Source of the DNA: Bacillota bacterium | GTDB taxonomy: Bacteria; Bacillota; UBA994 | Length of the DNA stretch: 64,000 bases | Direction: 5' to 3' | Assembly: GCA_018333655.1 (NCBI GenBank) | Contig: JAGXTJ010000010.1 | Span: 39,280 to 103,279 of the forward strand | Shown here: positions 1 to 64,000 of the stretch, piece after piece | Layout of the letters: the number at the start of each line of letters is the position of its first letter | How positions within the stretch are numbered: the first letter of the stretch is position 1 | Notes under the pieces: generated by a model | Database searches by the model: none | Seen by the model: only the letters and a program-made list of their open reading frames with translations | What the model was told of the DNA's origin: nothing | Program-made: the position numbers and the translations under genes

Positions 1-577
1 TGGTGGAGTCGGACATCATGGCGAGCACGCCTTCTTGTCCTAAGGAAGTCAAAGCGAAGTAGTCGGTAACTTTGCCGTCCACCGGAGTTTGGTCTAATTT
101 AAAGTCGCCGCTGTGAAAAATATTGCCGACGGGAGTCTTAATGGCGAGACCAACAGAATCTGGAATGCTGTGATTCATGTGAATGAACCGCACTCCGAAA
201 TGGCCCACATTGATAACCTCGCCGGCACGGACTTCTTTGAGGGTGGCAGATACATTGTGCTCGTCTAGTTTATTTTTCAGAAGCCCTAAAGTCAGTTTAG
301 TTCCGTAAACAGGAACGGGCAACTGCTTTAGCACATAGGGCAAAGCGCCAATATGGTCTTCATGACCATGGGTCAAAATGATGGCCTGGACTTTTTTCTG
401 GTGCTCAAGTAGATAGGAAATATTGGGGATGACATAGTCGATACCGAACATCTCTTCTTCGGGAAACTTCAGTCCAGAGTCCACAACTATGATATCCTCT
501 CTGTATTGGTAGGCATACATATTCTTGCCTACCTCGCCCATGCCCCCTAGGGGGATAAATTGCAGTTTATCACGCAT
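1..577 (-). CDS. rnj: Ribonuclease J (metallo-beta-lactamase RNase), N-terminal part; gene continues beyond the window start
   Basis: Manual reverse translation from ATG at 577-575 gives MRDKLQFIPLGGMGEVGKNMYAYQYREDIIVVDSG...LTHGHEDHIGALPYV. This has the HxHxDH beta-lactamase motif and the typical RNase J N-terminus. It is absent from the ORF track because the ORF is open at the window edge. Confidence 0.8.
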   Translation of the reverse strand, partial: MRDKLQFIPLGGMGEVGKNMYAYQYREDIIVVDSGLKFPEEEMFGIDYVIPNISYLLEHQKKVQAIILTHGHEDHIGALPYVLKQLPVPVYGTKLTLGLLKNKLDEHNVSATLKEVRAGEVINVGHFGVRFIHMNHSIPDSVGLAIKTPVGNIFHSGDFKLDQTPVDGKVTDYFALTSLGQEGVLAMMSDST

Positions 578-702
578 CAATCATCAACCTTTCTCGATAA
601 GTGTAAAAACGTTACAGCACAAACAAACAGGAAAACGTGAAAATGGTGTCGAATGAACAGAGAGGTAGCAAAGCAAAGACAAGCCGAGAAAGGATCGAAG
701 CA

Positions 703-1383
703 ATGCTAGAACTGTCCAACGTCACCAAAGCCTACCCCAATGGGGCTGTGGCTTTACATCAAATCAACATGTGCGTAGCTCCCGGTGAATTCGTTTTCGT
801 GGTGGGCGCTAGCGGCGCCGGGAAGACCACCTTGACGAAGCTACTGCTGCGCGAGGAAAGACCCACCTCGGGCAAAATAGTCATCAATGGCAAAGACATC
901 ACCAAGCTGCGCCCGCATGAAATCCCTTACCTAAGACGTAGCATGGGGGTTGTCTTCCAAGATTTTCGCCTAATGCCCACCTGGACAGTAGAAGAAAACG
1001 TGTCCTTTGCCATGGTGGTAGTAGAGACCGCGCCTCGCCTAGTGCGACGACGGGTGGCTGAGGTGCTTGAACTCGTCGGCCTGTCCAGCAAGCGCGCCCA
1101 GCTCCCTAGTCAGCTGTCAGGAGGCGAACAGCAACGTGTGGCCCTCGCAAGGGCCATTGTCAACAAGCCTATGCTCCTTCTGGCGGATGAACCAACGGGA
1201 AACCTAGATCCTGAGACTTCCTGGGGAATAGTCAAGTTACTCTTAGACATTAACTCCACAGGAACAACTATGCTAATGGTAACTCACGCAAAGCAAATTG
1301 TCGACACCTTGCGTAAACGAGTTGTAGAATTAGAGTCTGGCAGCATGACGCGAGACGAGAGATGTGGGGTTTACCATGGTTAA
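703..1383 (+). CDS. ftsE: Cell division ABC transporter ATP-binding protein FtsE
   Basis: Walker A GASGAGKTT, ABC signature LSGGEQQRV, Walker B LLLADEPTGNLD. An FtsX gene follows directly. The ORF track starts at 637, but the 226-aa form from ATG 703 (MLELSNVTKAY...) matches FtsE length and has an AAAGGA RBS. The start is uncertain between 637 and 703. Confidence 0.85.
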   Translation: MLELSNVTKAYPNGAVALHQINMCVAPGEFVFVVGASGAGKTTLTKLLLREERPTSGKIVINGKDITKLRPHEIPYLRRSMGVVFQDFRLMPTWTVEENVSFAMVVVETAPRLVRRRVAEVLELVGLSSKRAQLPSQLSGGEQQRVALARAIVNKPMLLLADEPTGNLDPETSWGIVKLLLDINSTGTTMLMVTHAKQIVDTLRKRVVELESGSMTRDERCGVYHG

Positions 1384-2263
1384 GCCGCGCACTTTTGGCT
1401 ACTTCTTCGCTTCGGCAGGCAAGAGTCTGCTGCGCAACAATTGGATGACCCTAGCCTCTATTAGCACGGTGGCTGTTTCACTGCTCGTTCTAGGTGTCTT
1501 TTTGCTCATAGCCGTCAATGTCAATGCTGTGGCCGTCAATGTGGAAGGGCAAGTTCAGGTTACGGCCTACTTGGCAGAAATGCCAAGTGCGGAGCGCGCG
1601 GGCATCGAGGCCAAAATTGCCGCCGTGCCTGGCGTGACCGAGGTGCGCTTTGTTTCGCGCCAGGACGCCTGGCAGCGTTTGCTAGAGTGGTATGGTGAAA
1701 ACAGGGCTTTCTTGGCCGGATGGGAAGAAGACAACCCCCTGCGCGATTCGTTTGAAGTCCGCACCGATTCCCCGCGCTTGGTGTCGGAAGTGGCCGCGGC
1801 AGTCGGCGGCATTGCCGGGGTCGAAGAAGTCCTCTGGGGTAGAGAAATCGTAGAGCAACTTCTTTCTATCACGCGGGTAATGCGCTTGGTGGGCATAGTC
1901 CTCATGGTAGGGCTGGCCTTAGCAGCCATGTTTTTTATTGCCAACACAGTGCGTATGGCCATCTTCGCGCGGCGGCGGGAGATTAGTATTATGCGGTATG
2001 TTGGCGCTACCAACTGGTTCATTCGTTGGCCTTTTGTCATTGAGGGCTTGGTGCTGGGGATGCTCGGCGCCTTACTCGCGTCCTCGGTCCTGGCCTGGGG
2101 CTACTACCTTGCTGTGCGTGCCCTGGTGGCAGCCATTCCGTTTTGGCCATGGGTCTCACCGTGGCCCTTCTTGCAGCAATTGGCGCTCTTGTTACTAGCG
2201 ATTGGTGTTTTTATCGGCATATGCGGCAGCGGCCTCAGTCTGCGCCGTTATCTTGATGCTTAG
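1376..2263 (+). CDS. ftsX: Cell division permease-like protein FtsX
   Basis: About 295 aa with one N-terminal TM segment, a large extracytoplasmic loop and three C-terminal TM segments, which is FtsX topology. It overlaps the ftsE stop (ATGGTTAA). The ORF track start at 1364 is an alternative. Confidence 0.85.
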   Translation: MVKPRTFGYFFASAGKSLLRNNWMTLASISTVAVSLLVLGVFLLIAVNVNAVAVNVEGQVQVTAYLAEMPSAERAGIEAKIAAVPGVTEVRFVSRQDAWQRLLEWYGENRAFLAGWEEDNPLRDSFEVRTDSPRLVSEVAAAVGGIAGVEEVLWGREIVEQLLSITRVMRLVGIVLMVGLALAAMFFIANTVRMAIFARRREISIMRYVGATNWFIRWPFVIEGLVLGMLGALLASSVLAWGYYLAVRALVAAIPFWPWVSPWPFLQQLALLLLAIGVFIGICGSGLSLRRYLDA

Positions 2264-2273
2264 GAGGTGGAGT

Positions 2274-3410
2274 ATGCGCTGGCATAGAATCTGGGCCATG
2301 GCCCTGCTACTCTTGGTGCTTGTTCCCGCATTAGGGGGGGCGCAGACGCCGGAAATTGAGGCGCGTCGCCGCGAATTAGCGCGTATTAGAGACCAGATGC
2401 GGCAAGCCGAATTAAGGGCGGCCAGTGCTGACCGGCAAGCGAGAAGTGTACTGGGCGAGCTCCAGGTTATCGAGAGGGATATCGATCGCACCTCCACCGA
2501 GCTAAGGAGCCTAGAAAATCGCGTACACGTTGCCGAAAGAGAAGTACAGCAGTTAAGCCGCGATCTCGTCAGTGCCAATCAGCGCCTAGACACGCGAAAT
2601 AGCCAACTCGGCGTGCGACTGAGAGCTCTAGCGGAGCGGGGGGCAGTGAGCTACCTCGAAGTCTTGCTCAATGCGCGCAGTTTCGCCGATTTTATCAATC
2701 GCTTCTTGCTGCTACAGACAGTTATTAATCAAGATATTGCCATCTATCATGCTGTGCAAGATGAGAAGGAGGCAGTAGAAGACAAGAAAGCAGCCGTAGA
2801 AGCCAGGCAAGTGGAGCTGTCTGCACTACGCGAGCAAACGCGGAGCAGGCAAGCTAATTTGCAGAGTCGCGCTCAGAACCGTTCGGCAATATTTAATCGT
2901 TTAACGCAAGACAAAGAGCAAGCTGTGCGGGCACATGCTGAACTTGACCGCTTGGCTAAAGAAATAGATGAGATTATTCGCCAGCTAACTGCTCGCAATC
3001 TGACAGGGCGAGGAACAGGCACTTTTGTCTGGCCCACACCTGGGTTTACCCGCATAACCTCTCCTTTTGGTTGGAGGACGCATCCTATTTTTAGAACAAG
3101 GGAGTTTCATAGCGGCATCGATATAGGCGCGCCGCAGGGGCGAAATATTGTCGCCGCGGATAGCGGCGAAGTAATCTATGCCGACTGGCTCGGTGGCTAT
3201 GGTCGGACGGTAATCATTAGCCATGGGGAGTTTACCACGCTTTACGCTCATGCTAGCACCTTGCTCGTGCAGGATGGCGACAAAGTAACGCAAGGGCAGG
3301 TCATTGCCCGCATTGGCAGTACCGGCAATAGTACGGGGCCACACCTGCACTTTGAGGTGCGTAACCGTGGCGGCACACGCCTCAATCCCGTTCAACATGT
3401 GCGGCCCTAG
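2274..3410 (+). CDS. EnvC-like murein hydrolase activator / M23 family peptidase with N-terminal coiled coil
   Basis: Signal peptide (MRWHRIWAMALLLLVLVPALGGAQT), then a long coiled-coil region, then a C-terminal LytM/M23 domain (HSGIDIGAPQG...TGNSTGPHLHFEV). Strong RBS TAGGAGGTGG before ATG 2274. The position directly after ftsEX is typical of FtsEX-regulated peptidases. Confidence 0.85.
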   Translation: MRWHRIWAMALLLLVLVPALGGAQTPEIEARRRELARIRDQMRQAELRAASADRQARSVLGELQVIERDIDRTSTELRSLENRVHVAEREVQQLSRDLVSANQRLDTRNSQLGVRLRALAERGAVSYLEVLLNARSFADFINRFLLLQTVINQDIAIYHAVQDEKEAVEDKKAAVEARQVELSALREQTRSRQANLQSRAQNRSAIFNRLTQDKEQAVRAHAELDRLAKEIDEIIRQLTARNLTGRGTGTFVWPTPGFTRITSPFGWRTHPIFRTREFHSGIDIGAPQGRNIVAADSGEVIYADWLGGYGRTVIISHGEFTTLYAHASTLLVQDGDKVTQGQVIARIGSTGNSTGPHLHFEVRNRGGTRLNPVQHVRP

Positions 3411-3470
3411 TCTCGTATCTCTTGGCGTAATTTTACTTGTAGAAGGGTCGCTTGCGGCGACTCTTTTATG

Positions 3471-3499
3471 TTTGTGGTTTTTTGTGCCTATGTCTATAA
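3471..3499 (+). promoter_or_regulatory. Sigma-A type promoter (TTGTGG-17 nt-TATAAT) upstream of the membrane-protein/uvrB unit
   Basis: TTGTGG, then a 17-nt spacer, then TATAAT, read directly in the intergenic region 3411-3528. Confidence 0.45.
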
Positions 3500-3528
3500 T
3501 AACTTAGAGCATAAAGGGGGTTGCCATC

Positions 3529-4506
3529 ATGCCGCCATTTTTAGCCTTTGCGAGTGCCTACCTTCGCGCCCTGCCACAACACCTGACCGCACCGTGGTTC
3601 TACGTGGTGTTAATTCTTATTGCCCTGCAATACCGACGCACGGCTTCATTAGAGCGCCGCTTCTGGGGGCGTGAAAAGCAATCAGTATTGTGGCATATGC
3701 TGGTATCGCTCTTGTTCGGCGTACTGGGCGGCATTTTGGGTAGCATCTTGCTGTTGAGTGTGGGTGTCACCCTGGCGGGCAACTGGCTTGTTTATACTTG
3801 GGTGGTGGCGATCATCTTGGCCTTTGTTTCGGCTCGCCTGATGTGTTTTGCCTATGCTGGGGGCTTGGTGGCACTCAGTTCTCTTCTCTTCGGCTGGCCT
3901 AAGGTAGATATCCCCTCATTGCTGGCGCTAGTAGCCCTCTTGCACACGGTAGAGAGCATCCTGATGTATCTTAGCGGTCATCTAGGCGCAATTGCCGTCA
4001 GCGTGAGGACTTCACGCGGGGATATTGTGGCGGGTTACAGTCTGCAAAAGTTCTGGCCGGTACCCCTTCTCGCCCTCATGGCCCTGCCGCTCGCGATGCC
4101 TGCTGGTGTTCCTACTATCCCCATGCCTGACTGGTGGCCCCTTATACGTCCGCAGGGCCTAGGGGACACTTTTAGTTTTTGGATGATACCCATCGTGGCT
4201 GGACTTGGCTATGGAGAACTAGCCATCACTACTACTCCGCAGCAAAAAGCGCGACAATCAGCTTGGAAACTAGCTCTCTACAGCGGAGTCTTGTTCGCGC
4301 TGGCCTTTTTGGCGACGCGCTTTAGCGTATTTTTGTACATCGCGGCGCTCTTTGCGCCCATAGGGCACGAGCTCCTCGTTTGGACTACTAATCGGCAAGA
4401 GATGAATGGCCGTCCGCTCCTCTCTGTTAGCCCCGACACCGATGTTTTCCTCGAGGCGCGCTTTACAAGTCCCTTAGATTACTTGGCGAAATTGTGGGGC
4501 AGGTGA
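3529..4506 (+). CDS. Polytopic integral membrane protein of unknown function (about 8 predicted TM helices)
   Basis: 325-aa ORF made of multiple hydrophobic stretches. No recognisable catalytic motif. It sits between the M23 peptidase and uvrB, and its stop overlaps the uvrB start. Confidence 0.6.
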
Positions 4507-6482
4507 ATACTGTGTTCAATCTAGTTTCGGACTTCCGTCCGACCGGCGATCAACCTGAGGCCATTGCCAGTCTGTGCCGAGGCCTTCGTGAAGGGGCTCG
4601 CGAACAGACTTTACTGGGGGTAACAGGCTCTGGCAAGACCTTTACGGTCGCCAATGTCATCGCGACAGTTAACCGACCTACCCTAGTGCTCGCCCACAAC
4701 AAAACTCTAGCCGCCCAGTTGTGCGGCGAATTCCGCGAGTTCTTTCCGCATAATGCGGTGGAGTACTTCGTCAGTTACTACGATTACTACCAGCCAGAGG
4801 CTTACATCCCGCGTACAGATACCTATATCGAAAAGGATGCCCAAATTAATGAAGAGATAGACAAGCTTCGGCATTCGGCCACTTCGGCCTTGCTGGAGAG
4901 ACGTGATGTGATCATTGTGGCCAGTGTTTCCTGCATCTATGGTCTTGGTAGCCCAGAGGAATACGCCGAAAATGCCGTTTCGCTCCGCGTGGGCATGCAG
5001 AGGGAGCGCAATGACCTCCTCAGGCGCTTAGTGGCGATGCAGTACGCGCGTAATGACATCGCCTTTGAGAGGGGTACCTTTAGAGTGCGGGGGGATAGCG
5101 TGGAAATTATTCCCGCGGCCCAAATGGAGCGAGCCCTGCGCATAGAATTTTTTGGCTCGGAAATTGAGCGTATTACGGAGATAGACACCTTGACAGGTGA
5201 GATTTTGGGGCGACGCAACCATGTCTCTATCTTCCCCGCTTCCCACTTTGTCACGAGTAATGACAAGTTGCAGTTAGCCATTTTGCGCATTGAGAATGAA
5301 CTACAGGCCAGGCTCGCTGAGTTTCGCGCGCGTGACCAAGTTCTTGAGGCCCAGCGTCTTGAGCAGAGGTGTCGCTACGATTTAGAGATGATGCGCGAAA
5401 TTGGCTTTTGTTCCGGCATCGAAAACTACTCCCGCCATTTAGAGGGCCGAGAGGTAGGCACTCCCCCGTACACCTTGCTCGACTACTTTCCGCAGGACTT
5501 TCTCCTGGTGGTCGATGAATCCCATGTGACCCTGCCCCAAGTGCGCGGCATGTATGCCGGGGATCGCTCGCGCAAGACGGTGCTCGTGGAACACGGCTTC
5601 CGCCTTCCTTCGGCTATGGATAACCGTCCTTTGACTTTCGCGGAGTTTAATGGTCGCTTCGGGCAAGCGATATATGTCTCTGCCACTCCCGCCCCCTACG
5701 AGCTAGGGCAGAGCAGCCAAGTAGTAGAGCAGATCATTCGCCCGACCGGGCTCATCGACCCCGAGATTTCGGTGCGGCCTACGCGCGGACAGATTGATGA
5801 CTTGTATGGTGAGATCCGTAGCCGCATCGAGGCCGGCGAACGTATTTTAGTAACTACGCTTACAAAGCGCATGGCCGAAGACCTTACCGACTATTATAAA
5901 GAGATGGGACTTAAGGTGCGCTACTTACATTCAGACATTGAGACGCTCGAGCGCATGAGCATTCTGCGTGCCTTGCGCCTAGGAGAGTTCGATATATTAG
6001 TGGGGATCAACTTGCTGCGCGAAGGGCTCGACCTACCGGAGGTCTCCTTGGTGGCCATCCTAGATGCTGATAAAGAAGGCTTCTTGCGTTCTACCTCGTC
6101 ACTTATTCAAACTATCGGCCGGGCAGCTCGCAATGCCCATGGGCGTGTAATTATGTACGCCGACAAGGTAACAGACTCCATGCAGCGTGCTATCGAGGAG
6201 ACGAACCGACGCCGTGAACGGCAAGTGGTCTACAACAGTCAGAACAATATAGTGCCCACGAGTATTATCAAGAAGGTCCACGAGGTCATCGAGGCCACTT
6301 TGGCCATAGATATGAAAGAGGATGGTAAAGGGGGGCGCGGCTTCCAGGCGTTATCAGTCGGCGACAAGGCTCGAGTCCTCAAGCAGGTGGAGACAGAAAT
6401 GAAAACGGCAGCCAAGGCACTGCAATTTGAAAGGGCGGCCGAGCTTAGGGACTTACTGATCGAACTAAAGGCTAAATCGTAA
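4494..6482 (+). CDS. uvrB: Excinuclease ABC subunit B (UvrB)
   Basis: N-terminal [17 protein letters not shown], helicase motif [13 protein letters not shown] box (VVDESHVT), and the C-terminal UvrB/UvrC interaction motif (FERAAELRD). GTG start at 4494, or at 4512 after AGGTGA; the start is uncertain by a few codons. Confidence 0.95.
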
Positions 6483-6710
6483 CAGGGGCCCCGCTTGCCT
6501 GCGCAAAGGGGCGATAAAGAGGGCAAAACGAATTGCCGGGCACGCTTAGCGACGGCTGAGTCCGCCATTGCCCTAGGCCGACCGCAGCAGGGTTGGTTTG
6601 TCCTTTACGGCTGCAAACTGTAGTGGTAAGCTAAACACTAGATGCTCTAGGCATCAAAAGGAGTTTGCGAAGAAAACATGTGTATTTGTGGTGAGGTATT
6701 GCGCTCGCCT

Positions 6711-6908
6711 ATGTCTGAGAAGGAGCTCCGGTTTGTCCGCCCTGACAGGCCGCGCTTGGTGCTGGGTAATGGTAAACCGATGCTTTTTCAGATCATCTTT
6801 ATTGCTGATGCCACTTTGGGCCGAGAGGTGACTCTCAGTTGTGACTGCTGCGGTGCACGCTTTGTGACTGCAATAAATGGTAGGTACTCAGTAACTCCGC
6901 TTAAATAA
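6711..6908 (+). CDS. Possible small Cys-rich protein (65 aa) in the uvrB-uvrA intergenic region
   Basis: ORF MSEKELRFVRPDRPRLVLGNGKPMLFQIIFIADATLGREVTLSCDCCGARFVTAINGRYSVTPLK lies in an otherwise gene-free 490-nt gap. GGTGAGG lies about 14 nt upstream of the ATG. No family is recognised. Confidence 0.25.
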   Translation: MSEKELRFVRPDRPRLVLGNGKPMLFQIIFIADATLGREVTLSCDCCGARFVTAINGRYSVTPLK

Positions 6909-6982
6909 AGTAAAGAGTTGCCCCGTACGCGGGCAACTCTCATCATTTGGCCGCCTAGTTGGGGTAGCCGTGTTTCTTGGGG

Positions 6983-6996
6983 CGAATATATGTTTG
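6983..6996 (+). promoter_or_regulatory. Possible degenerate LexA (Cheo-type) SOS box overlapping the uvrA promoter -35
   Basis: CGAATATATGTTTG matches the Firmicutes consensus CGAACATATGTTCG at 12 of 14 positions, but both conserved C positions are T. An extended -10 TGgTATAAT sits at 7012-7020 with TTTGTA 16 nt upstream. Confidence 0.3.
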
Positions 6997-7054
6997 TAGC
7001 GAATCGAAGTATGGTATAATCACATCAGCAGCGTTCAGTCGAGGAGTTGGCTCG

Positions 7055-9901
7055 GTGCAAAGATTTATCTCAGTTCGTGGTGCAAGGCAGCATAATCTTA
7101 AGAATATTAGTGTCGATATCCCCCGCGAACAGCTAGTTGTCATTACCGGGCTCAGTGGTTCTGGTAAATCGTCGCTCGCTTTCGACACCATCTATGCCGA
7201 AGGACAGCGGCGCTATGTAGAGTCGCTCTCGGCCTACGCACGACAGTTTCTCGGGCAGATGGACAAGCCAGATGTAGATAGCATCGAAGGCTTGTCGCCG
7301 GCGATCTCAATCGACCAAAAAACTACTAGTCGTAATCCTCGCTCCACCGTAGGCACGGTGACAGAGGTCTACGACTACTTGCGCTTGCTCTTTGCGCGGG
7401 TGGGCAAGCCATTTTGCCCGCACTGCCATATTCCCATCGCCCCGCAAACTGTCGACCAAATCGTAGACCAAGTCACCAAATTGCCTGAAGGCACACGACT
7501 GATGATTCTAGCCCCCGTGGTGCGGGGCAAAAAAGGGGAACACGCCAAGTTGCTCGATGAGCTACGCCGCGCAGGCTACGTAAGGGCGCGCATCGACGGC
7601 GAGATTAAAGAGCTGGCGGACACCATTGAGTTAGCTAAAAACCGCAACCATGTTATTGAGGTAGTGGTAGATCGCATCGTTCTGCGCGGTGATATCGCCT
7701 CGCGCCTAGCGGACTCGCTGGAGACGGCCATTCGCTTGGCCCATGGCTTAGTCATTGTGCACGACATGACGGGGCCAGAGACTCTCTACAGCCTGAGCTT
7801 AGCTTGCACTGAGTGTGGTTTTAGTTTTGGTGAAATTGAGCCGCGGCTGTTCTCTTTTAACTCTCCTTTTGGGGCGTGTACTGCCTGTAGTGGCCTAGGC
7901 TCAAACTTAGAGGTAGACCCGGGTCTCGTCGTGCCGGACTTGCGCAAATCCTTGAGCGACGGGGCTGTTTCGCCGTGGGCGAATAGCAGTAGCACTTATT
8001 ACGCGCGCCTCTACACCGCCTTAGAAGAGAACTTTGGCATCAAAGTAGACGCTCCGCTCGACGAGCTCAGCAAGGAGCAACGGGAGGTGCTGCTTTATGG
8101 CAGCAAAGAGCGCAAAATTACCTTAGATTTTGAGCAGGATGGGCACAGTCGCCAGTACAGCACCTACTACAAGGGCGTCGTCGCCATGATTGACCGCAAC
8201 TACCGCGAAACTACCTCGGACTATATTCGCGAAGAGCTGGAGAATTACATGAGTTCGCGTGTTTGCCCGGCTTGTAATGGGTTGCGGCTTAAGCCCGAGG
8301 CACTAGCGGTTAGAGTGGGGGGCAAAAATATTGCCGAGGTAACCTCCCTCACCGTAGAGATGAGCCTGGCTTTCTTTCAAGCGCTCGTGCTAGATGAGAA
8401 GGAGACGCATATCGCGCGGCAAATTCTTAAAGAAATAACGGACCGCCTGGGTTTTCTGGTGAACGTGGGGCTTTACTACATTGCTATGTCTCGCAAGGCG
8501 GGCACACTCTCCGGCGGCGAGGCACAGCGCATTCGCCTGGCAACACAAATTGGTTCGAGCCTGATGGGCGTGGTTTACATTCTTGACGAGCCAAGTATTG
8601 GCCTGCATCAACGCGATAATGAGCGTCTTATCAAGACTCTGCAGCATCTGCGCGATTTGGGCAATACCGTCATCGTGGTGGAGCATGACGAAGACACCAT
8701 GCGCCTGGCCGATCACATTATCGACATGGGTCCGGGAGCGGGGCTACACGGGGGCGAAGTTGTCGCTACGGGTACTTTGTCTGACATTTGCCAGCACCCC
8801 GCATCGCTAACAGGCGAGTACCTCAGTGGTCGCAAAGTAGTAGAAGTTCCTGCGCAGCGCAGACAGCCGAACGGCAAGTGGCTAGAAGTTTATGGCGCGG
8901 CAGAAAACAATTTGCGCCATATCGATGTGCGTTTTCCCTTAGGGCTCTTTGTCTGTGTCACGGGTGTCTCGGGCTCTGGCAAGAGCACTCTCGTTAACGA
9001 GATTCTCTACAAGCGATTGGCGCAAGAGTTGTCTGGCAGCAAGGCTAGGCCAGGAGCACATCGCGATGTGGTGGGGCTTAACCATATCGATAAAATAATC
9101 GAAATCGACCAATCACCTATTGGGCGTACGCCGCGTTCGAACCCCGCCACTTACACGGGCACCTTTGAACTCGTTCGTCAGCTTTTTGCCCAAACCAATG
9201 AGGCCAAAATGCGCGGTTACAAGGCTGGGCGCTTTAGCTTTAATGTCAAGGGTGGGCGCTGTGAGTCCTGCAAAGGTGACGGCATAATTAAGATTGAAAT
9301 GCACTTTCTCCCTGATGTCTATGTTCCCTGTGAAGTGTGCAAGGGCAAGCGTTACAGCCGCGAGACTCTGGAGGTTAAGTTCAAGGGCAAGAATATAGCC
9401 GAAGTGCTCGATATGACCATCGAGCAAGCTCTCGAGTTTTTTGGCAATATGCCGCGTTTAGAGCGCAAAGTACAGACCTTGTATGACGTAGGTCTAGGCT
9501 ACATTAAGCTCGGGCAGCCTGCCACGACGCTTTCTGGGGGTGAAGCGCAAAGGGTTAAGCTGGCGACGGAGCTAGCGCGACGGAGCAACGGCAAGACCCT
9601 CTACATTTTGGATGAACCTACTACAGGTCTCCATATCGCAGACATTCACCGCCTGCTAGGCGTTCTCAATCGCTTGGTGGAGGCTGGGGACACCGTCTTG
9701 GTGATCGAGCACAACTTAGAAGTTATAAAAACAGCCGACTACCTCATTGACCTTGGGCCGGAGGGTGGCCTAGGCGGAGGCCTCGTCGTGGCCTCGGGGA
9801 CTCCCGAGGAAGTCAGCCGAGTGAGCACGAGCCACACCGGCCATTTCTTGGCACGGGTACTGCCGCCCCTCCGGGCGGGAGGTACAAGCTTTGCCCCATG
9901 A
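7055..9901 (+). CDS. uvrA: Excinuclease ABC subunit A (UvrA)
   Basis: Two ABC modules ([12 protein letters not shown] and [11 protein letters not shown] Walker A; two LSGGE signatures). Zinc-finger cysteines are present ([30 protein letters not shown]). A GTG at 7055 preceded by GAGGAG gives a 948-aa protein that matches UvrA length; the ORF track start at 6977 is probably too early. Confidence 0.95.
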
Positions 9902-11717
9902 GGACAAGCTAAAGCTCGTGCCTGCCCTCCCTGGGGTCTACCTGATGAAGGATAACGACGGCAGGGTGCTCTACGTCGGCAAAGCTAGGGTGCTTAAACA
10001 TAGGCTACGTAGCTACTTTCAGGCTGGCGCCAGTTATGAGCCGAAAGTAGCGGCCATGCTCGAAAAGACAGTGGACTTTGAGTACATCATCACCGATACT
10101 GAGCGCGAAGCCTTGGTCTTAGAGAGCAATCTTATCAAAGAGATGCGCCCCCATTACAACATTCGCATTAAAGACGACAAGCACTACCCTTACTTTAGGC
10201 TGTCAGTGCAGGACCCCTACCCTCGCCTGTCGATTGTGCGCCGTGTGGTTAATGACAAGGCGCGTTACTTCGGCCCCTACCCGCAAGTTAGCGTGGTCAG
10301 AGACATGTTTAAGCTCTTGAAGCGTATCATCCCCCTTATGACTTGCGACCGCGACGTAGCATATGGACATGTGAGCGGTAAAGTATGCCTTAACTACCAC
10401 CTTAAACAATGCCTGGGCGTCTGCACAGGCGAGGTTAGCGAGGCAGAGTACCGCAACTTAGTGAAGGAAGTGGAGATGCTCCTCGAAGGTAGGCACAAGC
10501 CCCTAGTGGAGAGTTTAACGAAGCAAATGGAACAAGCCGCCGCAGAGCTTAACTTTGAACGTGCTGCAACTCTGCGCGACCAAGTGCAGGCCATCGAAAG
10601 TCTGGCCGAGAAGCAAAAGTTTGATGCGGCTAAGCATGTCGAACGCGACATAGTGGGCTTAGTTGCTAGCTTAGAGGAAGCCTGTGCGACCATTTTTCAT
10701 ATGAGGGAAGGCAAGGTTATTGGGCGGGAGACCGTCTTTTTAGCGGGCAGTCTCGAGCAGAGCAGGGCAGAGGTACTGGCTGCCTTTCTCGCACAGTATT
10801 ATGCGGCCTCTCCTGTCGTTCCCAAAGAAATTATCCTCGCCACCGCGCCAGCCGAGCAAGAGATGTTAGAAGAAGTGCTTAGCAGGCAGAAGGGCGCTAA
10901 AGTGCTCTTAGCAGTGCCTAAACGTGGAGCCAACAAGGCCATGGTCGAGCTAGCAGAGCGTAACGCGGCGCAGAATCTCGCCGAGAGATGGGCTCGAGGG
11001 CCTGGGCAAGCAGAGCTAGCCAAGAAAGGCTTGTCCGAATTGGCACATCTCTTGGCCTTGCCAGCCCTCCCACAGCGGATAGAATGCTACGACATCTCAC
11101 ATATTCAAGGGACGCAGGCTGTTGGTTCCATGGTGGTGTTTCACGAAGGCCGGCCGGCGCGCTCGCAATATCGTCGCTTTAGGATCAAGTGGGTGGTGGG
11201 GCAAAACGACTACGCCTCTCTGCACGAGGTCTTGACACGGCGACTTACAGCCTTTCGCCAGGGCCAGAGCAAATTCGCGCCTTTGCCTGACCTTATGATT
11301 ATCGACGGGGGCCGGGGGCAACTGAACGCCGCCCTAGACGCGCTCAGGCAGGAAGAATACCCCGACATTCCCATAGTTGCTCTTGCCAAAGCGGAAGAAG
11401 AAGTATTTGCCCCCGACCGTGAGCGACCGATCATCCTTGCTCCCCACACGCAGGGGCGGTACCTTCTGCAGAGGGTTAGAGACGAGGCGCATCGTTTTGC
11501 CCTAGCCTACCACCAACAATTACGCCGCGATGCCCAGCTGGCCTCACGGCTAGAAGAGTGCCCAGGCATCGGGTCCCGTAGGCGCGTCGCGCTACTTAAG
11601 CACTTCGGCAATTTCGCCGCCGTCCTGCGAGCCTCGGTGGATGAGCTGGCCGCTGTAGAGGGCCTTAGTCGGGCCTTAGCTCTCCGCCTTTGGGAATTTT
11701 TACACTCACCAGACTAG
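9891..11717 (+). CDS. uvrC: Excinuclease ABC subunit C (UvrC)
   Basis: GIY-YIG N-terminus ([18 protein letters not shown]...YFQ), UvrBC interaction motif (FERAATLRD), and a C-terminal RNase H-like plus (HhH)2 region. TTG start after a GGGAGG RBS. It overlaps the uvrA stop. Confidence 0.93.
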
Positions 11718-11813
11718 TAAGTTTTGCGTTTTATCGTGAACAGAGGGCAGGATTAGGGGTAGACATGTCGAAAAAAGTCATACGTGTTTTCTCTTGCAGA
11801 TGGAGGAATTATA

Positions 11814-12545
11814 GTGGCGAAGAAACGCATTAAACTGGAGAAACGCGATGACCGTCGCGAGTTCTCCATCATTTTTCATGAGCTATGGACAGAAAGCCTG
11901 GGGCACATTGGCGGCTCGGGGGCTTTGCTTTACTGCTTCCTCAAATACTTGGCGGATCACGAAGTGCCCGAGCCCTACTCCGCCGAGTGGGAACAGGCAG
12001 TTTGTTTGCCGCTCGGTATGTCTAGGGATGAGAGTCATGCCGCCTGGGCCAAGCTGCAAGAAAGTGGTCTCATACTCCTCGAGAAAAACAGCTATGTGTT
12101 GTGCGAGCCCCGCCCGAGTGTAGGTGCGTCGCCAACTAGTGAGAGCAAGATGCTGATGGTAGAAGTCGAAGCACGTTTCGGGCGCCCCCTGAGTATGACT
12201 GAAATTGAGCTCTTGGGCGATTTGTGCAGGGTCTACGACGAGACTTTGGTGCGCTTAGCTGCTGCTGTCGCCGTTGAGGCAGGGGCTTTGAGCCTGCCCT
12301 ACATCAGGCAGGTACTCCTCAACTGGAAGGCTAAGGGCATTACGTCTGCGGCCCAAGCCGAGGCTGACCGCCTTGGCTTCCAAGAAAAAAAGGCCAAGCG
12401 CAACGCCCGTACTGGCAGTAGGGGTAGCGACCCCGCTCCCACGCCCACTGCTCTGGCGCCAAGCAAATCTAAGTATGACGAAGCCGAGATCATTTTGCGC
12501 CGCATCAGAAAGTCGGCTGGTGACGAGGTAAGACATGGCAACTAA
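11814..12545 (+). CDS. DnaD-domain replication initiation / membrane attachment protein (DnaB/DnaD family)
   Basis: The C-terminal DDBH2-like region carries the conserved YIRQVLLNWKAKGITS motif (YxxxIxxxW). A DnaI-like helicase loader follows directly. GTG 11814 after GGAGGA. Confidence 0.7.
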   Translation: MAKKRIKLEKRDDRREFSIIFHELWTESLGHIGGSGALLYCFLKYLADHEVPEPYSAEWEQAVCLPLGMSRDESHAAWAKLQESGLILLEKNSYVLCEPRPSVGASPTSESKMLMVEVEARFGRPLSMTEIELLGDLCRVYDETLVRLAAAVAVEAGALSLPYIRQVLLNWKAKGITSAAQAEADRLGFQEKKAKRNARTGSRGSDPAPTPTALAPSKSKYDEAEIILRRIRKSAGDEVRHGN

Positions 12546-13467
12546 GGAGAGGGCCGCACTAACCAATCTTTGGGAAGCAGCAGAGCGCCGCACCAATGTT
12601 TTGCAGGCTCACCCTCATCTGGCCGCCCTCGAAGACGAGGTTTCCCTCGCTCTGCGCCTCTTTGCTGCGGGACAAGGCGATGATCAAGCAGTCGCCAGCG
12701 CCCGGGACAAGCGTTCTCAATACCTTAGGGAGCACGGCCTGCCACTCGATTATGCCGAACCCCGTTGGTCGTGCGCAGATTGTCAAGATGAAAGCTATGT
12801 GGGGGGCAAGCCCTGTCACTGCCGCCAGCAGGCCGAGCTCGCGCACCTACTCGGTAATTCAGGTTTGCCCCCTAAGCTACGCACACAGACTTTCGCGCGT
12901 TTTGACTTGAGTTGGTACTCTGGCAGCATGATGACCCCCCTTGGTATCTCCGAGAGGCATTGCGCCAGTTATGCCCTTAACACTTGCCAGAAGTTTGTGG
13001 CTTCGGTTATGGAGGGGCAGGAGCGCAGCGGCCTATTTATCTCGGGCGAACCTGGACTGGGTAAGACCTTCTTGCTCAGCTCTATCTGTAATAGTTTACT
13101 AGCGGCCCGAGTGCCGACCCTGTATGTTGTCTTTTGTGATCTCATTGCGGCCATCAAAGACACCTTTAATGCCGAAAGTAGCGGTACCACCGAGTCGCGT
13201 ATTATGACAGCGGCGCGTGAGGCCGACGTGCTGCTTCTCGATGACTTAGGAGCTGAACAAGTAACCGAGTTTGTCACCAACAGACTATTTGACATCGTCA
13301 ACTATCGCTGCAATCATCAAAAACCTTTGGTGGTGTCGTCAAATCTAAAGGTGTCGGAGATTGGGCGCCTATATGGGGAACGAATTGCCTCTCGTTTGTG
13401 GGAAATGTGTGAGGTCGTAGCGCTCTACGGTGAGGATATACGAATACAGAAGAAGCGGCAGGGATAA
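12535..13467 (+). CDS. dnaI: Primosomal helicase loader DnaI (DnaC/IstB-like AAA+ ATPase with N-terminal zinc-binding domain)
   Basis: N-terminal Cys cluster (CADCQDESYVGGKPCHCRQ), Walker A GEPGLGKTF, Walker B LLLDDLG. At 310 aa it matches DnaI size. Its start overlaps the upstream stop (ATGGCAACTAA). Confidence 0.8.
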   Translation: MATKERAALTNLWEAAERRTNVLQAHPHLAALEDEVSLALRLFAAGQGDDQAVASARDKRSQYLREHGLPLDYAEPRWSCADCQDESYVGGKPCHCRQQAELAHLLGNSGLPPKLRTQTFARFDLSWYSGSMMTPLGISERHCASYALNTCQKFVASVMEGQERSGLFISGEPGLGKTFLLSSICNSLLAARVPTLYVVFCDLIAAIKDTFNAESSGTTESRIMTAAREADVLLLDDLGAEQVTEFVTNRLFDIVNYRCNHQKPLVVSSNLKVSEIGRLYGERIASRLWEMCEVVALYGEDIRIQKKRQG

Positions 13468-13505
13468 CCTGCCGCTTAAATATATTAATATTAGCCTTTT
13501 AATTT

Positions 13506-13534
13506 TGACCTTTCTCCTTATTTATATTACAATA
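13506..13534 (+). promoter_or_regulatory. Promoter TTGACC-17-TACAAT upstream of the DUF2089 gene
   Basis: Read directly in the AT-rich stretch 13470-13560. Confidence 0.45.
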
Positions 13535-13566
13535 AGAACTATAAATCATGCAAAGGAGGCCACTCT

Positions 13567-13951
13567 TGTGCGTAAGCAAGCCCCCGGCCTGTGTCCGGTC
13601 TGCGGTGAAAAATTCCATGTTGCCAAGCTTGACTGCCATCGGTGCTCTACAAGCCTGACGGGAGATTTTGAGCCCTGTCGTTTTTGCGCCCTAACCAGCG
13701 AACAAAAGACTTTTCTCGAGGTCTTTGTCAAGAGCCGCGGAAATATTAAAGAAGTAGAGAGAGAGCTTGGCATTTCTTACCCCACAGTGCGTAGCCGCCT
13801 CGACAATGTACTCGATGCCTTAGGGTTTCGCGTCGATGAGGCTACGATGCCCGTGGATCTTCCTTCGCGGCGCAAAGAAGTTCTTGACGCGCTCTCCCGT
13901 GGGGAAGTCACGGCCGATGAGGCAGTGAAGCTTCTGCGTGCGCTTACCTAG
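13567..13951 (+). CDS. DUF2089-type protein: zinc ribbon + HTH + C-terminal SHOCT-like motif
   Basis: GTG 13567 after AAGGAGG. CPVCGEK...CHRCS...CRFC is a zinc ribbon. LGISYPTVRSRLDNVLDALG is an HTH. C-terminal ...EVLDALSRGEVTADEAVKLLRAL. The ORF track start at 13430 translates AT-rich promoter DNA and is unlikely to be real. Confidence 0.7.
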
Positions 13952-14283
13952 CGCCATGCGACTACCTAATTTTTTCTTATTATGCATTATCCGCCCAGCA
14001 GGATGGCGCTGGCCCTTGGTTTTTCCCCTGCCCATATTCTTGGTCGACGACGTGCTCGAAGCAGGGGAGGCCATGCTGTGGCTGCTCGGACTTAAGTTTG
14101 GGCGGCACTTGCCCCTAGGCCGGTTGTTCTGGTCTTCACAGTCCTTTCTCCGCGGTGGCTTGCCTAAGGTGCGCGAGGCGTGGCGCAAAGTGCGCAGGTC
14201 TGGTTCCTTCACACTGCTTGAAACCGCGCAGCATTCAGGCGTGCAAGTGACAATTAAATTTATTTAGCAACTGACCTCCTTAA

Positions 14284-14300
14284 TATTGATTTTATCAATA
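14284..14300. promoter_or_regulatory. Perfect 7-bp inverted repeat TATTGAT-ttt-ATCAATA (operator-like); a second half-site copy ATATTGATTTTAT at 14304-14316 and a third partial copy AATATTG at 14384-14390
   Basis: Read directly. The repeats flank the consensus promoter at 14329-14357. Confidence 0.5.
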
Positions 14301-14328
14301 CTCATATTGATTTTATTAACATTGTGCT

Positions 14329-14357
14329 TGACATAGTTGCGCGCGCCGATTATAATT
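14329..14357 (+). promoter_or_regulatory. Consensus sigma-A promoter TTGACA-17-TATAAT driving the yvl-like operon
   Basis: TTGACA tagttgcgcgcgccgat TATAAT read directly. Confidence 0.6.
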
Positions 14358-14408
14358 TGCTCAATAGCACTATTAAGGCTCTTAATATTGTGAAGGAGGA
14401 AGTAGGCA

Positions 14409-14762
14409 ATGGAAAGCGAAAAGTTGCAGATTCTGAAAATGGTGCAAGAGGGTAAAATTAGGGCAGAAGAGGCCGAGAAACTATTACAGGCCCTCGAACA
14501 AAAGGGTGCATCAGCACTGCCCAGTACAAACGCCAAATGGCTGCGTGTTCGCGTGCAAGAGGCCGACAAGAAAATAGTGAATATCAACTTGCCCATGGCC
14601 CTAGTCGATGTAGCCGTAAACATGGGGCTAAAATTTGCCTCTCCAGAACAGCTAGACGGCATCGACGTCCCCGCCCTGATGCAGGCCATTAAACAGGGTG
14701 CCAATGGCAAGATACTAGAAGTCCAAAGTAAGGAAGCCACGGTGGAGATTACAGTGGAGTAG
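14409..14762 (+). CDS. Small protein with N-terminal SHOCT-like motif (YvlB/LiaG N-terminal-like), function unknown
   Basis: KLQILKMVQEGKIRAEEAEKLLQAL has the same (E/D)G.I.A(D/E)EA.KLL.AL motif as the C-terminus of the preceding DUF2089 protein. RBS GAAGGAGGAAG. Confidence 0.6.
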   Translation: MESEKLQILKMVQEGKIRAEEAEKLLQALEQKGASALPSTNAKWLRVRVQEADKKIVNINLPMALVDVAVNMGLKFASPEQLDGIDVPALMQAIKQGANGKILEVQSKEATVEITVE

Positions 14763-14807
14763 GAAAAAATGCTATAATGAAAGCAAGTTAGGGAAGGGGG
14801 AACTACT

Positions 14808-15002
14808 ATGGAAAGGCGCCTGTATCGTTCGCTCTCGAACCGCATGATAGGAGGCATATGTGGAGGACTGGCAGAGTATGTAAATGCTGATCCGACCATT
14901 ATCCGGCTATTGATGCTTCTCTTCGTTCTCTTTGGAGGAGCGGGATTTCTCTTCTACTTGGCGGCGTGGGTGATCATCCCAGAGCGGTCGAGCAGTGCGT
15001 AA
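14808..15002 (+). CDS. PspC-domain membrane protein
   Basis: RSLSNRMIGGICGGLAEYVNADPTIIRLLMLLFVLFGG is a canonical PspC domain. Confidence 0.8.
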   Translation: MERRLYRSLSNRMIGGICGGLAEYVNADPTIIRLLMLLFVLFGGAGFLFYLAAWVIIPERSSSA

Positions 15003-15333
15003 ACCCTTTCTTTGGAAAGTCGCCCTCAATGCTCTCGGACTGTGGATAGTGACAGAGTTTTTAGTGGCGGGTATGCGCGTTGAAAATGTACCGGCCCTTC
15101 TCGTGGCCGCACTCGTCTTAGGCCTTATCAATGCTACCGTACGGCCGATTCTAATCTTGCTCTCGTTGCCCTTCAATGTATTAACTCTAGGTCTACTAAC
15201 TCTAGTGATCAATGGTGCCATGCTCTCTCTTGCGGCCTCCATTGTTCCGGGGTTTTACATCGCCACCTTCTGGACAGCAGTGTGGGGTGCGATATTGCTC
15301 AGCATCATTAGTGCGGTGCTCGACAGTTTTTAA
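14995..15333 (+). CDS. Phage-holin-family-4 / DUF360 (YvlD-like) membrane protein
   Basis: 112-aa protein with 3-4 TM segments. Its position after the PspC-domain gene is as in Bacillus yvlABCD. GTG start overlaps the PspC stop. Confidence 0.65.
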   Translation: MRKPFLWKVALNALGLWIVTEFLVAGMRVENVPALLVAALVLGLINATVRPILILLSLPFNVLTLGLLTLVINGAMLSLAASIVPGFYIATFWTAVWGAILLSIISAVLDSF

Positions 15334-15360
15334 AGAAATTTTGCCTTGTTCTTAAAATGC

Positions 15361-15387
15361 AGTTGGCCCTTGGCCAACTTTTTTTCT
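15361..15387 (+). terminator. Intrinsic terminator (AGTTGGCC-ctt-GGCCAACT + T7)
   Basis: 8-bp perfect stem followed by a run of seven T, read directly. Confidence 0.7.
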
Positions 15388-15461
15388 GCTTGTATTTAGC
15401 TAGTCGTAATTTTGCGATATACTAATTGTGTCTTCGGGGCGTAGCAGAGGGGGAGTAGCAA

Positions 15462-17225
15462 GTGGGAACAATGGGACGCCTCTTCAAGCAGGTTAAACCC
15501 TACTATGGGCGCATTGCTTGGTCAGTACTGATGATGTTTATTGGCACAGCCCTGGTCGCAGCGCAACCCATGCTTATTCAGCAAGCCATTGACCGCGCCT
15601 TTAGGGGTGGGGAATGGGGGCTCTTGGTTCCCTTTTCGCTCGCGATCCTCCTAGCTACGGTACTTCGCGCAGGTATTAACTACCTCGAGCGCATTTCAAT
15701 GGAGTGGGTTGCGCAGCGTACCATTTACGATTTGCGTAACGAAGTCTACCGGCACTTGCAGTCCATGTCCTTTAGTTTTTATGACAAAGCCGAGACAGGG
15801 CAGCTCATGTCGCGTGCCACGGCTGACGTGGAGACACTGCGGCGCTTTTTAAGTTTTGGCGTGCTACGTCTTGTGGGTAGCAGTCTGACCTTTGTCGTGG
15901 TCTTTGCCCTGCTTTTTTCCATGCATTGGCGTTTGACGCTAGTGGCCATGCTCACCATGCCCCTCTTGATCTTGATCGTCTGGCAGTTTGCTACTAAGGT
16001 CAGGCCGCGCTACCTGGTCATTCAGCAATACCTAGGTGAAATCACTAGTGTCCTGCAAGAAGTCATTGCGGGCGTACGTGTGGTGCGTGCTTATGCGCAA
16101 GAAGAGAGGGAAATAGAGCGCTTTCGCCGCAAAAATTGGCAGTATCTGGACTTAAATATTAGCACCGTGCGCCTCTGGGCTTTTTATTTCCCCCTGATGT
16201 CCCTGTTGGGGGGCTTAGGCAGCACGCTCATCTTGTGGTACGGTGGCATTCTTGTCGTGCGTGGCGACTTAACTATCGGACAGATGGTGGCCTTTCAGAC
16301 CTTGCTGATGCAATTAATCATGCCTATACGCATGATTGGCTGGTTAGTGAACATGGCGACGCAGGCAGTAGCCGCAGGGCAGAGGGTTTATGAAATACTT
16401 GACACCGCCCCAGATGTACGCGAGAAGCCGCAAGCCCTAGAGCTCGCGTGCACCAAGGGGCATGTGCGCTTTGAGAATGTCAGTTTTAGCTATGACGGCA
16501 AAACAGAAGTACTGGATGGACTGAACATCGACGCCCCCGCAGGGCAGACAGTGGCCTTGCTGGGCAGTACTGGCTCTGGCAAGAGCTCCGTCATCAACTT
16601 AATACCTAGGTTTTACGACATTACGGCAGGCAGAATAACTATAGATGGTATCGACATACGCGACGTTACACTGAAGAGTCTGCGGGCCAATATCGGCATT
16701 GTGTTGCAGGAGACGTTTTTGTTTTCGGCCACAATTAAGGAGAACATTGCTTATGGCAAGGCGGGCGCGCAGGAGGCCGAAATTATCGCTGCGGCGCAGG
16801 CGGCGCGCATTCACGATTTTATTGTTAGTCTGCCAGAAGGCTATGATACTCTGCTCGGAGAGCGCGGCATAGGTTTATCCGGTGGGCAGAAACAAAGAGT
16901 CGCCATTGCTCGCGCCCTGCTTATGAATCCTCGTATCCTGATTCTCGATGAAGCCACCTCGAGCGTAGACACCGAGACAGAGTTCCTTATTCAACAGGCC
17001 TTGCACGAGTTAATGCAAAATCGTACGACCTTTGTGGTGGCACAAAGGCTGTCAACCGTAAAAGAAGCCCAACAGATTATTGTCCTTAAAGATGGCAAAG
17101 TGCAGCAAAAGGGCACGCACGACTCCCTGCTCCGCGAGGAAGGTGTCTACCGAGAAATCTATGACTTGCAGTTTAGGCCGCAGGAGGAACTAGGCATCAG
17201 CTCTAGGGAGGGGGAAAATAAATGA
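15462..17225 (+). CDS. ABC exporter, fused permease + ATPase (half-transporter 1 of a heterodimer)
   Basis: Six N-terminal TM helices, then Walker A GSTGSGKSS, signature LSGGQKQRV, Walker B ILILDEATS. Confidence 0.9.
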   Translation: MGTMGRLFKQVKPYYGRIAWSVLMMFIGTALVAAQPMLIQQAIDRAFRGGEWGLLVPFSLAILLATVLRAGINYLERISMEWVAQRTIYDLRNEVYRHLQSMSFSFYDKAETGQLMSRATADVETLRRFLSFGVLRLVGSSLTFVVVFALLFSMHWRLTLVAMLTMPLLILIVWQFATKVRPRYLVIQQYLGEITSVLQEVIAGVRVVRAYAQEEREIERFRRKNWQYLDLNISTVRLWAFYFPLMSLLGGLGSTLILWYGGILVVRGDLTIGQMVAFQTLLMQLIMPIRMIGWLVNMATQAVAAGQRVYEILDTAPDVREKPQALELACTKGHVRFENVSFSYDGKTEVLDGLNIDAPAGQTVALLGSTGSGKSSVINLIPRFYDITAGRITIDGIDIRDVTLKSLRANIGIVLQETFLFSATIKENIAYGKAGAQEAEIIAAAQAARIHDFIVSLPEGYDTLLGERGIGLSGGQKQRVAIARALLMNPRILILDEATSSVDTETEFLIQQALHELMQNRTTFVVAQRLSTVKEAQQIIVLKDGKVQQKGTHDSLLREEGVYREIYDLQFRPQEELGISSREGENK

Positions 17226-19045
17226 GGGGAGGACAGCCTGGGGGGCATGGTCCCATGGAAGGGCGGTTTGACGCCACCTCCATCGAGATCAAAGTGGAAA
17301 CTAGAGTCATCGCTCGTATTATTCCCTATGTACGACCCTACTTCGGGCATCTCTTGGCAGCCCTATTCTTTATGGTGGTAGTCACCCTGGCGGGCTTACT
17401 TACACCCTATCTCGAGGCCGTCGCCATCGATAGATTTATCTTGAATGGGGAGGGCCTGTCCGAGGCCGAGCGGCTCAGGGGTATCACAGGCCTAGCTCTG
17501 CTCTACCTCGCTATTAATGTGGTTACCTGGCTGTGTAGTTTTGCTCAGACCTTGCTCGTCTCCATAACAGGGCAGAATGTCATCTACACTCTGCGTCAGA
17601 AAATGTTTGTGCATTTACAGAAGTTATCGTTTAGTTTCTTCGATAAAACAGAAACCGGACGCATCATGACGCGTCTCACCAATGATGTTAACGCCTTGAG
17701 CGAGCTTATTTCCTCGGGCATCCTCAATGTCGTTAACGATGCCCTGATGCTTGCGGGCATTGTCTTTATCATGAGCACTCTTAACTTGCGCCTCGCGCTG
17801 CTAACTTTTGCTACCCTTCCTCTGATGATCTTCGTGGCGACTCGCTTTCGCGGGCGCATGCAACGTGCCTATCATGAGGTGCGGCGCAAGGCGGCCACCG
17901 TGAATGTCAATTTGGCCGAAAGTATCTCCGGCGTGCGTGTCACACAGTCTTTTGTGCGCGAAGACCGCAATGCACGGCGTTTTGACGCCAACAATATGGA
18001 CAATATGCAGGCCAACATGCAGGCCGCCCAACTCAACTCGGCTTTTGGGCCTGTGATCGAGATTTTGGCCACCGTGGGCGTGAGTATCGTCATCTGGTAT
18101 GGCGGAGCCCTTCTGCAAAGAGGGGAGATCACCTTAGGCGTAGTATTCGCCTTTCTGCGCTATGTGGGCCGCTTCTTTATGCCCATACGCGATCTCAGCC
18201 AAGTCTACAATATATGGCAGGCGGCGACTGTTTCTATCGATCGTATTTTCGAGCTGCTAGATGCCGAGCCCTCGGTAAAAGACGCCCCCGCGGCCCTAGA
18301 TTTACCCCCCATTCAGGGACATATCAAGTTTGACAACGTCACCTTCGGCTACGAGGCCGAACTACCTATCTTGCACAATGTAACTCTCGAGATACCCCCT
18401 GGCAGAACAGTGGCCTTAGTTGGCCCCACAGGTGCAGGAAAGAGTTCTATCATTAATCTGTTGGCGAGGTTCTATGATCCCACTAGCGGCGTCATCTCTA
18501 TCGATGGCCATGACTTAACAACTGTGACACAGCGTTCACTGCATGAACAGGTGAGCATGGTGCTGCAAGACAGTTTCATTTTTAATGGCTCCGTGCGGAA
18601 TAACATCGCCTATGGGCGCCCAGATGCCAGCCAGGACGACATAATTGCTGCCGCAGAGGATGTCAACGCCCATGAATTCATCATGCGTCTGCCTGATGGC
18701 TACGACACGGAGGTCGGCGAACGTGGTGCTAGGTTGTCGCAGGGCCAGAGGCAGCTACTGTCCTTTGCCCGGGCCTTACTGTGTCGCCCTAGCATTTTGA
18801 TTCTCGACGAAGCCACCTCCTCGGTTGATGCTTACACAGAAGTCCTCATCCAGCGAGCGCTAGAGAAGCTTTTAGCGGGACGCACAGCGGTAGTGATCGC
18901 GCATCGCCTCTCTACCATTCGCCATGCCGATACCATTGTCGTTATTGACCAGGGGCGCATCGTGGAGCAGGGTAATCATCACGAACTTATGCAACTTGTC
19001 GATGGGCTCTACAGGCGCCTCTATGAACGCCAATATGGAAAATGA
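17222..19045 (+). CDS. ABC exporter, fused permease + ATPase (half-transporter 2)
   Basis: TM domain followed by GPTGAGKSS, a degenerate signature LSQGQRQLL, and ILILDEATS. Translationally coupled to the upstream gene (ATGA overlap). This is the typical heterodimeric LmrCD/YheIH-like arrangement with one degenerate site. Confidence 0.9.
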   Translation: MRGGQPGGHGPMEGRFDATSIEIKVETRVIARIIPYVRPYFGHLLAALFFMVVVTLAGLLTPYLEAVAIDRFILNGEGLSEAERLRGITGLALLYLAINVVTWLCSFAQTLLVSITGQNVIYTLRQKMFVHLQKLSFSFFDKTETGRIMTRLTNDVNALSELISSGILNVVNDALMLAGIVFIMSTLNLRLALLTFATLPLMIFVATRFRGRMQRAYHEVRRKAATVNVNLAESISGVRVTQSFVREDRNARRFDANNMDNMQANMQAAQLNSAFGPVIEILATVGVSIVIWYGGALLQRGEITLGVVFAFLRYVGRFFMPIRDLSQVYNIWQAATVSIDRIFELLDAEPSVKDAPAALDLPPIQGHIKFDNVTFGYEAELPILHNVTLEIPPGRTVALVGPTGAGKSSIINLLARFYDPTSGVISIDGHDLTTVTQRSLHEQVSMVLQDSFIFNGSVRNNIAYGRPDASQDDIIAAAEDVNAHEFIMRLPDGYDTEVGERGARLSQGQRQLLSFARALLCRPSILILDEATSSVDAYTEVLIQRALEKLLAGRTAVVIAHRLSTIRHADTIVVIDQGRIVEQGNHHELMQLVDGLYRRLYERQYGK

Positions 19046-19096
19046 TACAAGTTTACCCTGCGCCTACTTGCCGATACTATGAGCAGGAGGTGTTGC

Positions 19097-19642
19097 ATGG
19101 TGTGGCAGAAAATAACTGCTGTGACCCTATTGTTCACTATTTTGTCCTCGGGAGTTTCGGCCCTTAGTAGTGAGGAGCAAAGGTACGACCAGTTCGTCGC
19201 TGCTCTGCAGCGAGCTAGCAGCGGGGAGTTTGTCTTTAGCGAGAACGAAGCGCTGACCTTGTTGAACGAAGGTATGGACGAGCTCTTTGCGGATACCAAG
19301 CATGTCACCGCTGCGGCGCGCAGCGTGCGTATTCGGGGTTCGACCGTCACTGTGGTGACTGATTTACGGGTCCTTAACCTTTCAGTTAGCCCCGAAGTGA
19401 CTTTTGCAGCCTCGGTCGCTGGAGAAAACGTAGTTCTCGACATTAAGCGCTTACGCCTAGGGAGACTGCCGCTTAGTGTCTCGGCCTTGCTGACCACCAT
19501 GCGTGCGGCAGGCTTAGGCGAGTACATACACGTGGAGCCAAGGTTGGGGAGAATTGTGGTCGAAAAGCGTGGAGCTGTGCAGCGAGTTCGGGCCATTTCT
19601 GTCCGGTCTGGGTCCATCAGAGTAAGAGTCGGAGGGAAGTAA
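19097..19642 (+). CDS. Secreted protein of unknown function
   Basis: ATG 19097 after AGGAGG. Signal peptide MVWQKITAVTLLFTILSSGVSALS. No recognised domain. Confidence 0.5.
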   Translation: MVWQKITAVTLLFTILSSGVSALSSEEQRYDQFVAALQRASSGEFVFSENEALTLLNEGMDELFADTKHVTAAARSVRIRGSTVTVVTDLRVLNLSVSPEVTFAASVAGENVVLDIKRLRLGRLPLSVSALLTTMRAAGLGEYIHVEPRLGRIVVEKRGAVQRVRAISVRSGSIRVRVGGK

Positions 19643-19643
19643 T

Positions 19644-19681
19644 AAAAAGGCTGGCCACATATTCGTGGTCAGCCTTTTTTG
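19644..19681. terminator. Bidirectional intrinsic terminator (GGCTGGCCAC / GTGGTCAGCC stem flanked by an A-run and a T-run)
   Basis: 10-bp stem with one G-U pair. AAAAA lies upstream and TTTTTT downstream. It sits between convergent genes. Confidence 0.75.
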
Positions 19682-19827
19682 GTGCGCGGGGGGTGTTTTG
19701 TCAACCTCCGCATACCGAACTGTACGCACGGTGGTGTGAAAGGGAGGGGGTTAGTCACCCCCTCCTGCTCGATCTATACTGTAGAGTTTGGGATTCGATC
19801 AGCATAAGTTAACTGGGCAACTTCAAA

Positions 19828-20196
19828 TCAGGTCTCCCTTTGTACGATGTAATCTGCTAGGGCCTTCTCAACCATGTCCATAAAATCTGAGCCAGCGCCA
19901 AAGTCTTCTCCTTCTTTGGACCATCGTTTATGTCCTCCAGTAGACACATGGATTGTAGTAACACCGAGCAAGTTGCTGATAGTTATAGCTAATGTTATGA
20001 AGCTGCCTACTCGAATGTAGTACTTGGTGAGTATCAGGGAGATAATCGTGCCTGACGAGCTATTAATTCGATAATTGTCCAAGAGAATACCTGGATCCTT
20101 GCCAATTCGGAAGAGTGCTTTTTCTTGAGTGATGGTCTCTATGATTGCTGACGCTGCCTGTTCGGGCGACAGTGATACTGTGTAGTCCCTAATCAT
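19828..20196 (-). CDS. Small protein of unknown function (122 aa from ATG 20196), second gene of a low-GC cassette
   Basis: Its ATG overlaps the upstream stop as ATGA (plus-strand tcat at 20193-20196). No signal peptide. The sequence is rich in predicted beta strands. The ORF track's longer form starting at 20259 would overlap the upstream gene by 67 nt. Confidence 0.55.
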   Translation of the reverse strand: MIRDYTVSLSPEQAASAIIETITQEKALFRIGKDPGILLDNYRINSSSGTIISLILTKYYIRVGSFITLAITISNLLGVTTIHVSTGGHKRWSKEGEDFGAGSDFMDMVEKALADYIVQRET

Positions 20197-20999
20197 GTAG
20201 CTTGTATGCCGTAGCGGCTGTAAGTTAGTGGATAGTAGGTTTGGTTTTCGGTCTCCCATCCTGCCGGACAGTAGTTCTGATGAAGTAGGAAAGCCCGATG
20301 AGATAACTCCCCGTCATTGTAGAAGTTTGGGGATGGAGCTATGCGGTCGGGAATGGTAGTCGGGTTATCAACATACTGCAATAAGGGAGGGTTAATACCT
20401 TGAGGATTCGCCACAGTGGCCCTGTCGTACCTAAAATAATCATATCTATAGGCGGTATAGTATGTTTCCCAGTTGCCACCCAAGGATGACTGAATTTGCA
20501 CGGTCTTAAGGTAAGTATTATGTGAGTAGCCTATTTCAATTCCTACTGTAGATGTCGGTTGAGGACTAAAGCCCATAAAAACACTAAAAAGGTAGTTGTG
20601 AACAGTAGTTTGTATGGCCAGTTGTGCGACCCAGATGGCACTGTTTTTGATTAACTGGTATTCACCATTCCAGCGACCCCAGTATATTGCCGAACCAGGA
20701 ATTGTAGTCTCAAGTATTCTCATGCCATATATTAGCCTGCCACTTAGGGGAGCATGCGTGTCATTTTTTTCCAGCAGGCCATCCAGTGTAATAGGTACTG
20801 TGAATGTTTCGCTGGAAAGCACTCGTGTGGTAATAGGCTCAGTGTTTGCAATCATCTCGACATAATCGTACAACAAGTCTACGTTTGCTGGATGCGCAGC
20901 CCAAATTCTGGAGCGATGAGTATTTGCCTCAGCGAACCCTAGAGGCGCAAAGAGACACGACAGCGCTAGTAATCCGGCCAAAATTCTCTGCCAATACAT
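20193..20999 (-). CDS. Secreted (possibly lipo-) protein, Tyr/Trp/Asn/Thr-rich, unknown function; first gene of a low-GC cassette
   Basis: Strong RBS AAAGGAGG 7 nt before the ATG. N-terminal MYWQRILAGLLALSCLFAPLGFAEA is a signal peptide with a possible lipobox cysteine. The mature part is rich in Y, W, N, T and G (e.g. YYTAYRYDYFRYDRATV). GC is visibly lower than in flanking genes. Confidence 0.6.
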   Translation of the reverse strand: MYWQRILAGLLALSCLFAPLGFAEANTHRSRIWAAHPANVDLLYDYVEMIANTEPITTRVLSSETFTVPITLDGLLEKNDTHAPLSGRLIYGMRILETTIPGSAIYWGRWNGEYQLIKNSAIWVAQLAIQTTVHNYLFSVFMGFSPQPTSTVGIEIGYSHNTYLKTVQIQSSLGGNWETYYTAYRYDYFRYDRATVANPQGINPPLLQYVDNPTTIPDRIAPSPNFYNDGELSHRAFLLHQNYCPAGWETENQTYYPLTYSRYGIQAT

Positions 21000-21128
21000 G
21001 TAACTACCTCCTTTTATCTAGGGATCAAATTGTATGTGCCACTGTTTTGCATGTCAACTGTACATATACACTGTTTTTTGCAGGACGGAGTTGCTCGGGG
21101 TAGGTATCCTTCTCGATTGGATTGGGAA

Positions 21129-23153
21129 CTAGTTCGCGTTTTGCGGCGGAGTTAGACCAGAGTTCTCTAGACATGACTTCTGTAGGCGCGCCTTCTGTAG
21201 AAAGTAGACGAGAGCAAGTGAAGTAATGCCGATAAAGTCAGTCAGGAGGCCTGGGTCAATCAGGGCAAAGGCCGAAATGAAAAGCAAGGCGCGCTCTGTT
21301 AGACGGGTGTCTGTCAGAAAGAAATTCTGTACGCCTCCTGCTAGGGCCACTATGCCGATGCAGGCGGTGACGATATTGTGTACGGCCTCTATCCACGTGA
21401 CATCAATGAGTAGTAGCGCCGGCGAGAGGGTGAACATGTAGGGAATCAAGAAGCCTGCCAGGGCTAACTTTAGGGCCAAGACGCCCGTTTTCATGGCGTT
21501 GCCACCCGCTATGCCAGCCCCGGCATAGGCTGCTAAAGCCACGGGGGGAGTGATGTCGGCGACGACGCCGAAGTAGAGGATAAAGAGATGGGCGGCAATT
21601 AAAGGAACTCCGAGTGCTACCAGTGCTGGGGCCGCCATCGTGGCTAGAACAATGTACTTCGCGGTGGTCGGTAGCCCCATCCCTAGGATCAGTGAGGCAA
21701 TCATGGTCATGAACAGAGTCAAGAGCATGTTTCCATCGCCAACAGATAAGACCAAGGAGGAGAACTTGAGCCCGAGCCCCGTCAAGGTGACCACGCCAAC
21801 GATGATTCCCGCACAAGCACAGGCCGAGGCAACGCCGACTGCGCTGCGCGCCCCATTCTCAAGTGCTTTTAAGATGTCACGGATGCCGAGAGGGCGCTCG
21901 CGCTTGATGTAAGCTCCAATCACAGCCACGACGACGGCAATGTTGATGCTGTAGAACGCCGCCCTAAAGGGCGAGCGGCCCGCCATAAGAAAATACAAGA
22001 TGGCGATGAGGGGTATGAGCAAGTGCCATCCCCGTTTGAGGGTGGCTCGAGGGTCTGGCAGCAGAGCTTTTGGTAGGCCAACGAGGCCTTTTTTTAGTGC
22101 TTCGAAGTGAACCATGGTGGCTACCGCTAGATAGTAGAGAATGGCGGGTATGGTCGCCGCCTTGACAATCTGCAGGTAGGGGATGCCGGTCATCTCGGAC
22201 ATTATAAAGGCGGCTGCGCCCATGACGGGGGGCATAATCTGCCCGCCCGTAGAGGCTGCGGCCTCTACAGCTCCGGCGAATTCAGGGCTGTAGCCTACTC
22301 TCTTCATGGCAGGAATAGTAAAAGCCCCTGTAGTGACGGTATTAGCTACCGACGAGCCAGAGATAGAGCCCATAAGGCCAGAGGCCAGTACAGCGGTCTT
22401 GGCAGGCCCGCCCCGCATATGGCCAGTTGCGGCAAAGGCAAGGTCAATGAAAAATTGCCCCACGCCGGTTTTTTCTAGGAAGGCTCCATAGAGGATAAAG
22501 AGAAAGACGAAGGTGGAGCTAACGCCGAGTGGTGTGCCGTAGATGCCCTCCGTCGTAAGAAAGATGTGCTCGACAATGCTTCTAATGCTGTAGCCGCGAT
22601 GTCCGAGAGGGCTCGGAAAGTAGGGCCCTAGGTTGGCGTAAACCAAGAAGACGACTGCCACGATAGGTAGCTCGGGGCCGATGGTGCGGCGGGTTATCTC
22701 GAGGACGAGCGCAATAGCCAAGATGCCCACCGCTACGTCGAGCGGTGTGGGGATGCCAGCGCGAAGCAGTAGAGCATGGTAATTCAGCAGAATGTAGGCG
22801 CCCACCCCAAGTCCAGCTAGAGCCAAGAGCACATCATACCAGGGCAGACGGAAACGACTCAGCTTCTTTGACGCAGGCCACAAGAGAAAAGCCAAGACCA
22901 TAACAAAAATTAAGTGCACAGCACGCTGCTGCATCGCCAGCAAGATGCCAAACCCCGCCGTGTAGTAATGAAATAGCGACATGGCAATGGCAATCGCGGC
23001 TACGAGCAAGCCGACAAAGCCGGCCAATTTGCGGTAGTTAGACTCGCTGTCGAACTTTTCTAAGAGTGCTTCTACATCCACATTTTCCGCTGCGACTACG
23101 CTGGTGGGCTTGTCAGTGCTACTCAAGGTAGTATCCTCCTTAATCGAAGCCAA
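21129..23153 (-). CDS. TRAP transporter fused permease subunit (TAXI-associated DctQ/DctM fusion)
   Basis: 674-aa protein with many TM helices. It is co-oriented with and follows the TAXI receptor and DUF1850 genes. Confidence 0.85.
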   Translation of the reverse strand: MASIKEDTTLSSTDKPTSVVAAENVDVEALLEKFDSESNYRKLAGFVGLLVAAIAIAMSLFHYYTAGFGILLAMQQRAVHLIFVMVLAFLLWPASKKLSRFRLPWYDVLLALAGLGVGAYILLNYHALLLRAGIPTPLDVAVGILAIALVLEITRRTIGPELPIVAVVFLVYANLGPYFPSPLGHRGYSIRSIVEHIFLTTEGIYGTPLGVSSTFVFLFILYGAFLEKTGVGQFFIDLAFAATGHMRGGPAKTAVLASGLMGSISGSSVANTVTTGAFTIPAMKRVGYSPEFAGAVEAAASTGGQIMPPVMGAAAFIMSEMTGIPYLQIVKAATIPAILYYLAVATMVHFEALKKGLVGLPKALLPDPRATLKRGWHLLIPLIAILYFLMAGRSPFRAAFYSINIAVVVAVIGAYIKRERPLGIRDILKALENGARSAVGVASACACAGIIVGVVTLTGLGLKFSSLVLSVGDGNMLLTLFMTMIASLILGMGLPTTAKYIVLATMAAPALVALGVPLIAAHLFILYFGVVADITPPVALAAYAGAGIAGGNAMKTGVLALKLALAGFLIPYMFTLSPALLLIDVTWIEAVHNIVTACIGIVALAGGVQNFFLTDTRLTERALLFISAFALIDPGLLTDFIGITSLALVYFLQKARLQKSCLENSGLTPPQNAN

Positions 23154-23641
23154 AGTAAGGGGCGTCTAACGATTTTTACACTAAGTGAAGTCCCCACCGG
23201 GTATGTAGAGAGGTCTATTCTTTCGCCGGCAAGGTATAGAGCGGGCAGGGTGCTTGGTGTGAGCATGAAGTCTAGTTGGGGGAGCCTAAGGTCAAAGTCT
23301 TGCACAAAGGTACCGCCAACCAAGGCAAAGCCACCCGTAGGCGGTACTGGCAGTCCTGCTCCGAGCGCTCGCGTTTCGGCCCGTACTAGGCGAAACGCAT
23401 CGCCCTCAAGGCTGAAAAACTCTTTTACCGGAGTATTTTCGACAGAATGGAGGTGACTAAAGACGATTTCATCGCCACAATGGGCCGGTGTACTCCAGAT
23501 AAGTCTGTTTTCAACTTCTAAACCTAGTACGCGTGCGGAAGGATACAGTGTCGCAACGAATAGCGCTGCGAAAGTAATCAGCCCGAGTAAGGGCAAAAAG
23601 GAAGGGGCACCGCGACGCGGCGCCCCGGCCATTCGCGGCAC
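23123..23641 (-). CDS. DUF1850-domain protein (TAXI-TRAP associated)
   Basis: 172-aa protein with an N-terminal TM segment. It lies between the TAXI receptor and the fused permease, which is the position DUF1850 genes typically occupy in TAXI operons. Confidence 0.6.
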   Translation of the reverse strand: MPRMAGAPRRGAPSFLPLLGLITFAALFVATLYPSARVLGLEVENRLIWSTPAHCGDEIVFSHLHSVENTPVKEFFSLEGDAFRLVRAETRALGAGLPVPPTGGFALVGGTFVQDFDLRLPQLDFMLTPSTLPALYLAGERIDLSTYPVGTSLSVKIVRRPLLWLRLRRILP

Positions 23642-24591
23642 TAGCGTCTTTCCCTGTAGAATCTCTCTGCTCCGGGATGAAGCGGTATAGGCATATTTTC
23701 GCGGGCGGTAGCCAGAGTGAGGTCTTTGCCGCGCACATGGGCGGCTCCAAAGGTAGCGAGATTATCAAACAGGGCTTTGGTTATGTCATAAACTAATCTC
23801 TCGCTAAGATCAGCCCGGACAACCAGCATGGCCTTAACGGCAATAGTGGTGACCTCCTCGGTCTGGCCTCTGTAGGTGCCCGCAGGTATCTTAAGCACTT
23901 GGTAGAAAGGGTACTTCGCCTGCAAGGCTTGCACTTCGGGTCCGGTGATAGATATTAGTCTGACGTTGATAGAAGTTGCCATTTCGGTCACAGCCGCAGT
24001 GGGAAAGCCAGAAGTCACAAAAGCGGCGTCGAGATGGCCGTCACGCATATTGGTACTAGCTTCGGCAAAGGAGAGAAAATCGGCTCTATTTAAGTCAGCG
24101 TGTTTGACGCCAAAGGCTTCGAGAATTTGGCGTGAGTTGGCCTCAACACCACTGCCCGCTGCTCCTAAGGCCACTCTCTTGCCCTTGAGGTCAGCCACCG
24201 ACCTAATGCCGGACGCCTCAGTGACGACAAGCTGAATAACTTCCGGATAGATGGTGGCGATGCCGCGCAGTTGGTCGTTCTTCTTGTCGGTGAACATTTC
24301 GCTGCCTGTAAAACCATAGTGAGCAATATCATTTTGTATGAAAGCTAGTTCAACTTGTTTCTCGGCCAGAAGATTGACATTGGCTACCGAGGCGCCGGTG
24401 GAGCGCACCGTGGCTTCCATGCCGCGTATGTTCTCATTGAGAATTTTGGCTAAGCCGCCGCCGAGTGGGAAGTATACTCCGGCGGTGCTTCCTGTGGCAA
24501 TGGTGAGGAACTGCTGTTGTGGCTGACAGCCGGTGAGCACCACTGAAAGCGAGAGCACTAGGGCTAGGGCAGTAAGTAAAATGCGTTTCAT
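23641..24591 (-). CDS. TRAP transporter solute receptor, TAXI family (lipoprotein)
   Basis: Lipobox LTGC in the signal peptide, and the TAXI hallmark ATGSTAGVYFPLGGG. Confidence 0.85.
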   Translation of the reverse strand: MKRILLTALALVLSLSVVLTGCQPQQQFLTIATGSTAGVYFPLGGGLAKILNENIRGMEATVRSTGASVANVNLLAEKQVELAFIQNDIAHYGFTGSEMFTDKKNDQLRGIATIYPEVIQLVVTEASGIRSVADLKGKRVALGAAGSGVEANSRQILEAFGVKHADLNRADFLSFAEASTNMRDGHLDAAFVTSGFPTAAVTEMATSINVRLISITGPEVQALQAKYPFYQVLKIPAGTYRGQTEEVTTIAVKAMLVVRADLSERLVYDITKALFDNLATFGAAHVRGKDLTLATARENMPIPLHPGAERFYRERR

Positions 24592-24768
24592 AAGAGACCT
24601 CCTCCGTTCATTTGGGGTGATTGTACTATGCGTCCTACAGAAAACTACAGAATACTACCGAAAATAACATTCATTTTTCAGAATATTATTTATATCACCT
24701 CGTGCAAATGCAGAGAAAGGCGGAATGGGGTATAATGTAGCCGTATGGAATTAGCGAGGAGGGATTGC

Positions 24769-25509
24769 GTGTTTAAGGCCGATACTCATATGCATACTAT
24801 TGCTAGTGGACATGCTTGCGGCACAATCTGGGAGATGGCCAAGGCTGCTAGCAGTAAGGATTTAGAGCTCATTATCATCACGGATCATGGGCCGGCCTTG
24901 CCGGGTGGCCCCCACAAGTATTACTTCAGCACTCTAGCGTGGCTGCCGCCTGTTATTGAAGGAGTGGAGGTGCTGCGGGGAGTTGAAGCCAATATCATTG
25001 ATGCGCAGGGAACTCTAGATCTCGAAGATCACTTTCTCTCCATGCTCGACTGGGTCGCAGTAGGCCTGCATGACGACTGCTTCGCACCAGGGTCGCGCGA
25101 TGAGAACACCGCAGCCCTCCTCTCAGTTATACGCTCTGGGCGGGCAGATGTGATTGTCCACCCTGGTAATCCGCGTTTCCCCATTCATCATCGTGCTTTC
25201 GTGGCCGCGCTGGCTGACGCTGGCATGGCCATGGAGATGAATAACTCCTCGCTAGTATCACCCTTCCGCCGCGGGAGCGAAGTCAACTGCGAAGAATTGG
25301 GCAAATTAGCCATAGAATATGGCGTGCCCATTGTTCTCGGCAGCGACGCACACACGCCCTGGCAGGTGGGGGAAATCAATCATGCCTACAAACTAGCCGC
25401 AAGTTGTGGCATACAGCCTGAGCAGATTCTTAACTTCACCGCCGATGGCGTGCGCAAGTTCTTGGCTAAGCGCGGCAAAAAGAGATTCCTCACTGCGCCA
25501 GCAGAGTAG
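24769..25509 (+). CDS. PHP-domain phosphoesterase (YcdX-like)
   Basis: The N-terminal DTHMHT...GH and later HPG/DAH motifs are typical of PHP metal-dependent phosphoesterases. GTG 24769 after GAGGAGGG; the ORF track starts at 24745. Confidence 0.75.
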   Translation: MFKADTHMHTIASGHACGTIWEMAKAASSKDLELIIITDHGPALPGGPHKYYFSTLAWLPPVIEGVEVLRGVEANIIDAQGTLDLEDHFLSMLDWVAVGLHDDCFAPGSRDENTAALLSVIRSGRADVIVHPGNPRFPIHHRAFVAALADAGMAMEMNNSSLVSPFRRGSEVNCEELGKLAIEYGVPIVLGSDAHTPWQVGEINHAYKLAASCGIQPEQILNFTADGVRKFLAKRGKKRFLTAPAE

Positions 25510-25520
25510 GGGGGACGGGC

Positions 25521-26393
25521 TTGAAGCATGATGTTAAGTTTGTCATTATCACCGGGCTCTCGGGGGCAGGCAAGTCACAAGCGGTGCGCGTGCTCGAAGA
25601 CGCGGACTACTTTTGCGTGGATAATTTGCCGCCCGCCTTGGTGCCTAAGTTTGTCGAGCTCTGTACGCAGTCGGGCGGAAAGATTAAGCAGGCGGCCCTG
25701 GTTATGGACATTCGGGGTGGGGAGTTTTTTAACGCCTTGACTGAGGCCTTAGCCTACCTGCGCCATCATGAATGGCCGCATGAAGTGCTTTTTTTGGAAG
25801 CATCTGATGAAGCGCTTATTCGTCGTTTCAAGGAAACGCGGCGCCGACACCCGCTCAGTGGCGATGGAAGTATTCTCGATGGTATCAGAAGTGAAAGACA
25901 GGCTCTGCAAGAGCTAAGAGGTCGTGCCGACAAGGTTATCGACACGACTCACTTGACGCCAGCCCAGCTCAAAGAAGAAGTACAGTCACTTTTCTTGCGC
26001 CAAGGACAGAGTCCTGTTCTCTTGGTCAGAGTAGTATCCTTTGGCTTCAAACACGGGCTCCCCCTCGATGCCGACTTTGTTTTTGACTGCCGTTTCTTGC
26101 CCAATCCCTTTTATATCACTTCCCTAAAAAATCTCACTGGTCTTGACCAGGACGTTAAAGAGTATGTTCTCAAAGAGGCAGCCAGCCCCAAGTATCTCGA
26201 CATGATTTATCAGATGCTAGAGTTTGTTATTCCCTACTGCCTGGTCGAAGGCAAAATGCAACTGGTGGTGGCACTAGGTTGTACGGGGGGCAGGCATCGC
26301 TCCGTCGCTCTGGCGGAGAGTTTGCGTGACAAATTGATGCAGGGCCGGCAGCGCACCGTGGTCGAGCACCGACATATCAGCGAGGGGGTGTGA
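25521..26393 (+). CDS. rapZ: RNase adaptor protein RapZ (YvcJ)
   Basis: IITGLSGAGKS is the P-loop. It is about 290 aa and yvcK follows directly, which is the conserved rapZ-yvcK arrangement. TTG start. Confidence 0.85.
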   Translation: MKHDVKFVIITGLSGAGKSQAVRVLEDADYFCVDNLPPALVPKFVELCTQSGGKIKQAALVMDIRGGEFFNALTEALAYLRHHEWPHEVLFLEASDEALIRRFKETRRRHPLSGDGSILDGIRSERQALQELRGRADKVIDTTHLTPAQLKEEVQSLFLRQGQSPVLLVRVVSFGFKHGLPLDADFVFDCRFLPNPFYITSLKNLTGLDQDVKEYVLKEAASPKYLDMIYQMLEFVIPYCLVEGKMQLVVALGCTGGRHRSVALAESLRDKLMQGRQRTVVEHRHISEGV

Positions 26394-27694
26394 GGGTGCG
26401 GCTGTGGAAATGGCTGTATCCCGGCCTGTGCATTAAGCGCTGGATTGTCCTAGCATTGGTGGGGGTCTTCTTTTTTATGACCGGGCTAGGGCTCCTGTGG
26501 GGGCGTGAGCTCATTGGCTTTGCGGAACGACAACTCCTTTTTTCTTTAGGACTCATATTCGGCACCCCAGCCTCGCTCTACGGCGGCATCTCCCTCATGG
26601 CCAGCGGCCTTCTCTTTCTCTTGGTGGCGGTACGGTCAATTATAGTTACCATCCTGCATACTTTAGCGCCAGAAAACGATCATAGTTTGATCGACGTATT
26701 GTTTGAACGCCGCCTCTTGCAGAGCGGGCCGCGATTGGTTGCTATTGGTGGCGGAACGGGGCTGTCTGTGTTGCTGCGCGGACTCAAGCGCTACACGAGC
26801 AATATTACGGCCGTAGTCACCGTGACTGATGATGGCGGGAGCTCGGGGAGGCTGCGCAGTGACCTAGGGATGCTGCCGCCGGGGGATATCCGCAACTGCG
26901 TCTTGGCCTTAGCTGATACGGAGCCACTCTTAGAGCAGCTCTTCCAGTATCGCTTCGCGGCAGGCGAGCTTGAGGGCCATAGCTTTGGCAATCTTCTTAT
27001 AGCGGCGATGACCTCCATCACCGGCGACTTTCAGCTAGCCATCAAGGAGTTTAGCAAAGTTCTGGCCGTTAAAGGTCGAGTATTGCCCGTCACCACCACT
27101 TCCGTGCGCTTGGCGGCAGTGCTAGAAGACGGTACTAGGGTGGTTGGTGAGAGCAATGTAGGAAAGTGCAAGGGACGCATTGCAAACATGGTGCTCGAGC
27201 CCGAAAATGTTGCTGCGTTGCCCGAAGTGCTACAAGCCATCCACGAAGCAGATGCCATCATCCTAGGTCCTGGCTCCCTCTACACCTCAGTGGTGCCCAA
27301 CTTGCTGGTGCAAGGTGTGAGTGAGGCGCTGCAGAACACCTCTGCCACCATCATTTACGTCTCAAACATCATGACGCAGCCAGGAGAGACAACTGGTTTA
27401 ACTGCCGCTGACCACTTAGAAACCGTACATAAGTTTATCGGCAAGAGAGTAGTTGACTATTGTTTGCTTAACTCAGCCCCCATTAAGCCAGAGCTAGCTG
27501 CTAAGTATAGCGAGGTAGATTCTTTGCCGGTGACTACAGGCGGGGCCCGCCTGCAGCAACTTGGGTCACGGGTGATGGCGGAGGACTTGCTAGATGGAGG
27601 AGGGTTACTACGCCACGACCCGCACAAGCTAGCTCGCCGTATTATGCGAGTTATAATCGACCGCTCGCTCATCACCAAGCGACGTAAGCGATAG
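26390..27694 (+). CDS. yvcK: YvcK/CofD-family gluconeogenesis factor with ~110-aa N-terminal membrane extension
   Basis: Core VAIGGGTGLSVLLRGLK...TAVVTVTDDGGSSGRLR is a YvcK/UPF0052 signature. The N-terminal 110 aa contain 2-3 hydrophobic helices. Overlaps the rapZ stop. Confidence 0.85.
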   Translation: MRVRLWKWLYPGLCIKRWIVLALVGVFFFMTGLGLLWGRELIGFAERQLLFSLGLIFGTPASLYGGISLMASGLLFLLVAVRSIIVTILHTLAPENDHSLIDVLFERRLLQSGPRLVAIGGGTGLSVLLRGLKRYTSNITAVVTVTDDGGSSGRLRSDLGMLPPGDIRNCVLALADTEPLLEQLFQYRFAAGELEGHSFGNLLIAAMTSITGDFQLAIKEFSKVLAVKGRVLPVTTTSVRLAAVLEDGTRVVGESNVGKCKGRIANMVLEPENVAALPEVLQAIHEADAIILGPGSLYTSVVPNLLVQGVSEALQNTSATIIYVSNIMTQPGETTGLTAADHLETVHKFIGKRVVDYCLLNSAPIKPELAAKYSEVDSLPVTTGGARLQQLGSRVMAEDLLDGGGLLRHDPHKLARRIMRVIIDRSLITKRRKR

Positions 27695-27719
27695 ATATAG
27701 TATTTTAAGGAGGATGCAG

Positions 27720-29099
27720 ATGAAAAGACCATTACCCCAAGCCGAACCTTTTCGCATCAAAGTAGTAGAGCCAGTGAGCATGACCACCCGTGAGGAGAGA
27801 GCCGCAAAAATAGAGGCCTCTGGTTTTAACCTCTTTGGTCTCAAATCTACGGATGTCTATATCGATTTGCTCACCGACAGTGGCACCTCGGCCATGAGCG
27901 ACAACCAGTGGGCTGGCATGATGCTAGGCGACGAAGCCTATGCTGGCAGCAAGAATTACTACAATTTACTCGCAGCTGTAGACGATGTGATGGGCTTTCC
28001 GCATGTGGTGCCTACCCACCAGGGGCGCGCGGCCGAAAATTTGCTCCTCTATGTCATGTTGCGCGAAGGCAATTTTGTTCCGAACAATATGCATTTTGAC
28101 ACTACCAAGGCGCATGTACTACATAAGCGCGGGGTGCCAGTGGATCTAGTGCGGAGCGAGGCTTTTGACCCCACCTCGGAGTATCCTTTTAAGGGAGATA
28201 TGGACTTAGGCAAGCTAGAGGACTTTTTACTTGAGCACGGCGATCAAGTGCCCTTGGTGCTCCTCACCGTTACTTGTAACAGCGGTGGGGGACAGCCTGT
28301 CTCTATGGCCAATATTCGCGGGGTAAGTAGCATTGCCAAGAAGTATAACAAGCCCTTTTTTATCGATGCCTGTCGCTTCGCGGAAAATGCCTTCTTTATT
28401 AAACAGCGCGAGGCTGGGTTTGCCGAAAAAACAATCGCCGAAATCGTGCGCGAGATGTTCTCCTATGCCGATGGTTGTACCATGAGCGCCAAAAAGGACG
28501 CCTTGGTAAATATCGGAGGCTTCCTGGCCATGCGCGATCTCAAGCTGTACCAGGAAACGAGCGGCTTGGCGGTACTCTTTGAGGGCTTCCCCACCTATGG
28601 CGGCTTAGCGGGGCGCGACATGGAAGCCTTAGCGCGAGGGCTCCGCGAAGTTATTGACGGTGACTACCTGGCTTACCGAGTGGGGCAGGTCAAGTACCTC
28701 GGCGACTTGCTAGTCAACTATGGTGTACCCATCATCATGCCGGTCGGGGGGCATGCCGTCTATCTTGATGCCAAACGCTTCTTGCCGCATCTACCGCAAG
28801 GGCAGTTTCCCGCCCAAGCACTAGGCGTAGAGTTATATATTGAAGGCGGCGTGCGCGGGGTTGAAATAGGCACTTGTCTTTCAGGGCGTAACCCCAAGAC
28901 AGGAGATCATGACTACCCCAAGCTAGAGATGCTGCGCCTTACCATCCCGCGGCGAGTTTATACAGACCGACACATGGATGTTATTGCGGTAGCCTGCGCC
29001 AATGTGTGGGATCGCCGGGCTGAAATTACGGGGCTAGAGTTCACCTATGAAGCCCCCATCCTTCGTCACTTTACGGCCAGATTTAAGCGTCTTGGCTAA
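27720..29099 (+). CDS. tnaA: Tryptophanase (beta-eliminating lyase; Trp indole-lyase)
   Basis: EPFRIKVVEPVSMTTREER...DLLTDSGTSAMSDNQWAGMM...PTHQGRAAENLL...SAKKD (PLP lysine). The specificity positions read FDTT (Asp) and LRHFTARF (His), as in tryptophanase; tyrosine phenol-lyase has Thr and Phe there. RBS AAGGAGGA 9 nt before ATG 27720. Confidence 0.85.
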   Translation: MKRPLPQAEPFRIKVVEPVSMTTREERAAKIEASGFNLFGLKSTDVYIDLLTDSGTSAMSDNQWAGMMLGDEAYAGSKNYYNLLAAVDDVMGFPHVVPTHQGRAAENLLLYVMLREGNFVPNNMHFDTTKAHVLHKRGVPVDLVRSEAFDPTSEYPFKGDMDLGKLEDFLLEHGDQVPLVLLTVTCNSGGGQPVSMANIRGVSSIAKKYNKPFFIDACRFAENAFFIKQREAGFAEKTIAEIVREMFSYADGCTMSAKKDALVNIGGFLAMRDLKLYQETSGLAVLFEGFPTYGGLAGRDMEALARGLREVIDGDYLAYRVGQVKYLGDLLVNYGVPIIMPVGGHAVYLDAKRFLPHLPQGQFPAQALGVELYIEGGVRGVEIGTCLSGRNPKTGDHDYPKLEMLRLTIPRRVYTDRHMDVIAVACANVWDRRAEITGLEFTYEAPILRHFTARFKRLG

Positions 29100-29126
29100 G
29101 AGCCGAGAAGAGAAAGAGGTGTGCCT

Positions 29127-29810
29127 GTGACTACTGCCATTGTGTGCGCCATGCATTCCGAGTTAGAGGTGCTGCGTTCCTCCTTAGACCTTGTGCCCTA
29201 TGAAAGCAGCAGCCCTTTCACCCTCTACCAAACACGCGAGCAGGACATTGTAGCCATGGTCAGCGGCGTCGGCAAAGTTAATGCCGCCGCTGCTCTGGCT
29301 TGGCTATTGTCTCGCTTTGCTATAAAGCAGGTGCTAGCCGTCGGGGTGGCAGGTGGCATTGCCGCAGATCTTAGGCTAGGCGATGTGGTCGTTTGTAGCG
29401 GGGCCATTCAGCATGATATGGATGCCACGGCCTTCGGTTACGAAGTTGGCATGGTGCCTGTCCTGCGCAAGAAACTATTTGCGGCCAGCAAGGACCTAGT
29501 GCGCGAAGCACTAGAGGCGGGTGAAAAGGCGGATTTAGGCGTCGCCGTACGTGCGGGCCTCGTACTAACAGGGGACAAGTTTGTGGCCGGCAGAGAAGGG
29601 GCTAGCCTGAGGGAACTTTTTAGCGGCGACTGCGTCGACATGGAGACCGCCGCGTGGGCACAAGTTGCCGAGCTCTTCCAGGTGCCCTGGGTGGCACTGC
29701 GCAGCATCTCTGACCAAGCCGATGGCCACGCCCCCGCCGCCTTTAACGAATTCCTACCCCTAGCCGTCGCCAACATGAGCGCCGTAATCCTCGCCATGCG
29801 AGCGAAGTGA
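29127..29810 (+). CDS. mtnN: 5'-methylthioadenosine/S-adenosylhomocysteine nucleosidase
   Basis: AIVCAMHSELEVL...GVGKVNAAAA...VGVAGG and a C-terminal DMETAA...ISDQAD are the PNP/UDP family MtnN motifs. GTG 29127 after AAAGAGG. Confidence 0.8.
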   Translation: MTTAIVCAMHSELEVLRSSLDLVPYESSSPFTLYQTREQDIVAMVSGVGKVNAAAALAWLLSRFAIKQVLAVGVAGGIAADLRLGDVVVCSGAIQHDMDATAFGYEVGMVPVLRKKLFAASKDLVREALEAGEKADLGVAVRAGLVLTGDKFVAGREGASLRELFSGDCVDMETAAWAQVAELFQVPWVALRSISDQADGHAPAAFNEFLPLAVANMSAVILAMRAK

Positions 29811-29850
29811 AGCGCGAAGCGCTAGGGACGGTTCTTCTTGCTTCACAGCG
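29806..29850. repeat. Left imperfect inverted repeat / hairpin flanking the IS200-like gene (GTGAAGC...AGGGACGGTTCT...GCTTCAC)
   Basis: Read directly. It matches the reverse complement of 30703-30745 over GAAGTGA, AGGGACGGTTCT (12 of 12) and GCTTCAC. It also carries a tandem GAAGCGC GAAGCGC. Confidence 0.55.
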
Positions 29851-29886
29851 CCCATGATGCTATGCTTGCCTTGGAGGTGGGTAGAT

Positions 29887-30669
29887 ATGCCAAGACAGGC
29901 GAGAAGGGTTAATCCACAGGGATACTATCACGTGATGATGCGGGGCAATAATCGGCACCCCATTTTCGGTAGGCCCGATGATAAGGCGTATTATCTCAAG
30001 GTTTTGCAGGAGCATTGTTGCGAAGACACCTTAGCCATTGTGGCTTACTGCCTTATGGACAATCACGTGCACCTAGTTTTGCATGCCGCAAGTGATGCTT
30101 TTAGCAGAGCGTTGAGCCGCACCAATCTTAAATTCGCTCTGCGTTACAACACACGACAGAAGCATTGTGGGCATGTGTTCCAAGACAGATTTAGGAGCGA
30201 GATCATCGATGAGCCTCGCTACTTGCTGGCGGCCATCAGGTATGTGCACAATAATCCCGTCAAGGCAAAGCTCGTCAATGCCCCTAGGGACTACAGGTGG
30301 AGCAGCTATCAAGAGTACGTGAGCGAAAGCACAATCATAGATAAAGAGTTAATGGTAAGCGTGCTGGCAGAATATTTTAATGGGGATGTCAGCAAGTTCA
30401 TCGCTTTTCATCGGCAACATGACGAGCATGAGTTTTTGGAGGACAGAGTCGACTTAGAGTTGCAGCGCCTAGAGCGTGGTCAGCGTGTTCTTTTAGCGTT
30501 TTGTGAGTCATATGGTATCGAGAATCCTAAGGAGGCCTATCGCAATCCCGAATTGTTGGCGACTTTGACGCATTATCTGATTGAGAACAGCCGATTAAGT
30601 CATAGACAGGTAGCGGAGTTGCTAGGCGTTAGCAGTAGCCGAATACACAGAGTAGCTTCGCGACAATGA
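29887..30669 (+). CDS. IS200/IS605-like Y1 (HUH) transposase domain fused to a C-terminal DnaA domain-IV-like HTH
   Basis: N-terminal GYYHVMMRGNNRHPIF, the HUH motif DNHVHLVL, and the catalytic Tyr region RYVHNNPVKAKLV (PF01797-like). C-terminal ...LIENSRLSHRQVAELLGVSSSRIHRVASR resembles DnaA C-terminal DNA-binding helices. RBS GGAGGTGG. Confidence 0.75.
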   Translation: MPRQARRVNPQGYYHVMMRGNNRHPIFGRPDDKAYYLKVLQEHCCEDTLAIVAYCLMDNHVHLVLHAASDAFSRALSRTNLKFALRYNTRQKHCGHVFQDRFRSEIIDEPRYLLAAIRYVHNNPVKAKLVNAPRDYRWSSYQEYVSESTIIDKELMVSVLAEYFNGDVSKFIAFHRQHDEHEFLEDRVDLELQRLERGQRVLLAFCESYGIENPKEAYRNPELLATLTHYLIENSRLSHRQVAELLGVSSSRIHRVASRQ

Positions 30670-30702
30670 GGGTTTTGGCGGTAGAGGGGGCAGAGTGAAG
30701 CG

Positions 30703-30745
30703 CCGAGAACCGTCCCTGGTGCGTCACTTCGGGAACAAATAGACT
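30703..30745. repeat. Right imperfect inverted repeat flanking the IS200-like gene (AGTGAAGCGCCGAGAACCGTCCCTGGTGCGTCACTTCG)
   Basis: Reverse complement of the left repeat, read directly. Confidence 0.55.
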
Positions 30746-30788
30746 CGGTGTGGCGTCAATAAGGCAAAAGATATGCGGAGGTAGTGTT

Positions 30789-31685
30789 ATGAGACGCAAA
30801 TTTATTTTACCCGTTGCTCTTTTTGTCGTATTGGCCCTCGCAGCTGGGGTCCTAGTCAGTTTGCGCAACCCTGCCCTGCCAGAGATGTCTATGGGCAGAG
30901 GGAGCGAAGAGGCGTCACCGCCAGGCGTAGCCGGTAAGCAATCGGTGTCCTCTGATTTTGCCTTAACCGGGCGCAGTGCCGAGATTGTGGACCGCAAAGT
31001 AGTCACTCATGCCTCTTTGGCAGTGACAGTGCCCAAACTCGATGCTGCGCAAGCCGAAGTTTTAAGCCTCACCACGGAACTAGGTGGCTATGTGCAGAGC
31101 TCAAACTTTAATAATCATACAGAGAACCAAGCCTGGAATTTTACACTACGCATTCCAAGTGACAAGTCGAATGAGGCGGTGAGGCTTATTTCGGCACTCG
31201 GCACCGTACAAAGCAGTGGCTCTAATCGTCAGGATGTCACTGAAGAGTACATGGACCTAGAGGCTCGCTTAACCGTCATGCGACTCGAAGAAACTCGACT
31301 GCTAGAGCTTCTCCGCCGCGCCAACACCATTGATGACTACCTCAAGGTCGAGAGCCACCTTACGCGCGTGCGCATCGAGATAGAGCAGGCTACGGGTCGT
31401 CTTAAGTTCTTAACACATAGCGTCGATATGGCGACCATTGGCTTAACCCTTACTCCCGAGAGAGGCACAATTCTACCTAAGCCCGTCGGGTTTGCCGGTC
31501 TAGGACAACGCCTTAGTGCGGCTTTTAGGCAAGGGCTAAACGTGGTGGTAGAAATTGTAACGGGTGCCCTTGTCTTCGTGGTCGCCGCGCTTCCATTGTT
31601 CATCATCATCGTGCCCTTGCTCCTCATCGGCCTTGTTTTTTACCGCCGCATGAGCCCCACGAAGAAGCCTCCGGCAGCTTCATAG
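30789..31685 (+). CDS. DUF4349-domain protein (signal anchor, coiled coil, C-terminal TM)
   Basis: N-terminal MRRKFILPVALFVVLALAAG, a central coiled coil (EEYMDLEARLTVMRLEETRLLELL...RVRIEIEQATGRLKFL), and a C-terminal TM segment (VFVVAALPLFIIIVPLLLIGLVFY). Confidence 0.7.
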   Translation: MRRKFILPVALFVVLALAAGVLVSLRNPALPEMSMGRGSEEASPPGVAGKQSVSSDFALTGRSAEIVDRKVVTHASLAVTVPKLDAAQAEVLSLTTELGGYVQSSNFNNHTENQAWNFTLRIPSDKSNEAVRLISALGTVQSSGSNRQDVTEEYMDLEARLTVMRLEETRLLELLRRANTIDDYLKVESHLTRVRIEIEQATGRLKFLTHSVDMATIGLTLTPERGTILPKPVGFAGLGQRLSAAFRQGLNVVVEIVTGALVFVVAALPLFIIIVPLLLIGLVFYRRMSPTKKPPAAS

Positions 31686-31872
31686 GATAGTACTTGTCCC
31701 TGTAGAAACCGAGAATAGTGGGCCGCCTAGTGGTAAACTAAGCTGGCCCACATATTTTTTATTACCAGTACATACCTTAGGCAGGGATTAGCCGCGTACT
31801 AAGCAGGAAAACTCATGCCAGCGGCTAATAAGAAAAGAGTGGAAGTCAATCGTTTTGATGGGAGGAAATTTG

Positions 31873-33249
31873 GTGAAAGAGCTTATCTCTCGTGCCCTTG
31901 CGGCGTCGACCGCAGATTACTGCGAAATCCGTATCGAAGAGACACATCAAACATCTATAGTCTATCGGGGACGTAACCTCGACGACCTAGCGCAAAGCAT
32001 GCGCTATGGTGGCAATGTGCGTGCCCTAAAAGACGGTGGATGGGGGTTCGTTTCATTTAACAGCTTAGATAATCTCGAGGCCAAAGTTCACATGGCTTGT
32101 GAGCAAGCAGCGGCAATCGGTGCCGTAAAGCAGGAAGTGAGTCAACTAGCAGAAGTGCCTGTCGTGGTGCAAGAATTAGCAGCGGATGTCGTTCTGCATC
32201 CGCGGGAGGTGTCGCTTGAAGAAAAAGTAGAGCTATTCTCACGCTACAATGACCAAATTCTTAACTTTCACCCTGCCATCACGAGCTCGCTCGTGCGCTA
32301 CTTCGACCGGGACATCAGGCTCTACTTTGGCAACTCCGAAGGAACATACGTCAAACAAGAAAAGGTGGATATAGGATGTGGCTTAAGAGCCATTGCCACC
32401 TCTGGTGACATTACCGTGCAAGAGGGCGTTAGTACCGGCAGTAACAGCGATTTTGGCTGTGTTCTAGGCAAAGAAGACGAACTGCGTAAAGCCTGCCAAC
32501 TTGCTGTCGACCTCCTTCTCGCTCCTACCGTGAAAGGTGGGGAGTACACTGTTATTCTTGACCCGCATATGGCAGGTCTCTTTGTGCATGAAGCCTTTGG
32601 CCACTTGAGCGAAGCTGATGATATTACCGAAAACGAAGAGCTAAGGAATATCATGACGCTCGGCAAACGTTTCGGCAGGGATATCCTTAACATCTACGAC
32701 ACCGGCCTTGACCACGGCAACCGCGGAGCGCTCGCCTATGATGATGAAGGTGTGGCCGCACAAAGGACCGACCTCGTGAAAGATGGTATTTTGGTGGGGC
32801 GGCTTCACTCGCGCCAGAGCGCTGCCAAAATGGGCGAAAACCCGACCGGCTCGGCGCGCGCCCTAGATTACCGCTACGCCCCCATGGTGCGCATGCGTAC
32901 TACCTGCATCGCCAAGGGCGAGACCCCTTTTGCGGAAATGCTCAAGGATATCGAACTAGGTGTCTATGCTGTCGGTGGATATGGTGGCGAGACAAATGGC
33001 GAAATGTTTACCTTTACCGCGAGCTATGGTTTTATGATTAGGCAAGGTCAAATCGCCGAGCTAGTCAAAGATGTTACCCTCACCGGCAATGTTTTTACCA
33101 CTCTTGCCAATATCGACATGATCGGTGATGATTTCACCTTTGACAACAACGCCGGTGGCTGTGGCAAAGGATACCAGTCGCCGCTACCGACTTCCGAAGG
33201 GTCGCCTCACATCCGTGTGCAAAAGGTCGTCATAGGAGGTGCCAGTTAA
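31873..33249 (+). CDS. tldD: Metalloprotease TldD
   Basis: HExxxH motif (HEAFGHLSE) in a TldD/PmbA-fold protein of ~459 aa. GTG 31873 after GGGAGGA. Confidence 0.85.
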   Translation: MKELISRALAASTADYCEIRIEETHQTSIVYRGRNLDDLAQSMRYGGNVRALKDGGWGFVSFNSLDNLEAKVHMACEQAAAIGAVKQEVSQLAEVPVVVQELAADVVLHPREVSLEEKVELFSRYNDQILNFHPAITSSLVRYFDRDIRLYFGNSEGTYVKQEKVDIGCGLRAIATSGDITVQEGVSTGSNSDFGCVLGKEDELRKACQLAVDLLLAPTVKGGEYTVILDPHMAGLFVHEAFGHLSEADDITENEELRNIMTLGKRFGRDILNIYDTGLDHGNRGALAYDDEGVAAQRTDLVKDGILVGRLHSRQSAAKMGENPTGSARALDYRYAPMVRMRTTCIAKGETPFAEMLKDIELGVYAVGGYGGETNGEMFTFTASYGFMIRQGQIAELVKDVTLTGNVFTTLANIDMIGDDFTFDNNAGGCGKGYQSPLPTSEGSPHIRVQKVVIGGAS

Positions 33250-34538
33250 TGCGTGAGTTGCTAACACAGGCTCTTAAGGTTGGGGACCAAGCTGAGGTTT
33301 TTCAAAGTAGGGGTGAAAAGCACGCCGTTGTTTTTCAGGCCAGCAAACTGAAAGAGATAACATCTACAGAAGAACAAAGTACCACCCTGCGTCTTATACA
33401 GAATGGTCTTCTAGGTTCTGCCAGCGTCACGAAGCCAGACAGCCATGATATCTTGCTTAAGTACGCCGCAAACACCGTAAAGTACGGCAGCCCCATAAAG
33501 TATAGCTTCCCTCCACAGGCACAGTTACTGCAGCCCCGTGTTACAGACGAGAGGGTAAGGCATGTCACTCAGCAGGAAATGCTCGACATTGCGGGTGACT
33601 TGGTTGCGGCTCTCCACGCCTTCGACCCGAACATTAAGGCCATGGCGGAGGCGATTAAGGCTAGTGGCTACTTTGGCCTGTCTAACAGTAATGGTTTTGT
33701 GGCCGAAGGCGAATACACCGCCTGGTCAGTCGTTTTTGGTGGCGAGCTAGTGAGTGAGCGGGACGGGTTCTTGTTTATTTATGATGCCCTTTCAGGCACA
33801 GACTTCACAGCTGATGTGAGCCTTCTCAAGGCCAGAGTTATCGAGGCCTTTCGCCTAGCGCAAAACACGGCTAGTATCAGGGCAGGGCAGTACCCAGTCA
33901 TTTTTGCCCCAGGTGAGGTTAGTTGTCTAGTTAATCCACTGGTAGCCTGCCTTAACGGCAAAGCAATATCGCGTGGGTTCTCGCCTTTTAAGGGTCGCCT
34001 AGGAGAGCTGGCCTTTGACCCACGGCTTAGCATAATCGACGACGCCACCATCGACGGTGCGGTAGGGAGCAAAGGCTTTGACCGTGAGGGCATACCAGCC
34101 ACAAAGCGCAGCCTGATCGAAGGCGGTAAAATAAATGGCTACATGCTAGACTTACAAACGGCGGCAGAGCTTAACATGTCACCAACCGGCAATGGCAGCG
34201 TCAGCGGCCCGGTGCAAAACAACATCATTGTTCCCGGCGGCCAGGCAAGTTGGAGCGAGATGCTAGCGGGGATCGATGAAGGGGTGCTTATTGAGGGAAC
34301 CATGGGGGCGTGGGCAGGTAACCCCTACGGCGGACAAGTGAGCGGCAATATTTCTCTCGGGTACAAGATTGAGAAAGGCCAGATCGTGGGCCGCATCAAG
34401 GACGCCATGTTCTCTGTCAATGTCTTCACTGATTTGCGAGACAACCTGGTAGCACTTAGCAGCGATAAGCTCTGGCGCGGCAATACCTGCTACCCCTACT
34501 TGCAGCTGGCCAACGTCAACATTAGCACCAAGAGTTAG
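33249..34538 (+). CDS. pmbA: TldE/PmbA (TldD partner, no HExxxH)
   Basis: Paralogous TldD/PmbA-family protein of 429 aa that lacks HExxxH. Translationally coupled to tldD (TAATG). Confidence 0.8.
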   Translation: MRELLTQALKVGDQAEVFQSRGEKHAVVFQASKLKEITSTEEQSTTLRLIQNGLLGSASVTKPDSHDILLKYAANTVKYGSPIKYSFPPQAQLLQPRVTDERVRHVTQQEMLDIAGDLVAALHAFDPNIKAMAEAIKASGYFGLSNSNGFVAEGEYTAWSVVFGGELVSERDGFLFIYDALSGTDFTADVSLLKARVIEAFRLAQNTASIRAGQYPVIFAPGEVSCLVNPLVACLNGKAISRGFSPFKGRLGELAFDPRLSIIDDATIDGAVGSKGFDREGIPATKRSLIEGGKINGYMLDLQTAAELNMSPTGNGSVSGPVQNNIIVPGGQASWSEMLAGIDEGVLIEGTMGAWAGNPYGGQVSGNISLGYKIEKGQIVGRIKDAMFSVNVFTDLRDNLVALSSDKLWRGNTCYPYLQLANVNISTKS

Positions 34539-34556
34539 TAGTGCGAAAACACGCCT

Positions 34557-34600
34557 GACAAAAGCAGGGTCTCCTCGCCATTGAGAGGACCCTGCTTTTC
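34557..34600. terminator. Bidirectional terminator between convergent pmbA and glycerate kinase
   Basis: GCAGGGTC...GACCCTGC stem with an A-run upstream and TTTTC downstream. Confidence 0.6.
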
Positions 34601-34606
34601 TTACAA

Positions 34607-35746
34607 CTATATACGCGAGCCTAAGAGTATCAGGCGCATCGCCGTTTCAGCTGCTTTAGTTAGCAGTGCGTACGCGTCATCCATGCAGGCGGCTAAGGAG
34701 AGGGGGCCAGGGGTGATGGACAAGGCGGCCGTCATGCCATGGGCATAGAGGGCGCTTGCGCCCGGAAGCACTGCTCCTCCTAGGGCGACCACCGGCTTGT
34801 TGTACTTTGCCGCTAGAGTGGTCACGCCGAACACGGCCTTACCTTGGGCTGATTGACCATCTACACTTCCTTCGCCGGTGAGAACCAAGTCTGCTGTGGC
34901 GATGGCGTTTTCAAGACCTACGGCCTCAGCCACAACGGCAAAGCCTGGCGTGAGCGTAGCTTGCACAAACACCATTAGACCGGCGCCTAGGCCGCCTGCG
35001 GCCCCTGCCCCGGGTGTATCAGAGACGCTTATACCTAGCTGCTCCTTGATTATTGCCGCATAGTTAGAGAGGGCGGAGTCTAGAGAGAGCACCATGTCTG
35101 GGCTAGCGCCCTTCTGGGGCCCATACACTGCCGAGGCACCCTGTGGCCCGACGAGGGGATTGTTGACATCACAGGCCGCGATGACGGTGCATTCCCTGAG
35201 CCTAGGGTCCAGTGTCGAAACATCTATCGTGTCTAAATCGCGCAAAGCTAAGCCACCACAAGGTAGCTCCCGCCCTGTGCCGTCAAGGAACTTCGCACCA
35301 AGGGCCGTGGCCATGCCAGTACCACCGTCGTTAGTGGCACTGCCCCCTATGCCGATAATAATTTTCCTGTATCCAGCGTCGAGGGCGTGGCGGATAAGTT
35401 CACCTGTGCCAAAAGTAGAAGTGAGTGTGGGGTTACGCCTGTCTTCAGTCAAAAGCAACAAACCGGAGGCGGCAGCCATTTCGATGACCGCCGTTTTGGC
35501 GTCGCCGAGAACCCCCCAAGTTGCGGAAACCGTGTCGCCTAGGGGCCCTCGAACTTCGCTCATCCGTGCCTCTCCGCCACTGGCGGTCAAGAGGGCGCGC
35601 ACAAAACCTTCGCCCCCATCGGCAATAGGCTTAAGCTCTAGCACTGCCTGAGGCATGGCGGCAGCTACTCCCTCCGCCATAGCGCTTGCCGCATCCACGG
35701 CCGACAGACTTCCCTTAAAAGAATCTGGTGCAATGACAATGCGCAC
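34607..35746 (-). CDS. Glycerate kinase (GlxK/GarK family)
   Basis: MRIVIAPDSFKGSLSA... N-terminus and a 379-aa length are typical of the glycerate kinase I family. Confidence 0.85.
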   Translation of the reverse strand: MRIVIAPDSFKGSLSAVDAASAMAEGVAAAMPQAVLELKPIADGGEGFVRALLTASGGEARMSEVRGPLGDTVSATWGVLGDAKTAVIEMAAASGLLLLTEDRRNPTLTSTFGTGELIRHALDAGYRKIIIGIGGSATNDGGTGMATALGAKFLDGTGRELPCGGLALRDLDTIDVSTLDPRLRECTVIAACDVNNPLVGPQGASAVYGPQKGASPDMVLSLDSALSNYAAIIKEQLGISVSDTPGAGAAGGLGAGLMVFVQATLTPGFAVVAEAVGLENAIATADLVLTGEGSVDGQSAQGKAVFGVTTLAAKYNKPVVALGGAVLPGASALYAHGMTAALSITPGPLSLAACMDDAYALLTKAAETAMRLILLGSRI

Positions 35747-35820
35747 AAAGAGTCCCCACTTTCACTAACCCTGCCGGCTCGCTCTAAATTCTATACATAG
35801 TAGCCGCTCACCAGAAGTGC

Positions 35821-36888
35821 TTACTTTTCGCTTTTCGTCTCCACAGGTGAAAGAAGATAGGCAATGCATAGTTTGGCCGTAGCCTCTAGTGCTTGCGTAT
35901 GCGTGCGCTCATGGGCATGCGAAGCGTCAACGCCTGGTCCAATCAAGGCTGCGCGCACATTGGCTCCGGCACGTAGTGCGGCGCCAGCGTCAGAGCCGTA
36001 GTAGGGGTAGACGTCAAGGGCATACGGCAATTCCTCCGCCTCCGCGAGCGTTACCAGTTTTTTGCGTAGTGCTAGGTCGTATGGGCCACCTGAATCTTTG
36101 ACGCAAATGGAGACATCAAATTCGGTGCACGATAGGCCATTGCCGATACAGCCCATGTCAACAGCCAGGAACTCGACAGTCTCTGTCGGCGTGCCGAAAC
36201 TCGCGCCATGGCCTATTTCTTCGTAAGAAGTGATAAAGAAATTGGTGGTGTGTGGTAGCCGCAAACCTTCCTCGTGAAAGTACTTGGCCACACCGAGCAG
36301 CACGGCGACACTGGCCTTGTCGTCAAGGTGCCGTGATTTAATGAAGCCTGATGGCGTCACGGTAGTGCGAGGGTCAAAGACGACAAAATCACCTACCCCG
36401 ATGCCAAGGCGCAGGACGTCTTCCTTGCTCTTTACAACTTCGTCCAGGCGTATTTCCATTGTATCGTCATCGCGGTCTTGCTTTCCTGACTCCTGTCCGT
36501 AAACATGGGTGGACTGCTTGGTGGTAAGGATGGTACCGGTGTACTTTTGCTCGCTAGAGGTTATAATGGTACAGTGTTCACCTTCGACGGAGTTCATGGT
36601 GTAGCCGCCGATCTTGGCGAATTTGAGTCGCCCACTGCCCTTAATCTCCTTGACCATGGCCCCTAGGGTGTCGACATGGCCGCTTAAAGTGCGCTGTTCG
36701 GCGTTGTTTTTGCCTTCTAGGGTGGCGATGAGTCCTCCCTTAGTCAGGTGACGCGTTTTAAGGCCCCACCGCGCAAATTCAGCGCTTATTGAGGCTAGCA
36801 ACTCGTCAGTGTAACCCACCGGGCTAGGTGAGGTTGCCAGGCGCACTAATTGCTCTATAATATAGGTGGTATCGACCTTAGTCATCAT
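35821..36888 (-). CDS. M42 family metallo-aminopeptidase (FrvX/YsdC-like)
   Basis: HVDTLGAMV, SRHLDDKAS, EEIGHGAS and DASHAHE metal-binding blocks align with M42 peptidases. 355 aa. Confidence 0.7.
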   Translation of the reverse strand: MMTKVDTTYIIEQLVRLATSPSPVGYTDELLASISAEFARWGLKTRHLTKGGLIATLEGKNNAEQRTLSGHVDTLGAMVKEIKGSGRLKFAKIGGYTMNSVEGEHCTIITSSEQKYTGTILTTKQSTHVYGQESGKQDRDDDTMEIRLDEVVKSKEDVLRLGIGVGDFVVFDPRTTVTPSGFIKSRHLDDKASVAVLLGVAKYFHEEGLRLPHTTNFFITSYEEIGHGASFGTPTETVEFLAVDMGCIGNGLSCTEFDVSICVKDSGGPYDLALRKKLVTLAEAEELPYALDVYPYYGSDAGAALRAGANVRAALIGPGVDASHAHERTHTQALEATAKLCIAYLLSPVETKSEK

Positions 36889-37014
36889 GTTTGTCCCTCC
36901 TCTTGTTGTCTAGTTGCGTGAAACCACACATATTATTAGCTATTTTCGCCGATTTTCCTTTTTTCCGTGCAAGAAATTTCTGTTGTTGTTAAGTATTATT
37001 ACGGAGGTGTGTCT

Positions 37015-37455
37015 ATGTCAAACAAGCAAATCGCTACCATCGCCACAGAAAAAGGTAATTTCACGGTGGAGTTGTTCGCCCAGCATGCGCCAGGCACGGT
37101 AGAGAACTTCACCAAACTCGCCAAGGCTAAATTTTACGACGGGCTGACCTTTCATCGCTGCATTCCAGATTTCGTCATACAGGGCGGCTGCCCAGAGGGC
37201 ACGGGTAGAGGTGGCCCCGGGTACCACATTAAGTGTGAAACCGCGGGTAATCCCCACAAGCATGTGCGCGGCGCCCTTAGCATGGCCCACGCCGGTAAGG
37301 ACACAGGCGGTAGCCAGTTCTTTGTTGTCAGGCAGCCGCAGCCCCATCTTGACGGCAAGCACACCGTATTCGGCCAAGTTACTGACAACGTGGACTTAGT
37401 CGATGCCATTGCGGAGGGCGATAAAATTATTAGTGTCACCATTCACTCTAGCTAG
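37015..37455 (+). CDS. ppiB: Peptidyl-prolyl cis-trans isomerase, cyclophilin type
   Basis: HAPGTVENF...[25 protein letters not shown]...GALSMAHAG...GSQFFV. RBS GGAGGTG 7 nt before ATG 37015. Confidence 0.9.
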
Positions 37456-37670
37456 AGCACCTGCGCGGCAAACTCAAGCGGCGCGTAAGGACAAAGACAG
37501 AAGCCATCTTGCTTCTGTCTTTCTTCGGGTGTGCGCAAATTGAATGCTCGATCGTGGGTACTAGTCTGAGCAGGATCATCCGAACAGTTCTAGGGGATAT
37601 GGAGGCGGACCGCATGTATCTCGACGCTCTCTTCAGGAAAGTGTTTTGGTCTGAAACACTAGTTCCCGCT

Positions 37671-37934
37671 CTACTCAGAATGTTGACCGCCGAATATCCT
37701 GTAGGCTACAACTGTCACCAGTGTCGGCACCAGCAAAAGTCCTATAGTGAGGGGGTATCCGAATTTTATACCGTCCAAAGCAGCTCCTACGACTAAGCCT
37801 GCGCTGCCGCCTACAAGACTTCCGACAATTGTCGAAAAGCGAGTGGATTTCACATCTGCTAATTTCGGGAGTAGTTTGGCAAACAGTAGCATAAAAACTA
37901 AAGTAGTTCCCACTGTTATGATTGGCACTTGCAA
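37671..37934 (-). CDS. Small membrane protein (87 aa), possibly the 3' part of a frameshifted gene together with 37936..38541
   Basis: Two TM helices. TTG/GTG start 1 nt after the stop of the upstream ORF, in a different frame. Confidence 0.4.
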   Translation of the reverse strand: MQVPIITVGTTLVFMLLFAKLLPKLADVKSTRFSTIVGSLVGGSAGLVVGAALDGIKFGYPLTIGLLLVPTLVTVVAYRIFGGQHSE

Positions 37935-37935
37935 G

Positions 37936-38541
37936 TTAACGCCACCCAGCCAAACCAGTTATGAGTAAAATATCCAGAGGTGCACCTGCTGCGGCGCCTG
38001 CACCCCCGCCTACAGCGCTTCCAACCAACTTCGCAGTGGCTGACGGGTTGACTCCCGCTAATATTGGAATATATTTTGCACCAAGCTTCACTCCTAGAGC
38101 AACAAGGGCCGCAGTGATAATGGGATTTACATCCGCTACGAGTAGCACTTCCCCATTAGTCACCAACACTCTAAACTCATCAAAGGGTACTACAATTGCG
38201 CCTCCAGCTGTTGGCACAACAAACCCATCCGCATGTTTTTTAAGCGGGACCATCTGCCCATCAACAGAGATAGTGTCACTCAGTACAATTGGAATGCCGA
38301 CAAGTCCTTGCCTAGTTTCTGCAACAAGTACGATCTGATCATTGATAAACCTGACTTCGGCATCTATGTGTAACTGTTTTTGATGTCCTTGCCCCTGCCT
38401 TTGCGCGTTACCTCTGTCGTTTCCGCGACTAGCGACAACTGGAGTAGCAAATGCTGATGCGATGAGTATGGCCGTCAGAAAAACAGAAGTGATCCGAAAC
38501 ATCGATTTCATTGAGAACCCCACCTTCCTTAAGGTCGCCAT
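37936..38541 (-). CDS. Membrane-anchored protein of unknown function (201 aa)
   Basis: N-terminal signal anchor, a low-complexity RGNDRGNAQRQGQGHQKQ stretch, and a C-terminal hydrophobic/Gly-Ala-rich region. Confidence 0.5.
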   Translation of the reverse strand: MATLRKVGFSMKSMFRITSVFLTAILIASAFATPVVASRGNDRGNAQRQGQGHQKQLHIDAEVRFINDQIVLVAETRQGLVGIPIVLSDTISVDGQMVPLKKHADGFVVPTAGGAIVVPFDEFRVLVTNGEVLLVADVNPIITAALVALGVKLGAKYIPILAGVNPSATAKLVGSAVGGGAGAAAGAPLDILLITGLAGWR

Positions 38542-38745
38542 CGTTGCTTTGCAAGTATTAGCAATCTCTCCGTTCTTTCCACCTAAATTTATTGCAGCCA
38601 GCTACTTTGGCAATTTAAGTATAATCCGCTCCTACATAACAAGTCAAGCATAATTGCAAAAAAACCATGATAGTCTCCTATAACTTCCATCCAACAGGAA
38701 ACGATGACATTCGCTTGGGCACAGCTAGCCCATCGCTAGGTGCGC

Positions 38746-39894
38746 CTAGCGGATCACCTTCGACAACCAGGATTTTTGCACCAAGACAGCATGTTCCGGG
38801 CATAGTTCTTGGCAGCAAAAACAGCTTATGCACTTATTCATATCAACTTGCGGCAGGCTGTTCTGGGTTAGAAGCATGGCCTGCGGCGGGCAGCTCTCGA
38901 CGCAGATGCCGCAAGAGATGCACTTTTCGCCGTCAAAGGCTAGGCGAGGCTTGAGATGAAGTGCGAGAGCGCGCGCGAGAGGTGAGGAGCCTAGCCTGCG
39001 GAGAAAAGAGGGGCGGCGCCCCACATTAGGAGTAACAAAGGGTGTGACTGCTGGCTTCTTGCCAAGCAGAGTGATCTCGGCAAGTGATGCGGACAAGAGC
39101 CCGAGTGCCTGAGCAGCCTCTATGGTTGGCACCGTTTGGGGGTCAAGGCCCATAATTTGCGCTGCCACAACGTCAAGAGCGTGCATATCCCGGCTCAAAA
39201 GAAGCGCACCGCAGTGCTTCGGTGTACCACTAGAGGGCCCTTCGCCTTCCATAGCCTCAACCGCATCCACAATCGTCAGTTCAGGCTGCGTTAGCTCGGC
39301 AATCTGCACCAGTGTGCGGCAAAAGTCGCCAATGGCTGGGTAGCGCAGATGGTAGTCGATTTTCGTTAAGCCAGGGACTAAGCCAAACATGTTTTTTGCG
39401 GCGCAGGTGAGTATGGTCAGGCCATGTGTTTTAAGTTTGGGCATATTAATGATGAGGGCAGCGTTAACGGCAGGACTAAGCAGCATGGCTGTGCCGTACT
39501 CCGGATGCCGGGGGTCATGCACCTTGACCACCGAGGTGTCAAAATTTAGCGCAGCCCCTGTTTCTTCGGCCACGGCCGCAAAGCCGCACTTCTCGTAAGC
39601 CCGTTTAAGTGCACCTATAGTGTAGGGCCCACCCGGGCTATCAATGATTACTGCCTTCCCTCCGCACTCCTTAACCAGGAGGCACACTTCGCGCACGAGG
39701 CCGGGATGGGTGGTGATGGCTCGCTCAGGGGTCTTGCCCATGAGCATGTTCACCTTGATGGCCACCGTGTCGTTTGGTTTAATCATCGCCTCGAGACCTT
39801 GCGGCAGGAGCAAGCTAAGGCCTTCACGTAAGGCCGTGTGGAGCACTTCTGGAGAATAATTTTGCGCATCTACGACGGCTACAGTCTTCATCAC
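38746..39894 (-). CDS. DUF362-domain protein with C-terminal 2x[4Fe-4S] ferredoxin domain
   Basis: N-terminal VAVVDAQNYS...AIKVNML matches DUF362. The C-terminus carries CISCGICVESCP and CISCFCCQELCP cluster motifs. Confidence 0.75.
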   Translation of the reverse strand: MMKTVAVVDAQNYSPEVLHTALREGLSLLLPQGLEAMIKPNDTVAIKVNMLMGKTPERAITTHPGLVREVCLLVKECGGKAVIIDSPGGPYTIGALKRAYEKCGFAAVAEETGAALNFDTSVVKVHDPRHPEYGTAMLLSPAVNAALIINMPKLKTHGLTILTCAAKNMFGLVPGLTKIDYHLRYPAIGDFCRTLVQIAELTQPELTIVDAVEAMEGEGPSSGTPKHCGALLLSRDMHALDVVAAQIMGLDPQTVPTIEAAQALGLLSASLAEITLLGKKPAVTPFVTPNVGRRPSFLRRLGSSPLARALALHLKPRLAFDGEKCISCGICVESCPPQAMLLTQNSLPQVDMNKCISCFCCQELCPEHAVLVQKSWLSKVIR

Positions 39895-39994
39895 AAGGCA
39901 CCTCCGAAGATTGAGAATAGCTGGTCATTTTACTAGACAAGGAGCTTGTATTCGTGTAGTATAAGCCCATTATAGTCGGAAAGGGTGCAAGGTT

Positions 39995-41320
39995 GTGGCT
40001 ACAAAAAGAGATGTGCTCGAGAGAGTCAAAGAAGACAAGGTGCGTTTTGTGCGTCTGCAGTTTACGGACATCCTAGGTGTCAATAAGAATGTGGCCATTT
40101 CTGTGGACGAGCTAGAAACAGCGCTCGACGGGCAATTAATGTTCGATGGCTCTTCTATCGAGGGTTTTGCGCGTATTGAAGAATCCGACATGTTGCTTAA
40201 TCCCGACCCCGCGTCTTACGCTCTCTTTCCCTGGACTAAGGACAAGGCGCCGACGGCCCGCCTTATTTGTGACGTTCTTAACCCAGATGGCTCGCCCTTT
40301 AGCGGTTGCCCACGGGGCACCTTAAAGCGAGCGGTGGCCGAGGCTAAGTCTATGGGCTTTGTCATGCAGGTAGGTCCTGAGGCGGAGTTCTTTCTCTTTA
40401 AGCGCGACAGCGACGGCGGGCCTACCACCATCACCAATGATCGCGGGGGTTACTTTGATCTCTCACCCATCGACCGCGGCGAAGATGCCCGCCGAGACAT
40501 TGTTCTCGCCCTTGAAGAGATGGGCTTTCACGTCGAGGCCTCGCATCATGAGTGCGCACCTGGGCAGCATGAAATAGATTTTAGATATGCAGATGCACTT
40601 ACTGCTGCAGATAATGTTACCACATTCAAGCTCGTTGTTCGCACTATTGCCATGCAACATGGTTTGCACGCTACCTTTATGCCCAAGCCCCTCTTTGGCG
40701 AGGCCGGCAGTGGCATGCACATAAATCAGTCTTTATTCTCAAACGGCTGCAATGTCTTTTTCGACCCTGAGGCCCCTCGTCAACTGAGCTCGGTGGCCTT
40801 GTCCTACCTAGCGGGTCTGATGCGCCATGCGCTAGAGTTCTCGGCCATCACTAATCCGCTCATTAACTCCTACAAAAGACTGGTGCCAGGCTACGAAGCG
40901 CCGGTTTATGTGGCTTGGTCAGAGCGCAATCGCAGCCCCCTAATTAGGGTTCCAGCTCGCCGCGGCAATGGCACTCGCCTTGAACTCCGCAGCCCTGACC
41001 CCTCCTGCAATCCCTACTTGGCTTTTGCCGTGGCGCTCACGGCAGGTTTGCAGGGCATTAGAGAAGGTTTGACGCCACCGCCCCCTATGGAGTGCAATAT
41101 CTACCATCTCGGAGAACAGGAAAGATCTAGTGCCGGCATCGCCTGCTTGCCGGGCAGCTTGCAGGAAGCGCTGCAGTTCTTCGCTAACAGCGCCTTGATG
41201 CGTCAAACCTTGGGGGAACACATTTTCACACGGTTCATCGCCGCCAAACAGGCAGAGTGTCGACTATATGAGACTGCGGTGCATCCTTGGGAGCTAGACA
41301 GGTACCTCTCTATTCATTAG
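39995..41320 (+). CDS. glnA: Glutamine synthetase type I
   Basis: FVRLQFTDILG, DGSSIEGF, the GS ATP-binding region KPLFGEAGSGMHIN, and NPYLAFA. 441 aa, GTG start. Confidence 0.93.
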   Translation: MATKRDVLERVKEDKVRFVRLQFTDILGVNKNVAISVDELETALDGQLMFDGSSIEGFARIEESDMLLNPDPASYALFPWTKDKAPTARLICDVLNPDGSPFSGCPRGTLKRAVAEAKSMGFVMQVGPEAEFFLFKRDSDGGPTTITNDRGGYFDLSPIDRGEDARRDIVLALEEMGFHVEASHHECAPGQHEIDFRYADALTAADNVTTFKLVVRTIAMQHGLHATFMPKPLFGEAGSGMHINQSLFSNGCNVFFDPEAPRQLSSVALSYLAGLMRHALEFSAITNPLINSYKRLVPGYEAPVYVAWSERNRSPLIRVPARRGNGTRLELRSPDPSCNPYLAFAVALTAGLQGIREGLTPPPPMECNIYHLGEQERSSAGIACLPGSLQEALQFFANSALMRQTLGEHIFTRFIAAKQAECRLYETAVHPWELDRYLSIH

Positions 41321-41447
41321 ATAAGGGCACCCAGGCACAAGGCAAGCGTAAGCCCAGCCCCCCGCCGAAATGTGGGGGGCTTGTTGCAGGTAATTCTCCA
41401 GGCAAGTGGAATACTCTAAGCAGTGGGTAGAGTCAGGGGGACAGCAG

Positions 41448-42383
41448 ATGACCTTCACAGAAGATGTAAAAAGCGAGCTAGTGCGTATCATCGATGGCGA
41501 GGCCTGTTGTCGCCATAGCGAACTCGCCGCCGTTATTAGGCAGAGCGGCATCCTGCAGCTTTCACGTGCCGGTGGTATGGGGCTGAACGTACATACGCAG
41601 AATCCTGCTGTGGCGCGCTTAGTCCTGCAACTGCTCAAGGAGCATCAGCCTTTGGCCAGGGTATTTATTCGTCGTCGCTCGGCTTTTCGCAAGAACCGCA
41701 TGTACCTGCTCTTTGCCCCAGAGGCAGACAAGGTGCTGGTAAATGTAGGGCTGTGGGACAGCCAAACGCGTAGCCTAATTTCGCGTACCACACCGCCAGA
41801 ACATATCTGCTGTCATCGGGCCTACTTGCGAGGTGCTTTTATCATCAGTGGCACCATCAGTGACCCAAACCGCACTTCGTACCATCTAGAGATGGTTTGT
41901 GAATATGAGGAAACTGCTACTTACCTCTGTAGAGTGATGGAGGCGGTGGGGCTGACCCCGCGTCTGGCGCGTCGCAAGGAGCTTTTTGTCGTCTACCTTA
42001 AAGAAGGTGAGCAGATCGTCGACTTTTTAAACCTTACTGGGGCTCACTCAAGTTTGCTCAGGGTAGAAGATGCCCGTGTCCGCAAGTCTATGCGCAACCA
42101 AGTTAACCGTTTGGTCAACGCGGAGACGGCCAATCTCCATAAATCTATTTCTACCGCCTGGCGGCATATAGAGAGTATCAGGTATTTAGATCAAGTGGTT
42201 GGTCTTAACAATTTATCTGCCAATTTGCGCGAAGCGGCAGCGTTAAGAGGCAAGTATCCCGAGGCCAGCCTGCAAGAGCTAGGGCTTTACTTTCAGCCGC
42301 CACTGAGTAAGGGTGCTGTCAATCATCGTTTGCGCAAATTAGAGGAGCTTGCCCGCCGCAGGGGCTTTGGGGGAACAGAGTAA
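41448..42383 (+). CDS. whiA: Sporulation/cell-division transcription factor WhiA
   Basis: N-terminal MTFTEDVKSELVRI, a LAGLIDG-like region (YLRGAFIISG), and a C-terminal HTH (LQELGLYFQPPLSKGAVNHRLRKLEE). AGGGGGA RBS before ATG 41448. Confidence 0.9.
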   Translation: MTFTEDVKSELVRIIDGEACCRHSELAAVIRQSGILQLSRAGGMGLNVHTQNPAVARLVLQLLKEHQPLARVFIRRRSAFRKNRMYLLFAPEADKVLVNVGLWDSQTRSLISRTTPPEHICCHRAYLRGAFIISGTISDPNRTSYHLEMVCEYEETATYLCRVMEAVGLTPRLARRKELFVVYLKEGEQIVDFLNLTGAHSSLLRVEDARVRKSMRNQVNRLVNAETANLHKSISTAWRHIESIRYLDQVVGLNNLSANLREAAALRGKYPEASLQELGLYFQPPLSKGAVNHRLRKLEELARRRGFGGTE

Positions 42384-42388
42384 AGATG

Positions 42389-42658
42389 ATGGAGGCACGC
42401 GCTAGGGTAGTCGTCGTCAATGAGGTCATGCATTTTCGGCCTTTAGCCCGTCTAAGGGAGCTGGCCACGCAGTTAGACATGGAGCTGTTGCTCGTCTATG
42501 GCGGCGACACTCTGCCCATATCGCGCATCTTGGGGCTTATCGGGTGGGAGCTGGTCAAGGGTGACGAGCTTGAAGTAATCGTGCGCGCGAGCGGTGACGT
42601 TGCCTCTCGGCTCGCGGCGGTCGTGGCCTTTATGCAAGGAGGCTGTGGCGAGAAGTAG
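42389..42658 (+). CDS. HPr-family phosphocarrier protein (Crh/HPr-like)
   Basis: About 89 aa. Has His at the His15-equivalent position (EVMHFRPLA) and a Ser46-like context (LPISRILGLIG). Directly follows whiA, as crh does in Bacillus. Confidence 0.7.
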   Translation: MEARARVVVVNEVMHFRPLARLRELATQLDMELLLVYGGDTLPISRILGLIGWELVKGDELEVIVRASGDVASRLAAVVAFMQGGCGEK

Positions 42659-42685
42659 AATGTAAAAAGCAAAGGAGGTAGTCCG

Positions 42686-43975
42686 GTGCGCCCTGAGCTA
42701 CAACAAGCGCCAAGCCTGCGCCAACATCTAGTCATGACGCCCGAGCTCAGGCAAGCCATACAGTTGTTGCCGATGACGGCTGCGGAGTTAGAAGCCTACT
42801 TGGTGCGAGAGGCGGCTGAGAATCCGCTCCTTGAAGTGGAGCGCTCGAATTTTGAGTTGCCGTCTGGGCTTAGTTTCGGTGTTCTGCGCGCGCCTTGCGT
42901 CGCGGAGCCAGCCGACCCCCGCGCGGACTTGCGTTTAGAGGTAAATCTCTGTAGAGCGCCGTATGCGGTGCGGCAGGCGGCTAGCATGCTCGTAGACTCG
43001 CTCGACGAGCGTGGTTACCTCCCACCCCTCGATGCCGTTCTGGCAGATGAGCTTGGGGTTAGCCTGGCGCTACTCTGGCAGGGGAAGGCTCTCTTGCAGT
43101 CGCTTGGTCCGGCCGGTTTTGCGGCCGAAAACCTAGGCGAGAGCTTGCTACTTCAGCTCGCACAGGCCAACAAGGTCTCGGCCGATACCGAGAGAATCGT
43201 CACTATGTACCTTAGGGAAGGTTGCCCGAGTGCGGACAAAGTGGCGGCAATTCTAGACTTGCCCAAGCCACAAGTGCAAAAAGTACTCGCAGAGCTGCAA
43301 AACTGTAGCCCCTCCCCAGGGGGTGCTTATGCAGCGCGGCACGAAGTGGGCACAGTGTACCCAGATATCTGCATTGTGAAGACGAGCGGGGGTTATCGCG
43401 CCAAAGTAAATCAGCCTGGCGTCAACGAGATAAATATGAAGCGAGTGTTTCACGAGTTGTTCGCCTGTGCTGACCAAGGAACAAAAGAGTACCTGCGAGC
43501 GCGCTACCATGAAGGTCTGTGGCTCGCACGAGCCATCAAGCAGCGGCTTGCTACTCTCGAGCGCCTCGCAGCTGCACTCATCAAGTTTCAATACGCCTTT
43601 CTTGAACATGGCAAGGCCTCTCTACGCCCCTTGACCATGTCTGCCGTGGCGAGCGAAGCGGGCGTGCATGAATCCACGGTTAGCCGGGCCGTGAGCCATA
43701 AGTTCGCCCTTACCCCGCAGGGGGTCGTACCCCTTAAGAGCTTTTTTTCGTCCCATGTGCACTCTCTCGGGGGCGAAGTTGCTTCTTTGGCCGTGAAAGA
43801 GAGAATTAGTCAGTTGATTGCTGCCGAAAACAGGAAATCGCCTTTGACCGATAGCCAGGTGCAAGACCTTTTAACTGCTGAAGGCATCAATATCAGCAGG
43901 CGTACCGTGGCCAAGTACCGTGAGGCTCTCTCTATTCTGCCGCGCAGTCATCGCAAGGCCTGGGCAAGAGGGTGA
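42686..43975 (+). CDS. rpoN: RNA polymerase sigma-54 factor
   Basis: N-terminal LRQHLVMTPELRQAIQLL (sigma-54 activator-interacting region), a C-terminal HTH, and the RpoN box ARRTVAKYRE. GTG start after GGAGGT. Confidence 0.92.
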   Translation: MRPELQQAPSLRQHLVMTPELRQAIQLLPMTAAELEAYLVREAAENPLLEVERSNFELPSGLSFGVLRAPCVAEPADPRADLRLEVNLCRAPYAVRQAASMLVDSLDERGYLPPLDAVLADELGVSLALLWQGKALLQSLGPAGFAAENLGESLLLQLAQANKVSADTERIVTMYLREGCPSADKVAAILDLPKPQVQKVLAELQNCSPSPGGAYAARHEVGTVYPDICIVKTSGGYRAKVNQPGVNEINMKRVFHELFACADQGTKEYLRARYHEGLWLARAIKQRLATLERLAAALIKFQYAFLEHGKASLRPLTMSAVASEAGVHESTVSRAVSHKFALTPQGVVPLKSFFSSHVHSLGGEVASLAVKERISQLIAAENRKSPLTDSQVQDLLTAEGINISRRTVAKYREALSILPRSHRKAWARG

Positions 43976-44119
43976 GGCTCTCTGCGCTTTATGGAACCTT
44001 GGTCGCCTAGCCACAAAGAAGAGATGCCTAGGCGCTGAGTGGTTGCTTGTACTTTCAGGAACACAGTAATGGTGATACAATGAAGCAAATCGGTACCACA
44101 CATTGGAGGAGGGTATTCT

Positions 44120-45124
44120 ATGAAAATCGCTATTAACGGTTTCGGTCGCATTGGTCGCCAGGTGTTTCGCATTGCGCACGAGCGACCAGAGCTTGAAATT
44201 GTGGCCATCAATGATTTGGCCGATCCCAAAGGGCTTGTGCATCTCCTAAAATACGACTCCAACTATGGTCACTTTAAGGCCGAGGTGGCCTTAAGCGAAG
44301 GTGGCTTTGTCGTTGACGGCCGCCACACCAAGGTGCTGGCTGAAAAAGACCCTTTGCGCCTGCCCTGGGGCGAGCTTGGCGTCGACGTCGTTGTAGAGTG
44401 CACCGGCCGCTTTAAGGAGCGCGACACAGCTGGTAAACATATTACGGCAGGGGCCAAGAAAGTGCTCATTAGTTCTCCTGCCACTGGTGAAGACATTACC
44501 CTAGTGCTCGGTTGTAACCACGACAAGTATGACCATGCCAATCACCACATAATTAGCAATGCCTCCTGCACCACAAATGGCTTAGGCCCCATGGCAAAAG
44601 TGCTGCACGAAGAGTTTGGCATCGTCAAGGGCTTGATGAATACTATCCATGCTTTCACCAATGACCAAAGCATTCTCGATCAAATCCATTCCGATTTGCG
44701 CCGGGCGCGTACCGCCAGTCAGTCCATCATTCCCTCAAGCACGGGGGCTGCTAAGGCTATCGGCTTGGTGCTGCCTGAACTAAAGGGCAAGCTCAATGGC
44801 TTTGCCTTGCGCGTTCCTACAACCACGGTGTCCATCGTCGACCTCACCGTGGAGCTAGCTAAGCCCGCTACAGCCGAGGAAATCAACGCCGCGTTTCGCG
44901 CTGCCGCTGCTGGGCCCCTTAAGGGCATCTTAGGCGTGAGCGACGAACCGCTCGTCTCTATCGACTACTTAGGAGACACGCGTTCTTCTATAATTGATTT
45001 GCCGCTGACCATGGTGAGCGGAGGCAACATGGCCAAGGTGTGCGCCTGGTACGACAACGAATGGGGCTATTCTTGCCGCATGGTAGATGTCCTGGCGATG
45101 ATTGCCGAGCATTACGGGGGCTGA
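44120..45124 (+). CDS. gap: Glyceraldehyde-3-phosphate dehydrogenase
   Basis: INGFGRIGR at the N-terminus and the active site ASCTTN. Confidence 0.95.
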
Positions 45125-45129
45125 TAGCG

Positions 45130-46329
45130 ATGGCTAAACTAGGGATAAAGGATGTTTCTGTTGCCGGCAAGCGCGTTCTAGTGCGAGTGGACTTTAACGT
45201 ACCCCTAGATGAGAACGGGCATATTACCGATGATGCCCGCATACAGGGGTCTCTGCCGACTATTAATTACTTGCGCAATGCCGGTGCGAAGGTAGTGCTG
45301 GCCAGCCACTTCGGGCGGCCAAACGGTAAGCGCGATTTGCGCTACACTCTCGCCCCTGTTGCTGTTCGCCTGCGTGAATTGCTGGCGCAAGATGTAGCCC
45401 TGCTCGCTGACTGCATAGGGGACGAAGTGTTACGCCATGTAGAACAGATGAAAGACGGGGATGTAGCCCTGCTCGAAAACCTCCGTTTTCACCCTCAAGA
45501 AGAAAAAAATGACCCCCACTTTGCGAGCGAGTTAGCCAAATTAGCCGAGGTCTATGTCAACGACGCCTTCGGCGCTGCTCATCGCGCGCATGCTTCGGTG
45601 GCTGGGGTTACTGAATTCCTAAAGCCTGCTGTGGCCGGTTTCTTAATGCAGAAAGAGCTGGAGTTTCTAGGCTCGGCACTCGAGAACCCGCGTCGGCCCT
45701 TTCTCGCTATCCTGGGGGGCGCTAAAGTCTCTGACAAAATTAAAGTAATTGAAGCACTCCTCTCGCGCGTAGATAGCCTAATCATCGGCGGAGGCATGGC
45801 TAACACCTTCCTCAAGGCCAAGGGGTGCGAAATTGGCAAGTCACTCGTGGAGCCAGATCGTGTGGAGCTAGCCAGCGAACTGATGGATTTAGCAGAGCGG
45901 TCCAAGGTAAGCCTTCACTTGCCGCAGGACGTAGTTGTGGCCTCCTCTATTGGTGACGATACGGGTGAGATCGTGTCCATTGGGGAAGTGCCGCCCGACA
46001 AAATGATAGTCGATATTGGCCCGCTCACCATGGAGGACTACGCGCAGGTCATCGCCTCTGCCCGCCTGGTGGTCTGGAACGGCCCCATGGGTGTCTTTGA
46101 GAATCCGGCCTTTGCCGTGGGCACCTCAGGTATTGCACAGGCTCTCGCCGACTCCAAGGCTGTCAGTGTCGTTGGTGGCGGAGATAGTGCGGCAGCGGTG
46201 CTACAGGCTGGGCTGGCACAGGCCATGACCCATATTTCTACCGGCGGTGGGGCAAGTCTCGAATTCTTAGAGGGCAAGGTGCTGCCTGGGGTCGCCGCCT
46301 TAACCGACAAGAGTGGCAAGGGGGAGTAA
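45130..46329 (+). CDS. pgk: Phosphoglycerate kinase
   Basis: [26 protein letters not shown]-terminus. The ORF track start at 45040 would overlap gap and is unlikely. Confidence 0.95.
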
Positions 46330-46330
46330 A

Positions 46331-47077
46331 GTGGCACTACCTTTAATTATCGGCAACTGGAAGATGCATAACTCGCTGGCGGAGAGCGAAGCGTTGCTCC
46401 GCCAGCTTCTAACGCAGCTAGATAGCCAAAATGAAGTAGAAGTGTGTGTTTGCCCCCCTTTTACTGCCCTGGCCTTGGCTGGCTCGCTACTTAAGGCGAG
46501 CAACATAAAGCTGGGTGCACAAAGTTGTCATCACTTAGAAAGTGGCGCCTTTACGGGCGAAGTATCTTTGCCCATGCTTAAGGAGCTCGCCTGCCAGTAT
46601 GTTCTCGTGGGGCATTCCGAGCGGCGCCAGTATTTTGGCGAAACAGATAGCGGCGTAGCGGCTAAAGTGGCAGCTGCGGTTAAGCATGGCCTGGTACCTG
46701 TGCTGTGCATAGGCGAGGATTTGGCTACGCGCCAGTCTGGTCGGGGCGAAAGCTATGTCTTAGCCCAACTGGAGGCCGGTTTGTCGCTCTTGTCTGGTCC
46801 TGTAGACGAAGTAGTCATTGCGTATGAACCAGTGTGGGCTATTGGCACCGGCCAAGCAGCCACGCCAGCGCAAGCTAATGAAATGCTAAGAAGTATTGCC
46901 GATAAAACGCCGCAAGTTGCCGACATCAAGCAAGTACGACTGCTCTACGGAGGCAGTGTCACGGCGCAAAACGCCGCTGGTTTCTTTGCTGAAGAGTATG
47001 TGGGTGGGGTACTGGCTGGTGGCGTAAGTCTTAAAGCCGAGAGTTTTGCACACATAGTGCGACTAGCTAGGAGATAG
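46331..47077 (+). CDS. tpiA: Triosephosphate isomerase
   Basis: IIGNWKMH, VGHSERR, and AYEPVWAIGTG. GTG 46331 after GGGGGAG. Confidence 0.93.
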   Translation: MALPLIIGNWKMHNSLAESEALLRQLLTQLDSQNEVEVCVCPPFTALALAGSLLKASNIKLGAQSCHHLESGAFTGEVSLPMLKELACQYVLVGHSERRQYFGETDSGVAAKVAAAVKHGLVPVLCIGEDLATRQSGRGESYVLAQLEAGLSLLSGPVDEVVIAYEPVWAIGTGQAATPAQANEMLRSIADKTPQVADIKQVRLLYGGSVTAQNAAGFFAEEYVGGVLAGGVSLKAESFAHIVRLARR

Positions 47078-47081
47078 GCCC

Positions 47082-48605
47082 ATGTATAAACAGGTAGCCC
47101 TTATCATCCTTGACGGTTGGGGTCTGCGCGCTGAAACGAAAGGCAATGCCCTAAAGAGCGTGGCTACACCCGCTCTTGATCATTTTCAGCAACAATATCC
47201 CTCTGCCCAACTAGCTTGTTCGGGCGAGGCAGTAGGCCTCATGCCAGGGCAAATGGGCGACAGCAATGTCGGCCACTTAAACATTGGTGCGGGGCGAATT
47301 GTCTACCAAGACCTAGCCCGCATTACGCGGTCACTGGCACAGGGCGAATTAGCGGCAAACACTACCTGGCAAAGTTTAGTCTCTAAGACGCGCTTAAACC
47401 AGGGTCGCCTGCACCTGTATGGACTGCTCTCCCTAGGTGGGGTGCATAGTCATACCGAGCACCTCCAAGAGATACTGCGCCAATGCCATAGTGAGAAACT
47501 ACAGGTGTACCTGCACTTGCTCTTAGATGGCCGCGACGCACCGCCGACATCGGGGCAGGCATGGCTAACTGAAATGGAAGACTTCGTGCACGACTTAGGC
47601 ACAGGTCGCATCGCCACCGTCATGGGTCGCTACTATGGCATGGACCGTGACACTCGTTGGGAGCGCACTGCCAAAGCCTATGATGCTCTGACTTTAGGCC
47701 AGGGCCAAGTGGTTACTAAGGCCAGTAGCGCTGTTCTCGAGCATTACAGGGCAGGGCTCACCGACGAATTTATGACACCCCTAGTGGTCGCTGCCGAGCA
47801 AGGAAAGGCAGAAATGCGAGATGGCGACAGCTTGTTGTTCTTTAACTTTCGGGCCGACCGCATGCGCCAAATTGTGCAGGCCTTTTCTTACCAGCAAGAG
47901 GTTGGCTTTGTGCGATCGAGGCAGCCAGAGCTGCAAATCGCGACCTTTACTAGGTATCATCAGGACTTGCCGTTTCCACAGGTATTTTTGCCCGAGGACT
48001 TGGCAGATACCTTGGGCGAAGTCGTGAGTAGAGCCGGTCACAGACAGCTACGCTTAGCCGAAACCGAGAAGTACGCCCACGTGACCTTCTTTTTTAGCGG
48101 CGGCAGAGAGGATGCCTTTCTGGGAGAGGACCGCCTGCTCATCCCCTCACCTCGCGTGGCCACCTACGACCTGATGCCGCAAATGAGCGCGCCCGAAGTA
48201 GCGGAGGCCTTTATAGAAAAATGGTCAGAGGGCTACCCCTTAGTCGTTGTCAACTTCGCCAACCTCGACATGGTGGGCCACACTGGTATTTTTCCGGCGG
48301 TGTGTCAGGCCGTCACCGCTGTCGATGGGGCGGTCAGCAAGGTGCTCAGCACTATACTGGAGAGCGGGGGAGCGGCCGTGCTCACGGCCGACCATGGCAA
48401 TGCCGAAGAGGTCTATGACGAAAATGGCGACCCACACACTGCTCATACTCTAAACCCTGTGCCCTGCATCGTTATCACACCCGAAAACATGCTCGCAGTG
48501 CGCGAGAACGGTGTTCTGGCGGACATCGCCCCTACAGTCCTACAGCTAATGAATCTTGCCCAGCCGGCCAAAATGACCGGCCAATCCCTAATCATTAATC
48601 AATAA
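47082..48605 (+). CDS. gpmI: 2,3-bisphosphoglycerate-independent phosphoglycerate mutase
   Basis: About 507 aa with iPGM motifs (GDSNVGH, LLDGRD, ADHGN). Confidence 0.93.
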   Translation: MYKQVALIILDGWGLRAETKGNALKSVATPALDHFQQQYPSAQLACSGEAVGLMPGQMGDSNVGHLNIGAGRIVYQDLARITRSLAQGELAANTTWQSLVSKTRLNQGRLHLYGLLSLGGVHSHTEHLQEILRQCHSEKLQVYLHLLLDGRDAPPTSGQAWLTEMEDFVHDLGTGRIATVMGRYYGMDRDTRWERTAKAYDALTLGQGQVVTKASSAVLEHYRAGLTDEFMTPLVVAAEQGKAEMRDGDSLLFFNFRADRMRQIVQAFSYQQEVGFVRSRQPELQIATFTRYHQDLPFPQVFLPEDLADTLGEVVSRAGHRQLRLAETEKYAHVTFFFSGGREDAFLGEDRLLIPSPRVATYDLMPQMSAPEVAEAFIEKWSEGYPLVVVNFANLDMVGHTGIFPAVCQAVTAVDGAVSKVLSTILESGGAAVLTADHGNAEEVYDENGDPHTAHTLNPVPCIVITPENMLAVRENGVLADIAPTVLQLMNLAQPAKMTGQSLIINQ

Positions 48606-49901
<1,296 letters not shown>

Positions 49902-49972
49902 CTAGTTCACAGGTTGTCAACCAGGCAGGCCTGTGCTAGAATCAAGAGAGTTTAGGTGGGGGGGGGAACAGA

Positions 49973-50194
49973 ATGCTCATCGCGTTAAAGATTATGCAGG
50001 GCTTGATCGCCATTGGCGTCATCGTTTCGATAGTCATGCAGAGTGGTCGCGCAGCCGGGTTGGGAGCTATTGCCGGTGGTGCCGAAACACTGTTTGGACG
50101 CAAGAAGAACATGGATGCCTTTTTTAACAAACTGACCATTGGACTAGGGGTTGCCTTTATGGTGCTCTCGTTAGTCATTGCCGTAGTACAGTAA
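49973..50194 (+). CDS. secG: Preprotein translocase subunit SecG
   Basis: 73-aa two-TM protein (ALKIMQGLIAIGVIVSIVMQSG...). Its position after eno is as in Bacillus. Confidence 0.85.
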   Translation: MLIALKIMQGLIAIGVIVSIVMQSGRAAGLGAIAGGAETLFGRKKNMDAFFNKLTIGLGVAFMVLSLVIAVVQ

Positions 50195-50203
50195 GTAAGA
50201 GAA

Positions 50204-50238
50204 AGTAAGGGCAACGCATAGATGCGGCTGCCCTTACT
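50204..50238 (+). terminator. Stem-loop (AGTAAGGGCA / TGCCCTTACT, 10-bp perfect stem) after secG; no T-run
   Basis: Read directly. Confidence 0.45.
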
Positions 50239-50262
50239 GCACGAGAACGGAGGCTACTATTT

Positions 50263-52341
50263 ATGGAAGAGACCTTACTATGGTTGGCACCAGTGGCGGG
50301 AACGCTCGCCTTGCTTTTTGCCTGGTACCTAGCCACTAATGTCAGTCGGCAAGACGCGGGCACATCGCGCATGCAAGAGATTGCTGGCGCTATTCAAGAA
50401 GGTGCCATGGCTTTCTTGCGCCGGGAATACAGAAGTTTAGCTATCTTTGTATCTGTTCTATTTGTTATCTTGGCCTGGCAGATAAACCTTTCTACCGCAT
50501 TTGCCTTTTTATATGGTGCTTTAAGCTCTATGTTAGCCGGCTTTATTGGCATGCGTGTGGCCACTAAGGCCAATGTACGCACGGCCGCCGCTGCCCGTCA
50601 GGGTCAAAACAAGGCCTTGTCCGTGGCTTTTTCGGGCGGTGCTGTCATGGGGATGTCGGTGGTTGGCTTAGGACTAATTGGCATTAGCGCTCTTTTTATC
50701 ATTTTCCGCATTGTGCACGCCGGCATGGTCATTATAGACCCCTTGGCGCATTGCCCTGCCTGTGCCGCTATAGACACCAGCCCTACGGGTAACTTCGTAG
50801 TCCTGCTCTCCATGGTCAATGGTTTTGCCCTAGGTGCCAGCTCTATCGCCCTTTTTGCGCGTGTCGGAGGTGGTATCTACACCAAGGCGGCTGACGTCGG
50901 TGCCGATCTAGTAGGCAAAATCGAAGCTGGTATTCCCGAAGATGACCCCAGAAACCCGGCCGTTATTGCCGACAATGTGGGCGATAATGTAGGCGACGTT
51001 GCTGGCATGGGAGCCGATCTGTTTGAATCCTACGTTGGTTCTATTGTTGCCGCAATGGCCATTGGAATTGTGCCTATGGCTGCCAACCCGCTCAAAGACA
51101 GCCCTTGGAACGCCATCTTGGTGCCGCTGCTGCTTTCTGCTATCGGCATTATCGCGTCCATCATCGGCTCTCGCTTTGTCTCGGCCCGCGAAGGCGCTAA
51201 TGTGCAGAGCGCACTCAGTAACGGAACGTATGTCTCTGGTGCGTTGACCATTGCCGCGGCCTTCTTTATGATTCGCTTCTTGCAGGTAGATATTGGCGTC
51301 TTCTACGCCATTGTCTCGGGTCTAGTTGCCGGCATCGCTATCGGGCGCATTACGGAGTACTACACCTCAGGCGATAACAAGCCTGTCCAGAATATCGCTG
51401 CTTCTGCCCAGACCGGGCCTGCCACCACTATTATCACGGGCTTAGCGGTCGGCATGATGAGCACTGCGCTCCCTATCATTGCAATTGCCTTGGCCGTTTA
51501 CCTCTCTTTCTACTTTGCGGGCCTCTTTGGTGTAGCCATTGCGGCTGTCGGTATGCTCGCCACCACGGGCATGGTGGTAGCAGTAGACGCCTACGGGCCT
51601 ATAGCTGACAACGCCGGTGGCATCGCCGAAATGGCTGGTCTTGACAAGTCGGTGCGTAAAGTCACCGACAATCTCGACGCCGTCGGCAATACTACGGCTG
51701 CCATTGGTAAGGGTTTTGCCATCGGCTCCGCCGCTCTTACGGCCTTAGCGCTGTTTTCGGCCTATGCTACTTCAGTGCAGCTCACGACGATCAATATTTT
51801 GTCCGCACCTGTGATTATCGGCTTGTTTTTGGGCGGCATGCTGCCTTTCTTGTTCTCTGCCTTGACCATGCAGGCGGTAGGACGCGCTGCCTTCCAAATG
51901 ATCGGCGAAGTGCGCCGTCAGTTCAAAGAAATGCCCGGCATTATGGCTGGCACCACTCGCCCTGACTATGCGCGCTGTGTGGATATCAGTACCGCCGCAG
52001 CCCTTAAAGAAATGATTGTGCCAGGGATTATTGCTGTGTCCGCACCTATTGCCACGGGCCTCTTCCTAGGTAAAGAAGCTTTGGGCGGTCTGCTGGCTGG
52101 TTCTCTCGTCACGGGCGTTTTGCTCGCCATTATGATGGCCAACGCTGGTGGCGCCTGGGATAACGCCAAAAAATACATCGAGAGCGGTCAGTTTGGCGGC
52201 AAGGGTACTCCCACTCATCAAGCTGCTGTCGTGGGCGACACTGTGGGCGATCCCTTTAAAGACACTTCTGGTCCTTCGCTCAACATTCTCATTAAGTTAA
52301 TGGCCATCGTCGCCCTCGTATTCGCCCCCTTGTTCATCTAG
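50263..52341 (+). CDS. hppA: Membrane-bound pyrophosphatase (H+/Na+-translocating PPase), K+-dependent subtype signature
   Basis: 692-aa protein with about 16 TM helices. Motifs [19 protein letters not shown] (Ala at the K+-dependence position), and [14 protein letters not shown]. Confidence 0.93.
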
Positions 52342-52375
52342 TCTAGGCTCATTATTTAAGACAGTGTCCTGTAGT

Positions 52376-52420
52376 GGGGCGGCGAGTAGCGAAATGCTGC
52401 CGGCCGCCCCTAGTATTTTA
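52376..52420 (+). terminator. Intrinsic terminator (GGGGCGGC...GCCGCCCC + T-rich)
   Basis: 8-bp GC stem followed by tagtatttta, read directly. Confidence 0.6.
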
Positions 52421-52437
52421 GCGGAAGGAAGTTAGGC

Positions 52438-52989
52438 ATGGAGCGTACTACAGCGGTGGAACTAGTAAAGCAGCATGTAAAGAACAAGAACTTGATCAAG
52501 CATATGTTGGCAGTAGAGGCCGTCATGGGGGCACTAGCCCCGCGCTTTGGTGGAGAGGTGCCGCTGTGGGAACTCACGGGTCTCCTGCATGACATCGACT
52601 ACGATCTGACCTGTGACAAGCCGGAAGCCCATAGCCTACTTGGTGCCGAAATTCTCGCCAGCCACGGGCTGCCTGAGGACTTGGTGAGTGCGGTGCGGGT
52701 GCACAATGAACAACATGGCCTGCCACGAGACAGCACGCTAGAGAAAGCACTCTTTTGCAGTGACCCAGTAACAGGGCTCATTGTCGCCGCCGCGCTCATT
52801 CATCCGGCCAAGAAGCTCGCCGCCATCGATAAAGACTTTGTGCTGAATCGCTACTACGAAAAAAGTTTTGCCCGCGGGGCTAGCCGCGAAACTATGGCTG
52901 GCTGTCGCGAAATAGGGCTCGAACTCGATGAGTTTATCGAGATCGCACTCTACGCCATGCAGCGCCGTGCGCCAGAGCTTGGGTTGTAA
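52438..52989 (+). CDS. HD-domain metal-dependent phosphohydrolase
   Basis: H...HDID motif (LLHDIDYD) in a 183-aa protein. Confidence 0.7.
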   Translation: MERTTAVELVKQHVKNKNLIKHMLAVEAVMGALAPRFGGEVPLWELTGLLHDIDYDLTCDKPEAHSLLGAEILASHGLPEDLVSAVRVHNEQHGLPRDSTLEKALFCSDPVTGLIVAAALIHPAKKLAAIDKDFVLNRYYEKSFARGASRETMAGCREIGLELDEFIEIALYAMQRRAPELGL

Positions 52990-53003
52990 AACTCTAGAGA
53001 TAC

Positions 53004-53114
53004 AAAAAAGGCTACCCCTGTGCTTATGATATGCTCCCCCCACAATCGAAAGATGAAATAACAAACCATCTGTCAGACTGAAGGGGGAGCATATCACTAG
53101 GGTAGCCTTTTGGT
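53004..53114. terminator. Long imperfect hairpin (AAAAGGCTACCC + TGATATGCTCCCCC stems around a ~42-nt loop) between convergent genes; bidirectional terminator or small structured RNA
   Basis: Left arm 53006-53040 pairs with right arm 53083-53112, giving about 25 bp in total. An A-run lies upstream and TTTTGG downstream. Confidence 0.55.
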
Positions 53115-53145
53115 CTATACTGTTACTAGAATCAGCTAGTGGCGA

Positions 53146-53631
53146 TTAGCGGAGTCTTTTGCGGAGTACGATGGCGCCAGTCCCGAGGGCCAGTACGGCA
53201 AAGCCGCCGATCAGGGCATATTGGAGGGTGGAGACGCCAGCTGCCTCAGGCTGTGCTGTGTCTGTAGCAACCGACATAGTGGTGAACATGCGGTCGCTCT
53301 TAGTGGCAGTGGCGACTTCCGCGGCTTTGAGATCTTCTACTTCTTTTTCGGTGAGTAGGGCCTTGTCGCTTACGCGCACATTAACGGTGAGCTTATCTTC
53401 CCCAATGACGAGGGGAACTACGTAGATTTCTGTTCCCAAGCCCCGCAGGTCAAGCAGCCATGGTTCGACAGCGACAACTTGAGCGAGGGGGATGTTCCTC
53501 TCGGTAGCGATGTGATTGCGCGCAATGGTCTCTAGTTCGAGGGCGACACTGGGCTCAAGCACTCTGAGCATGGCACTGGCCGGCAGGGCCAGCATGACGA
53601 GGACTAAGGTTAGTAGTAGGATTCTTTTCAT
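53146..53631 (-). CDS. Secreted protein with C-terminal TM anchor and basic tail (sorting-signal-like, no LPXTG)
   Basis: Signal peptide MKRILLLTLVLVMLALPASA. C-terminal ...AAGVSTLQYALIGGFAVLALGTGAIVLRKRLR. Confidence 0.55.
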   Translation of the reverse strand: MKRILLLTLVLVMLALPASAMLRVLEPSVALELETIARNHIATERNIPLAQVVAVEPWLLDLRGLGTEIYVVPLVIGEDKLTVNVRVSDKALLTEKEVEDLKAAEVATATKSDRMFTTMSVATDTAQPEAAGVSTLQYALIGGFAVLALGTGAIVLRKRLR

Positions 53632-53709
53632 TGTTATTGCTCCCTTCGTTGTGGTTTCATTAGGTTAGACGTGTAAATGGCCCGCGTGTTCCACCAATAA
53701 GCTGCTTTT

Positions 53710-55050
53710 TTGCTCTGGAAAGGGAGAGTGACTTGTTCTGTGTTCAAGAAGGTATGGGCAGAAAATGTGCGAACCTTACTGGCTGATAACGATATCACTG
53801 TGGCTGAGGCTGCGCGGCTACTGGGTACTTCTAAGCAGTATCTGACGACCATACTTGGCGAGAGCCTGCCGCAGAGCACCAAAGAACAGGTTGTAGAGAG
53901 TCTTTCTTTACTGCTCCATGCACACCCGGGCAGGCTCTATTCCCCTCTGCCCCTAGTCCCAGAGGAACAACTCACCACAGCGCCTGCGGTAAACTGGCAG
54001 CTGCTGGACATGCCCGTCAGTGCCGCCGAGCAGGCCGTACTAGCTGAGCGTCATTTTTTGGGCGGCGACTATCGCGGTAGCCTGGCCTTTGTCAGACACC
54101 TACTGGCCGCGCATGGAGAGAGCCTCTTGCCCATAGCCACGGCGCAGGCACAACTTCTCGCCGGAAAGTCGGCGTGCCTGCTTGGGCAATCCGCCTTGGC
54201 GAGGGAATACCTCAAGTTGGCACAGCGCGTCTTTCAGAAGCGAGTCAGCGCCCAACCACAAAAATACTTGCCCCTGTGTCTAGAATGTTATCGCTACGGG
54301 GCCCTGGCGGCTCACATGGAGAGAGATTACGCCCTGGCGATGAAGCTACAGCGTCAAGCACTGCAGCTCTTAGTGAAACACCGGGGCGAGGACGATAATC
54401 TGGGCATGAAGTGGGAAACTTTAGGACAGAATATACTGCGTACGGTGGTCAAGCAGGGCAGACTGTCGGGCATCGTCGCGGTTGCCGACGAGCTCGAGGC
54501 TTTAGCAGGCCGGCTTGATTCCCCGGCGTTATCTGAGCGCGCAGTATTCACGCGGCAGTTCGCCCTCTATGCCGTGGCAAGGGCGCAAGGCATTCCGGGC
54601 CAGCAGGCCATGATGCCACCACCTCAGCTAGTGAGAGACGCCTATATATTCCTCCACTACGGGCTAGTGTTGTGGGATAGGGGTGGAGACCTGCGGCTCT
54701 TTACCGATAGCCTGCCGGTGGATACAGGTAGCGAAGAACTTGCCCTAGTCCATGAATGGTTGAGCAACCTGGCCGAGACCGGTGAAACAAAACTACGCTT
54801 TTCGTCGACCAACACCCTAAAGCCATGGGGTCTCCTAATAGGGGCCTGTACCGCACTAGAAAGTGATGCTCTGCAGGCTTTTCACATGTGGCAAGAGGCC
54901 CTGTTCGATCTCAAGGCTAACCGCGATATACCCCTGTACCTGTATTCCTTGGCCATGGGGCTCGATAAGTTTTCTGCCCATATTACGGCCCATAACCGCC
55001 AAGTGCTGCAAGCGGTGCTCGATAAAGTCCTGTCTCAGTTTACAGCATAG
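53710..55050 (+). CDS. XRE-family HTH transcriptional regulator with large helical/TPR-like C-terminal domain
   Basis: N-terminal HTH (ITVAEAARLLGTSKQYLTTILG) followed by ~380 aa of helical repeats. True start uncertain: TTG 53710 or GTG ~53734. Confidence 0.6.
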   Translation: MLWKGRVTCSVFKKVWAENVRTLLADNDITVAEAARLLGTSKQYLTTILGESLPQSTKEQVVESLSLLLHAHPGRLYSPLPLVPEEQLTTAPAVNWQLLDMPVSAAEQAVLAERHFLGGDYRGSLAFVRHLLAAHGESLLPIATAQAQLLAGKSACLLGQSALAREYLKLAQRVFQKRVSAQPQKYLPLCLECYRYGALAAHMERDYALAMKLQRQALQLLVKHRGEDDNLGMKWETLGQNILRTVVKQGRLSGIVAVADELEALAGRLDSPALSERAVFTRQFALYAVARAQGIPGQQAMMPPPQLVRDAYIFLHYGLVLWDRGGDLRLFTDSLPVDTGSEELALVHEWLSNLAETGETKLRFSSTNTLKPWGLLIGACTALESDALQAFHMWQEALFDLKANRDIPLYLYSLAMGLDKFSAHITAHNRQVLQAVLDKVLSQFTA

Positions 55051-55078
55051 TTACCGAGATGCTTATAATAGTAGGGAG

Positions 55079-57226
55079 ATGAGATGGGTGGCAACTACCA
55101 GCAACGAAGACAAGATCCTGTACCTGATGCGGCAAAAAGTATACAAACCTTTAACCGAGAGCGAGTTGGTGCAAGCGCTAGCTGAGAGCGGAGAAGGCGA
55201 TGTACCCTGGCGCGAGCTTATCCTGGCTCTTGAGCAGTCCGGCCACATCATTAAGACGCGCTATCATCGCTATGGCTTGCCAGAGCAGATGAATTTGGTC
55301 GTGGGGCACCTACTCATGCAAGCCCCAGGGTATGGCTTTGTAGTGCCGCAAGTAAAAAACGGCCAGAGTGACATCTATATTCCCAGCCACGCCCTAGGCG
55401 AAGCCTTCCATCAAGACAAGGTCGTGGTACGCCTAGTCAGCAAGCCTGCTGGCGACCGCAAAGCCGAAGGTGAAGTTATTCGGGTACTAGCTCGTAGGAA
55501 CGAGACCATTGTCGGCACCTTCTCTGGCTCCAGCGGGGAGTTCGGCTTCGTCAAGCCGGATGAAAAACGCCTGCCCTTTGCCGTCTTTATTCAGAAAGGA
55601 AAGACCGCAGGTGCGCAGGGCGGGGAAAAAGTAGTCGTGCGCATCACGCGCTGGCCGGTAAAGCGACAGGGACCCGAGGGTGAAGTCATTGAAGTGCTAG
55701 GGGCCGGCAGCGACCCCTTGGTGGCCATGCAAGGTGTGGCACGACAGCTTAATCTGCCGCGCGAGTTCTCCCAAGAAGTTTTAGCCGAGAGCGAGCAGGT
55801 TCAGTCTGAAATTGACGCCCGGGAGCTTGCCAAGCGCCGCGACTTACGTCAATCTAACATCGTCACCATAGATGGGGCAGATGCCAAAGACCTCGATGAC
55901 GCCGTAGAGGTCGAGATAGGTGCCAATGGCAACTTTCGCCTGGGGGTGCACATCGCCGACGTAGCCCACTATGTGCCGGAAAACTCTGCTCTGGACAAAG
56001 AGGCTTTCTGGCGGGGGACAAGCATCTACTTTCTCAATCAAGTCATACCCATGCTGCCGCCCGCCTTGTCGAACGGCATTTGCAGCTTGAATCCACGTGT
56101 TGACCGCCTAGCGCTGAGTATAGTTATGGAAATCGATCACCAAGGTCAGGTCGTAAGTCACGACCTGTTTGAAAGCGTAATCAAGACGCGGGAGCGTTTT
56201 ACCTACACGGAAGTCAATGAGTTGCTTGCAGGCACGGATGCAGCTCTGCGTGAGAGATACGCTGATCAACTTGCACACCTAGAGCTCATGGTTAAACTGC
56301 GCGACTTGCTCCGTGTAAAGCGCGAAAAGCGTGGCTCCATCGATTTCGAGCTGTCTGAGGCCAAGATCACCCTTGACGACAAGGGTCACGTAGCAGACAT
56401 TGCGCCTCGTGCTAGGACCCTTTCTGACAGTATCATTGAAGAATTCATGTTAGCCGCGAATGAAACTGTCGCCGCGCGCTTTTATGACCTGCAGGTGCCC
56501 TTTGTGTACCGGGTACATGAGGAACCCAAGGAAGAGAAAATAGAAGACCTTAATCTGCTGCTAAACAATTTTGGCCTGCGCATCAAGACACCGCGCGGTA
56601 AGCTGCACCCCCACGCCTTTAGGCAGGTGATGGACAGTATCGAAGGCAGGCCCGAGGCCCATCTCCTAAATCGCGTCCTGCTGCGCTCCATGATGCGCGC
56701 GCGTTACAGCCCCGATTGCGCTGGTCACTTTGGCCTCGCCGCCAAATTCTACTGCCACTTTACCTCGCCCATAAGGCGCTACCCAGACCTCTTAATTCAT
56801 CGCATCATCAAAGAGGTGCTCAGGGAGGGACAAATTTCTTCGCGGCGGGGGCGTCTGCTGACCGAGGTAGTCGATAGCGCTGCGCGGCAATCATCCGAGC
56901 GCGAGCAGCTGGCTACGGAGGCCGAGCGCACCATCGAGGACATCAAGAAGGCGGAATACATGGCCGGAAAAATAGGCGAGACCTTTGCGGGCATTATCTC
57001 CGGAGTGGTTTCCTTTGGTTTCTTTGTGGAGCTGCCGAACACGGTAGAAGGGCTTGTGCATGTGTCAAACCTGCATGATGATTACTACGTGTTTGATGCC
57101 GAAGCCTATACTCTAGTGGGTCGTCGTCTAAAGAAGCGTTACCGCATGGGAGACGCCGTGCAGATAAAGGTAGAGAAAGTAAATGTCGAAGAAGCAACCG
57201 TCGATTTTTCTCTTCTCGAGACCTAA
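55079..57226 (+). CDS. rnr: Ribonuclease R
   Basis: N-terminal HTH/cold-shock region, RNB catalytic domain (DGADAKDLDDAV), and a C-terminal S1 domain. ATG 55079 after AGGGAG. The ORF track's 54863 start is an artefactual N-terminal extension that overlaps the upstream gene. Confidence 0.92.
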   Translation: MRWVATTSNEDKILYLMRQKVYKPLTESELVQALAESGEGDVPWRELILALEQSGHIIKTRYHRYGLPEQMNLVVGHLLMQAPGYGFVVPQVKNGQSDIYIPSHALGEAFHQDKVVVRLVSKPAGDRKAEGEVIRVLARRNETIVGTFSGSSGEFGFVKPDEKRLPFAVFIQKGKTAGAQGGEKVVVRITRWPVKRQGPEGEVIEVLGAGSDPLVAMQGVARQLNLPREFSQEVLAESEQVQSEIDARELAKRRDLRQSNIVTIDGADAKDLDDAVEVEIGANGNFRLGVHIADVAHYVPENSALDKEAFWRGTSIYFLNQVIPMLPPALSNGICSLNPRVDRLALSIVMEIDHQGQVVSHDLFESVIKTRERFTYTEVNELLAGTDAALRERYADQLAHLELMVKLRDLLRVKREKRGSIDFELSEAKITLDDKGHVADIAPRARTLSDSIIEEFMLAANETVAARFYDLQVPFVYRVHEEPKEEKIEDLNLLLNNFGLRIKTPRGKLHPHAFRQVMDSIEGRPEAHLLNRVLLRSMMRARYSPDCAGHFGLAAKFYCHFTSPIRRYPDLLIHRIIKEVLREGQISSRRGRLLTEVVDSAARQSSEREQLATEAERTIEDIKKAEYMAGKIGETFAGIISGVVSFGFFVELPNTVEGLVHVSNLHDDYYVFDAEAYTLVGRRLKKRYRMGDAVQIKVEKVNVEEATVDFSLLET

Positions 57227-57322
57227 TTTTGTTCTCACACCCCTCCGGGTACCCTTTACAAATGCCATTCAGTGGAGTATTCTAGAATCGTACTACACAG
57301 TGTAGTAGAAAGGGAGTGGCTC

Positions 57323-57598
57323 ATGAAGCCCATTTATGTGGTCATGGCAGTTCTCGTCATGGCAGTAGCTTTTTTTGGCTACAATTACTTTGTCAGTCTC
57401 AATGATGGCGGTGATTTTGGCGCTATTGAGCGGGAGGCCTTGGCCTTTTACCAGCAACAAAACCCGGCCTTGACCAATCTTTCGGCAGAGGTAATTGACT
57501 ACGGCTGTCATATCGAAATCGAAATTAGACAGGGTGGCGAGCGCCTGACACGTCTCGGTTTTGCCGGGCAGGGTCGTTTCTACGAGATAGGCAGGTAG
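57323..57598 (+). CDS. Small membrane-anchored protein of unknown function
   Basis: MKPIYVVMAVLVMAVAFFGYNYF anchor followed by an ~65-aa soluble domain. Confidence 0.45.
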   Translation: MKPIYVVMAVLVMAVAFFGYNYFVSLNDGGDFGAIEREALAFYQQQNPALTNLSAEVIDYGCHIEIEIRQGGERLTRLGFAGQGRFYEIGR

Positions 57599-57603
57599 TT
57601 GTT

Positions 57604-58029
57604 ATGCTGCGGCAGCGCCCGGTAGCCCCCGATTTTAAGCCCCACCGCCTTGGTCTAGAGCAGGTGCTAGGTGAGCTTGAGGCCGAAATTATGGAGATAG
57701 TCTGGACGGTAGGGGAGACAACGGTGCGCGAGGTGCATCACAGTTTGCTTAAAGTCCGCGACATTGCCTATACTACGGTGATGACGGTAATGACACGGCT
57801 AGCAGACAAAGGTCTCCTCCTGCGCGAGGCTGATGGTCATGCCTACCTCTATCGACCGCGCCTGTCTCGTGCGGCCTTCGTTTCAGAGATGGTCGGCGAA
57901 GTGCTCGATGCACTGCTGGCCTCGCATTCCTCCCAGACGGTCTCTCATTTTATGGCCCGCCTCGACCAGGCCAATGCTCTAGAACTGCAAGCACTAGAGG
58001 AACTCATTCGAAAGCGCAAGGGGGGGTAA
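57604..58029 (+). CDS. BlaI/MecI/CopY-family transcriptional repressor
   Basis: Winged-helix N-terminus (LGELEAEIMEIVWTVGETTVREVHHSL...YTTVMTVMTRLADKGLL) and a C-terminal dimerisation helix. 141 aa. Confidence 0.85.
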   Translation: MLRQRPVAPDFKPHRLGLEQVLGELEAEIMEIVWTVGETTVREVHHSLLKVRDIAYTTVMTVMTRLADKGLLLREADGHAYLYRPRLSRAAFVSEMVGEVLDALLASHSSQTVSHFMARLDQANALELQALEELIRKRKGG

Positions 58030-58940
58030 TGGTGTCCTTTAACCTCATGGTTGCCCCCTACATCCTCTATGTGCTCGTGAGCGGGGCTCTGCTCTACGGC
58101 GGAGCGCAAGTGTTATCGCGCCTACTGCCCTTGCCCCCTCGGACGAAAATGTTGCTTTATGCCGGAGTCCTCATTTTACCCGTTGTGACGTATACCTACT
58201 ACTTGCGCCATATGTCCGCAGACTGCGACATGTTAGCGAACCCCGAGGCACTTCGTATCTGTTCGCTGGCCTACCGCTACAGCGACATCCTTACACCTTT
58301 GACCCTACTACTTCTCGTCGTTTATGCGCTGTGGCGTGCTTGGCAAGTCTTAGCGTCTCCCGTTAGACGAAGCCGCATCAGCACCGACAGCGCCTTAGTC
58401 ACACGTGTGCGCAGTATCCTCCAGGAATGGGGCTACCACGACAAAGTAGCTATTGGCATCATCGACAGTCACTACCCCACGGCCTTTGTCAGAGGTTTTT
58501 TTCGCCCCGAGCTCGTGCTTTCGCGCGGTATGCTAGACCTCTTACCAGATGAAGCACTGCGCTCAGTGCTTGCACACGAAGTTTCGCACCTCGAGGGTGG
58601 CGACAATGTCTACAATCTGGTGCTGCTCTTACGAGAAGTCGCTTTCTTTTCGCCCTTTGCGCATCTCGCTTACCAGGGCTACACTGAAGAGTGCGAGTTG
58701 GCAGCAGATATGGCCGCGGGTAAACGTTCTGACAAACTAGCCCTCGCTTCTGCTATTCTTAAGGTCACACAAAGAGGGCAGGAGCTGTATCGCTTTGCCT
58801 GGCAGCACAGTTACTTAGTGGGAAGAGCGTCCGTGTCTTTGCGGGTGCATTCCCTATTGCGCGAAGGCCAGGTCTACTCTGCTTTGCCGCCATGGTTGGC
58901 GCTTAGCCTACTCGCCACGCTGGTGTTGGCGCTATGTTAG
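58029..58940 (+). CDS. BlaR1-like M56 family zinc peptidase (signal-transducing anti-repressor; short form without extracellular sensor domain)
   Basis: Four TM segments and an HExxH motif (LAHEVSHLEGGDN). Translationally coupled to the BlaI-like gene (TAATG). Confidence 0.75.
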   Translation: MVSFNLMVAPYILYVLVSGALLYGGAQVLSRLLPLPPRTKMLLYAGVLILPVVTYTYYLRHMSADCDMLANPEALRICSLAYRYSDILTPLTLLLLVVYALWRAWQVLASPVRRSRISTDSALVTRVRSILQEWGYHDKVAIGIIDSHYPTAFVRGFFRPELVLSRGMLDLLPDEALRSVLAHEVSHLEGGDNVYNLVLLLREVAFFSPFAHLAYQGYTEECELAADMAAGKRSDKLALASAILKVTQRGQELYRFAWQHSYLVGRASVSLRVHSLLREGQVYSALPPWLALSLLATLVLALC

Positions 58941-59001
58941 CCCTGCGGGGCTTTTTCTCGGGACTATGTACTACAATGTGTAGTAGTAAGGAGCAGTAAC
59001 G

Positions 59002-60162
59002 GTGATAAAATTTCTGCAAGTAGCACTTAAGAATTTGTTTAGAAGGCGCTTTCGCACCCTCCTGACTATCCTAGGCATCGCCATTGGTATCTCTATGCTC
59101 TTTAGCTTCTTGGCTTTTAGTCAAGGATACGAAGCTTCTATGCGGGGGGAGCTAAATAAAATAGGGGCGCATATGCTGGCCATCGCCAAAGGATGCCCCT
59201 ACGAGGCCACGGCTTTAATTATGCATGGCGGGGTCATAGAAGATTTTCTCACCACCGATGATGTACTGCGGGTCAGTGAAATGCCTAATGTACAGAGCGC
59301 CGTCGGCAATTTCATGAACCAAGTTGTGCTCCCTCACGGTAAGAGTGTGGTGGTATTTGGCATGAACGAGTACACTTTCGCTCAAAAACCATGGTGGGTG
59401 ATTCGCGGTGAGAGATTTACGGGGGAGAACTCCATCATTCTGCCTGAAACTATGGCCACCGAGCTCGGGCTCAACATTGGTGATGTCTACCGGATGCCGG
59501 GCAAAGAAATAGATTTCGTCATCAGCGGCCTACTAGAAAAGACAGGCACCCAGGACGACAAATTTGTCTATGTCCCCTTCGCTACTGCCCAGCGCTTGTT
59601 TAACGCTGAGGGCAAGGTGACCTCCATCTCCATCTTGCTCGAGGACTTGGGGCGTGTGCAAGAAGTGGTTGACAGTGTGGAGTCACTGCCCGATGTGCAG
59701 GCTATTACCATGTCGCAAGTGCTAGCTACTGCGCAAACGCTTATGAGTTCAGCCCAAGCTATGATCAACTCCATTGTAATTATCGCCGTAGTCATCAGTG
59801 CGCTGGGTGTCATGAACAGTATCCTCATGTCTGTCTTTGAGCGCACCAAGGAAATCGGCATGATGAAGGCCGTCGGAGCCACGGGGAGCGATATTATCGC
59901 CCTCGTATGGATAGAGAGCGTCATTCTGTCGCTGGCGGGTGGCGTGGTTGGCATACTGGCCTCCTTTGCTACAGCGAGTTTCATCGAAACATTTATCCGC
60001 GGCCTCATTCCCTTCGCCCCCTTAGGCGAGCTACTCGCCTTTGACGCTAACACGGTGGCAATCAGTCTGATGAGTTCACTTGTGCTTGGTCTAGTCGCAG
60101 GGGCTTATCCGGCCATACGAGCTGCGGAGTTAAGTCCCATGGAAGCCATAAGGAGTGAGTAG
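59002..60162 (+). CDS. ABC transporter permease, FtsX/MacB-like fold
   Basis: N-terminal TM segment, a large extracytoplasmic domain, and three C-terminal TM segments. GTG start after AAGGAG. Confidence 0.8.
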   Translation: MIKFLQVALKNLFRRRFRTLLTILGIAIGISMLFSFLAFSQGYEASMRGELNKIGAHMLAIAKGCPYEATALIMHGGVIEDFLTTDDVLRVSEMPNVQSAVGNFMNQVVLPHGKSVVVFGMNEYTFAQKPWWVIRGERFTGENSIILPETMATELGLNIGDVYRMPGKEIDFVISGLLEKTGTQDDKFVYVPFATAQRLFNAEGKVTSISILLEDLGRVQEVVDSVESLPDVQAITMSQVLATAQTLMSSAQAMINSIVIIAVVISALGVMNSILMSVFERTKEIGMMKAVGATGSDIIALVWIESVILSLAGGVVGILASFATASFIETFIRGLIPFAPLGELLAFDANTVAISLMSSLVLGLVAGAYPAIRAAELSPMEAIRSE

Positions 60163-60163
60163 C

Positions 60164-60823
60164 ATGAGCCTCATAGTAACAAGTAAACTAGGCAAGAACT
60201 ATCGTCGCGGCAGCGAAACCGTACACGCGCTAGAGGATGCCAGCCTCACCATCAAGGCGGGCGAACTCCTCGCCCTCGTCGGGCCATCTGGTTCCGGCAA
60301 GACAACTTTTATGAACTTACTGGGCTGCTTAGACACCCCGAGCTCCGGCAGCTACCTCCTCAATGGACAGGAAGTAGCCGGTCGCAAGGAAAGTGAACTC
60401 GTTAAAATTCGGCAGCAAAATATCGGCTTCGTCTTTCAGCAGTTTTTTCTTCTGCCCACTTTGACAGTGCAAGAAAATGTAGAGTTGCCTCTGCTCTTTA
60501 ACCCCAGTGGCAAGAGCCGGGCGAACGAACTGCTAGAGCTAGTCGGGCTCACCCACCGCAGGCATCACTTACCCAAGGAGCTTAGTGGGGGTGAAATGCA
60601 GCGTGTGGCCGTCGCCAGAGCCTTAATTAATCGGCCCAAGATTCTGCTCGCCGACGAACCCACCGGCAACCTCGACAGTAAGAACAGTGAAAAAGTAATG
60701 GCACTCTTTAACGACTTGCACAAGCAAGGTCTGACCATTGTCTTGGTTACCCACAACATGGAGATAGCGAAGCACAGTCAGAGAGTAGTTCGTTTGGCAG
60801 ATGGGCGGATTATCGAAAGCTAG
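60164..60823 (+). CDS. ABC transporter ATP-binding protein (MacB/LolD-type)
   Basis: GPSGSGKTT, LSGGEMQRV, and LLADEPTGNLD. ATG 60164 after AAGGAG. Confidence 0.9.
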   Translation: MSLIVTSKLGKNYRRGSETVHALEDASLTIKAGELLALVGPSGSGKTTFMNLLGCLDTPSSGSYLLNGQEVAGRKESELVKIRQQNIGFVFQQFFLLPTLTVQENVELPLLFNPSGKSRANELLELVGLTHRRHHLPKELSGGEMQRVAVARALINRPKILLADEPTGNLDSKNSEKVMALFNDLHKQGLTIVLVTHNMEIAKHSQRVVRLADGRIIES

Positions 60824-60838
60824 ACTAGGTAGGATGAA

Positions 60839-60880
60839 ATGGAAGCTCTGGCGTAAGTGCTAGGGCTTCCATTTTGCTTT
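60839..60880 (+). terminator. Intrinsic terminator (ATGGAAGC...GCTTCCAT + TTTGCTTT)
   Basis: 8-bp stem and a T-run, read directly. Confidence 0.7.
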
Positions 60881-60985
60881 ACCAGGGCAACTATTACAAA
60901 ATATTTGCATAATTATCGAAGTGATGATATTATGTGCGTGAAAGTGAGACGGGCGTAGGCCTAAAGGCACCTAAGGACATGGGAC

Positions 60986-62212
60986 ATGGCTTATTTTTGT
61001 GAAAGGATGAGCAGGATGACGATGTCGGACAGTGGTAAGCGGCTTAAAATTACTACCTTGGGTCACTTTGCTGTCGTAAACGGGAGTAGCTGTATTTCGC
61101 ATTCCTGTGGTCGCTCGCGAAAGATATGGGATCTATTTAAGTTATTGCTGGTTCACCACGACCGTGTATTAATGCCGGAGTCTATTGTAGAACAGCTGTG
61201 GCCCGAAAAACCCTATGATGATGCCAGGGGGGCCGTCCGCACTCTTGTCCATAGGCTGCGGAGTGTGCTGGGTGAAGATATGGACTACATAAAGTTCACT
61301 CAAGGGGGCTATACCTTTAGCCTCTACCACGACGTCTGGTTAGATATACATGTTTTCGAGAACACCTGCCGACAAGCGCGACAACTAGCCAAGCAGGGCC
61401 TCATGCCAGAAGCTGTGCATCTGTACAAGCAGGGGCTATCGTTGTACCAAGGCGATTTGTTACCTGAATGCCCGTACAGTGATTGGTTGTTGCCCCATAG
61501 GGGTCATTACCACAGTCTGTATGTACAGGCCGTTGCTGAGCTGGCGGTATTGCTCGACGAGCAGCATTCCTACGCGGAGCTTGAGGAAGAAGTAACTAGA
61601 GCCCTCATGGTTGATTACTACGAAGAAACCCTGCACCTAATTTTACTGCAGACACTGCTGCGAGAAGGTAAATTCACCCAGGCCAAGTGGCATTACGAAA
61701 AGGTCACTTCTGTTTTCTACCGCGAAATGGGCCTCAAGCCGAGTGCGGCCATGAAAGGGCTCCTGCGCCTTATCTTAGGGCAAGAGACCGAAAACAACAG
61801 GGCGGCGGCAGAACATGTGCCCATACTAGATGCTGTGCCCTGCCAAGAGGAGTCTCGTGGGGCTCTCCTCTGCGAGCGCGAGGTTTTTAGGGTCATCTGT
61901 AGCCTAGAGAGCCGCCGTGCGGAGCGGACAGGCAGCACAGGGCAAGTGGCGGTGCTCGCCGTGACGCAGGCCCACATCAGCGATTCACTGCTAGGTGAGA
62001 AAGGTGATGAAGGCCACGTTCTCGAAAAGCTGCTACGGGCTGTGTTGCGCAAGGGCGATGTCCTCTGTCGCGATGGCCTTCATCAGTTCTTTGTCCTCCT
62101 TCCTGCTACCACTTATGAACAAGCGCAGAGCATCATCAGGCGAGTAGAGGACGCTGCTAAAGAAAGGGGGCTCTTACTAAGAAGGCGTCTACAGCCACTA
62201 AGCGCCTCTTAA
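60986..62212 (+). CDS. SARP-family regulator (OmpR-type winged helix + BTAD) with C-terminal degenerate GGDEF domain
   Basis: N-terminus LKITTLGHFAVVNG...WDLFKLLLVHHDRVLMPESIVEQLWPE...RTLVHRLRSVL is an OmpR/SARP wHTH, followed by a BTAD helical region (LYKQGLSLYQGDLLPE...). The C-terminal block ...VAVLAV...RKGDVLCRDGLHQFFVLLPATTYEQAQSIIRRV aligns with the GGDEF core: RxxD is retained and GGEEF is replaced by GLHQF. The start is uncertain between 60986 and ~61017. Confidence 0.65.
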   Translation: MAYFCERMSRMTMSDSGKRLKITTLGHFAVVNGSSCISHSCGRSRKIWDLFKLLLVHHDRVLMPESIVEQLWPEKPYDDARGAVRTLVHRLRSVLGEDMDYIKFTQGGYTFSLYHDVWLDIHVFENTCRQARQLAKQGLMPEAVHLYKQGLSLYQGDLLPECPYSDWLLPHRGHYHSLYVQAVAELAVLLDEQHSYAELEEEVTRALMVDYYEETLHLILLQTLLREGKFTQAKWHYEKVTSVFYREMGLKPSAAMKGLLRLILGQETENNRAAAEHVPILDAVPCQEESRGALLCEREVFRVICSLESRRAERTGSTGQVAVLAVTQAHISDSLLGEKGDEGHVLEKLLRAVLRKGDVLCRDGLHQFFVLLPATTYEQAQSIIRRVEDAAKERGLLLRRRLQPLSAS

Positions 62213-62239
62213 GGGTCTTAAGTATACATAGCTTCTGCA

Positions 62240-62278
62240 CCGCGGACCAGCGTTGGTCCGCGGCTTTGTCATTCTGTT
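62240..62278 (+). terminator. Intrinsic terminator (CCGCGGACCA-gcgt-TGGTCCGCGG + T-rich)
   Basis: 10-bp perfect stem, read directly. Confidence 0.75.
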
Positions 62279-62414
62279 GGGCTGTTTGTGTTCTAGCGAA
62301 ATATGTAATTAGTCTGTAATTTAGATGCAACCCCCATAAAACTTGCCTGTATCTAACTTGTAACCCCCTATTGCTACACTGACCTTAGTAAATGAAGAGT
62401 AGGAGGGTTTTCTC

Positions 62415-63179
62415 ATGACCAGGCTCGAACAGCGCCGACAGCGCCACCTGCACACACAAGAAAGCTGGCGTGCCTTAGGCAAAGTTGTCTTGTTGCTCTC
62501 CTTGGTTGCTCTGCTGCTCCTACCGCCAAAGTTGCCGATGGTTGGAGCAAAGTTTACAAGCTGGGGTCTTTCACAAGGGGCGCTGCGTAGCGGTGACTCA
62601 TCATACAGTCTATCCTTGCATCCTGGTAGTAGCATGACTAATGACAGCCCAGGGGATCCTGGTCCAGCTTTTAGGGTGGCGGAATGGAGAGGTGGACAGC
62701 TCAGTCTAGATTTTGGCACCTACCCTGTCGGCAACAACAGAAATTTTCCGCAGGTTCTCGTGGTGCACAATGCCAGCGGTTGGAGCTCGGGGCTACACTT
62801 GCAGCTCAGCGGCGAAGTAGCACAGTTCATCGCCATAGCCGAGCCAAGTGCATGGATCGGCCCACGTGGTAGCATCTCTCTAGGTTTTCGCCTCGCGAGT
62901 AGTCCGACTGATAAAGACGGTGAGTTCGTCGGCACCCTGCACATTGTAACTGACAGAGGAATTACGCTCGGCGCGTTACCAGTACGACTAAGGCTGGCTA
63001 AGGCCAAGAGTAGCGCTAGTCAAGCTACGTTACCTGCACCCCAAGTATCTGCGCCTGAAGTAGCCCTTAGTGACGAAGGAGGTAGTAGCGCAACTGGCGG
63101 TACCCCTTTTGAAGCTGAGGCGCAAAGCTCGGCCGGAGCAGAAGAAAGCGGTGAGACAAATGGAAATCCCGGTAGCTAA
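62415..63179 (+). CDS. Secreted/membrane-anchored accessory protein, TapA-position in a tapA-sipW-tasA-like operon
   Basis: N-terminal hydrophobic segment (VVLLLSLVALLLLPP), a following ...GAKFTSWG stretch with weak resemblance to the SipW-class AxFxDxE signal, and a Ser/Ala/Glu-rich acidic C-terminus. Overlaps the sipW start. Confidence 0.5.
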   Translation: MTRLEQRRQRHLHTQESWRALGKVVLLLSLVALLLLPPKLPMVGAKFTSWGLSQGALRSGDSSYSLSLHPGSSMTNDSPGDPGPAFRVAEWRGGQLSLDFGTYPVGNNRNFPQVLVVHNASGWSSGLHLQLSGEVAQFIAIAEPSAWIGPRGSISLGFRLASSPTDKDGEFVGTLHIVTDRGITLGALPVRLRLAKAKSSASQATLPAPQVSAPEVALSDEGGSSATGGTPFEAEAQSSAGAEESGETNGNPGS

Positions 63180-63759
63180 AAATTCATCGCTGCGCGATGC
63201 AGTGCATAAATTTTCTCGCCATGTCGGCAACTCTCTGTTTGTAATTTCTCTCGTCCTAGCGGTGGTCCTGGTGTTCTTCCTAATTCAGAGTCGTGTCACT
63301 GGGGGGGTGCCGGCCGTTCTTGGGCATCAGTTGTACATAGTTGGTGGCGGCAGCATGAGCCCTGCCTTCTCTGCAGGCAGCGTCGTCATGGTTCGGCCGC
63401 AGGAGGCCAGTACGATTCGCCTCGGCGACATTATCACTTATCGTGACCCCGATTCAAACACCACGGCCATCATTGTCACGCATCGTGTGGTAGGCATAGC
63501 ACAGGGCGAAGCGCTCACCTTTACGACCCGCGGCGACGCAAATCATGCCGATGACCCGCTACCGCTCCCGGCCAGCAACATTATCGGGCGCGTGGCCTAC
63601 ACCATCCCGTTTCTTGGCTACGTGCTTAGTTTTATGCAGACAAAGAACGGCATGTTGCTAATGCTCGTCCTACCGGCCAGTGTCGTAATTGTGGTCGAAG
63701 TGCGCAAGCTCATGGGCTACGCACGTAGCATAGATAACCAAGGGGGGGGATGCGTATAG
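63160..63759 (+). CDS. sipW: Signal peptidase I, SipW (archaeal/ER-type S26B) family
   Basis: TM anchor followed by YIVGGGSMSPAFSAGSVVMVRP (catalytic Ser region) and ...HRVVGI... ATG 63160 after GGTGAG; the ORF track start at 63070 is in frame but overlaps the upstream gene. Confidence 0.8.
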   Translation: MEIPVAKNSSLRDAVHKFSRHVGNSLFVISLVLAVVLVFFLIQSRVTGGVPAVLGHQLYIVGGGSMSPAFSAGSVVMVRPQEASTIRLGDIITYRDPDSNTTAIIVTHRVVGIAQGEALTFTTRGDANHADDPLPLPASNIIGRVAYTIPFLGYVLSFMQTKNGMLLMLVLPASVVIVVEVRKLMGYARSIDNQGGGCV

Positions 63760-63868
63760 CAGAGGCATTTGCAGCATCACACTCGCCTGAGGACGCTAGC
63801 CGGGCTGTCCGGTGTGGGCGTGGCGTACCGCAAGTACGTCAAAAATAGAATATAATGGAGGCCTAGAA

Positions 63869-64000
63869 GATGAAAACTAAAATGATCGTGAGCATGCTGA
63901 TTCTCGCTTTGGCCGCCGCCTTGGTCGGTGGCGCGACGATGGCTATCTTTACCGATACGGAGAACAACAATGGCAACACCTTTACCGCAGGTACGGTCAA
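63869..64000 (+). CDS. TasA/camelysin-family secreted protein (SipW-cognate signal peptide), 5' part only (window end)
   Basis: MKTKMIVSMLILALAAALVGGATMAIFTDTENNNGNTFTAGTV carries the hallmark AxFTDxE...NTFTAGT signal of SipW substrates. RBS TGGAGG. Confidence 0.8.

Follow-up and report, generated by a model that had tools for sequence, protein, structure and literature searches.

A two-gene cassette within the 64-kb window (the whole stretch of 64,000 nucleotides of Bacillota DNA that was analysed) is a real and undescribed unit, and DNA comparison gives good support to its horizontal acquisition by a Dethiobacter lineage. The upstream gene, ORF1, encodes a protein with an export signal and the downstream gene, ORF2, a small cytoplasmic protein that appears to be a divergent member of DUF6054. 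We favour, at a probability of roughly 35%, an interpretation in which the cassette carries its own promoter, ORF2 would be an autonomous core component and ORF1 would be a dispensable exported add-on.

Organization and transfer of the cassette

The two genes lie on the minus strand, ORF1 at 20193..20999 (268 aa) and ORF2 at 19828..20196 (122 aa), and as originally predicted are joined by an ATGA stop/start overlap, evident both from the ORF calls and from the sequence. Ahead of ORF1 is a sigma-70-type promoter (21029..21057, minus strand; TTGACA-17 nt-TACAAT, 11 of 12 positions matching) that is retained at a second locus, L001, as TTGACA...TATAAT, and that by our own reading is of the vegetative sigma-A type rather than a sporulation type. 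This promoter was absent from the original prediction, whilst the strong ribosome-binding site described there was read directly from the sequence as AAAGGAGG (21007..21014, minus strand), 7 nt before the ORF1 ATG. Judged by where the -10 hexamer lies, the 5' UTR of ORF1 is only about 20–30 nt, which leaves no room for a riboswitch, and matches of the cassette to Rfam were at chance level only.

A GC-rich hairpin, GGAGGGGGU-GACUA-ACCCCCUCC, obtained by folding (19743..19765, minus strand) and unique in the window, lies outside the region shared with L001. The bidirectional intrinsic terminator that had been proposed, common to the convergent DUF2140 gene, was recovered at 19644..19679 by inverted-repeat search and folding, with 15-nt arms that are 93% complementary and A and T runs on both sides, and the 3' region including it has a fold z-score of -5.4. 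A consensus scan missed this terminator. The neighbours of the cassette in the window are TAXI-TRAP, DUF2140 and ABC exporter genes.

The small partner gene follows ORF1 immediately and on the same strand in the window, L001, L005 and L017, at distances ranging from a 4-nt overlap to approximately 70 nt. The ATGA overlap is limited to the window lineage: the TAA stop codon of L001 is TAC in the window, where ORF1 is six codons longer, and in other lineages ORF1 and ORF2 are spaced by 14–70 nt, with a separate GGAG ahead of ORF2 in L017.

Base composition sets the cassette apart from the DNA around it. ORF1 and ORF2 have GC contents of 45.7% and 44.7% compared with 54.0 ± 2.4% for the 50 other ORFs of the window (approximately -3.5 and -3.9 SD), and GC3 values of 45.0% and 47.2% compared with 58.7 ± 4.6% for the same 50 ORFs (-3.0 and -2.5 SD). 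In a windowed GC analysis the lowest 1300-bp bins of the window were those of the two-gene cassette, in agreement with the AT-rich stretch first described, although the surrounding DNA is 53–57% GC and not 58–60% as then stated.

The transferable unit, comprising promoter, ribosome-binding site, ORF1, ORF2 and a 3' tail of approximately 40 nt, was delimited at 19789..21058 (minus strand) by its DNA identity to L001 (85.4% over 1271 bp, L001 positions 9942-11212). Apart from the cassette, the 64-kb window shows no similarity to the 20.8-kb L001 locus, the flanks and neighbouring genes being unrelated; homology begins at the -35 hexamer and fades approximately 40–60 nt past the ORF2 stop codon. 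In L001 the cassette sits in an island of 40–42% GC beside a Lamassu defence system and Mor, RadC and DUF960 genes. Because a 1271-bp unit is 85% identical in an unrelated context and is of low GC content (45–46%) in a host of 53.5% GC, the horizontal acquisition suggested by the original prediction appears well supported, and the Dethiobacter lineage may have taken up the self-promoted cassette from a lower-GC Firmicute. Most other DUF6054 genes have the GC content of their own locus.

No direct or inverted, IS-like or att-like repeats were found bracketing 19789-21058, and the closest transposase, of the IS200/IS605 Y1 type, is approximately 9 kb away. The cassette was present in all conspecific contigs (about 10 samples). 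A scan for contigs with the TRAP permease gave a single syntenic relative, UBA2296, with a permease 71% identical, on a contig that stops 52 nt after the TRAP gene. Neither protein had a match in tblastn searches of INPHARED phages and PLSDB plasmids or in IMG/VR scans, the one viral link being a weak match to PHROG 25410 (unknown function; E 2.4e-6).

The exported ORF1 protein

The predicted signal peptide on ORF1 was borne out by a conserved n-h-c organization and an AXA-like cleavage site, with cleavage placed after GFA at residue 23 (residues 1-23; 20931..20999, minus strand), and this is the only ORF1 segment with a Kyte-Doolittle 19-residue hydropathy above 1.6. The accompanying suggestion of a lipobox at Cys15 did not hold. 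By manual pattern check A-L-S-C15 fits the consensus [LVI][ASTVI][GAS]C poorly, only 9 residues separate R5 from Cys15 in the window protein, and the lipobox is not conserved, with L at -1 in P0021 and L111 and the Cys missing in P0003, whilst the AXA-like site approximately 8 residues past Cys15 is kept in all ORF1 homologues. A second transmembrane segment at residues 120-144 was likewise rejected, hydropathy there failing to reach 1.0 in the window protein and not exceeding 1.57 in P0003.

The precursor is acidic and, as first noted, rich in Tyr (8.2% compared with 2.7%), Trp (2.6% compared with 0.8%), Asn (6.0% compared with 2.9%) and Thr (9.3% compared with 5.2%), these four residues together making up 26% of the protein, the maximum in the window. 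Homologues are few: three full-length proteins and fragments, from about six lineages among 1.84 billion representative proteins, with JGI metagenomes yielding further homologues from the same organism only. The most conserved segment, SPNFxNxGxLSxRxxLLxxNYCPAGWExExxxYYPL (20226..20333, minus strand), contains the single conserved Cys244 and is found in all lineages with a recorded C-terminus (P0001-P0003, P0022, P0023 and the L017 fragment). P0025 was discarded as a homologue, being a TPR-repeat protein with a compositional match to the YDxxRYD-rich segment, as was P0024, whose search alignments likewise consist of numerous short stretches over this segment.

ORF1 had no match in Pfam, NCBIfam, PHROG, PADLOC or PDB, no Pfam or NCBIfam domain was present in any of its homologues, and peptidase HMMs gave no match to it even at E ≤ 10. 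No profile match to PDB chains below E of about 1 and no PADLOC match to known anti-phage defence proteins was obtained with either ORF1 or ORF2. A papain-like or other Cys-His hydrolase was rejected on the absence of any invariant His from the three full-length homologues, in which C244 is the one conserved Cys, and common ancestry of ORF1 and ORF2 on an hhalign probability of 0.1%. An AF2 model of ORF1 built from a 3-sequence alignment was unusable (pLDDT 30). By these searches ORF1 is an orphan that represents an undescribed and very rare family. Comparison of the window with L001 gives dN/dS values of 0.33 (ORF1) and 0.27 (ORF2); both genes are under plain purifying selection and no diversifying selection was seen.

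ORF2 as a divergent DUF6054 protein

The original prediction had placed neither protein in a known family, which stands for ORF1, whereas in a profile search ORF2 matches the uncharacterized DUF6054 (PF19524), at 21.6 bits and E 1.9e-4 against a gathering threshold of 27 bits, with alignment to positions 32-110 of 111. All 16 subfamily members match PF19524 at E ≤ 1 (best E 3.6e-8), and 9 of the 16 carry the annotation in precomputed form. ORF2 is thus probably a weak member of DUF6054, representing a divergent branch. DUF6054 proteins are roughly 110–130 aa in length; ORF2 is of similar size and, as predicted, has no signal peptide or N-terminal hydrophobic segment. Full-text searches for DUF6054 or PF19524 gave no paper.

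The protein had been described as beta-rich, but its structural model is a mixed alpha/beta fold, a generic two-layer sandwich. A Foldseek search with this model gave nothing at E ≤ 0.001 and a BFVD fold search nothing significant. The nearest folds, KA1 (Chk1/MARK/AMPK)/TBP-like domains, DUF302, the BamC N-domain and SRPBCC-like domains, resemble it as two-layer alpha+beta sandwiches at 7–14% identity, so that the likeness to KA1/TBP-like sandwiches seen in the model is one of fold only, with no function transferable. Sixteen homologues, with or without ORF1, share an invariant loop, H83-x2-T86-G-G-H89-K ... D98-x-G-A101 (19894..19950, minus strand), which maps in the model to the junction of strand 5 and helix 2 and was present in no family or PDB match obtained. 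This His/Thr-Gly-Gly-His-Lys/Asp loop is predicted to form a pocket, most likely ligand- or metal-binding or catalytic.

Relationship between ORF1 and ORF2

In each of the four lineages (the window, L001, L005 and L017) where the sequence past ORF1 can be read, the next gene is a DUF6054 gene, only about four ORF1 loci being informative, and no ORF1 homologue was found in another context among the 1.84 billion representative proteins. Between the window and L005, ORF2 is 44–45% and ORF1 approximately 58% identical. The linkage is one-sided and limited to part of the DUF6054 branch to which ORF2 belongs. Homologues of ORF2 occur without ORF1 at L011, L013, L015, L018, L019 and L112, and at L111 a 36-aa ORF resembling the ORF1 signal peptide directly precedes the DUF6054 gene, giving at least seven loci without an intact ORF1 at which purifying selection on DUF6054 persists. 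In the DUF6054 tree ORF1-linked copies fall in three clades, interspersed with ORF1-less copies, a scatter that indicates repeated loss of ORF1. Pairs including ORF1-less genes have pN/pS values of 0.26–0.40, the same as linked pairs, and in the sister pairs L005/L019 and L017/L111 both the polar loop of ORF2 and pN/pS are unchanged after ORF1 loss. At the loci inspected no secreted-protein gene lies beside ORF1-less DUF6054 copies, and the neighbourhoods of DUF6054 genes are otherwise not conserved. In one case a HepT-like toxin gene immediately precedes the DUF6054 gene.

Since DUF6054 genes without ORF1 stay under the same purifying selection, ORF2 probably acts alone and ORF1 appears dispensable. 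On the interpretation favoured here ORF2 would be the core component, functioning by itself in many genomes, with ORF1 a rare addition that occurs nowhere but immediately ahead of one of these genes. ORF1, presumably made from the same transcript as ORF2, would be exported by Sec and cut by signal peptidase I, and the mature protein of approximately 245 aa, soluble, acidic and aromatic-rich, would be released to the outside of the cell, where its composition alone suggests that it most likely acts on an extracellular polymer by binding or cleavage. What it does there may be linked to the intracellular role of ORF2, yet would not be required for it. Counting against this interpretation are the lack of an assignable fold or family for ORF1, the generic fold of ORF2 and the small number of informative ORF1 loci. 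In addition, a cytoplasmic protein and a Sec-exported one meet nowhere obvious except before export, which favours an inhibitor, and a gene found only with its partner, when that partner also occurs as an orphan, is equally the classic pattern of toxin and immunity genes.

The alternative to which the last two considerations lead is that ORF1 is a secreted enzyme or toxin, harmful in the cytoplasm or on re-entry, which ORF2 neutralises by binding as staphostatin, Spi, barstar and IFS bind their secreted partners, with lone ORF2 homologues being orphan immunity or inhibitor genes. We regard this as possible but somewhat unlikely. The cassette has the architecture of the staphopain/staphostatin, SpeB/Spi and Bacteroides Bfp/Bfi and Btp/Bti pairs, in which a secreted cysteine protease is co-transcribed with a cytoplasmic inhibitor of 116–138 aa (PMC3462683). 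Here too a gene for an exoprotein with a signal peptide is followed, behind one promoter, by that for a small signal-less protein (122 aa), but ORF1 lacks papain-like motifs and an invariant His, hence also a Cys-His dyad, and ORF2 homologues persist under constraint in genomes without the exoprotein. Staphostatins are 8-stranded beta-barrels, whereas the model of ORF2 is a two-layer alpha/beta sandwich. In barnase/barstar and SPN/IFS a secreted RNase or NADase is paired with an intracellular inhibitor, and orphan inhibitor homologues are widespread. The logic of a Sec-exported protein with a cytoplasmic partner is alike, although neither cassette protein has a recognisable nuclease or NADase motif.

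A neutralising role for ORF2 would also accord with the movement of the pair as a unit, its position in a defence/mobile island in L001, its rare and patchy distribution, the failure to find ORF1 without ORF2 when ORF2 orphans exist, and the HepT-like toxin gene directly before one DUF6054 gene. The original prediction of a toxin or adhesin effector was nevertheless not upheld, no toxin, hydrolase, adhesin, trafficking or anchoring domain having been found in ORF1 and no secretion apparatus lying nearby other than general Sec export; a protein exported by Sec with no dedicated delivery system would act outside the cell, where cytoplasmic immunity would be useless. The small same-strand gene immediately downstream of ORF1 does recall polymorphic toxin-immunity systems, but ORF1 homologues have no recognisable N-terminal trafficking domain, no dedicated secretion apparatus (LXG/T7SS, CDI or Rhs type) adjoins the cassette in the window, and no variable C-terminal toxin domain with a co-varying immunity gene was found, the C-terminus of ORF1 being its most conserved part and matching no toxin family. 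Nor is there diversifying selection.

The cognate immunity partner proposed for ORF1 fared no better: ORF2 is cytoplasmic, belongs to the wider DUF6054 family and persists under constraint where ORF1 is missing. Were ORF2 a dedicated inhibitor, its decay would be expected once the target was lost, and no secreted-protein gene adjoins the ORF1-less copies. That DUF6054 members persist without ORF1 and keep both polar motif and constraint argues against a dedicated neutralising role for ORF2. A toxin-immunity or inhibitor relation dedicated to this pair is possible but unsupported, and orphan immunity is a possible scenario compatible with the persistence of ORF1-less genes. In its broadest and, in our view, improbable form, ORF1 and ORF2 would represent a new family in which a Sec-exported toxin or enzyme is paired with an intracellular neutraliser, and all of DUF6054 a widespread unrecognised immunity or inhibitor fold with stand-alone members as orphan immunity genes.

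Another explanation, which we consider quite doubtful, is linkage without shared function: in the distant past the gene for an orphan exoprotein would have landed ahead of a DUF6054 gene, the two since being inherited and transferred together only through adjacency and a common promoter. This would suit the repeated loss of ORF1 without visible effect on ORF2, a translational coupling that is lineage-specific and hangs on a single base (the TAA of L001 against TAC in the window), the 14–70 nt spacers elsewhere with an ORF2-specific GGAG in L017, and the lack of other conserved neighbours. It is at odds with an adjacency that survives deep divergence in the same order and orientation in four lineages, and with the want of ORF1 homologues in any other context among the representative proteins. 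Very unlikely is a structural or adhesive envelope role for ORF1 (surface-layer, spore-surface or matrix), cross-linked or stacked via tyrosines, with ORF2 a cytoplasmic export-competence or precursor-modifying factor: the Tyr/Trp-rich sequence with YYTAYRYDYFRYDR-type motifs, the Sec signal peptide and a strong promoter and ribosome-binding site suggestive of abundant expression would fit, but no Pfam or NCBIfam domain was detected in ORF1, which leaves it without a recognisable SLH, LysM or other wall-binding domain, no LPXTG sortase motif was seen by eye, the promoter reads to us as vegetative rather than sporulation type, ORF2 functions in many genomes that lack ORF1, and a structural envelope protein would seldom be so extremely rare.

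Orphan gene pairs are numerous in metagenome-assembled genomes, and this cassette, its activity being only predicted, is of modest importance. It provides a clean, small example of horizontal transfer in which one promoter and two genes have moved, with a recombination breakpoint at the -35 box. Were DUF6054 an immunity family, the persistence of its stand-alone members would be explained by the circulation of ORF1 relatives, or of analogous effectors, in communities of anaerobic Firmicutes. If the link between ORF1 and ORF2 is functional, the few ORF1-bearing loci would be the only genetic handle so far on the function of DUF6054, and ORF1 would represent a new exoprotein fold from alkaliphilic, subsurface Firmicutes.

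Organization and composition of the two-gene cassette

The pair consists of two minus-strand genes, ORF1 (20193-20999, 268 aa) and ORF2 (19828-20196, 122 aa), whose stop and start codons overlap as ATGA. A ribosome-binding site, AAAGGAGG, lies on the same strand at 21007-21014, 7 nt 5' of the ORF1 ATG, and is preceded by a near-consensus sigma-70 promoter (TTGACA-17-TACAAT, 21057-21029, minus strand, 11 of 12 positions matching). A terminator scan detected no terminator-like site in the interval between ORF1 and the upstream fused TAXI-TRAP permease gene, which ends at 21129. Approximately 150 nt downstream of ORF2 a hairpin at 19644-19679 forms a bidirectional terminator shared with the convergent DUF2140 gene. 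The ATGA-joined ORFs, the strong ribosome-binding site and a terminator near 19644-19681 had all been predicted and were thus confirmed. Between cassette and terminator lies a GC-rich hairpin with a perfect 9 bp stem (GGAGGGGGT-GACTA-ACCCCCTCC, 19743-19765), present once in the window and outside the stretch homologous to L001, a locus in another genome carrying the same pair; this may serve as an additional terminator or be an element of the insertion junction. A one-base difference separates the two loci at the ORF1 stop: a TAA in L001 (10783-10803) ends ORF1 14 nt before ORF2, whereas TAC in the window (20196-20216) adds six codons and carries it into the ATGA overlap. Spacers in other lineages are 14-70 nt and the overlap is peculiar to the window's lineage.

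The GC content of ORF1 and ORF2 (45.7% and 44.7%) is below that of the 50 other window ORFs (54.0 ± 2.4%), as is GC3 (45.0% and 47.2% versus 58.7 ± 4.6%), and the two lowest-GC 1300-bp bins of the window are those covering the pair. The predicted AT-rich anomaly is therefore real, although the surroundings measure 53-57% GC and not the 58-60% originally estimated. The second-lowest GC in the window (48-51%) occurs at 13000-15600, where small genes encode a DUF2089 protein, a SHOCT-like protein, PspC and a Phage_holin_4_2-like protein, with two ABC exporter genes downstream; a long ORF here (14264-14899, minus strand, GC1 0.35) is probably not a gene. A 201-aa ORF at 37936-38541 (minus strand) has the lowest GC3 of the window (41%; overall GC 48.8%) and is a further candidate for foreign origin. 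An IS200/IS605-type Y1 transposase gene at 29854-30669 (mapped from L006 39-821) is also below average at 48.3% GC; some 9 kb separate it from the cassette, with no obvious connection.

Horizontal transfer of the cassette

The ORF1 and ORF2 proteins of L001 are 79% and 83% identical to those of the window. Values of dN/dS of 0.33 and 0.27, with dS approximately 0.3 for both, indicate joint divergence of the two genes under purifying selection, and by this measure both are judged to be real genes. At the DNA level window 19789-21058 matches L001 9942-11212 with 85.4% identity over 1271 bp, and nothing else in the 64-kb window resembles the 20.8-kb L001 locus. Homology extends from the -35 hexamer to 40-60 nt past the ORF2 stop, where it fades, with unrelated flanks on either side. 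In the window the cassette is flanked by the TRAP operon on one side and a DUF2140/ABC-exporter block on the other. In L001 a complete Lamassu defence system, LmuA/LmuC/LmuB (L001 6216-9695, ENA ERZ21838770 bin.20 NODE_2; PADLOC E 1e-26, 2e-21 and 2e-97, respectively), ends 306 nt upstream of the cassette and an ECF sigma/anti-sigma pair follows it; the cassette and the Lamassu genes belong to an island of 40-42% GC that includes Mor, RadC and DUF960 genes.

Cassette GC is 44-46% in both hosts, against 47-50% for host DNA in L001 and 53.5% in the window, and most other DUF6054 genes have the GC content of their own locus; on this basis the window cassette seems to have arrived fairly recently from a donor of lower GC. 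The proposed horizontal acquisition is supported by this deviant GC and by the 1271-bp match in an unrelated context. No repeats, integrase or transposase were found at the cassette borders. The cassette occupies an identical position in all conspecific contigs (approximately 10 samples), and the contig of the one syntenic relative among GTDB representatives (UBA2296, with 71% identity in the TRAP permease) ends 52 nt past the permease gene. The 90%-identity cluster of the ORF1-family protein P0001 carries three deposited taxonomic labels, Firmicutes bacterium, Dethiobacter sp. and Thermaerobacter sp. (MBS4054359.1), and at least one of these MAG labels is probably wrong.

An orphan, probably exported protein and a probable divergent DUF6054 member

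ORF1 begins with a typical Sec signal whose AXA-like cleavage site is conserved (GFA|E in the window; GSA, ALA and ALA in homologues). Conservation does not extend to Cys15, suggested as a possible lipobox residue, which also sits in a poor lipobox context, so ORF1 is read as a signal-peptidase-I substrate and not a lipoprotein. No segment besides the signal reached transmembrane hydropathy in the hydropathy profile. After cleavage the protein would be about 245 aa long and acidic (21 D+E versus 15 K+R). As predicted, ORF1 is rich in Tyr, Trp, Asn and Thr, which make up 26% of its residues, the highest of all window proteins (Tyr 8.2% versus 2.7% and Trp 2.6% versus 0.8% in the window comparison). 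The ORF1 family is extremely small: a 5.8-billion-cluster search yielded three full-length members, and an exhaustive HMMER profile search across 1.84 billion representatives contributed no more than fragments and two repeat proteins, P0024 and P0025, the latter rejected as a TPR protein matched through composition. A JGI metagenome scan gave nothing beyond the same organism. No ORF1 homologue matched Pfam even at E <= 10, window ORF1 had no meaningful match in NCBIfam, PHROG or PADLOC, and the three-sequence profile had no PDB match better than E ~2. On these searches ORF1 represents an undescribed orphan family, consistent with the original failure to recognise it. No fold was obtained, since the AlphaFold2 model from the three-sequence alignment reached a pLDDT of only 30. 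The best-conserved part is C-terminal (SPNFxNxGxLSxRxxLLxxNYCPAGWExExxxYYPL) and contains the sole conserved Cys; a papain-type Cys-His site was ruled out as there is no invariant His.

ORF2 had also been regarded as belonging to no recognised family. Its score against the catalogued, uncharacterised Pfam family DUF6054 is 21.6 bits, under the gathering score of 27, yet all 16 subfamily members match DUF6054 (best E 3.6e-8), identifying ORF2 as a probable divergent member. A full-text literature search for DUF6054 or PF19524 found no paper. The AlphaFold2 model of ORF2 is confident (pLDDT 87, pTM 0.81), with a beta-alpha-beta4-alpha-beta two-layer sandwich topology. Fold neighbours are the KA1 domain (score 11.5), the BamC N-terminal domain (9.2), DUF302 (8.5-8.6), AdoMetDC (7.9) and SRPBCC/Bet v 1-type proteins, all at 7-14% sequence identity, and Foldseek gave no match in PDB or BFVD at E <= 0.001. 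The modelled fold is generic and gives no functional clue. Invariant polar residues of the family (D40, S65, H83, T86-G-G-H89-(K) and D98-x-G100-A101) group at the junction of strand 5 and helix 2 in the model, from which we infer that they may form a ligand, metal or catalytic pocket.

One-sided linkage and the relationship of ORF1 to ORF2

At every ORF1 homologue with a visible downstream side (the window, L001, L005 and L017) a DUF6054 gene lies 3' of ORF1; in L017 the final 27 residues of ORF1 are followed after 69 nt by the DUF6054 gene. The linkage is one-sided, as DUF6054 homologues of 42-55% identity occur without ORF1 at L011/L012, L013, L015, L018, L019 and L112, beside varied neighbours (membrane proteins, an ABC transporter, a NUDIX gene and a HepT-like RNase). 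The last of these, a HepT-like HEPN ribonuclease (toxin) gene at L112 1-703 (Pfam E 9e-25), stops 1 nt short of the DUF6054 homologue P0011 and may form an operon with it; the expected MntA antitoxin would fall beyond the contig. In L015 1.4 kb without a called gene (4567-6001) separates glmS from the DUF6054 gene, and when this stretch is translated, Pro/Arg-rich units (RGWFRSLVRPP...) recur in several frames, suggesting tandem or dispersed DNA repeats.

At locus L111 a 36-aa ORF (635-740) with its own GGAGGGGG ribosome-binding site ends 3 nt 5' of the DUF6054 gene. It encodes no more than a signal peptide, which shares 64% identity with that of the ORF1-family protein P0021, and 13 further residues, and appears to be an ORF1 deletion remnant. 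In a neighbour-joining tree of 16 DUF6054 proteins the ORF1-linked copies fall into three clades interspersed with ORF1-less copies, for which the simplest history would be an old ORF1-DUF6054 pair from which ORF1 was lost repeatedly. Uncorrected pN/pS is 0.26-0.40 in pairs including ORF1-less genes, among them the sister pairs L005/L019 and L017/L111, the same as in linked pairs, and the invariant motif is retained in all compared copies, linked or not, indicating that ORF2 functions independently of ORF1.

We tentatively favour, at a probability of about 0.35, a model in which DUF6054 (ORF2) would be the autonomous core and ORF1 a rare, dispensable add-on, co-transcribed with ORF2 and exported via Sec, the pair travelling as a cassette with its own promoter. 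The composition of ORF1 suggests that it may bind or cut an extracellular polymer.

The original proposal of a secreted effector with an immunity partner takes its most plausible form if ORF1 were an exported enzyme or toxin whose intracellular activity is neutralised by ORF2. Barstar and IFS neutralise in the same mode as staphostatin-type inhibitors. Staphostatins, Spi and Bacteroides Bfi/Bti neutralise co-transcribed secreted proteases (PMC3462683), and the gene architecture here matches such secreted-protease/inhibitor pairs; ORF1 is never found without ORF2, and ORF2 orphans exist. However, neither a catalytic signature nor a toxin domain is present in ORF1, a delivery system is absent, ORF2 retains an enzyme-like invariant loop, selection on ORF2 is not relaxed after ORF1 loss, and other DUF6054 genes have no adjacent exoprotein gene; this is the main rival explanation, somewhat less likely than the favoured model. 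Adjacency without shared function is unlikely, and an envelope or structural role is more improbable still.

Gene pairs in which an exported protein precedes a small cytoplasmic partner are a known arrangement, built here from proteins unrelated to those systems. The ORF1-bearing loci could help to reveal what DUF6054 does.

Follow-up and report, generated by a model that had tools for sequence, protein, structure and literature searches.

A probable TIRtron at the 3' end of mtnN in a Dethiobacter-like bacterium: a TIRYT transposase gene between inverted hairpin repeats

Described relatives and the transposase

TIRYT transposases and TIRtrons were described by Di Nocera, De Gregorio & Rocco 2013 (PMC3733652). 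Quentin, Siguier, Chandler & Fichant 2018 (PMC6006769) equated TIRYT with subclass 2.1 of TnpA-Y1 class 2, which carries a Bac_DnaA_C-like tail, and group 1 of the RAYTs of Bertels et al. 2017 (PMC5581495) maps onto the same subclass. TIRYT/subclass 2.1 is reported to be the second largest HUH-Y1 group and to be found in about 15% of sampled strains (PMC6006769); Quentin et al. reported its genes as low in copy number, without adjacent REP-like secondary structures and without evidence of mobility (PMC6006769). The cassette that we investigated is 0.9 kb long and comes from a Dethiobacter-like bacterium, where we analysed it within a 64-kb stretch of DNA (the window). It is probably a TIRtron, that is, a unit in which inverted copies of a cognate hairpin enclose the gene for a RAYT-related TIRYT transposase of class 2 of the HUH/Y1 proteins; it would be an insertion in the 3' end of mtnN, mobile by a mechanism that we infer below.

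The assignment to TIRYT/subclass 2.1 was made from the described features of the group. The shared features are a RAYT-like HUH/Y1 protein with a Y-x3-NP motif, among the longest of the superfamily through its C-terminal helix-turn-helix (HTH; Bac_DnaA_C, HTH_23 or HTH_28), a gene placed between terminal inverted repeats (TIRs) at a roughly constant distance, repeats that form moderately abundant families of solo copies, dimers and clusters in some genomes, and a patchy distribution that includes Clostridia. The kind of system is already published and is itself not new; the cassette represents a well-documented member of it, and the novelty is modest.

The transposase ORF (29887-30669, plus strand) encodes 260 aa, with the HUH-Y1 nuclease domain at about aa 1-140. 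An earlier sequence-only reading had recognized the HUH and catalytic Tyr blocks of a Y1 transposase, and both are there. The HUH motif is encoded by CAC GTG CAC at 30064-30072, within DNHVHLV (H60, H62), and the catalytic Tyr119 by TAT at 30241-30243, within RYVHNNP, where Y119, N123 and P124 make up the Y-x3-NP motif. HUH together with Y-x3-NP is the class-2 signature, and the residues of both blocks are invariant in an alignment of 40 homologues, all of which also keep the 260-aa length and the HTH. The ORF starts at the ATG at 29887. This codon is preceded by the ribosome binding site GGAGG (29873-29877), corresponds to the N-terminus of the homologues, all of which begin with MPRQAR, and was picked by gene callers on 10 contigs; the ATG at 29854 is not the start.

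Pfam Y1_Tnp matches the ORF with E = 9e-13, and NCBIfam REP_Tyr_transpos gives a near miss of 77.7 bits, just below the cut-off of 80. Compared with solved structures, the family profile matches TnpAREP (4er8) with E = 1.6e-6, and the top Foldseek match of the full-length structure model (pLDDT 90) is likewise 4er8_A, from E. coli TnpAREP. By these comparisons the class-2 protein is closest to E. coli TnpAREP both in sequence and in predicted fold.

The remainder of the protein is a C-terminal domain of about 110 aa with predicted helices (aa 149-260; 30331-30666, plus strand), which ends in an HTH (aa ~229-259; 30571-30663, plus strand) with the family consensus LSHRQIAxLLGVSxSxVH. When this domain was folded alone and without an alignment (pLDDT 77), the same helices were obtained as in the full-length model. 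The sequence-only reading had likened the extension to DnaA domain IV. The structure model agrees, in that the best fold matches of the HTH are to DnaA domain IV; however, Pfam Bac_DnaA_C does not match the protein at E <= 1. A phmmer search with aa 140-260 against 1.84 billion representatives retrieved only C-termini or fragments of the same ~260-aa family. The union of an HUH domain with a DnaA-C-like HTH had also been called functionally unexplored; this architecture, inverted-repeat flanks included, has already been published (PMC6006769, PMC3733652), whereas we found no experimental study of TIRYT/subclass 2.1 proteins in the searchable literature.

A cassette between inverted hairpins in the 3' end of mtnN

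A 37-nt hairpin motif with the conserved loop GGGACGGTTC occurs on both sides of the transposase gene, in opposite orientations. The left TIR (29812-29848, plus strand; 46.9 bits) reads GAAGCGCTA-GGGACGGTTCT-TCTTGCTTCAC, with the loop motif at 29825-29834. The right TIR (30693-30729; 40 bits) is inverted relative to the left one and reads GTGACGCACCA-GGGACGGTTCT-CGGCGCTTCAC on the minus strand, with the loop motif at 30707-30716. The inverted flanking repeats noticed in the sequence-only reading are present in every named feature, including the block that agrees at 12 of 12 positions: AGGGACGGTTCT is found at 29824-29835 on the plus strand and its exact reverse complement at 30706-30717, the only two matches in 64 kb at one mismatch or fewer (0.27 expected), while GAAGTGA (29804-29810) pairs with TCACTTC (30724-30730) and GCTTCAC (29840-29846) with GTGAAGC (30695-30701). 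The right repeat begins at about 30693 and not at 30703, the start of the interval 30703-30745 first given for it, which is why the GTGAAGC arm fell outside the earlier right-hand coordinates.

A weight matrix built from 106 copies in other organisms, with the window copies excluded, scores the left flank at 44.7 bits and the right flank at 31.0 bits. The next-best site in the 64-kb window scores -11.4 bits, and the maximum over 100 shuffled windows is 8.6 bits. Neither a further hairpin copy nor a second gene of the family was found within the 64-kb window. Both window hairpins are degenerate, with 8 of 11 stem pairs each, and their folding energies are no more favorable than those of shuffled sequence (z = -0.9 and -0.2). 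The proposal that the left copy folds as a hairpin thus gains nothing from its energy, but pairing across the family does support the stem, with 82.5% of cells paired versus 40-58% when the partner is slid.

The gene mtnN (29121-29810, plus strand) encodes an MTA/SAH nucleosidase (PNP_UDP_1) of 229 aa and ends with the stop codon TGA at 29808-29810. We followed up the suggestion to look for an empty site in relatives, and found that the two closest ones (L123 and L124, whose DUF4349 proteins are 84% and 80% identical) have the identical gene order, an empty junction between mtnN and DUF4349, and an intact mtnN that is 10 codons longer than in the window. Together, these observations point to a discrete insertion of 906 nt in the window. 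The segment 29829-30734 (plus strand) is absent from both empty sites, and when it is removed the window is colinear with both relatives. The same GGGA stands before both junctions (29825-29828 and 30731-30734), which leaves an ambiguity of 4 nt in where the segment begins and ends. Boundaries at the outer feet of the hairpins (~29802-30728) had been considered as well and were replaced, as they left 4 nt over. The ends of the unit differ with the comparison made: paralogues place them at the outer hairpin feet, whereas the empty sites place the left end inside the loop.

The left 5' arm with GGGA (29816-29828) is present in the relatives' empty sites too. Adjoining the element are about 16 extra nt that the empty sites lack (29799-29815, plus strand, placement +/-2 nt; GCGAGCGAAGTGAAGC). 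They hold a partial copy of the 5' arm, GTGAAGC, inside which the mtnN stop codon sits, and CGAAGTGAAGC (29803-29813) is the inverted partner of 30721-30731. The sequence-only reading had placed the insertion exactly at the stop codon of mtnN. The insertion does lie in the 3' end of this gene; however, mtnN was cut short by 10 codons, and the displaced remnant of its original 3' end is found downstream (30735-30762, plus strand; ACAAATAGACTCGGTGTGGCGTCAATAA), colinear with the last codons and the stop of the relatives' longer mtnN. The remnant is followed by the ribosome binding site and the start codon (30789) of the DUF4349 gene. The 906-nt difference can be read as an insertion here or as an excision in the relatives; in the more distant relative L120 the site is filled too, with the right junction in the same place.

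All 23 contigs that we read, which come from several studies, carry the protein at one and the same site and with 100% identity. This includes all strains with variants at the foot of a hairpin: the outer foot of the right hairpin (30725-30726) is a hot spot of variation, where we saw a 1-nt deletion, an A>G change and a 12-nt duplication, and where a 48-nt duplication ends. The constancy of the protein would be expected of a domesticated, immobile RAYT-type gene that is inherited vertically beside DUF4349 and has a host function, its repeats being relics or regulatory and the gene having been deleted from the relatives. Such a gene would also fit the context of the closest homologue for which a context can be read (P0003, 58% identity), which likewise lies directly upstream of an orthologous DUF4349 gene (72% identity) with the same right junction; a closer homologue (P0002, 69% identity) is on a 920-nt contig without context. 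The single copy and the lack of solo hairpins in 64 kb are compatible with domestication, as is the published view of class-2 genes as low-copy and housekeeping-like (PMC5581495, PMC6006769). Nevertheless, we consider this explanation unlikely. In the two closest relatives the empty sites are clean and mtnN is longer and intact, change in the flanks continues among strains at positions anchored to the hairpins, and the catalytic residues are intact. Moreover, whole units occur as copies with 95-97.5% identity within one other genome (the units L122a and L122b are 97.5% identical over 910 nt, and this identity stops at the outer hairpin feet).

The hairpin family in other genomes

A plus/minus bracket of hairpins surrounds the gene in all eight full-length homologues with both flanks readable, which are 34-58% identical to the window protein, and in five of the eight the distance from the upstream loop to the ATG is 60-62 nt, the same as in the window. 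This symmetry is difficult to reconcile with an ordinary autonomous IS200/IS605 insertion sequence, with a class-1 TnpA and flanks that are symmetrical by coincidence. The cassette does resemble IS608 and ISDra2 in its HUH-Y1 fold and, as we infer here, in hairpin recognition. It is multi-copy in one genome, its junctions carry no target duplication longer than the 4-nt GGGA, it is inserted beside a short specific sequence, here GGGA itself, and the pairing of GAAGC in the flank with GCTTC in the element is reminiscent of the pairing between guide and cleavage site. However, the ends of IS200/IS605 elements are different hairpins on the same strand, whereas those of the cassette are inverted copies of one hairpin. 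Y-x3-NP is the class-2 signature (PMC6006769), NCBIfam transpos_IS200 scores 18.3 bits, far below its cut-off of 55, IS200-type TnpA structures are matched only at E ~0.7, the 260-aa protein with its HTH tail is nearly twice as long as TnpA, and the cassette contains no TnpB partner. An ordinary IS200/IS605 element is therefore very improbable. The sequence-only reading had already favored a RAYT-like element with REP- or REPIN-like flanks over a canonical IS200, and the class-2 protein nearest to TnpAREP, the dispersed hairpin family and the empty sites in relatives agree with it.

Among solved structures, the classical RAYTs (TnpAREP, E. coli YafM, 4ER8) give the best match in sequence and structure, and their genes are also bracketed by inverted short palindromic repeats that are found dispersed between genes. 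The repeats themselves differ. Neither window hairpin has GTAG at its foot, nor does the consensus of 108 hairpin sequences, nnnnGAAGCAAnAGGGACGGTTCTTTTTGCTTCACnn; the conserved element is an 11-nt loop here but the stem and tag in REPs; and whereas each classical RAYT has its own REP family, one loop is common to proteins that are 34-58% identical to the window protein. The window protein further differs by its additional 110-aa HTH domain. In contrast to a REPIN, a short-spaced non-coding doublet, the two window copies are ~870 nt apart with a gene between them. A CGTC-tagged REP, suggested by the CGTC in the complement of the motif, was rejected; in CGTC-tagged REPs the loop measures 4-5 nt, the tag is terminal and no transposase is associated. 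The TIRs of TIRYTs have the common G-rich motif GGGGWSAS, and some are self-complementary. The window sequence AGGGACGG matches this motif at 6 of 8 positions and the family consensus GGGGACGG at 7 of 8; the difference is that the window motif, (G)GGGACGGTTC, is placed in the loop of a hairpin. An invariant loop on a covarying or variable stem is also seen at rolling-circle Rep origins, where an HUH protein nicks it, but this is an analogy only, as the protein belongs to the Y1 transposases rather than to the Reps and the context of the locus is not that of a replicon.

Scans with the exact pattern gave 59 metagenome and 63 genome matches, of which about 90% are true copies; the genome scan gave no match in the host of the window. 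The search for additional palindromes and genes that had been proposed was successful in other Bacillota genomes, several of which contain dispersed, mostly extragenic solo hairpins, but not in the 64-kb window. In the loci sampled from the MAG CAYSKJ01 the model hits number at least 26, and L059 contains the cognate gene. Only 13% of 127 unique copies lie inside ORFs, compared with an ORF coverage of 85.5% of bases. A partial 5' copy abuts 20 of 118 hairpins, many of the partial copies stop inside the loop, after GGGA(C), and true hairpin doublets are found in L094, L083 and L062. A literature search for the motif string returned unrelated primer sequences only. In contrast to what was reported for subclass 2.1, the Bacillota family studied here has hairpin ends, dispersed copies in one MAG, near-identical whole units, an empty site and rearrangements at the strain level.

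It is hardly tenable that the hairpins act in transcription or as RNA elements, either as a terminator pair or as mRNA-stabilising stem-loops, and have no connection with DNA mobility. Solo copies are, it is true, mainly intergenic, with a preference for convergent gene pairs (30) over divergent ones (15), and the right hairpin would fall in the 3' UTR of the gene. However, no terminator-like site was found in 29600-30950 and no Rfam match in 29000-31500 (E <= 1), and no T tract follows the stem. Where the neighboring genes point the same way, 19 solo copies are in sense and 18 in antisense orientation, so that there is no strand bias relative to transcription. Conservation is in the loop, which always occurs in inverted pairs around one protein family, and the empty sites have no hairpins at all. 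The sequence-only reading had named a unique terminator pair beside a universally conserved gene as the finding that would speak against it; instead, terminator-like sites are missing, the motif has other copies, and the closest relatives lack the gene.

Proposed mechanism and significance

In the mechanism that we propose for the TIRtron, the HUH domain would bind the single-stranded form of the hairpin, in the manner of E. coli TnpAREP, and the enzyme would cut and rejoin within or beside the conserved loop. GGGA comes before each junction on the top strand, and the repeat at the junctions is at most these 4 nt. Joining of the excised ends would recreate GGGA/CGGTTC (the slash marks the joint), with the circle junction ...CTTCGGGA/CGGTTC..., and joining of the donor flanks would recreate the half-site GAAGC-N4-GGGA of the empty sites, the excised donor reading CATGC-GAAGCGCTAGGGA/ACAAATAG. 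The GGGA-flanked junctions and the recreated half-site suggest a movement of the "peel and paste" type, similar to that of IS200/IS605. The same enzyme would seed and rearrange the solo hairpins, and these would be REP-like in behavior. The DnaA-IV-like HTH tail would read the invariant loop sequence or the duplex form of it; this role in loop recognition is our conjecture.

A putative promoter lies at 29838-29866 (plus strand), with a -35 box TTGCTT (29838-29843), a 17-nt spacer, TG at 29858-29859 and a -10 box TATGCT (29861-29866). Its geometry recurs in homologues, there with a perfect TATAAT; a simple consensus promoter scan did not call the window promoter, which agrees with the consensus at 8 of 12 positions. 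The -35 box is inside the 3' arm of the left hairpin, so that binding to the hairpin would also repress the gene's own transcription.

A bolder version of this proposal, which we put forward tentatively as a possibility, is that the Bacillota branch represents an active self-mobilising element in which the loop itself is the cut site, nicked after GGGA, similar to what happens at rolling-circle Rep origins. The target half-site GAAGC-N4-GGGA would pair with the GCTTC arm of the element in a guide-like fashion and might in principle be reprogrammable, as in IS608; the solo hairpins and abutting partial copies would be shed in the same reaction, and the HTH would read the loop, which would account for the conservation of a single 10-nt motif among proteins with only 34-58% identity to the window protein.

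For the annotation of the genome that contains the window, the consequence is that mtnN is C-terminally truncated by a mobile cassette. The locus and its relatives provide a natural-history data set for a TIRYT: a filled site, two empty sites, rearrangements at the hairpin feet, near-identical units and a population of solo hairpins. From these data, testable predictions can be made on the substrate of the enzyme, on its cut positions and on the role of the HTH tail. They also give a hint at how REP-like repeat families may have originated outside the Proteobacteria.

The transposase gene and its bracket

The gene between inverted flanks that the sequence-only reading had noticed is confirmed. 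The element contains a single ORF on the + strand with a mechanical start at 29854; a GGAGG at 29873-29877, an MPRQAR N-terminus in every homologue and ten independent gene calls show that the true start is the ATG at 29887. The stop ends at 30669, and the product has 260 aa. Pfam identifies a Y1_Tnp domain (E = 9e-13, aa 12-123), and all 40 aligned homologues conserve H60 and H62 of the HUH motif and the tyrosine of RYVHNNP (Y119-x3-N123-P124). The 40 proteins have about 260 aa each and share a C-terminal helix-turn-helix (HTH), LSHRQIAxLLGVSxSxVH. In Pfam, aa 229-259 match only weak, sub-threshold HTH models, with no Bac_DnaA_C match at E <= 1.

The protein scores 77.7 with the NCBIfam model for REP-associated tyrosine transposases (RAYTs), just below the cut-off of 80, but only 18.3 with the IS200 transposase model, far below the cut-off of 55. 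The full-length structure model is confident (pLDDT 90, pTM 0.84), and its top PDB match in Foldseek is 4er8_A, the E. coli TnpAREP with bound REP hairpin, with the ISDra2 and IS608 transposases ranking lower. Compared with PDB sequences, the family profile finds 4er8 at E = 1.6e-6 and IS200-type chains only at E ~0.7. Together with the dispersal of the hairpins, these results support the earlier view of a RAYT-like gene with REP-like flanks over a canonical IS200. No second gene of the family was found in the 64-kb window by tblastn.

The motif AGGGACGGTTCT occurs exactly twice in the window, at 29824-29835 (+) and 30706-30717 (-), and a 38-nt imperfect inverted repeat surrounds both matches. 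A family weight matrix from which the window's own copies were left out gives 44.7 bits for the left flank and 31.0 for the right, whereas the next best site in the window scores -11.4 and the maximum over 100 shuffled windows is 8.6.

This bracket, with the motif upstream on the coding strand and again on the opposite strand shortly after the stop, is present in all eight full-length homologue genes whose flanks are both readable, and in five of them the upstream motif keeps the window's distance of 60-62 nt from the ATG. The eight are found in L120 (58% identical to the window protein), twice each in L121 and L122, two loci of one 3.7-Mb genome (43-44%), in L065 (43%), in L059 (35%), and in L062 from Neobacillus niacini (34%), where inverted doublets with a CCWGG stem form the bracket and the upstream doublet is >500 nt from the start. 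The homologue in L093 (46%) has the expected downstream motif before the locus ends. A paralogue in Dethiobacter sp. (P0099, 45%; 900-1790 of L119, a 1.9-kb contig too short to interpret) has flanks that are not in the inverted pattern: its upstream motif is degenerate (AGGACGGAGC), and a good downstream copy at 1739-1775 shares the gene's strand. The 20-kb stretch of L121 also contains a third, divergent Y1 gene (12080-12916; 278 aa, 34-43% identical) with a different C-terminal region and no GGGACGGTTC flanks, which probably belongs to another subfamily.

The hairpin arm TGAAGC provides the transposase's own stop codon in L065 (~5233) and L059 (~193), and in the window the stop of the truncated mtnN (29808-29810).

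Filled and empty sites

An identical transposase protein is found at the same site in 23 of 23 contigs read, from several studies. A search with the neighbouring DUF4349 protein recovered two close relatives (DUF4349 84% and 80% identical) with the gene order of the window (PHP, RapZ, CofD, beta-eliminating lyase, mtnN, DUF4349, TldD, PmbA) but with no Y1 gene and a gap of just 8-26 nt from mtnN to DUF4349. Their mtnN is 10 codons longer, and the former mtnN 3' codons and stop are still present 3' of the element, at 30735-30762. When the 906 nt of 29829-30734 are removed, the window aligns colinearly with the two empty sites, apart from some 16 additional nt at 29799-29815. Because each junction follows a GGGA, the element's ends can be placed only to within 4 nt; no target duplication longer than this GGGA was found there. 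By this alignment the element is an insertion at the end of mtnN, as the sequence-only reading had held.

Both empty sites contain the 5' hairpin half in the form GAAGC-N4-GGGA. The pattern has no other match in either 10-kb locus (0.10 and 0.17 matches would be expected over the whole locus), and neither locus has the hairpin elsewhere. In the more distant relative L120 (DUF4349 identity 72%) the site is occupied; its right junction, CTTCGGGA|ACAAAG, equals that of the window, but the left neighbour differs. Parsimony does not separate one ancient gain and a later clean loss from two gains at the same target.

The hairpin family in other genomes

The decisive evidence on the flanks comes from comparison with copies outside the window. 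An exact GGGACGGTTCTNNNNGCTTCAC scan found the pattern 59 times among metagenome contigs and 63 times among species-representative genomes, and about 90% of these are copies of one hairpin, (GT)GAAGC-N4-GGGACGGTTCT-N4-GCTTCAC, whose likeness reaches well past the pattern. The loop shows little or no variation among 108 distinct aligned copies, 82.5% of stem cells are paired versus 40-58% with a slid partner, and some inner stem pairs show two-sided change. The suggested hairpins therefore hold for the family through its stem pairing, whereas neither window flank folds better than shuffled sequence. Further copies are dispersed in other genomes, but a covariance model finds no third one in the 64-kb window.

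Copies are mostly solo; only 13% of 127 unique copies lie inside ORFs >=100 aa, although such ORFs make up 85.5% of bases. Between same-direction genes, 19 are sense and 18 antisense, and convergent spacers contain more (30) than divergent ones (15). This distribution argues for a DNA-level, REP-like repeat and not an RNA element. The alternative of a unique terminator pair beside a universally conserved gene fails: neither a terminator-like site nor an Rfam family was found at the element, other copies of the motif exist, and the gene is absent from the two closest relatives.

In the sampled loci of the metagenome-assembled genome (MAG) CAYSKJ01 the model has at least 26 matches, and this MAG also encodes a cognate gene between hairpins of the same kind. 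Several copies occur in each of some other MAGs (Eubacteriaceae, Fermentithermobacillaceae, Alkaliphilus, Clostridiaceae). In CAYSKJ01, six tandem 51-nt units with the hairpin arms and a different, longer loop, GGATGAAGCAGGAAGTGCGGGGG, begin right after two normal hairpins (L040 5224-5529, L101 26-127). Direct dimers 66 nt apart are common in Ga0334892 / CAYSKJ01 (L017, L021, L026, L029, L049, L067, L068, L074, L079, L091, L100); with their conserved spacer, AGCYGG..CCCGAATAAATGCGCATTTTC, which includes the palindrome AAATGCGCATTT, they form a composite unit resembling a bacterial interspersed mosaic element (BIME). A variant with a CCWGG stem and the loop GGGACGGTTC unchanged (L062 1325-6310, L070, L088) is laid out in REPIN-like inverted doublets 23-52 nt apart, with nine copies in 7.3 kb of L062 adjoining its homologue. 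GC-rich-stem hairpins like those of the window (GAAGCGCTA...), solo or half-plus-full, occur in metagenome contigs of host-like composition (L011/L039, L056, L015, L027; tetranucleotide r 0.80-0.93 versus the window) and might represent additional copies within the lineage of the host.

Signs of activity, proposed mechanism and kinship

Strains with identical transposase protein differ in their flanks in four ways: one strain (L001/L002) has tandem duplications of 38 nt on the left and 48 nt on the right, L007 has a 12-nt duplication, L004/L006 a 1-nt deletion and L005 a substitution. All right-hand changes fall at 30725-30726, where the right hairpin has its outer foot, and each duplication begins at the 5' foot, read in the hairpin sense. 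In other genomes, 20 of 118 unique hairpins have an abutting partial 5' copy upstream, versus 4 downstream. Two contigs (L009, L010) end inside the right hairpin, at about window 30707, which fits either heterogeneity among strains or copies of the repeat at other places in the genome. The 3.7-Mb genome contains duplicated complete units of hairpin, gene and hairpin: identity is 97.5% for L122a/b (910 nt) and 95% for L121a/b, and it ends at the outer hairpin feet. A 371-nt partial copy (L122 10833-11203), 98% identical to the gene's 3' portion together with the right hairpin, directly adjoins the right hairpin of a full copy.

As to mechanism, we infer the cut positions and suggest that the element would move as a single strand by peel-and-paste, that target half-site pairing would contribute to its target choice, and that the HTH tail would read the hairpin loop. 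The transposase may also repress itself. Homologues have TTGCTT within the 3' arm of their upstream hairpin, then a 17-nt spacer and TG-n-TATAAT; the putative window promoter (TTGCTT 29838-29843, TG 29858-29859, TATGCT 29861-29866) is our reading, as a simple consensus scan does not call it. Protein bound at the repeat would then act on the overlapping promoter, as in many insertion sequences.

RAYT-like genes with terminal inverted repeats (TIRs) instead of GTAG REPs have been described as TIRtrons/TIRYTs; GGGGWSAS is common to many of these TIRs and stands at much the same distance from the gene, while some TIRs are self-complementary and some make up moderately abundant repeat families (Di Nocera et al., PMC3733652). 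Of 26 TIRYTs, 20 were assigned to subclass 2.1, which has the class-2 Y-x3-NP motif, the longest proteins of the superfamily and a C-terminal HTH resembling Bac_DnaA_C, HTH_23 or HTH_28, and which includes 291 of 292 Bertels RAYT group 1 sequences (Quentin et al., PMC6006769). Its repeat motif is unlike the DnaA box, no REP-like structures were found adjoining its genes, and its authors report no formal evidence of mobility (PMC6006769). Group 1 also occurs in Clostridia (Bertels et al., PMC5581495); in the searchable literature only these three papers name TIRYTs. The window element shares the testable defining features, namely the catalytic signature, the long HTH tail and TIRs at a fixed distance, and its motif nearly matches GGGGWSAS (6-7 of 8). 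Unlike classical RAYT/REP systems it has no GTAG tag and falls below the NCBIfam cut-off, and it fails the defining features of IS200. The element is thus a new and well-documented example of a class already described, and not a kind of its own. This analysis adds that the Bacillota repeats are hairpins with an invariant loop and are dispersed as solo copies; it also adds a filled and empty site pair, and rearrangements at the population level.

Follow-up and report, generated by a model that had tools for sequence, protein, structure and literature searches.

Does a transcriptional activator that carries a defunct cyclase domain control the surface-fibre operon located next to it, and would it do so in response to c-di-GMP, a second messenger? 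This question is raised by a locus in a stretch of bacterial DNA of 64,000 nucleotides, to which we refer as the window. An earlier note on this DNA had described the encoded regulator as a SARP-family activator, composed of an OmpR-type winged helix and a BTAD region, whose C-terminal ~150 residues adopt a GGDEF fold with the sequence GLHQF in place of the catalytic GG(D/E)EF motif and with an intact RxxD inhibitory site (RKGD) located five residues before it. The same note had proposed that the gene ends with its own terminator and is followed by an operon of the tapA-sipW-tasA type, preceded by repeated 'AACCCCC/GTAATTT' motifs. The features of the locus that were identified in our analysis are collected in Table 1, with residues numbered according to the open reading frame of 408 codons. 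In public databases, the same protein (P0001) stems from a MAG labelled 'Firmicutes bacterium' and is annotated to start at M11, corresponding to position 61016, and thus comprises 398 residues. As a plausible ribosome-binding site is found at both ATGs (60986 and 61016), the start of the regulator is ambiguous, with 61016 being the probable one.

Table 1. Features of the regulator gene, the adjacent promoter and the downstream operon, with positions referring to the window.
Feature	Position	Strand	Remarks
Candidate sigma-70-like promoter of the regulator gene	60904..60933	+	TTTGCA-18-TGnTATTAT; consensus match only
SARP regulator with predicted dead GGDEF domain	60986..62212	+	408-aa ORF
OmpR-type winged-helix DNA-binding domain	61118..61309	+	residues 45-108
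BTAD domain	61340..61777	+	residues 119-264
Truncated GGDEF-fold domain, predicted to be catalytically dead	61859..62197	+	about residues 292-404
Partner arginine R314	61925-61927	+	putative counterpart of PleD R313
RKGD, RxxD motif of the I-site (R355, D358)	62048..62059	+	residues 355-358; read from the sequence
GLHQF in place of GG(D/E)EF	62075..62089	+	residues 364-368; five residues past D358
Partner arginine R386	62141-62143	+	counterpart of PleD R390
Intrinsic-terminator-like hairpin closing the regulator transcription unit	62240..62263	+	counterparts in L004, L006 and L007
Six heptamers in 11-nt phase, proposed SARP boxes	62304..62365	+	consensus TGTAAYY; 62304 TGTAATT, 62315 TGTAATT, 62326 TGCAACC, 62337 TAAAACT, 62348 TGTATCT, 62359 TGTAACC
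Extended -10 element, TGcTACACT	62372..62380	+	TACACT 9 nt beyond the last heptamer
Gene opening the operon, for a 254-aa protein that is secreted or membrane-anchored	62415..63179	+	TapA position
SipW-type signal peptidase I	63160..63759	+	199 aa; gene call in L001
c-di-GMP-I aptamer relic, last ~18 nt	63795..63812	+	62-nt deletion relative to L010, junction 63794/63795
TasA/camelysin-family (Peptidase_M73) gene, 5' part	63870..64000	+	SipW-dependent signal peptide; continues past the end of the window

The protein's N-terminal part displays the hallmarks of a SARP. In Pfam, residues 45-108 match Trans_reg_C with an E-value of 4e-8 (33.6 bits, compared to a cut-off of 26.2) and residues 119-264 match the BTAD model PF03704 over its full length (model positions 1-146, E 8.4e-17), while the AfsR-type SARP models of NCBIfam match the regulator as well. 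When sequences of the PDB were compared to a profile of the family, AfsR (5e-21) and EmbR were followed by a series of GGDEF proteins, which align with positions of about 291-396, and both AfsR and EmbR are also found among the structural matches of the predicted model.

This model, which was obtained with AlphaFold2 from 12 family members and has a mean pLDDT of 81.9, contains a confidently predicted α/β domain that follows a linker (residues 269-291, or 259-281 in the numbering of the 398-residue protein) that is either disordered or of low confidence. Matches to the fold include structures of PleD with (p)ppGpp (9g85, 9g86). The Pfam model of GGDEF domains (PF00990) aligns with residues 345-393 with an E-value of 7e-5 and 23.1 bits, 0.7 bits short of the gathering cut-off of 23.8, and a precomputed match to this model is present in three close homologues. 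A further match is obtained with the NCBIfam model of the cyclase SiaD, which covers residues 296-397 (E 8e-8). In HMM alignments, the segment LRKGDVLCRDGLHQFFVLLP is set against LRxxDxxxRxGGEEFxxLLP of SiaD, DgcR and SadC. An assignment to the PucR-type family GGDEF_2, which is also matched in Pfam, was dropped, since this match is weak (E 0.073) and GGDEF proper scores far better. In target domains with a length of 164-177 residues, the alignments end at about position 109-120, and approximately 14 residues further on the protein itself stops, so that it is without the C-terminal third, or roughly the last 40-55 residues, that a canonical cyclase domain would have. The description given in the earlier note is thus borne out with respect to the SARP architecture, the presence of GLHQF at the position of the catalytic motif and the RKGD sequence preceding it, and the structure prediction that it had suggested as a check agrees with the HMM alignments on a GGDEF fold; what has to be revised is the length of the domain, which amounts to about 113-125 instead of ~150 residues. 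Judged from its sequence, this domain cannot make c-di-GMP.

The loss of the catalytic motif directs attention to the site where the product would bind. In PleD, the allosteric I-site is formed by R359 and D362 of the RxxD motif and by R390, to which R313 is contributed from an adjacent GGDEF domain (PMC7288161). The spacing of these three residues within one domain is exactly and without gaps reproduced by R355, D358 and R386 of the regulator. The fourth residue, R314, lies at the end of helix α1, as does R313 in PleD, although this mapping, for which the position in the helix and HMM alignments to further GGDEF proteins were used, is less certain. Among 152 aligned family members, all four residues are nearly invariant (R355 in 150, D358 in 151, R386 in 149 and R314 in 147 sequences, equivalent to 97-99%), and of the six positions that are best conserved in the domain, four are taken up by these residues. 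Conversely, a GG[DE]EF motif is found in none of the 152 proteins, where the equivalent position reads [SNG]x[SAN]Q[YF]. A family that has discarded the catalytic site and fixed the product-binding site fits the known c-di-GMP receptors with degenerate GGDEF domains, such as PelD and YdaK, and sensing of c-di-GMP by the I-site of the C-terminal domain is strongly suggested.

The regulator is a member of a large family. An initial impression of rarity, which was based on about 14 relatives found in a word-indexed search and for which the low sensitivity of this search is to blame, was overturned by an exhaustive profile search, where the family extends to a minimum of 150 full-length clusters, as defined by 50% identity. 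Altogether, 3,569 representatives of such clusters reach an E-value of 1e-30, and the best 150 of these, with a length of about 400 residues each, match over their full length with E-values below 1e-91. In databases, the members are only named 'BTAD domain-containing putative transcriptional regulator' or 'SARP family activator'. Cultured carriers include Dethiobacter alkaliphilus, with WP_264699294.1, and a Clostridium species, with WP_216305773.1.

Downstream of the regulator gene, which ends with its own terminator hairpin as described earlier, the next transcription unit is a SipW/TasA-like operon, as defined by matches to TIGR02228 and to Peptidase_M73 proteins with SipW-type signal peptide. 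The 254-residue protein encoded by its first gene resembles TapA in position only and matches no family in Pfam or NCBIfam. Its homologues hold the same position in other loci, some of them with sub-threshold matches to SipW-type signal peptides. The second gene encodes a signal peptidase that is detected by TIGR02228 with an E-value of 6.5e-35 (120.3 bits, cut-off 51.85) and that scores 127 compared to a cut-off of 190 in the Bacillus SipW equivalog model, and is thus not an equivalog. Of the following M73 gene, the fragment contained in the window already exceeds the thresholds of PF12389 (24.8 vs 22.5) and TIGR04088 (38.2 vs 19), and the complete copy found in L001, a contig that is identical to the window, encodes a protein of 153 residues with a PF12389 score of 54.4 bits. 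In identical contigs, this gene is succeeded by a second M73 paralogue of 216 residues and, past the operon, by a gene for an aminoacyl-tRNA synthetase and smpB. With 37 bits in the TasA equivalog model NF046066, compared to a cut-off of 450, the fibre proteins are TasA-like but not orthologues of TasA.

We have investigated the association between regulator and operon in contigs containing homologues and in 20 loci taken from genomes of Dethiobacter and of Clostridia and from MAGs of other Bacillota. In most of the loci examined, the regulator gene is located directly upstream of a SipW/M73 operon. This arrangement holds in the window and in L010, L004, L006, L014, L018, L007, L020, L022, L024, L026, L027, L032, L033 and L034, in loci with unrelated flanking genes and at regulator identities as low as ~31%. 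Among the exceptions, members of a paralogue subgroup (P0006, P0008) have as neighbours a gene of the GerE family and a DUF4212-SSF-acyl-CoA-synthetase cluster, whose promoter is of the ordinary TTGACA/TATAAT type, and the genome encoding P0008 contains a second paralogue directly upstream of a TasA-like operon that shares the box promoter described below. The regulator of L019 is followed by genes for a tandem small protein and for a surface protein of the LPxTG type, and in L021 and L030 an M73-like surface-protein gene is located upstream of the regulator. The regulator is in most loci accompanied by a small protein of 75-95 residues, which belongs to no Pfam or NCBIfam family and which in relatives is encoded downstream; in tblastn searches, it is absent from the window.

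The proposed link between regulator and operon is manifested in the promoter of the latter. The 'AACCCCC/GTAATTT' motifs that had been noticed in this region are present upstream of the operon, but they turned out to be parts of six heptamers repeated with a period of 11 nt. These are followed by an extended -10 element, whereas no -35 element is recognisable at the operon promoter. In SARP-dependent promoters, direct repeats are placed at distances of 11 or 22 bp from one another, the 3' repeat being located 8 bp away from the -10 and overlapping the -35 region (PMC10936776), and it is this rule that the layout of the operon promoter fits at the level of sequence. Nowhere else in the 64-kb window do three or more heptamers follow each other in phase, so that the run of six is unique, and no SARP boxes that would be a sign of autoregulation are present 5' of the regulator gene. 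In simulated sequences, the average number of runs was 0.38 for three heptamers and 0.02 for four. Phased TGnnAYn boxes followed by nnTGnTAnnnT recur 3' of the regulator gene in other loci, including L034 and L007, whose regulator is 33% identical. When 23 non-redundant loci (615,576 nt) were searched on both strands with a composite pattern of 22 nt, 19 matches were obtained, the sole one in the window at 62359. In 13 of the 23 loci, the pattern is located on the sense strand 106-216 nt past the stop codon of the regulator, with the remaining six matches found elsewhere. Although the pattern was defined post hoc, with L034 being the only one of the 13 loci that was included once the layout was known, this clustering of matches after regulator genes is far beyond chance. 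Synteny and promoter layout are kept in unrelated genomic contexts at regulator identities of 31-67%. Direct control of the adjacent operon by the regulator is in light of these sequences very probable, and direct activation is well supported, with DNA binding and its activating sign being what we infer.

As a separate observation, the divergent family member in L013 is associated with five tandem GTTAAKCACGA units instead of heptamers. Its recognition helix carries Q-N, where the others carry R-T, which constitutes a single, anecdotal case of co-variation with changed boxes.

An involvement of c-di-GMP is supported by evidence that is independent of the regulator. In nine related operons (L004, L006, L010, L014, L018, L020, L026, L032 and L034), a c-di-GMP-I riboswitch or its GGC variant was identified with Rfam directly upstream of the TasA-like gene, which assigns this type of operon to the c-di-GMP regulon. 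In the window, no c-di-GMP-I riboswitch (RF01051) was detected at the gathering threshold, nor at E-values up to 10 between positions 62150 and 64000, because a deletion has removed all but the end of the aptamer. In comparison to the closest relative L010, the spacer between sipW and the M73 gene shows a clean loss of 62 nt, which has spared the Shine-Dalgarno sequence and the hairpin located downstream. The identical gene spacing in independently assembled contigs argues against an assembly error as the origin of this deletion. Ten large open reading frames from elsewhere in the window, which were scanned for c-di-GMP enzymes, proved to be housekeeping genes only, and the examined portion of the window revealed no diguanylate cyclase. 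With the riboswitch lost and no cyclase seen, we infer c-di-GMP signalling in this organism from close relatives such as L010.

Taken together, these observations are best explained by a SARP that activates a TasA-like fibre operon and senses c-di-GMP by an I-site, a joint explanation towards which we lean with some reserve. In such a system, the winged helix and BTAD region would bind the six boxes placed 11 bp apart, and the array, taking the place of a -35 element in the promoter between 62304 and 62380, would allow the recruitment of RNA polymerase to the operon. Expression of its genes, encoding the 254-residue protein, SipW and two TasA-like proteins, would then provide SipW-processed fibre proteins of the TasA/camelysin family. 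The truncated GGDEF domain would act as sensor by means of R355xxD358, R386 and R314. At high concentrations of c-di-GMP, intercalated dimers bound at the I-site might cross-link neighbouring protomers, as I-sites do in PleD, and the ensuing cooperative occupation of the boxes would turn the operon on. The bridge might be formed by (c-di-GMP)2 connecting the RxxD/R386 site of one protomer to R314 of the next, and protomers bridged in this way could conceivably polymerise head to tail along six boxes that are each spaced by one turn. An extended reading, which combines a new class of c-di-GMP-dependent activators with head-to-tail polymerisation and two-tier control involving the riboswitch, is put forward tentatively and with doubts prevailing. 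If it applied, the regulator would be the first protein transcription factor of such kind in Clostridia and Dethiobacteria, and fibre production would be controlled at transcription initiation and again at a riboswitch checkpoint inside the operon, of which the riboswitch tier has been deleted in the lineage of the window, where the protein sensor alone would remain.

The role of the C-terminal domain could also be a different one. The SARP might activate the operon with a GGDEF-like domain that does not bind c-di-GMP and that instead serves as module for oligomerisation or for the docking of a partner, such as the conserved small protein or a cyclase that is active, in which case the conserved arginines and the aspartate would have a structural role or mediate protein-protein interactions. 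PucR-type regulators contain GGDEF-like domains without known nucleotide binding, and the truncation of the domain, its weak matches, including the one to GGDEF_2, and the presence of the small protein in most loci would all be compatible with such a role. We nevertheless consider this alternative unlikely, since the four counterparts of the I-site rank among the most conserved positions while residues of the active site drift freely, since the target operons bear c-di-GMP riboswitches and since the domain is still intact in the window, where the small protein is missing. Even less probable appears a degenerate domain that senses another nucleotide, for example GTP, (p)ppGpp, cGAMP or c-di-AMP. 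In CC3396 and YybT, binding of GTP or hydrolysis of ATP has been assigned to a degenerate GGDEF domain (PMC7288161) and the PleD structures among the fold matches contain (p)ppGpp; however, with neither a GG[DE]EF motif nor the C-terminal part of the domain, the A-site is gone, and it is the I-site that is conserved, in an operon context that points to c-di-GMP in particular. Finally, a mere adjacency, where the regulator would control other genes and the heptamer array would not be its binding site, has in its favour the P0006/P0008 subgroup with its different neighbours and ordinary promoter, but is highly improbable in view of the second paralogue preceding a box-controlled TasA-like operon in the P0008 genome and the conservation of synteny and promoter layout among distant regulators in unrelated contexts.

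A c-di-GMP-sensing SARP, as favoured here, would depart from known members of its class in several respects. The SARP domain of AfsR, ActII-ORF4, DnrI and EmbR are found in Actinobacteria, whereas the protein of the window is from Bacillota. The C-terminal extension, which consists of NOD and TPR regions in AfsR and an FHA domain in EmbR or is missing altogether, is here a dead GGDEF domain, the array contains six boxes instead of two or three, and the proposed target is a surface-fibre operon in place of an antibiotic cluster. Outside Actinobacteria, the REC-SARP protein GSU1771 of Geobacter regulates biofilm formation and surface structures (PMC10599522). This SARP-type regulator carries an N-terminal receiver as input domain, in contrast to the C-terminal GGDEF domain of the window protein.

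Known receptors with degenerate GGDEF domains bind c-di-GMP at the RxxD I-site and frequently have matrix production as output. PelD, PopA, SgmT and B. subtilis YdaK are membrane-bound, kinases or adaptors, and we know of none that is fused to a DNA-binding domain. With the regulator, these four proteins share the GGDEF fold, the loss of GG(D/E)EF and the retained RxxD motif, and c-di-GMP receptor function has been described for PelD (PMC7288161) and YdaK (PMC5422440, PMC7064775). The domain of the window, a putative receptor of c-di-GMP, differs in its C-terminal truncation. A related logic, where c-di-GMP alters the oligomeric state or the DNA binding of a transcription factor, is found in BldD, VpsT, FleQ, Clp, MrkH and LtmA. 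These factors control genes of biofilm formation or development, and to our knowledge none of them senses the ligand via the I-site of a GGDEF domain and none is a SARP.

The combination of a SipW-type peptidase with M73 proteins is shared with tapA-sipW-tasA of B. subtilis, sipW-tasA-calY of B. cereus and sipW-bsaA of C. perfringens. However, the fibre proteins of the window are with 153 and 216 residues much shorter than their counterparts in Bacillus and C. perfringens and score far below the TasA cut-off, and unlike in B. subtilis no homologue of TapA is detectable in the operon with Pfam or NCBIfam. In Bacillus, operons of this type are under the control of SinR, SlrR, AbrB and RemA, and our search of the literature returned no report of a control of Bacillus sipW/tasA operons by SARPs or c-di-GMP riboswitches. 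Similarly, a limited search provided nothing relevant on SARP or BTAD proteins that contain GGDEF, on an association of sipW with SARPs, or on c-di-GMP riboswitches linked to TasA, sipW or camelysin. SARPs, degenerate-GGDEF receptors, c-di-GMP-responsive factors and SipW/TasA operons are each known, and it is their combination that appears to be undescribed, consisting of a SARP with a proposed GGDEF I-site sensor and a TasA-like operon, which often additionally contains a riboswitch of identical ligand specificity.

Direct tests of the proposal are within reach, as the protein is defined, the point mutants would number three or four, the promoter of 90 bp has a clear box consensus and carriers are in culture. 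If confirmed, it would define a new kind of c-di-GMP effector, where the I-site of a GGDEF domain serves as sensor of a DNA-binding activator, and it would extend the reach of SARP regulators past the control of antibiotic production in Actinobacteria. For the SipW/TasA-like fibre operons that are widespread in anaerobic Bacillota, where we know of nothing equivalent to the control by SinR and SlrR, it would also provide a first model of regulation. A protein sensor and a riboswitch that share one ligand and one operon, together with the natural loss of the latter in this lineage, would offer a comparative system for layered control by a second messenger, of relevance for research on c-di-GMP and on the biofilms of Gram-positive bacteria.

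The spacer between sipW and the TasA-like gene of the window is a remnant of a c-di-GMP-I riboswitch. Comparison with L010, the closest relative of the window, shows that most of the aptamer was lost by a clean 62-nt deletion that left both the Shine-Dalgarno sequence and the hairpin downstream in place. In some related operons, the M73 fibre proteins (Peptidase_M73, TasA/camelysin family) are accompanied by wall-anchored proteins with an LPxTG-type motif (LPRTDG) and a sortase, which hints that their fibres are covalently anchored. A selenocysteine tRNA gene is found just 3' of the TasA-like operon in loci of Dethiobacter/Clostridium MAGs.

In most relatives, the first gene behind the SARP-box promoter encodes a conserved protein of 75-95 residues, which displays the motif FxIxIxF..W(Q/D)GxIxWLE..FRSxLEM, matches no family in Pfam or NCBIfam, and is missing in the window and in L010. 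This protein may act as a co-regulator or accessory factor. At locus L013, whose regulator is 34% identical, the TGTAAYY boxes are replaced by five tandem 11-nt units preceding the small-protein gene. The recognition helix of this regulator also deviates, with Q-N in place of R-T, and the sequence of the boxes and of the helix may co-vary.

Several members of the regulator family have a membrane-associated GerE/LuxR-family protein of 384-495 residues encoded directly or closely upstream. Downstream of a paralogue subgroup (P0006, P0008), we found a cluster encoding a DUF4212-SSF transporter and an acyl-CoA synthetase, which is preceded by an ordinary sigma-70 promoter and not by SARP boxes.

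Coordinates of features in the window and in related loci
Feature	Locus	Positions	Remark
sipW to TasA-like spacer	window	63760-63869	riboswitch relic at 63795-63812
Compared region	L010	6064-6140	
c-di-GMP-I-GGC riboswitch	L019	10129-10215	opposite strand
LPxTG-type proteins/sortase	L019	8858-9595	
LPxTG-type proteins/sortase	L021	188-1210	
LPxTG-type proteins/sortase	L007	12512-13360, 13517-14470	
Selenocysteine tRNA gene	L004	12911-13003	
Selenocysteine tRNA gene	L014	6487-6579	
75-95 aa protein gene	L004	9497-9733	
75-95 aa protein gene	L006	9497-9784	
75-95 aa protein gene	L034	360-590	
75-95 aa protein gene	L013	2008-2145	
75-95 aa protein gene	L019	8132-8680	tandem duplicate
Tandem 11-nt units	L013	1894-1948	GTTAAKCACGA
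GerE/LuxR neighbours and paralogue subgroup	L034	8420-11182	
GerE/LuxR neighbours and paralogue subgroup	L012	36-3108	
GerE/LuxR neighbours and paralogue subgroup	L004	6201-7688	
BlaI/BlaR1-like repressor and M56 sensor-protease pair; MacB-type ABC exporter (permease and ATPase)	window	57604-60823	
rnr and smpB surroundings	window	54863-57226	
rnr and smpB surroundings	L002	4525-6463	

In the window, the regulator is immediately preceded by the BlaI/BlaR1-like/M56 pair and the MacB-type exporter; these genes also flank the regulator of L010, but not those of more distant loci. The genes of RNase R (rnr) and smpB are here separated by about 11 kb; besides the BlaI/BlaR1 genes and the exporter, this stretch holds the regulator together with the TasA-like operon, as well as a gene for an aminoacyl-tRNA synthetase. 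Since the regulator and its operon reside in unrelated contexts in other genomes, the module appears to be mobile as one unit.

Follow-up and report, generated by a model that had tools for sequence, protein, structure and literature searches.

A candidate SipW-dependent TasA-like fibre operon with an undescribed accessory protein and a phased repeat array in an uncultured Bacillota bacterium

Gene content and conservation of the cassette

The window, as the whole analysed stretch of 64,000 nucleotides is called here, comes from an uncultured 'Firmicutes bacterium' MAG and ends in three genes on the forward strand. The first, ORF-A (62415-63179, 254 aa), is preceded by the site AGGAGG (62401-62406) and overlaps by 20 nt the second, a sipW-like gene for an ER/archaeal-type (S26B) signal peptidase I (63160-63759, 199 aa). 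The third, reading MKTKMIVSMLILALAAALVGGATMAIFTDTENNNGNTFTAGTV, is the 5' part of a compact TasA-family subunit gene (63870-64000) that is interrupted by the window end after 43 codons. The original prediction had placed the first two of these co-oriented genes correctly and had read all three as a tapA-sipW-tasA-like operon outside Bacillus; the third starts at 63870 and not at 63871.

The cassette was completed from contigs that are >99% identical to the window (full subunit gene in L001, 11456-11917). It comprises ORF-A (254 aa), SipW, a TasA-family protein of 153 aa and, beyond the window, a second TasA-like protein of 216 aa, followed by genes for a class II aminoacyl-tRNA synthetase and smpB. 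The four genes are conserved in loci L013-L016, L018 and L020, where the flanking genes differ and ORF-A shares 37-55% identity with the window protein. Because they recur at this level of divergence and in differing genomic neighbourhoods, ORF-A is co-conserved with sipW. Both genes are strictly adjacent in at least five species and overlap or abut in all relatives examined. In the one distant member of the wider ORF-A family with an inspected locus (L022), the cluster is rearranged, and the neighbouring genes encode an S26 peptidase and a TasA-like protein. Related loci carry the labels Dethiobacter, Clostridium or Syntrophomonadaceae, consistent with the predicted non-Bacillus context, and no literature linking TasA to these organisms was found. 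The operon assignment is thus supported by the completed downstream gene and by the co-conservation; ORF-A is not a generic lipoprotein but is kept together with sipW and two TasA-like genes in the relatives.

The 43 residues encoded within the window already pass the models TIGR04088 (cognate_SipW; 38.2 bits, cut-off 19) and PF12389 (24.8 bits, cut-off 22.5), in agreement with the SipW-dependent camelysin/TasA N-terminus recognized earlier. Completing the gene, which had been suggested as a check, gave a 153-aa protein scoring 54.4 bits with PF12389 and 33.8 bits with TIGR04088; the 216-aa paralogue reaches 29.6 and 24.0 bits, respectively. The family profile finds the solved TasA monomer (5of1) and fibre (8aur) with E about 1e-13. 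For profile A3 against 8aur_A (E 8.5e-13), the alignment joins profile positions 35-181 to chain residues 7-206, which is nearly full length. The AF2 model of the subunit has a mean pLDDT of 83.8, with the TasA fibre 8aur as second Foldseek match. Residues F27, P62 and Q149 are invariant in the alignment of the TasA-like subunit family and correspond to positions F29, P62 and Q232 in the 'proline box' of TasA, described as the most conserved interface (PMC10151520). The subunit scores 37 bits with the TasA equivalog NF046066, below the threshold of 450 bits, and matches the BsaA family model TIGR04090 weakly (20.9, cut-off 60). Judged by these scores, the subunit belongs to the TasA/camelysin family and is not a TasA orthologue.

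The Pfam title of PF12389, 'Camelysin metallo-endopeptidase', could be taken to mean that its members are camelysin-type metalloproteases and not fibre subunits. We regard this as highly improbable, as the mature short protein has ~128 residues, no HExxH-type motif was seen in the subunit sequence, the conserved residues fall on TasA protomer-interface positions and not on a metal site, and the relatives with solved structures are the TasA monomer and fibre.

The sipW product scores 120.9 bits with the signal peptidase I model TIGR02228 (cut-off 51.85), and its GSMSPAF, THRV and GDANHADD boxes, which hold the Ser, His and Asp residues, align to human SEC11A (7p2p). The earlier assignment to the S26B/ER-type peptidases is therefore upheld. 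With the Bacillus SipW equivalog NF046067 it reaches 127.6 bits, under the cut-off of 190, which marks the enzyme by its sequence as SipW-like and outside the Bacillus orthologue group. In the window contigs and in the relatives, the gene is encoded beside its cognate TIGR04088 substrates.

The G8 homopolymer that occupies the final codons of sipW (63742-63749, + strand) and was pointed out in the original prediction is indeed present, as one of 15 homopolymers of ≥ 7 nt in the window. A role as phase-variation switch (contingency locus) was rejected. The tract has the same length in 8/8 aligned sequences (the window and seven near-identical contigs), and slippage would be confined to the extreme C-terminus: with G7 or G9, the last four residues are altered and the tail is longer by 10 or 30 aa. 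The L013 orthologue lacks the tract and ends in NERGECV. We consider it to be inconsequential.

Signal peptide, arm and fold of ORF-A

ORF-A has no match at E ≤ 1 in Pfam or NCBIfam, and its family profile (A2) retrieves 0 PDB chains at E ≤ 10, notwithstanding that the structure of TapA was solved by X-ray (PMC10151520). The candidate relation of ORF-A to TapA by homology was rejected on these grounds. The absence of similarity to TapA noted before is hence confirmed by blank sequence searches and extends to the fold class (see below), and the suggestion of a novel accessory component likewise stands. As far as sequence can tell, ORF-A is a member of an undescribed protein family, of which the wider circle counts about 100 clusters at 50% identity.

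Residues 1-45 (62415-62549, + strand) form a predicted SipW-type signal peptide with a long basic N-region, a hydrophobic helix (residues 3-35 in the AF2 model) and an LP-MVG-A end. Across 14 homologues, L40, P41, A45 and F47 do not vary; most of these sequences read LPxTxA|YFTDREETQxxFRA, and position -3 is T, S or V throughout the family, as in the TasA-like substrates. TIGR04088 gives weak matches in 6/14 close homologues and clear matches in the wider family (best E 8e-8). ORF-A is thus probably cleaved by SipW after A45, the predicted site. SipW-type processing had previously been assigned to the third gene product; that picture needs correction, since ORF-A too is likely to be processed by SipW and its N-terminus carries a TasA-like motif.

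The following residues 46-62 (62550-62600, + strand; KFTSWGLSQGALRSGDS) are predicted to form a flexible arm that carries a diverged version of the TasA-like N-terminal strand motif and is the proposed donor strand. Residues 39-62 have a pLDDT <50. The N-terminal motif of the family, A-x-F-T-D…F-x-A, is TasA-like, and hhalign of the wider ORF-A family against the TasA-like family yields a probability of 94% (E 1.4e-7), anchored on residues 46-62; with the close homologues only, the probability is 13% (E 2e-3). Both runs place the body of ORF-A in differing registers, and the likeness outside the N-terminus is ambiguous. ORF-A was also considered as a diverged TasA paralogue; as the hhalign signal is N-terminal and the register of the body unstable, no homology of the core is claimed. 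In the window protein, the arm (KFTSWGLSQGALRS) has diverged from YFTDREET…F.A and TIGR04088 gives no match at E ≤ 1, which makes cleavage and strand donation least certain for this family member.

Residues 63-200 (62601-63014, + strand) are confidently modelled as a complete Ig beta-sandwich of the PapD/ASH/MSP-like type and contain the invariant motif PG.S.TNDSPG..GPAF…L.FGTYP.GNNR.FP.VL. The remainder of the gene (63015-63179, + strand; residues 201-254 and the stop codon) encodes a Ser/Ala/Glu/Gly-rich tail predicted to be disordered (pLDDT <50 at residues 202-254), which varies in length and sequence among homologues and is unalignable in A2. The best structural matches of the model include the chaperone-usher chaperones CsuC, FimC, PapD and Caf1M, and a TapA or TasA chain is missing from the best 50-60. 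The AF2 models of ORF-A and the subunit attract similar ASH/MSP/CEP192 structural matches.

TapA is mature from residue 44 and has a complete Ig domain, flexible termini, a TasA-homologous N terminus and a gene that overlaps sipW (PMC10151520). ORF-A resembles it in its long predicted signal peptide, its flexible N-terminal arm, which is subunit-like in most family members, its complete Ig-like domain and its disordered C-terminal part, but it shares no detectable sequence similarity and has a PapD/ASH-like instead of a V-set Ig fold. On the modelled structure, ORF-A presents the architecture of TapA on a different fold. By analogy, it is probably a fibre-initiating or anchoring donor-strand protein that takes the role of TapA. 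The operon would then work like the Bacillus tapA-sipW-tasA operon, with the window holding the front half of its four genes. SipW would cut the A-x-F-type signal peptides from both TasA-like proteins, and probably from ORF-A after Ala45. The TasA-like subunits would polymerise by donor-strand exchange through their freed N-terminal strand. The Ig domain of ORF-A, being complete, would be unable to accept a strand; its arm would insert into the first subunit, such that ORF-A starts and/or anchors the fibre without further incorporation.

Two other roles for ORF-A were weighed. The hydrophobic helix may act as a signal anchor that stays uncleaved, leaving the PapD-like domain on the outer membrane face as a chaperone or docking platform that tethers fibres, and not as a released strand donor. 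The window protein has an unusually long basic N-region and a strong hydrophobic helix and lacks the canonical FTD.E motif; the presence of CsuC, FimC, PapD and Caf1M among the top structural matches and the reported membrane anchoring of Clostridium perfringens BsaA oligomers (PMC11580942) point in the same direction. Yet the family invariably has A at -1 and F at +2, position -3 follows the pattern of the TasA-like substrates, and TapA is cleaved despite a signal peptide of 43 residues (PMC10151520). Chaperone-usher chaperones are moreover characterized by two Ig domains and an usher, whereas the ORF-A model shows a single Ig domain without the two-domain boomerang and an usher-like gene is absent from all loci examined (L001 and the relatives). 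We judge an uncleaved ORF-A to be unlikely.

Alternatively, ORF-A could be a plain SipW-secreted matrix or adhesin protein, with an Ig-like binding module and an acidic tail but no part in assembly, and its likeness to TasA would then reflect the peptidase recognition site only. Most of this likeness lies at the cleavage site and in the first ~15 residues of the mature protein, sipW operons of other lineages include unrelated cargo such as the VWA protein BsaC, and domains of the PapD/ASH/HYDIN-like and 'choice-of-anchor D' types are widespread as surface modules. However, the conserved motif continues beyond the cleavage site (F..A/F.A at +12 to +14), where the peptidase would need none, which weakens this explanation. 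The strict adjacency to sipW in at least five species and the three-part layout shared with TapA also speak against it, and we consider it improbable. The reading of ORF-A as initiator or anchor is the preferred one.

Promoter, repeat array and adjacent regulator

Upstream of the operon lies a regulator gene (60986-62212, + strand; start uncertain, with gene callers on identical contigs choosing 61016 or 61022), which encodes a SARP, i.e. an OmpR-type winged helix with BTAD, fused to a degenerate GGDEF domain. An intrinsic-terminator-like hairpin (62240-62263, + strand) closes this gene and sets it apart from the fibre operon. Its stem has 10 bp, of which 8 are G-C pairs, its loop has 4 nt, and CTTTGTCATT comes directly after it; it is kept in L013.

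The region 62286-62414 has a G+C content of 38% (53.5% for the window). The original prediction had described it as AT-rich with two pairs of direct repeats: GTAATT with GTAATTT, and GCAACCCCCA with GTAACCCCCT. These elements are all present (at 62305, 62316, 62327 and 62360, the latter pair lying 33 nt apart from start to start) and exceed chance, but the description was incomplete, as they all belong to a single array (62304-62369, + strand) that consists of six direct repeats of 11 bp: TGTAATTAGTC, TGTAATTTAGA, TGCAACCCCCA, TAAAACTTGCC, TGTATCTAACT and TGTAACCCCCT. The heptad core of the repeats is TGYAAYY, of which the array has 4 exact copies although it is under-represented across the window. 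The lag-11 identity of the array is 0.53, a value reached by 0/5000 shuffles and the highest for any 66-nt segment of the 64 kb window (mean 0.246, sd 0.058).

Downstream of the array, an extended -10-like element, TGcTACACT (62372-62380, + strand), was called from its cross-species conservation only; the last heptad ends 9 bp upstream of TACACT. A standard sigma-70 promoter upstream of ORF-A was also sought, and the consensus scan gave none on the + strand. There is no good -35, as would be expected of an activator-dependent promoter. Loci L001-L012 are >99% identical and for that reason uninformative on promoter conservation; they were set aside, and L013, L015, L018 and L020 were used. The 9-mer TGcTACACT is identical in L013, where the downstream protein is 55% identical, and L015, L018 and L020 have TGnTATGCT at an equal distance from the last repeat. 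L013 and L015 have a matching phased array, which likewise stops 9 bp short of the -10; in L018 and L020, conservation covers the promoter-proximal repeats. The lag-11 periodicity is significant in three species. In L014, which has no adjacent SARP gene, no phased array was seen (maximum lag-11 identity 0.38).

The regulator scores 62.3 bits with BTAD and 33.6 bits with Trans_reg_C. Its GGDEF domain remains just under the Pfam cut-off of 23.8 (23.1 bits), which the L018 and L020 orthologues pass. The regulator does not have the intact GG(D/E)EF motif of diguanylate cyclases: CRDGLHQF stands in place of R-x-GGDEF, giving GLHQF at the active site (GLEQF and GQQQF in the orthologues). RxxD, which in GGDEF proteins is the inhibitory site that binds c-di-GMP and lies five residues upstream of the active-site motif, is retained as R355-K-(G/S)-D358 and is invariant in three orthologues (alignment A5). 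The regulator family has merely 15 clusters, found on contigs that also carry the cassette, and its gene adjoins the operon in the window, L013, L015, L018 and L020.

According to the published rule, SARP repeats have a spacing of 11 or 22 bp, and 8 bp separate the 3' repeat from the -10 (PMC10936776). The array shows this geometry, with 11-bp spacing throughout and 9 bp to the -10. These features suggest that the adjacent SARP binds the 11-bp repeats, which are candidate SARP sites, and activates the operon promoter. The operon would thus have its own activator-dependent promoter, formed by six phased repeats up to the extended -10, and the degenerate GGDEF domain with its retained RxxD may sense c-di-GMP.

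The repeats might instead constitute a curved or phased A/T-tract UP-like element, or be bound by another regulator, for example the product of the small conserved ORF of the relatives, with the adjacency of the SARP being incidental. Six repeats are more than typical SARP boxes contain, the distal repeats (TGTAATT) differ from the proximal ones (TGTAACC, TGTATCT), and L013 keeps mainly the GNAA core. For the small upstream ORF of the relatives, tblastn gave no credible copy in the window. The fit of the array to the SARP rule, its restriction to loci with an adjacent SARP gene (window, L013, L015, L018 and L020, but not L014) and the co-occurrence of regulator family and cassette on common contigs all argue against these alternatives, to which we assign a low probability. 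Control by the neighbouring SARP remains the preferred explanation. Taken as a whole, we lean towards a four-gene SipW-dependent fibre operon with ORF-A as initiator or anchor and a promoter under the adjacent SARP.

Relation to known systems and implications

The locus shares with the Bacillus subtilis tapA-sipW-tasA operon the order of accessory gene, sipW and fibre subunit, the overlap between accessory gene and sipW, the ER-type peptidase, the A|xF-type substrate signals and the TasA-family subunits. It differs in that SipW and the subunit score under the Bacillus equivalog cut-offs, that the subunit is about half as long as TasA (128 versus 234 mature residues) and that two TasA-like paralogues are present. 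Whereas SinR, AbrB and RemA control the Bacillus operon, the cassette described here has a SARP-GGDEF hybrid beside it.

Two TasA-family paralogues, proposed there to form heteropolymers, also occur in the sipW-tasA … calY arrangement of Bacillus cereus. The CapP (BC1280) chaperone of that species is a lineage-specific accessory protein that is processed by SipW and combines a structured N-domain with a disordered C-domain; it is reported to be exclusive to the B. cereus group, whereas ORF-A belongs to another family and is encoded upstream of sipW. The sipW-bsaA-bsaB-bsaC operon of C. perfringens offers a non-Bacillus parallel from the Bacillota, in which a single unrelated accessory cargo accompanies two TasA-like proteins, but BsaC is a VWA protein at the operon end, unlike ORF-A. 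BsaA polymerises via Lys-Asn isopeptide bonds, a route that is impossible for the short subunit because its mature form has no lysine.

PapD, FimC and Caf1M share with the ORF-A core the fold class, and the general principle of donor-strand complementation would be common to both. In contrast to these chaperones, ORF-A has one domain, no usher and a Gram-positive host, and the proposed strand is its N-terminal arm and not the in-domain G1 strand. The regulator and promoter resemble those of Streptomyces SARPs (e.g. AfsR and the afs box) in the combination of winged helix and BTAD, the poor -35, the repeats at multiples of 11 bp and the 3' repeat at 8-9 bp from the -10. They are unlike them in the Bacillota host, in a fibre operon as target instead of a biosynthetic cluster and in a degenerate GGDEF domain in place of NOD/TPR. 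SARP repeats are usually known from the promoters of actinomycetes, in 2-3 copies and at a distance of 8 bp, whereas the arrays found here have six to eight repeats and 9 bp to the -10.

TasA-type fibres are a major protein scaffold in Gram-positive biofilms, with a related form in archaeal ones. To our knowledge, the start of their assembly has been worked out solely for TapA of B. subtilis and partly for CapP of B. cereus, both of which are lineage-restricted. We put forward tentatively, and with considerable doubt, that ORF-A represents an undescribed class of TasA-fibre initiator with an evolutionary origin separate from that of TapA, namely a SipW-released PapD/ASH-like Ig domain with an N-terminal donor strand, in a module that is switched on by a c-di-GMP-sensing SARP at a six-repeat promoter. 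If true, this would make the operon the first for a biofilm fibre under SARP control and would link c-di-GMP directly to TasA in Bacillota from high-pH serpentinite aquifers. It would extend a known system and not overturn the current understanding. With ~128 residues and no lysine, the mature subunit is attractive for structural studies as a minimal model. The pairing of promoter and regulator provides a directly testable example of a SARP outside secondary metabolism, and matrix production in Bacillota may through it be tied to c-di-GMP. A third and unrelated accessory family arranged in the same three parts, with a TasA-like N-terminal strand, then a complete Ig-like domain and last a disordered tail, would point to a general design principle that survives replacement of the protein itself.

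Operon layout and putative fibre subunits

The three co-oriented genes proposed for the 3' end of the window were recovered as forward-strand open reading frames: ORF-A (62415-63179, 254 aa), preceded by AGGAGG at 62401-62406; a sipW-like gene (63160-63759, 199 aa) overlapping it by 20 nt; and a TasA-like gene starting at 63870, of which the window holds 43 codons. Exact-sequence look-ups for ORF-A and the peptidase returned numerous metagenomic contigs and one NCBI MAG (GCA_018336025.1), all >99% identical to the window. On these contigs, the third gene is complete, encoding a 153-aa protein, and is followed by the gene for a 216-aa paralogue, a class II aminoacyl-tRNA synthetase gene and smpB. 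Two short hairpins (at about 63800-63813 and about 63826-63839) lie in the 110 nt that separate sipW from the TasA-like gene (63760-63869), together with a perfect TATAAT (63851-63856) abutting the GGAGG ribosome-binding site (63857-63861); these elements could be an internal promoter or RNA-processing site that lifts subunit expression above that of ORF-A and sipW.

The 43-residue fragment passes both TIGR04088 (SipW-dependent signal) and Pfam PF12389, bearing out the predicted camelysin/TasA-type N-terminus. The full protein scores 54.4 bits on PF12389, which assigns the complete gene to the TasA/camelysin family, and is labeled 'SipW-dependent-type signal peptide-containing protein [Firmicutes bacterium]' by NCBI. 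Searching with a profile built from 46 relatives recovers both solved forms of TasA, the monomer (5of1) and the fibre (8aur), at E about 1e-13, and the alignment to 8aur spans almost the full length. For the AF2 structure model (mean pLDDT 83.8), the TasA fibre is the second-ranked Foldseek match, all E-values being weak. Three invariant residues of the 153-aa protein, F27, P62 and Q149, are the counterparts of F29, P62 and Q232 in TasA, which make up the 'proline box', described as the best-conserved portion of the interface between protomers (Roske et al., PMC10151520). The protein scores 37 bits on the TasA equivalog (cut-off 450) and, at about 128 residues once mature, is a compact TasA-family member rather than an orthologue of TasA.

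The mature short subunit (near-identical contig L001, 11456-11917) has zero lysine and one arginine (calculated pI about 4.05), so Lys-Asn isopeptide cross-links as reported for Clostridium perfringens BsaA (PMC11580942) are impossible; such a composition would be well suited to strongly alkaline surroundings. Both paralogues share the C-terminal motif AEQT(A/K/R)NN(P) in most species examined (L001 11900-11917 and 12621-12641). Its Q aligns with the TasA interface residue Q232, and the short paralogue of relative L014 carries ATQPNNP instead.

The peptidase scores 120.9 bits on TIGR02228 (NCBIfam, archaeal/ER-type signal peptidase I; cut-off 51.85) and aligns with human SEC11A over the Ser (GSMSPAF), His (THRV) and Asp (GDANHADD) boxes. 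It is therefore S26B and SipW-like, as originally proposed; on the Bacillus SipW equivalog it scores 127.6 bits, under the cut-off of 190. The G8 tract noted near the 3' end of sipW is present, with identical length in all eight aligned sequences (the window and seven near-identical contigs), and is not found in the sipW orthologue of L013, a relative's locus. The computed effect of slippage is confined to the last four residues and a longer tail, and we see no reason to regard the tract as a functional element. A G7 tract inside sipW (63301-63307, encoding TGGV) is likewise invariant in 8/8 sequences, and the window has a G9 tract at 49958-49966.

A conserved cassette with its own accessory family

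In a set of 5.8 billion proteins, the close homologues of ORF-A make up only 14 clusters, each from uncultured Bacillota. At L013 (ORF-A 55% identical), the entire neighbourhood is syntenic with the window. At L014, L015 and L016 (37-38%), flanking genes differ and the cassette of ORF-A, sipW and the short and long TasA-like genes is unbroken, as it is in the GTDB MAG locus L018; L020 keeps ORF-A and sipW, followed by three PF12389 ORFs of 321, 196 and 220 aa. With an exhaustive HMM search, the family grew to 97 clusters, defined at 50% identity. The one distant member checked (P0122; L022, 1046-4383) lies inside a rearranged SipW/TasA-like cluster. ORF-A is thus co-conserved with sipW and belongs to the SipW/TasA-like system. 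The gene order at L022 is TasA-like, 206 aa, 255 aa, S26 peptidase and ORF-A-like, followed by a sigma-54 activator and two-component system in place of a SARP regulator: the structural genes are linked and the regulation is swapped.

The L014 orthologue (5947-6003) is annotated from a start that lies too far downstream: beginning at the in-frame GTG at 5947 recovers the N-terminus SRLQQRHRRR… common to all other homologues. Upstream of the operon (54863-60823), genes for RNase R, a BlaI/BlaR-like pair (Penicillinase_R plus Peptidase_M56/M48) and a MacB-type ABC transporter (FtsX permease plus ATPase) are kept in L013 and absent from L014-L016, with no evident connection to the fibre operon. 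Genome-derived ORF-A relatives (L017-L021, L003) are all MAGs; judged from isolate names only (CROMO_*, BA1A108, HKB214), which point to serpentinite-hosted, high-pH groundwaters, the fibre module may be restricted to such habitats.

A putative phased-repeat promoter and the adjacent regulator gene

A strong hairpin with a T-rich tail (62240-62263) ends the upstream gene. The intergenic promoter region is AT-rich as described (38% G+C vs 53.5% for the window). The repeat words originally quoted are present; rather than two separate pairs, they form part of one array of six 11-bp units in the same register (62304-62369) with heptad core TGYAAYY. This array abuts an extended -10-like TGcTACACT (62372-80), identical in L013. 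Its lag-11 identity of 0.53 was reached in 0/5000 shuffles, and no 66-nt stretch in the whole 64 kb has a higher value; the values for L013 and L015 are 0.42 (20/5000) and 0.43 (4/5000). The L015 array has eight units and ends 9 bp before TGaTATGCT, and the proximal units and -10 are common to L018 and L020.

Trans_reg_C and BTAD domains mark the product of the gene directly upstream as a SARP protein. SARP targets are direct repeats 11 or 22 bp apart, the 3' repeat lying 8 bp from the -10 (PMC10936776), and the geometry of the array fits that of a candidate SARP target. A SARP gene adjoins the cassette at every array-bearing locus; no array was seen at L014, which has no adjacent SARP gene. 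The regulator belongs to a family just as small as that of ORF-A, and the same contigs carry both. In its C-terminal GGDEF-like domain, GLHQF replaces GGDEF and RxxD is retained at the canonical distance, a pattern that points to a receptor for c-di-GMP and away from a cyclase.

Most relatives carry a conserved small ORF (78-94 aa; KGQSFLIQ.KF..NNCWQG.IQWLEGQK.CSFRS.LEM) between promoter and ORF-A (L014 5583-5852; L015 5653-5889; L016 2-265; L018 2104-2388; L020 about 4530-4800). It has no signal peptide or Pfam match and may be a cytoplasmic regulator or a partner of the SARP protein. The window and L013 are without it, and the promoter there lies directly 5' of ORF-A.

ORF-A as a putative TapA analogue

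Neither Pfam nor NCBIfam contains a model that matches ORF-A, and a PDB search with its family profile returned no chain even at E <= 10; by sequence it is therefore no TapA homologue, in agreement with the original prediction. An alignment of the 14 homologues defines four regions: a basic N-region with a hydrophobic helix; an invariant L-P…A-x-F segment, mostly LPxTxA↓YFTDREETQxxFRA; a strongly conserved core (PG.S.TNDSPG..GPAF…L.FGTYP.GNNR.FP.VL); and a tail that cannot be aligned. From its sequence, LPxTxA↓YFTD… is a probable SipW-type cleavage site. The F…F-x-A strand motif that follows it is the one with which mature TasA-like proteins start (MA↓IFTDTENNNGNTFTAG). In more distant members of the family the signals are fully canonical, matching TIGR04088 at E-values as low as 8e-8. 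Profile-profile comparison of the wider ORF-A and TasA-like families gave 94% probability (E 1.4e-7), a mostly N-terminal signal whose body register is unlike that of an earlier, weaker run. Structural matches of the ORF-A model include CEP192, and no TapA or TasA chain is among the top 50-60.

In Bacillus subtilis, tapA overlaps sipW, mature TapA begins at residue 44, and its complete Ig domain is flanked by flexible N- and C-terminal segments; the N terminus, homologous to that of TasA, is donated to TasA to start the filament, and TapA is excluded from the filament interior because its own fold is complete (PMC10151520). ORF-A appears to reproduce each of these architectural points, although its sequence is unrelated and its Ig topology differs. 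The best-supported reading is therefore that ORF-A is a TapA analogue. SipW would cut after A45, the released arm (K46 to about S62) would complement the first TasA-like subunit, and the Ig domain and acidic tail would remain at the filament end, possibly mediating attachment. Our confidence is only moderate, since the arm of the window ORF-A is diverged (KFTSWG…L.S), as it is in L013 and the homologue P0003. This divergence is the reason for retaining two rivals to the TapA-analogue reading, in which ORF-A is an uncleaved membrane anchor or 'mere cargo'.

SipW/TasA-type operons are known beyond Bacillus, as in sipW-bsaA-bsaB-bsaC of C. perfringens (PMC11580942), and in the archaeal relatives of PMC9245690, so the operon as such is ordinary. 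The pairing of a SARP regulator with a repeat promoter is unusual for such an operon. The accessory protein is lineage-specific in each studied case (TapA, CapP or BsaC), and ORF-A is a further, undescribed accessory protein, whose layout converges on that of TapA.
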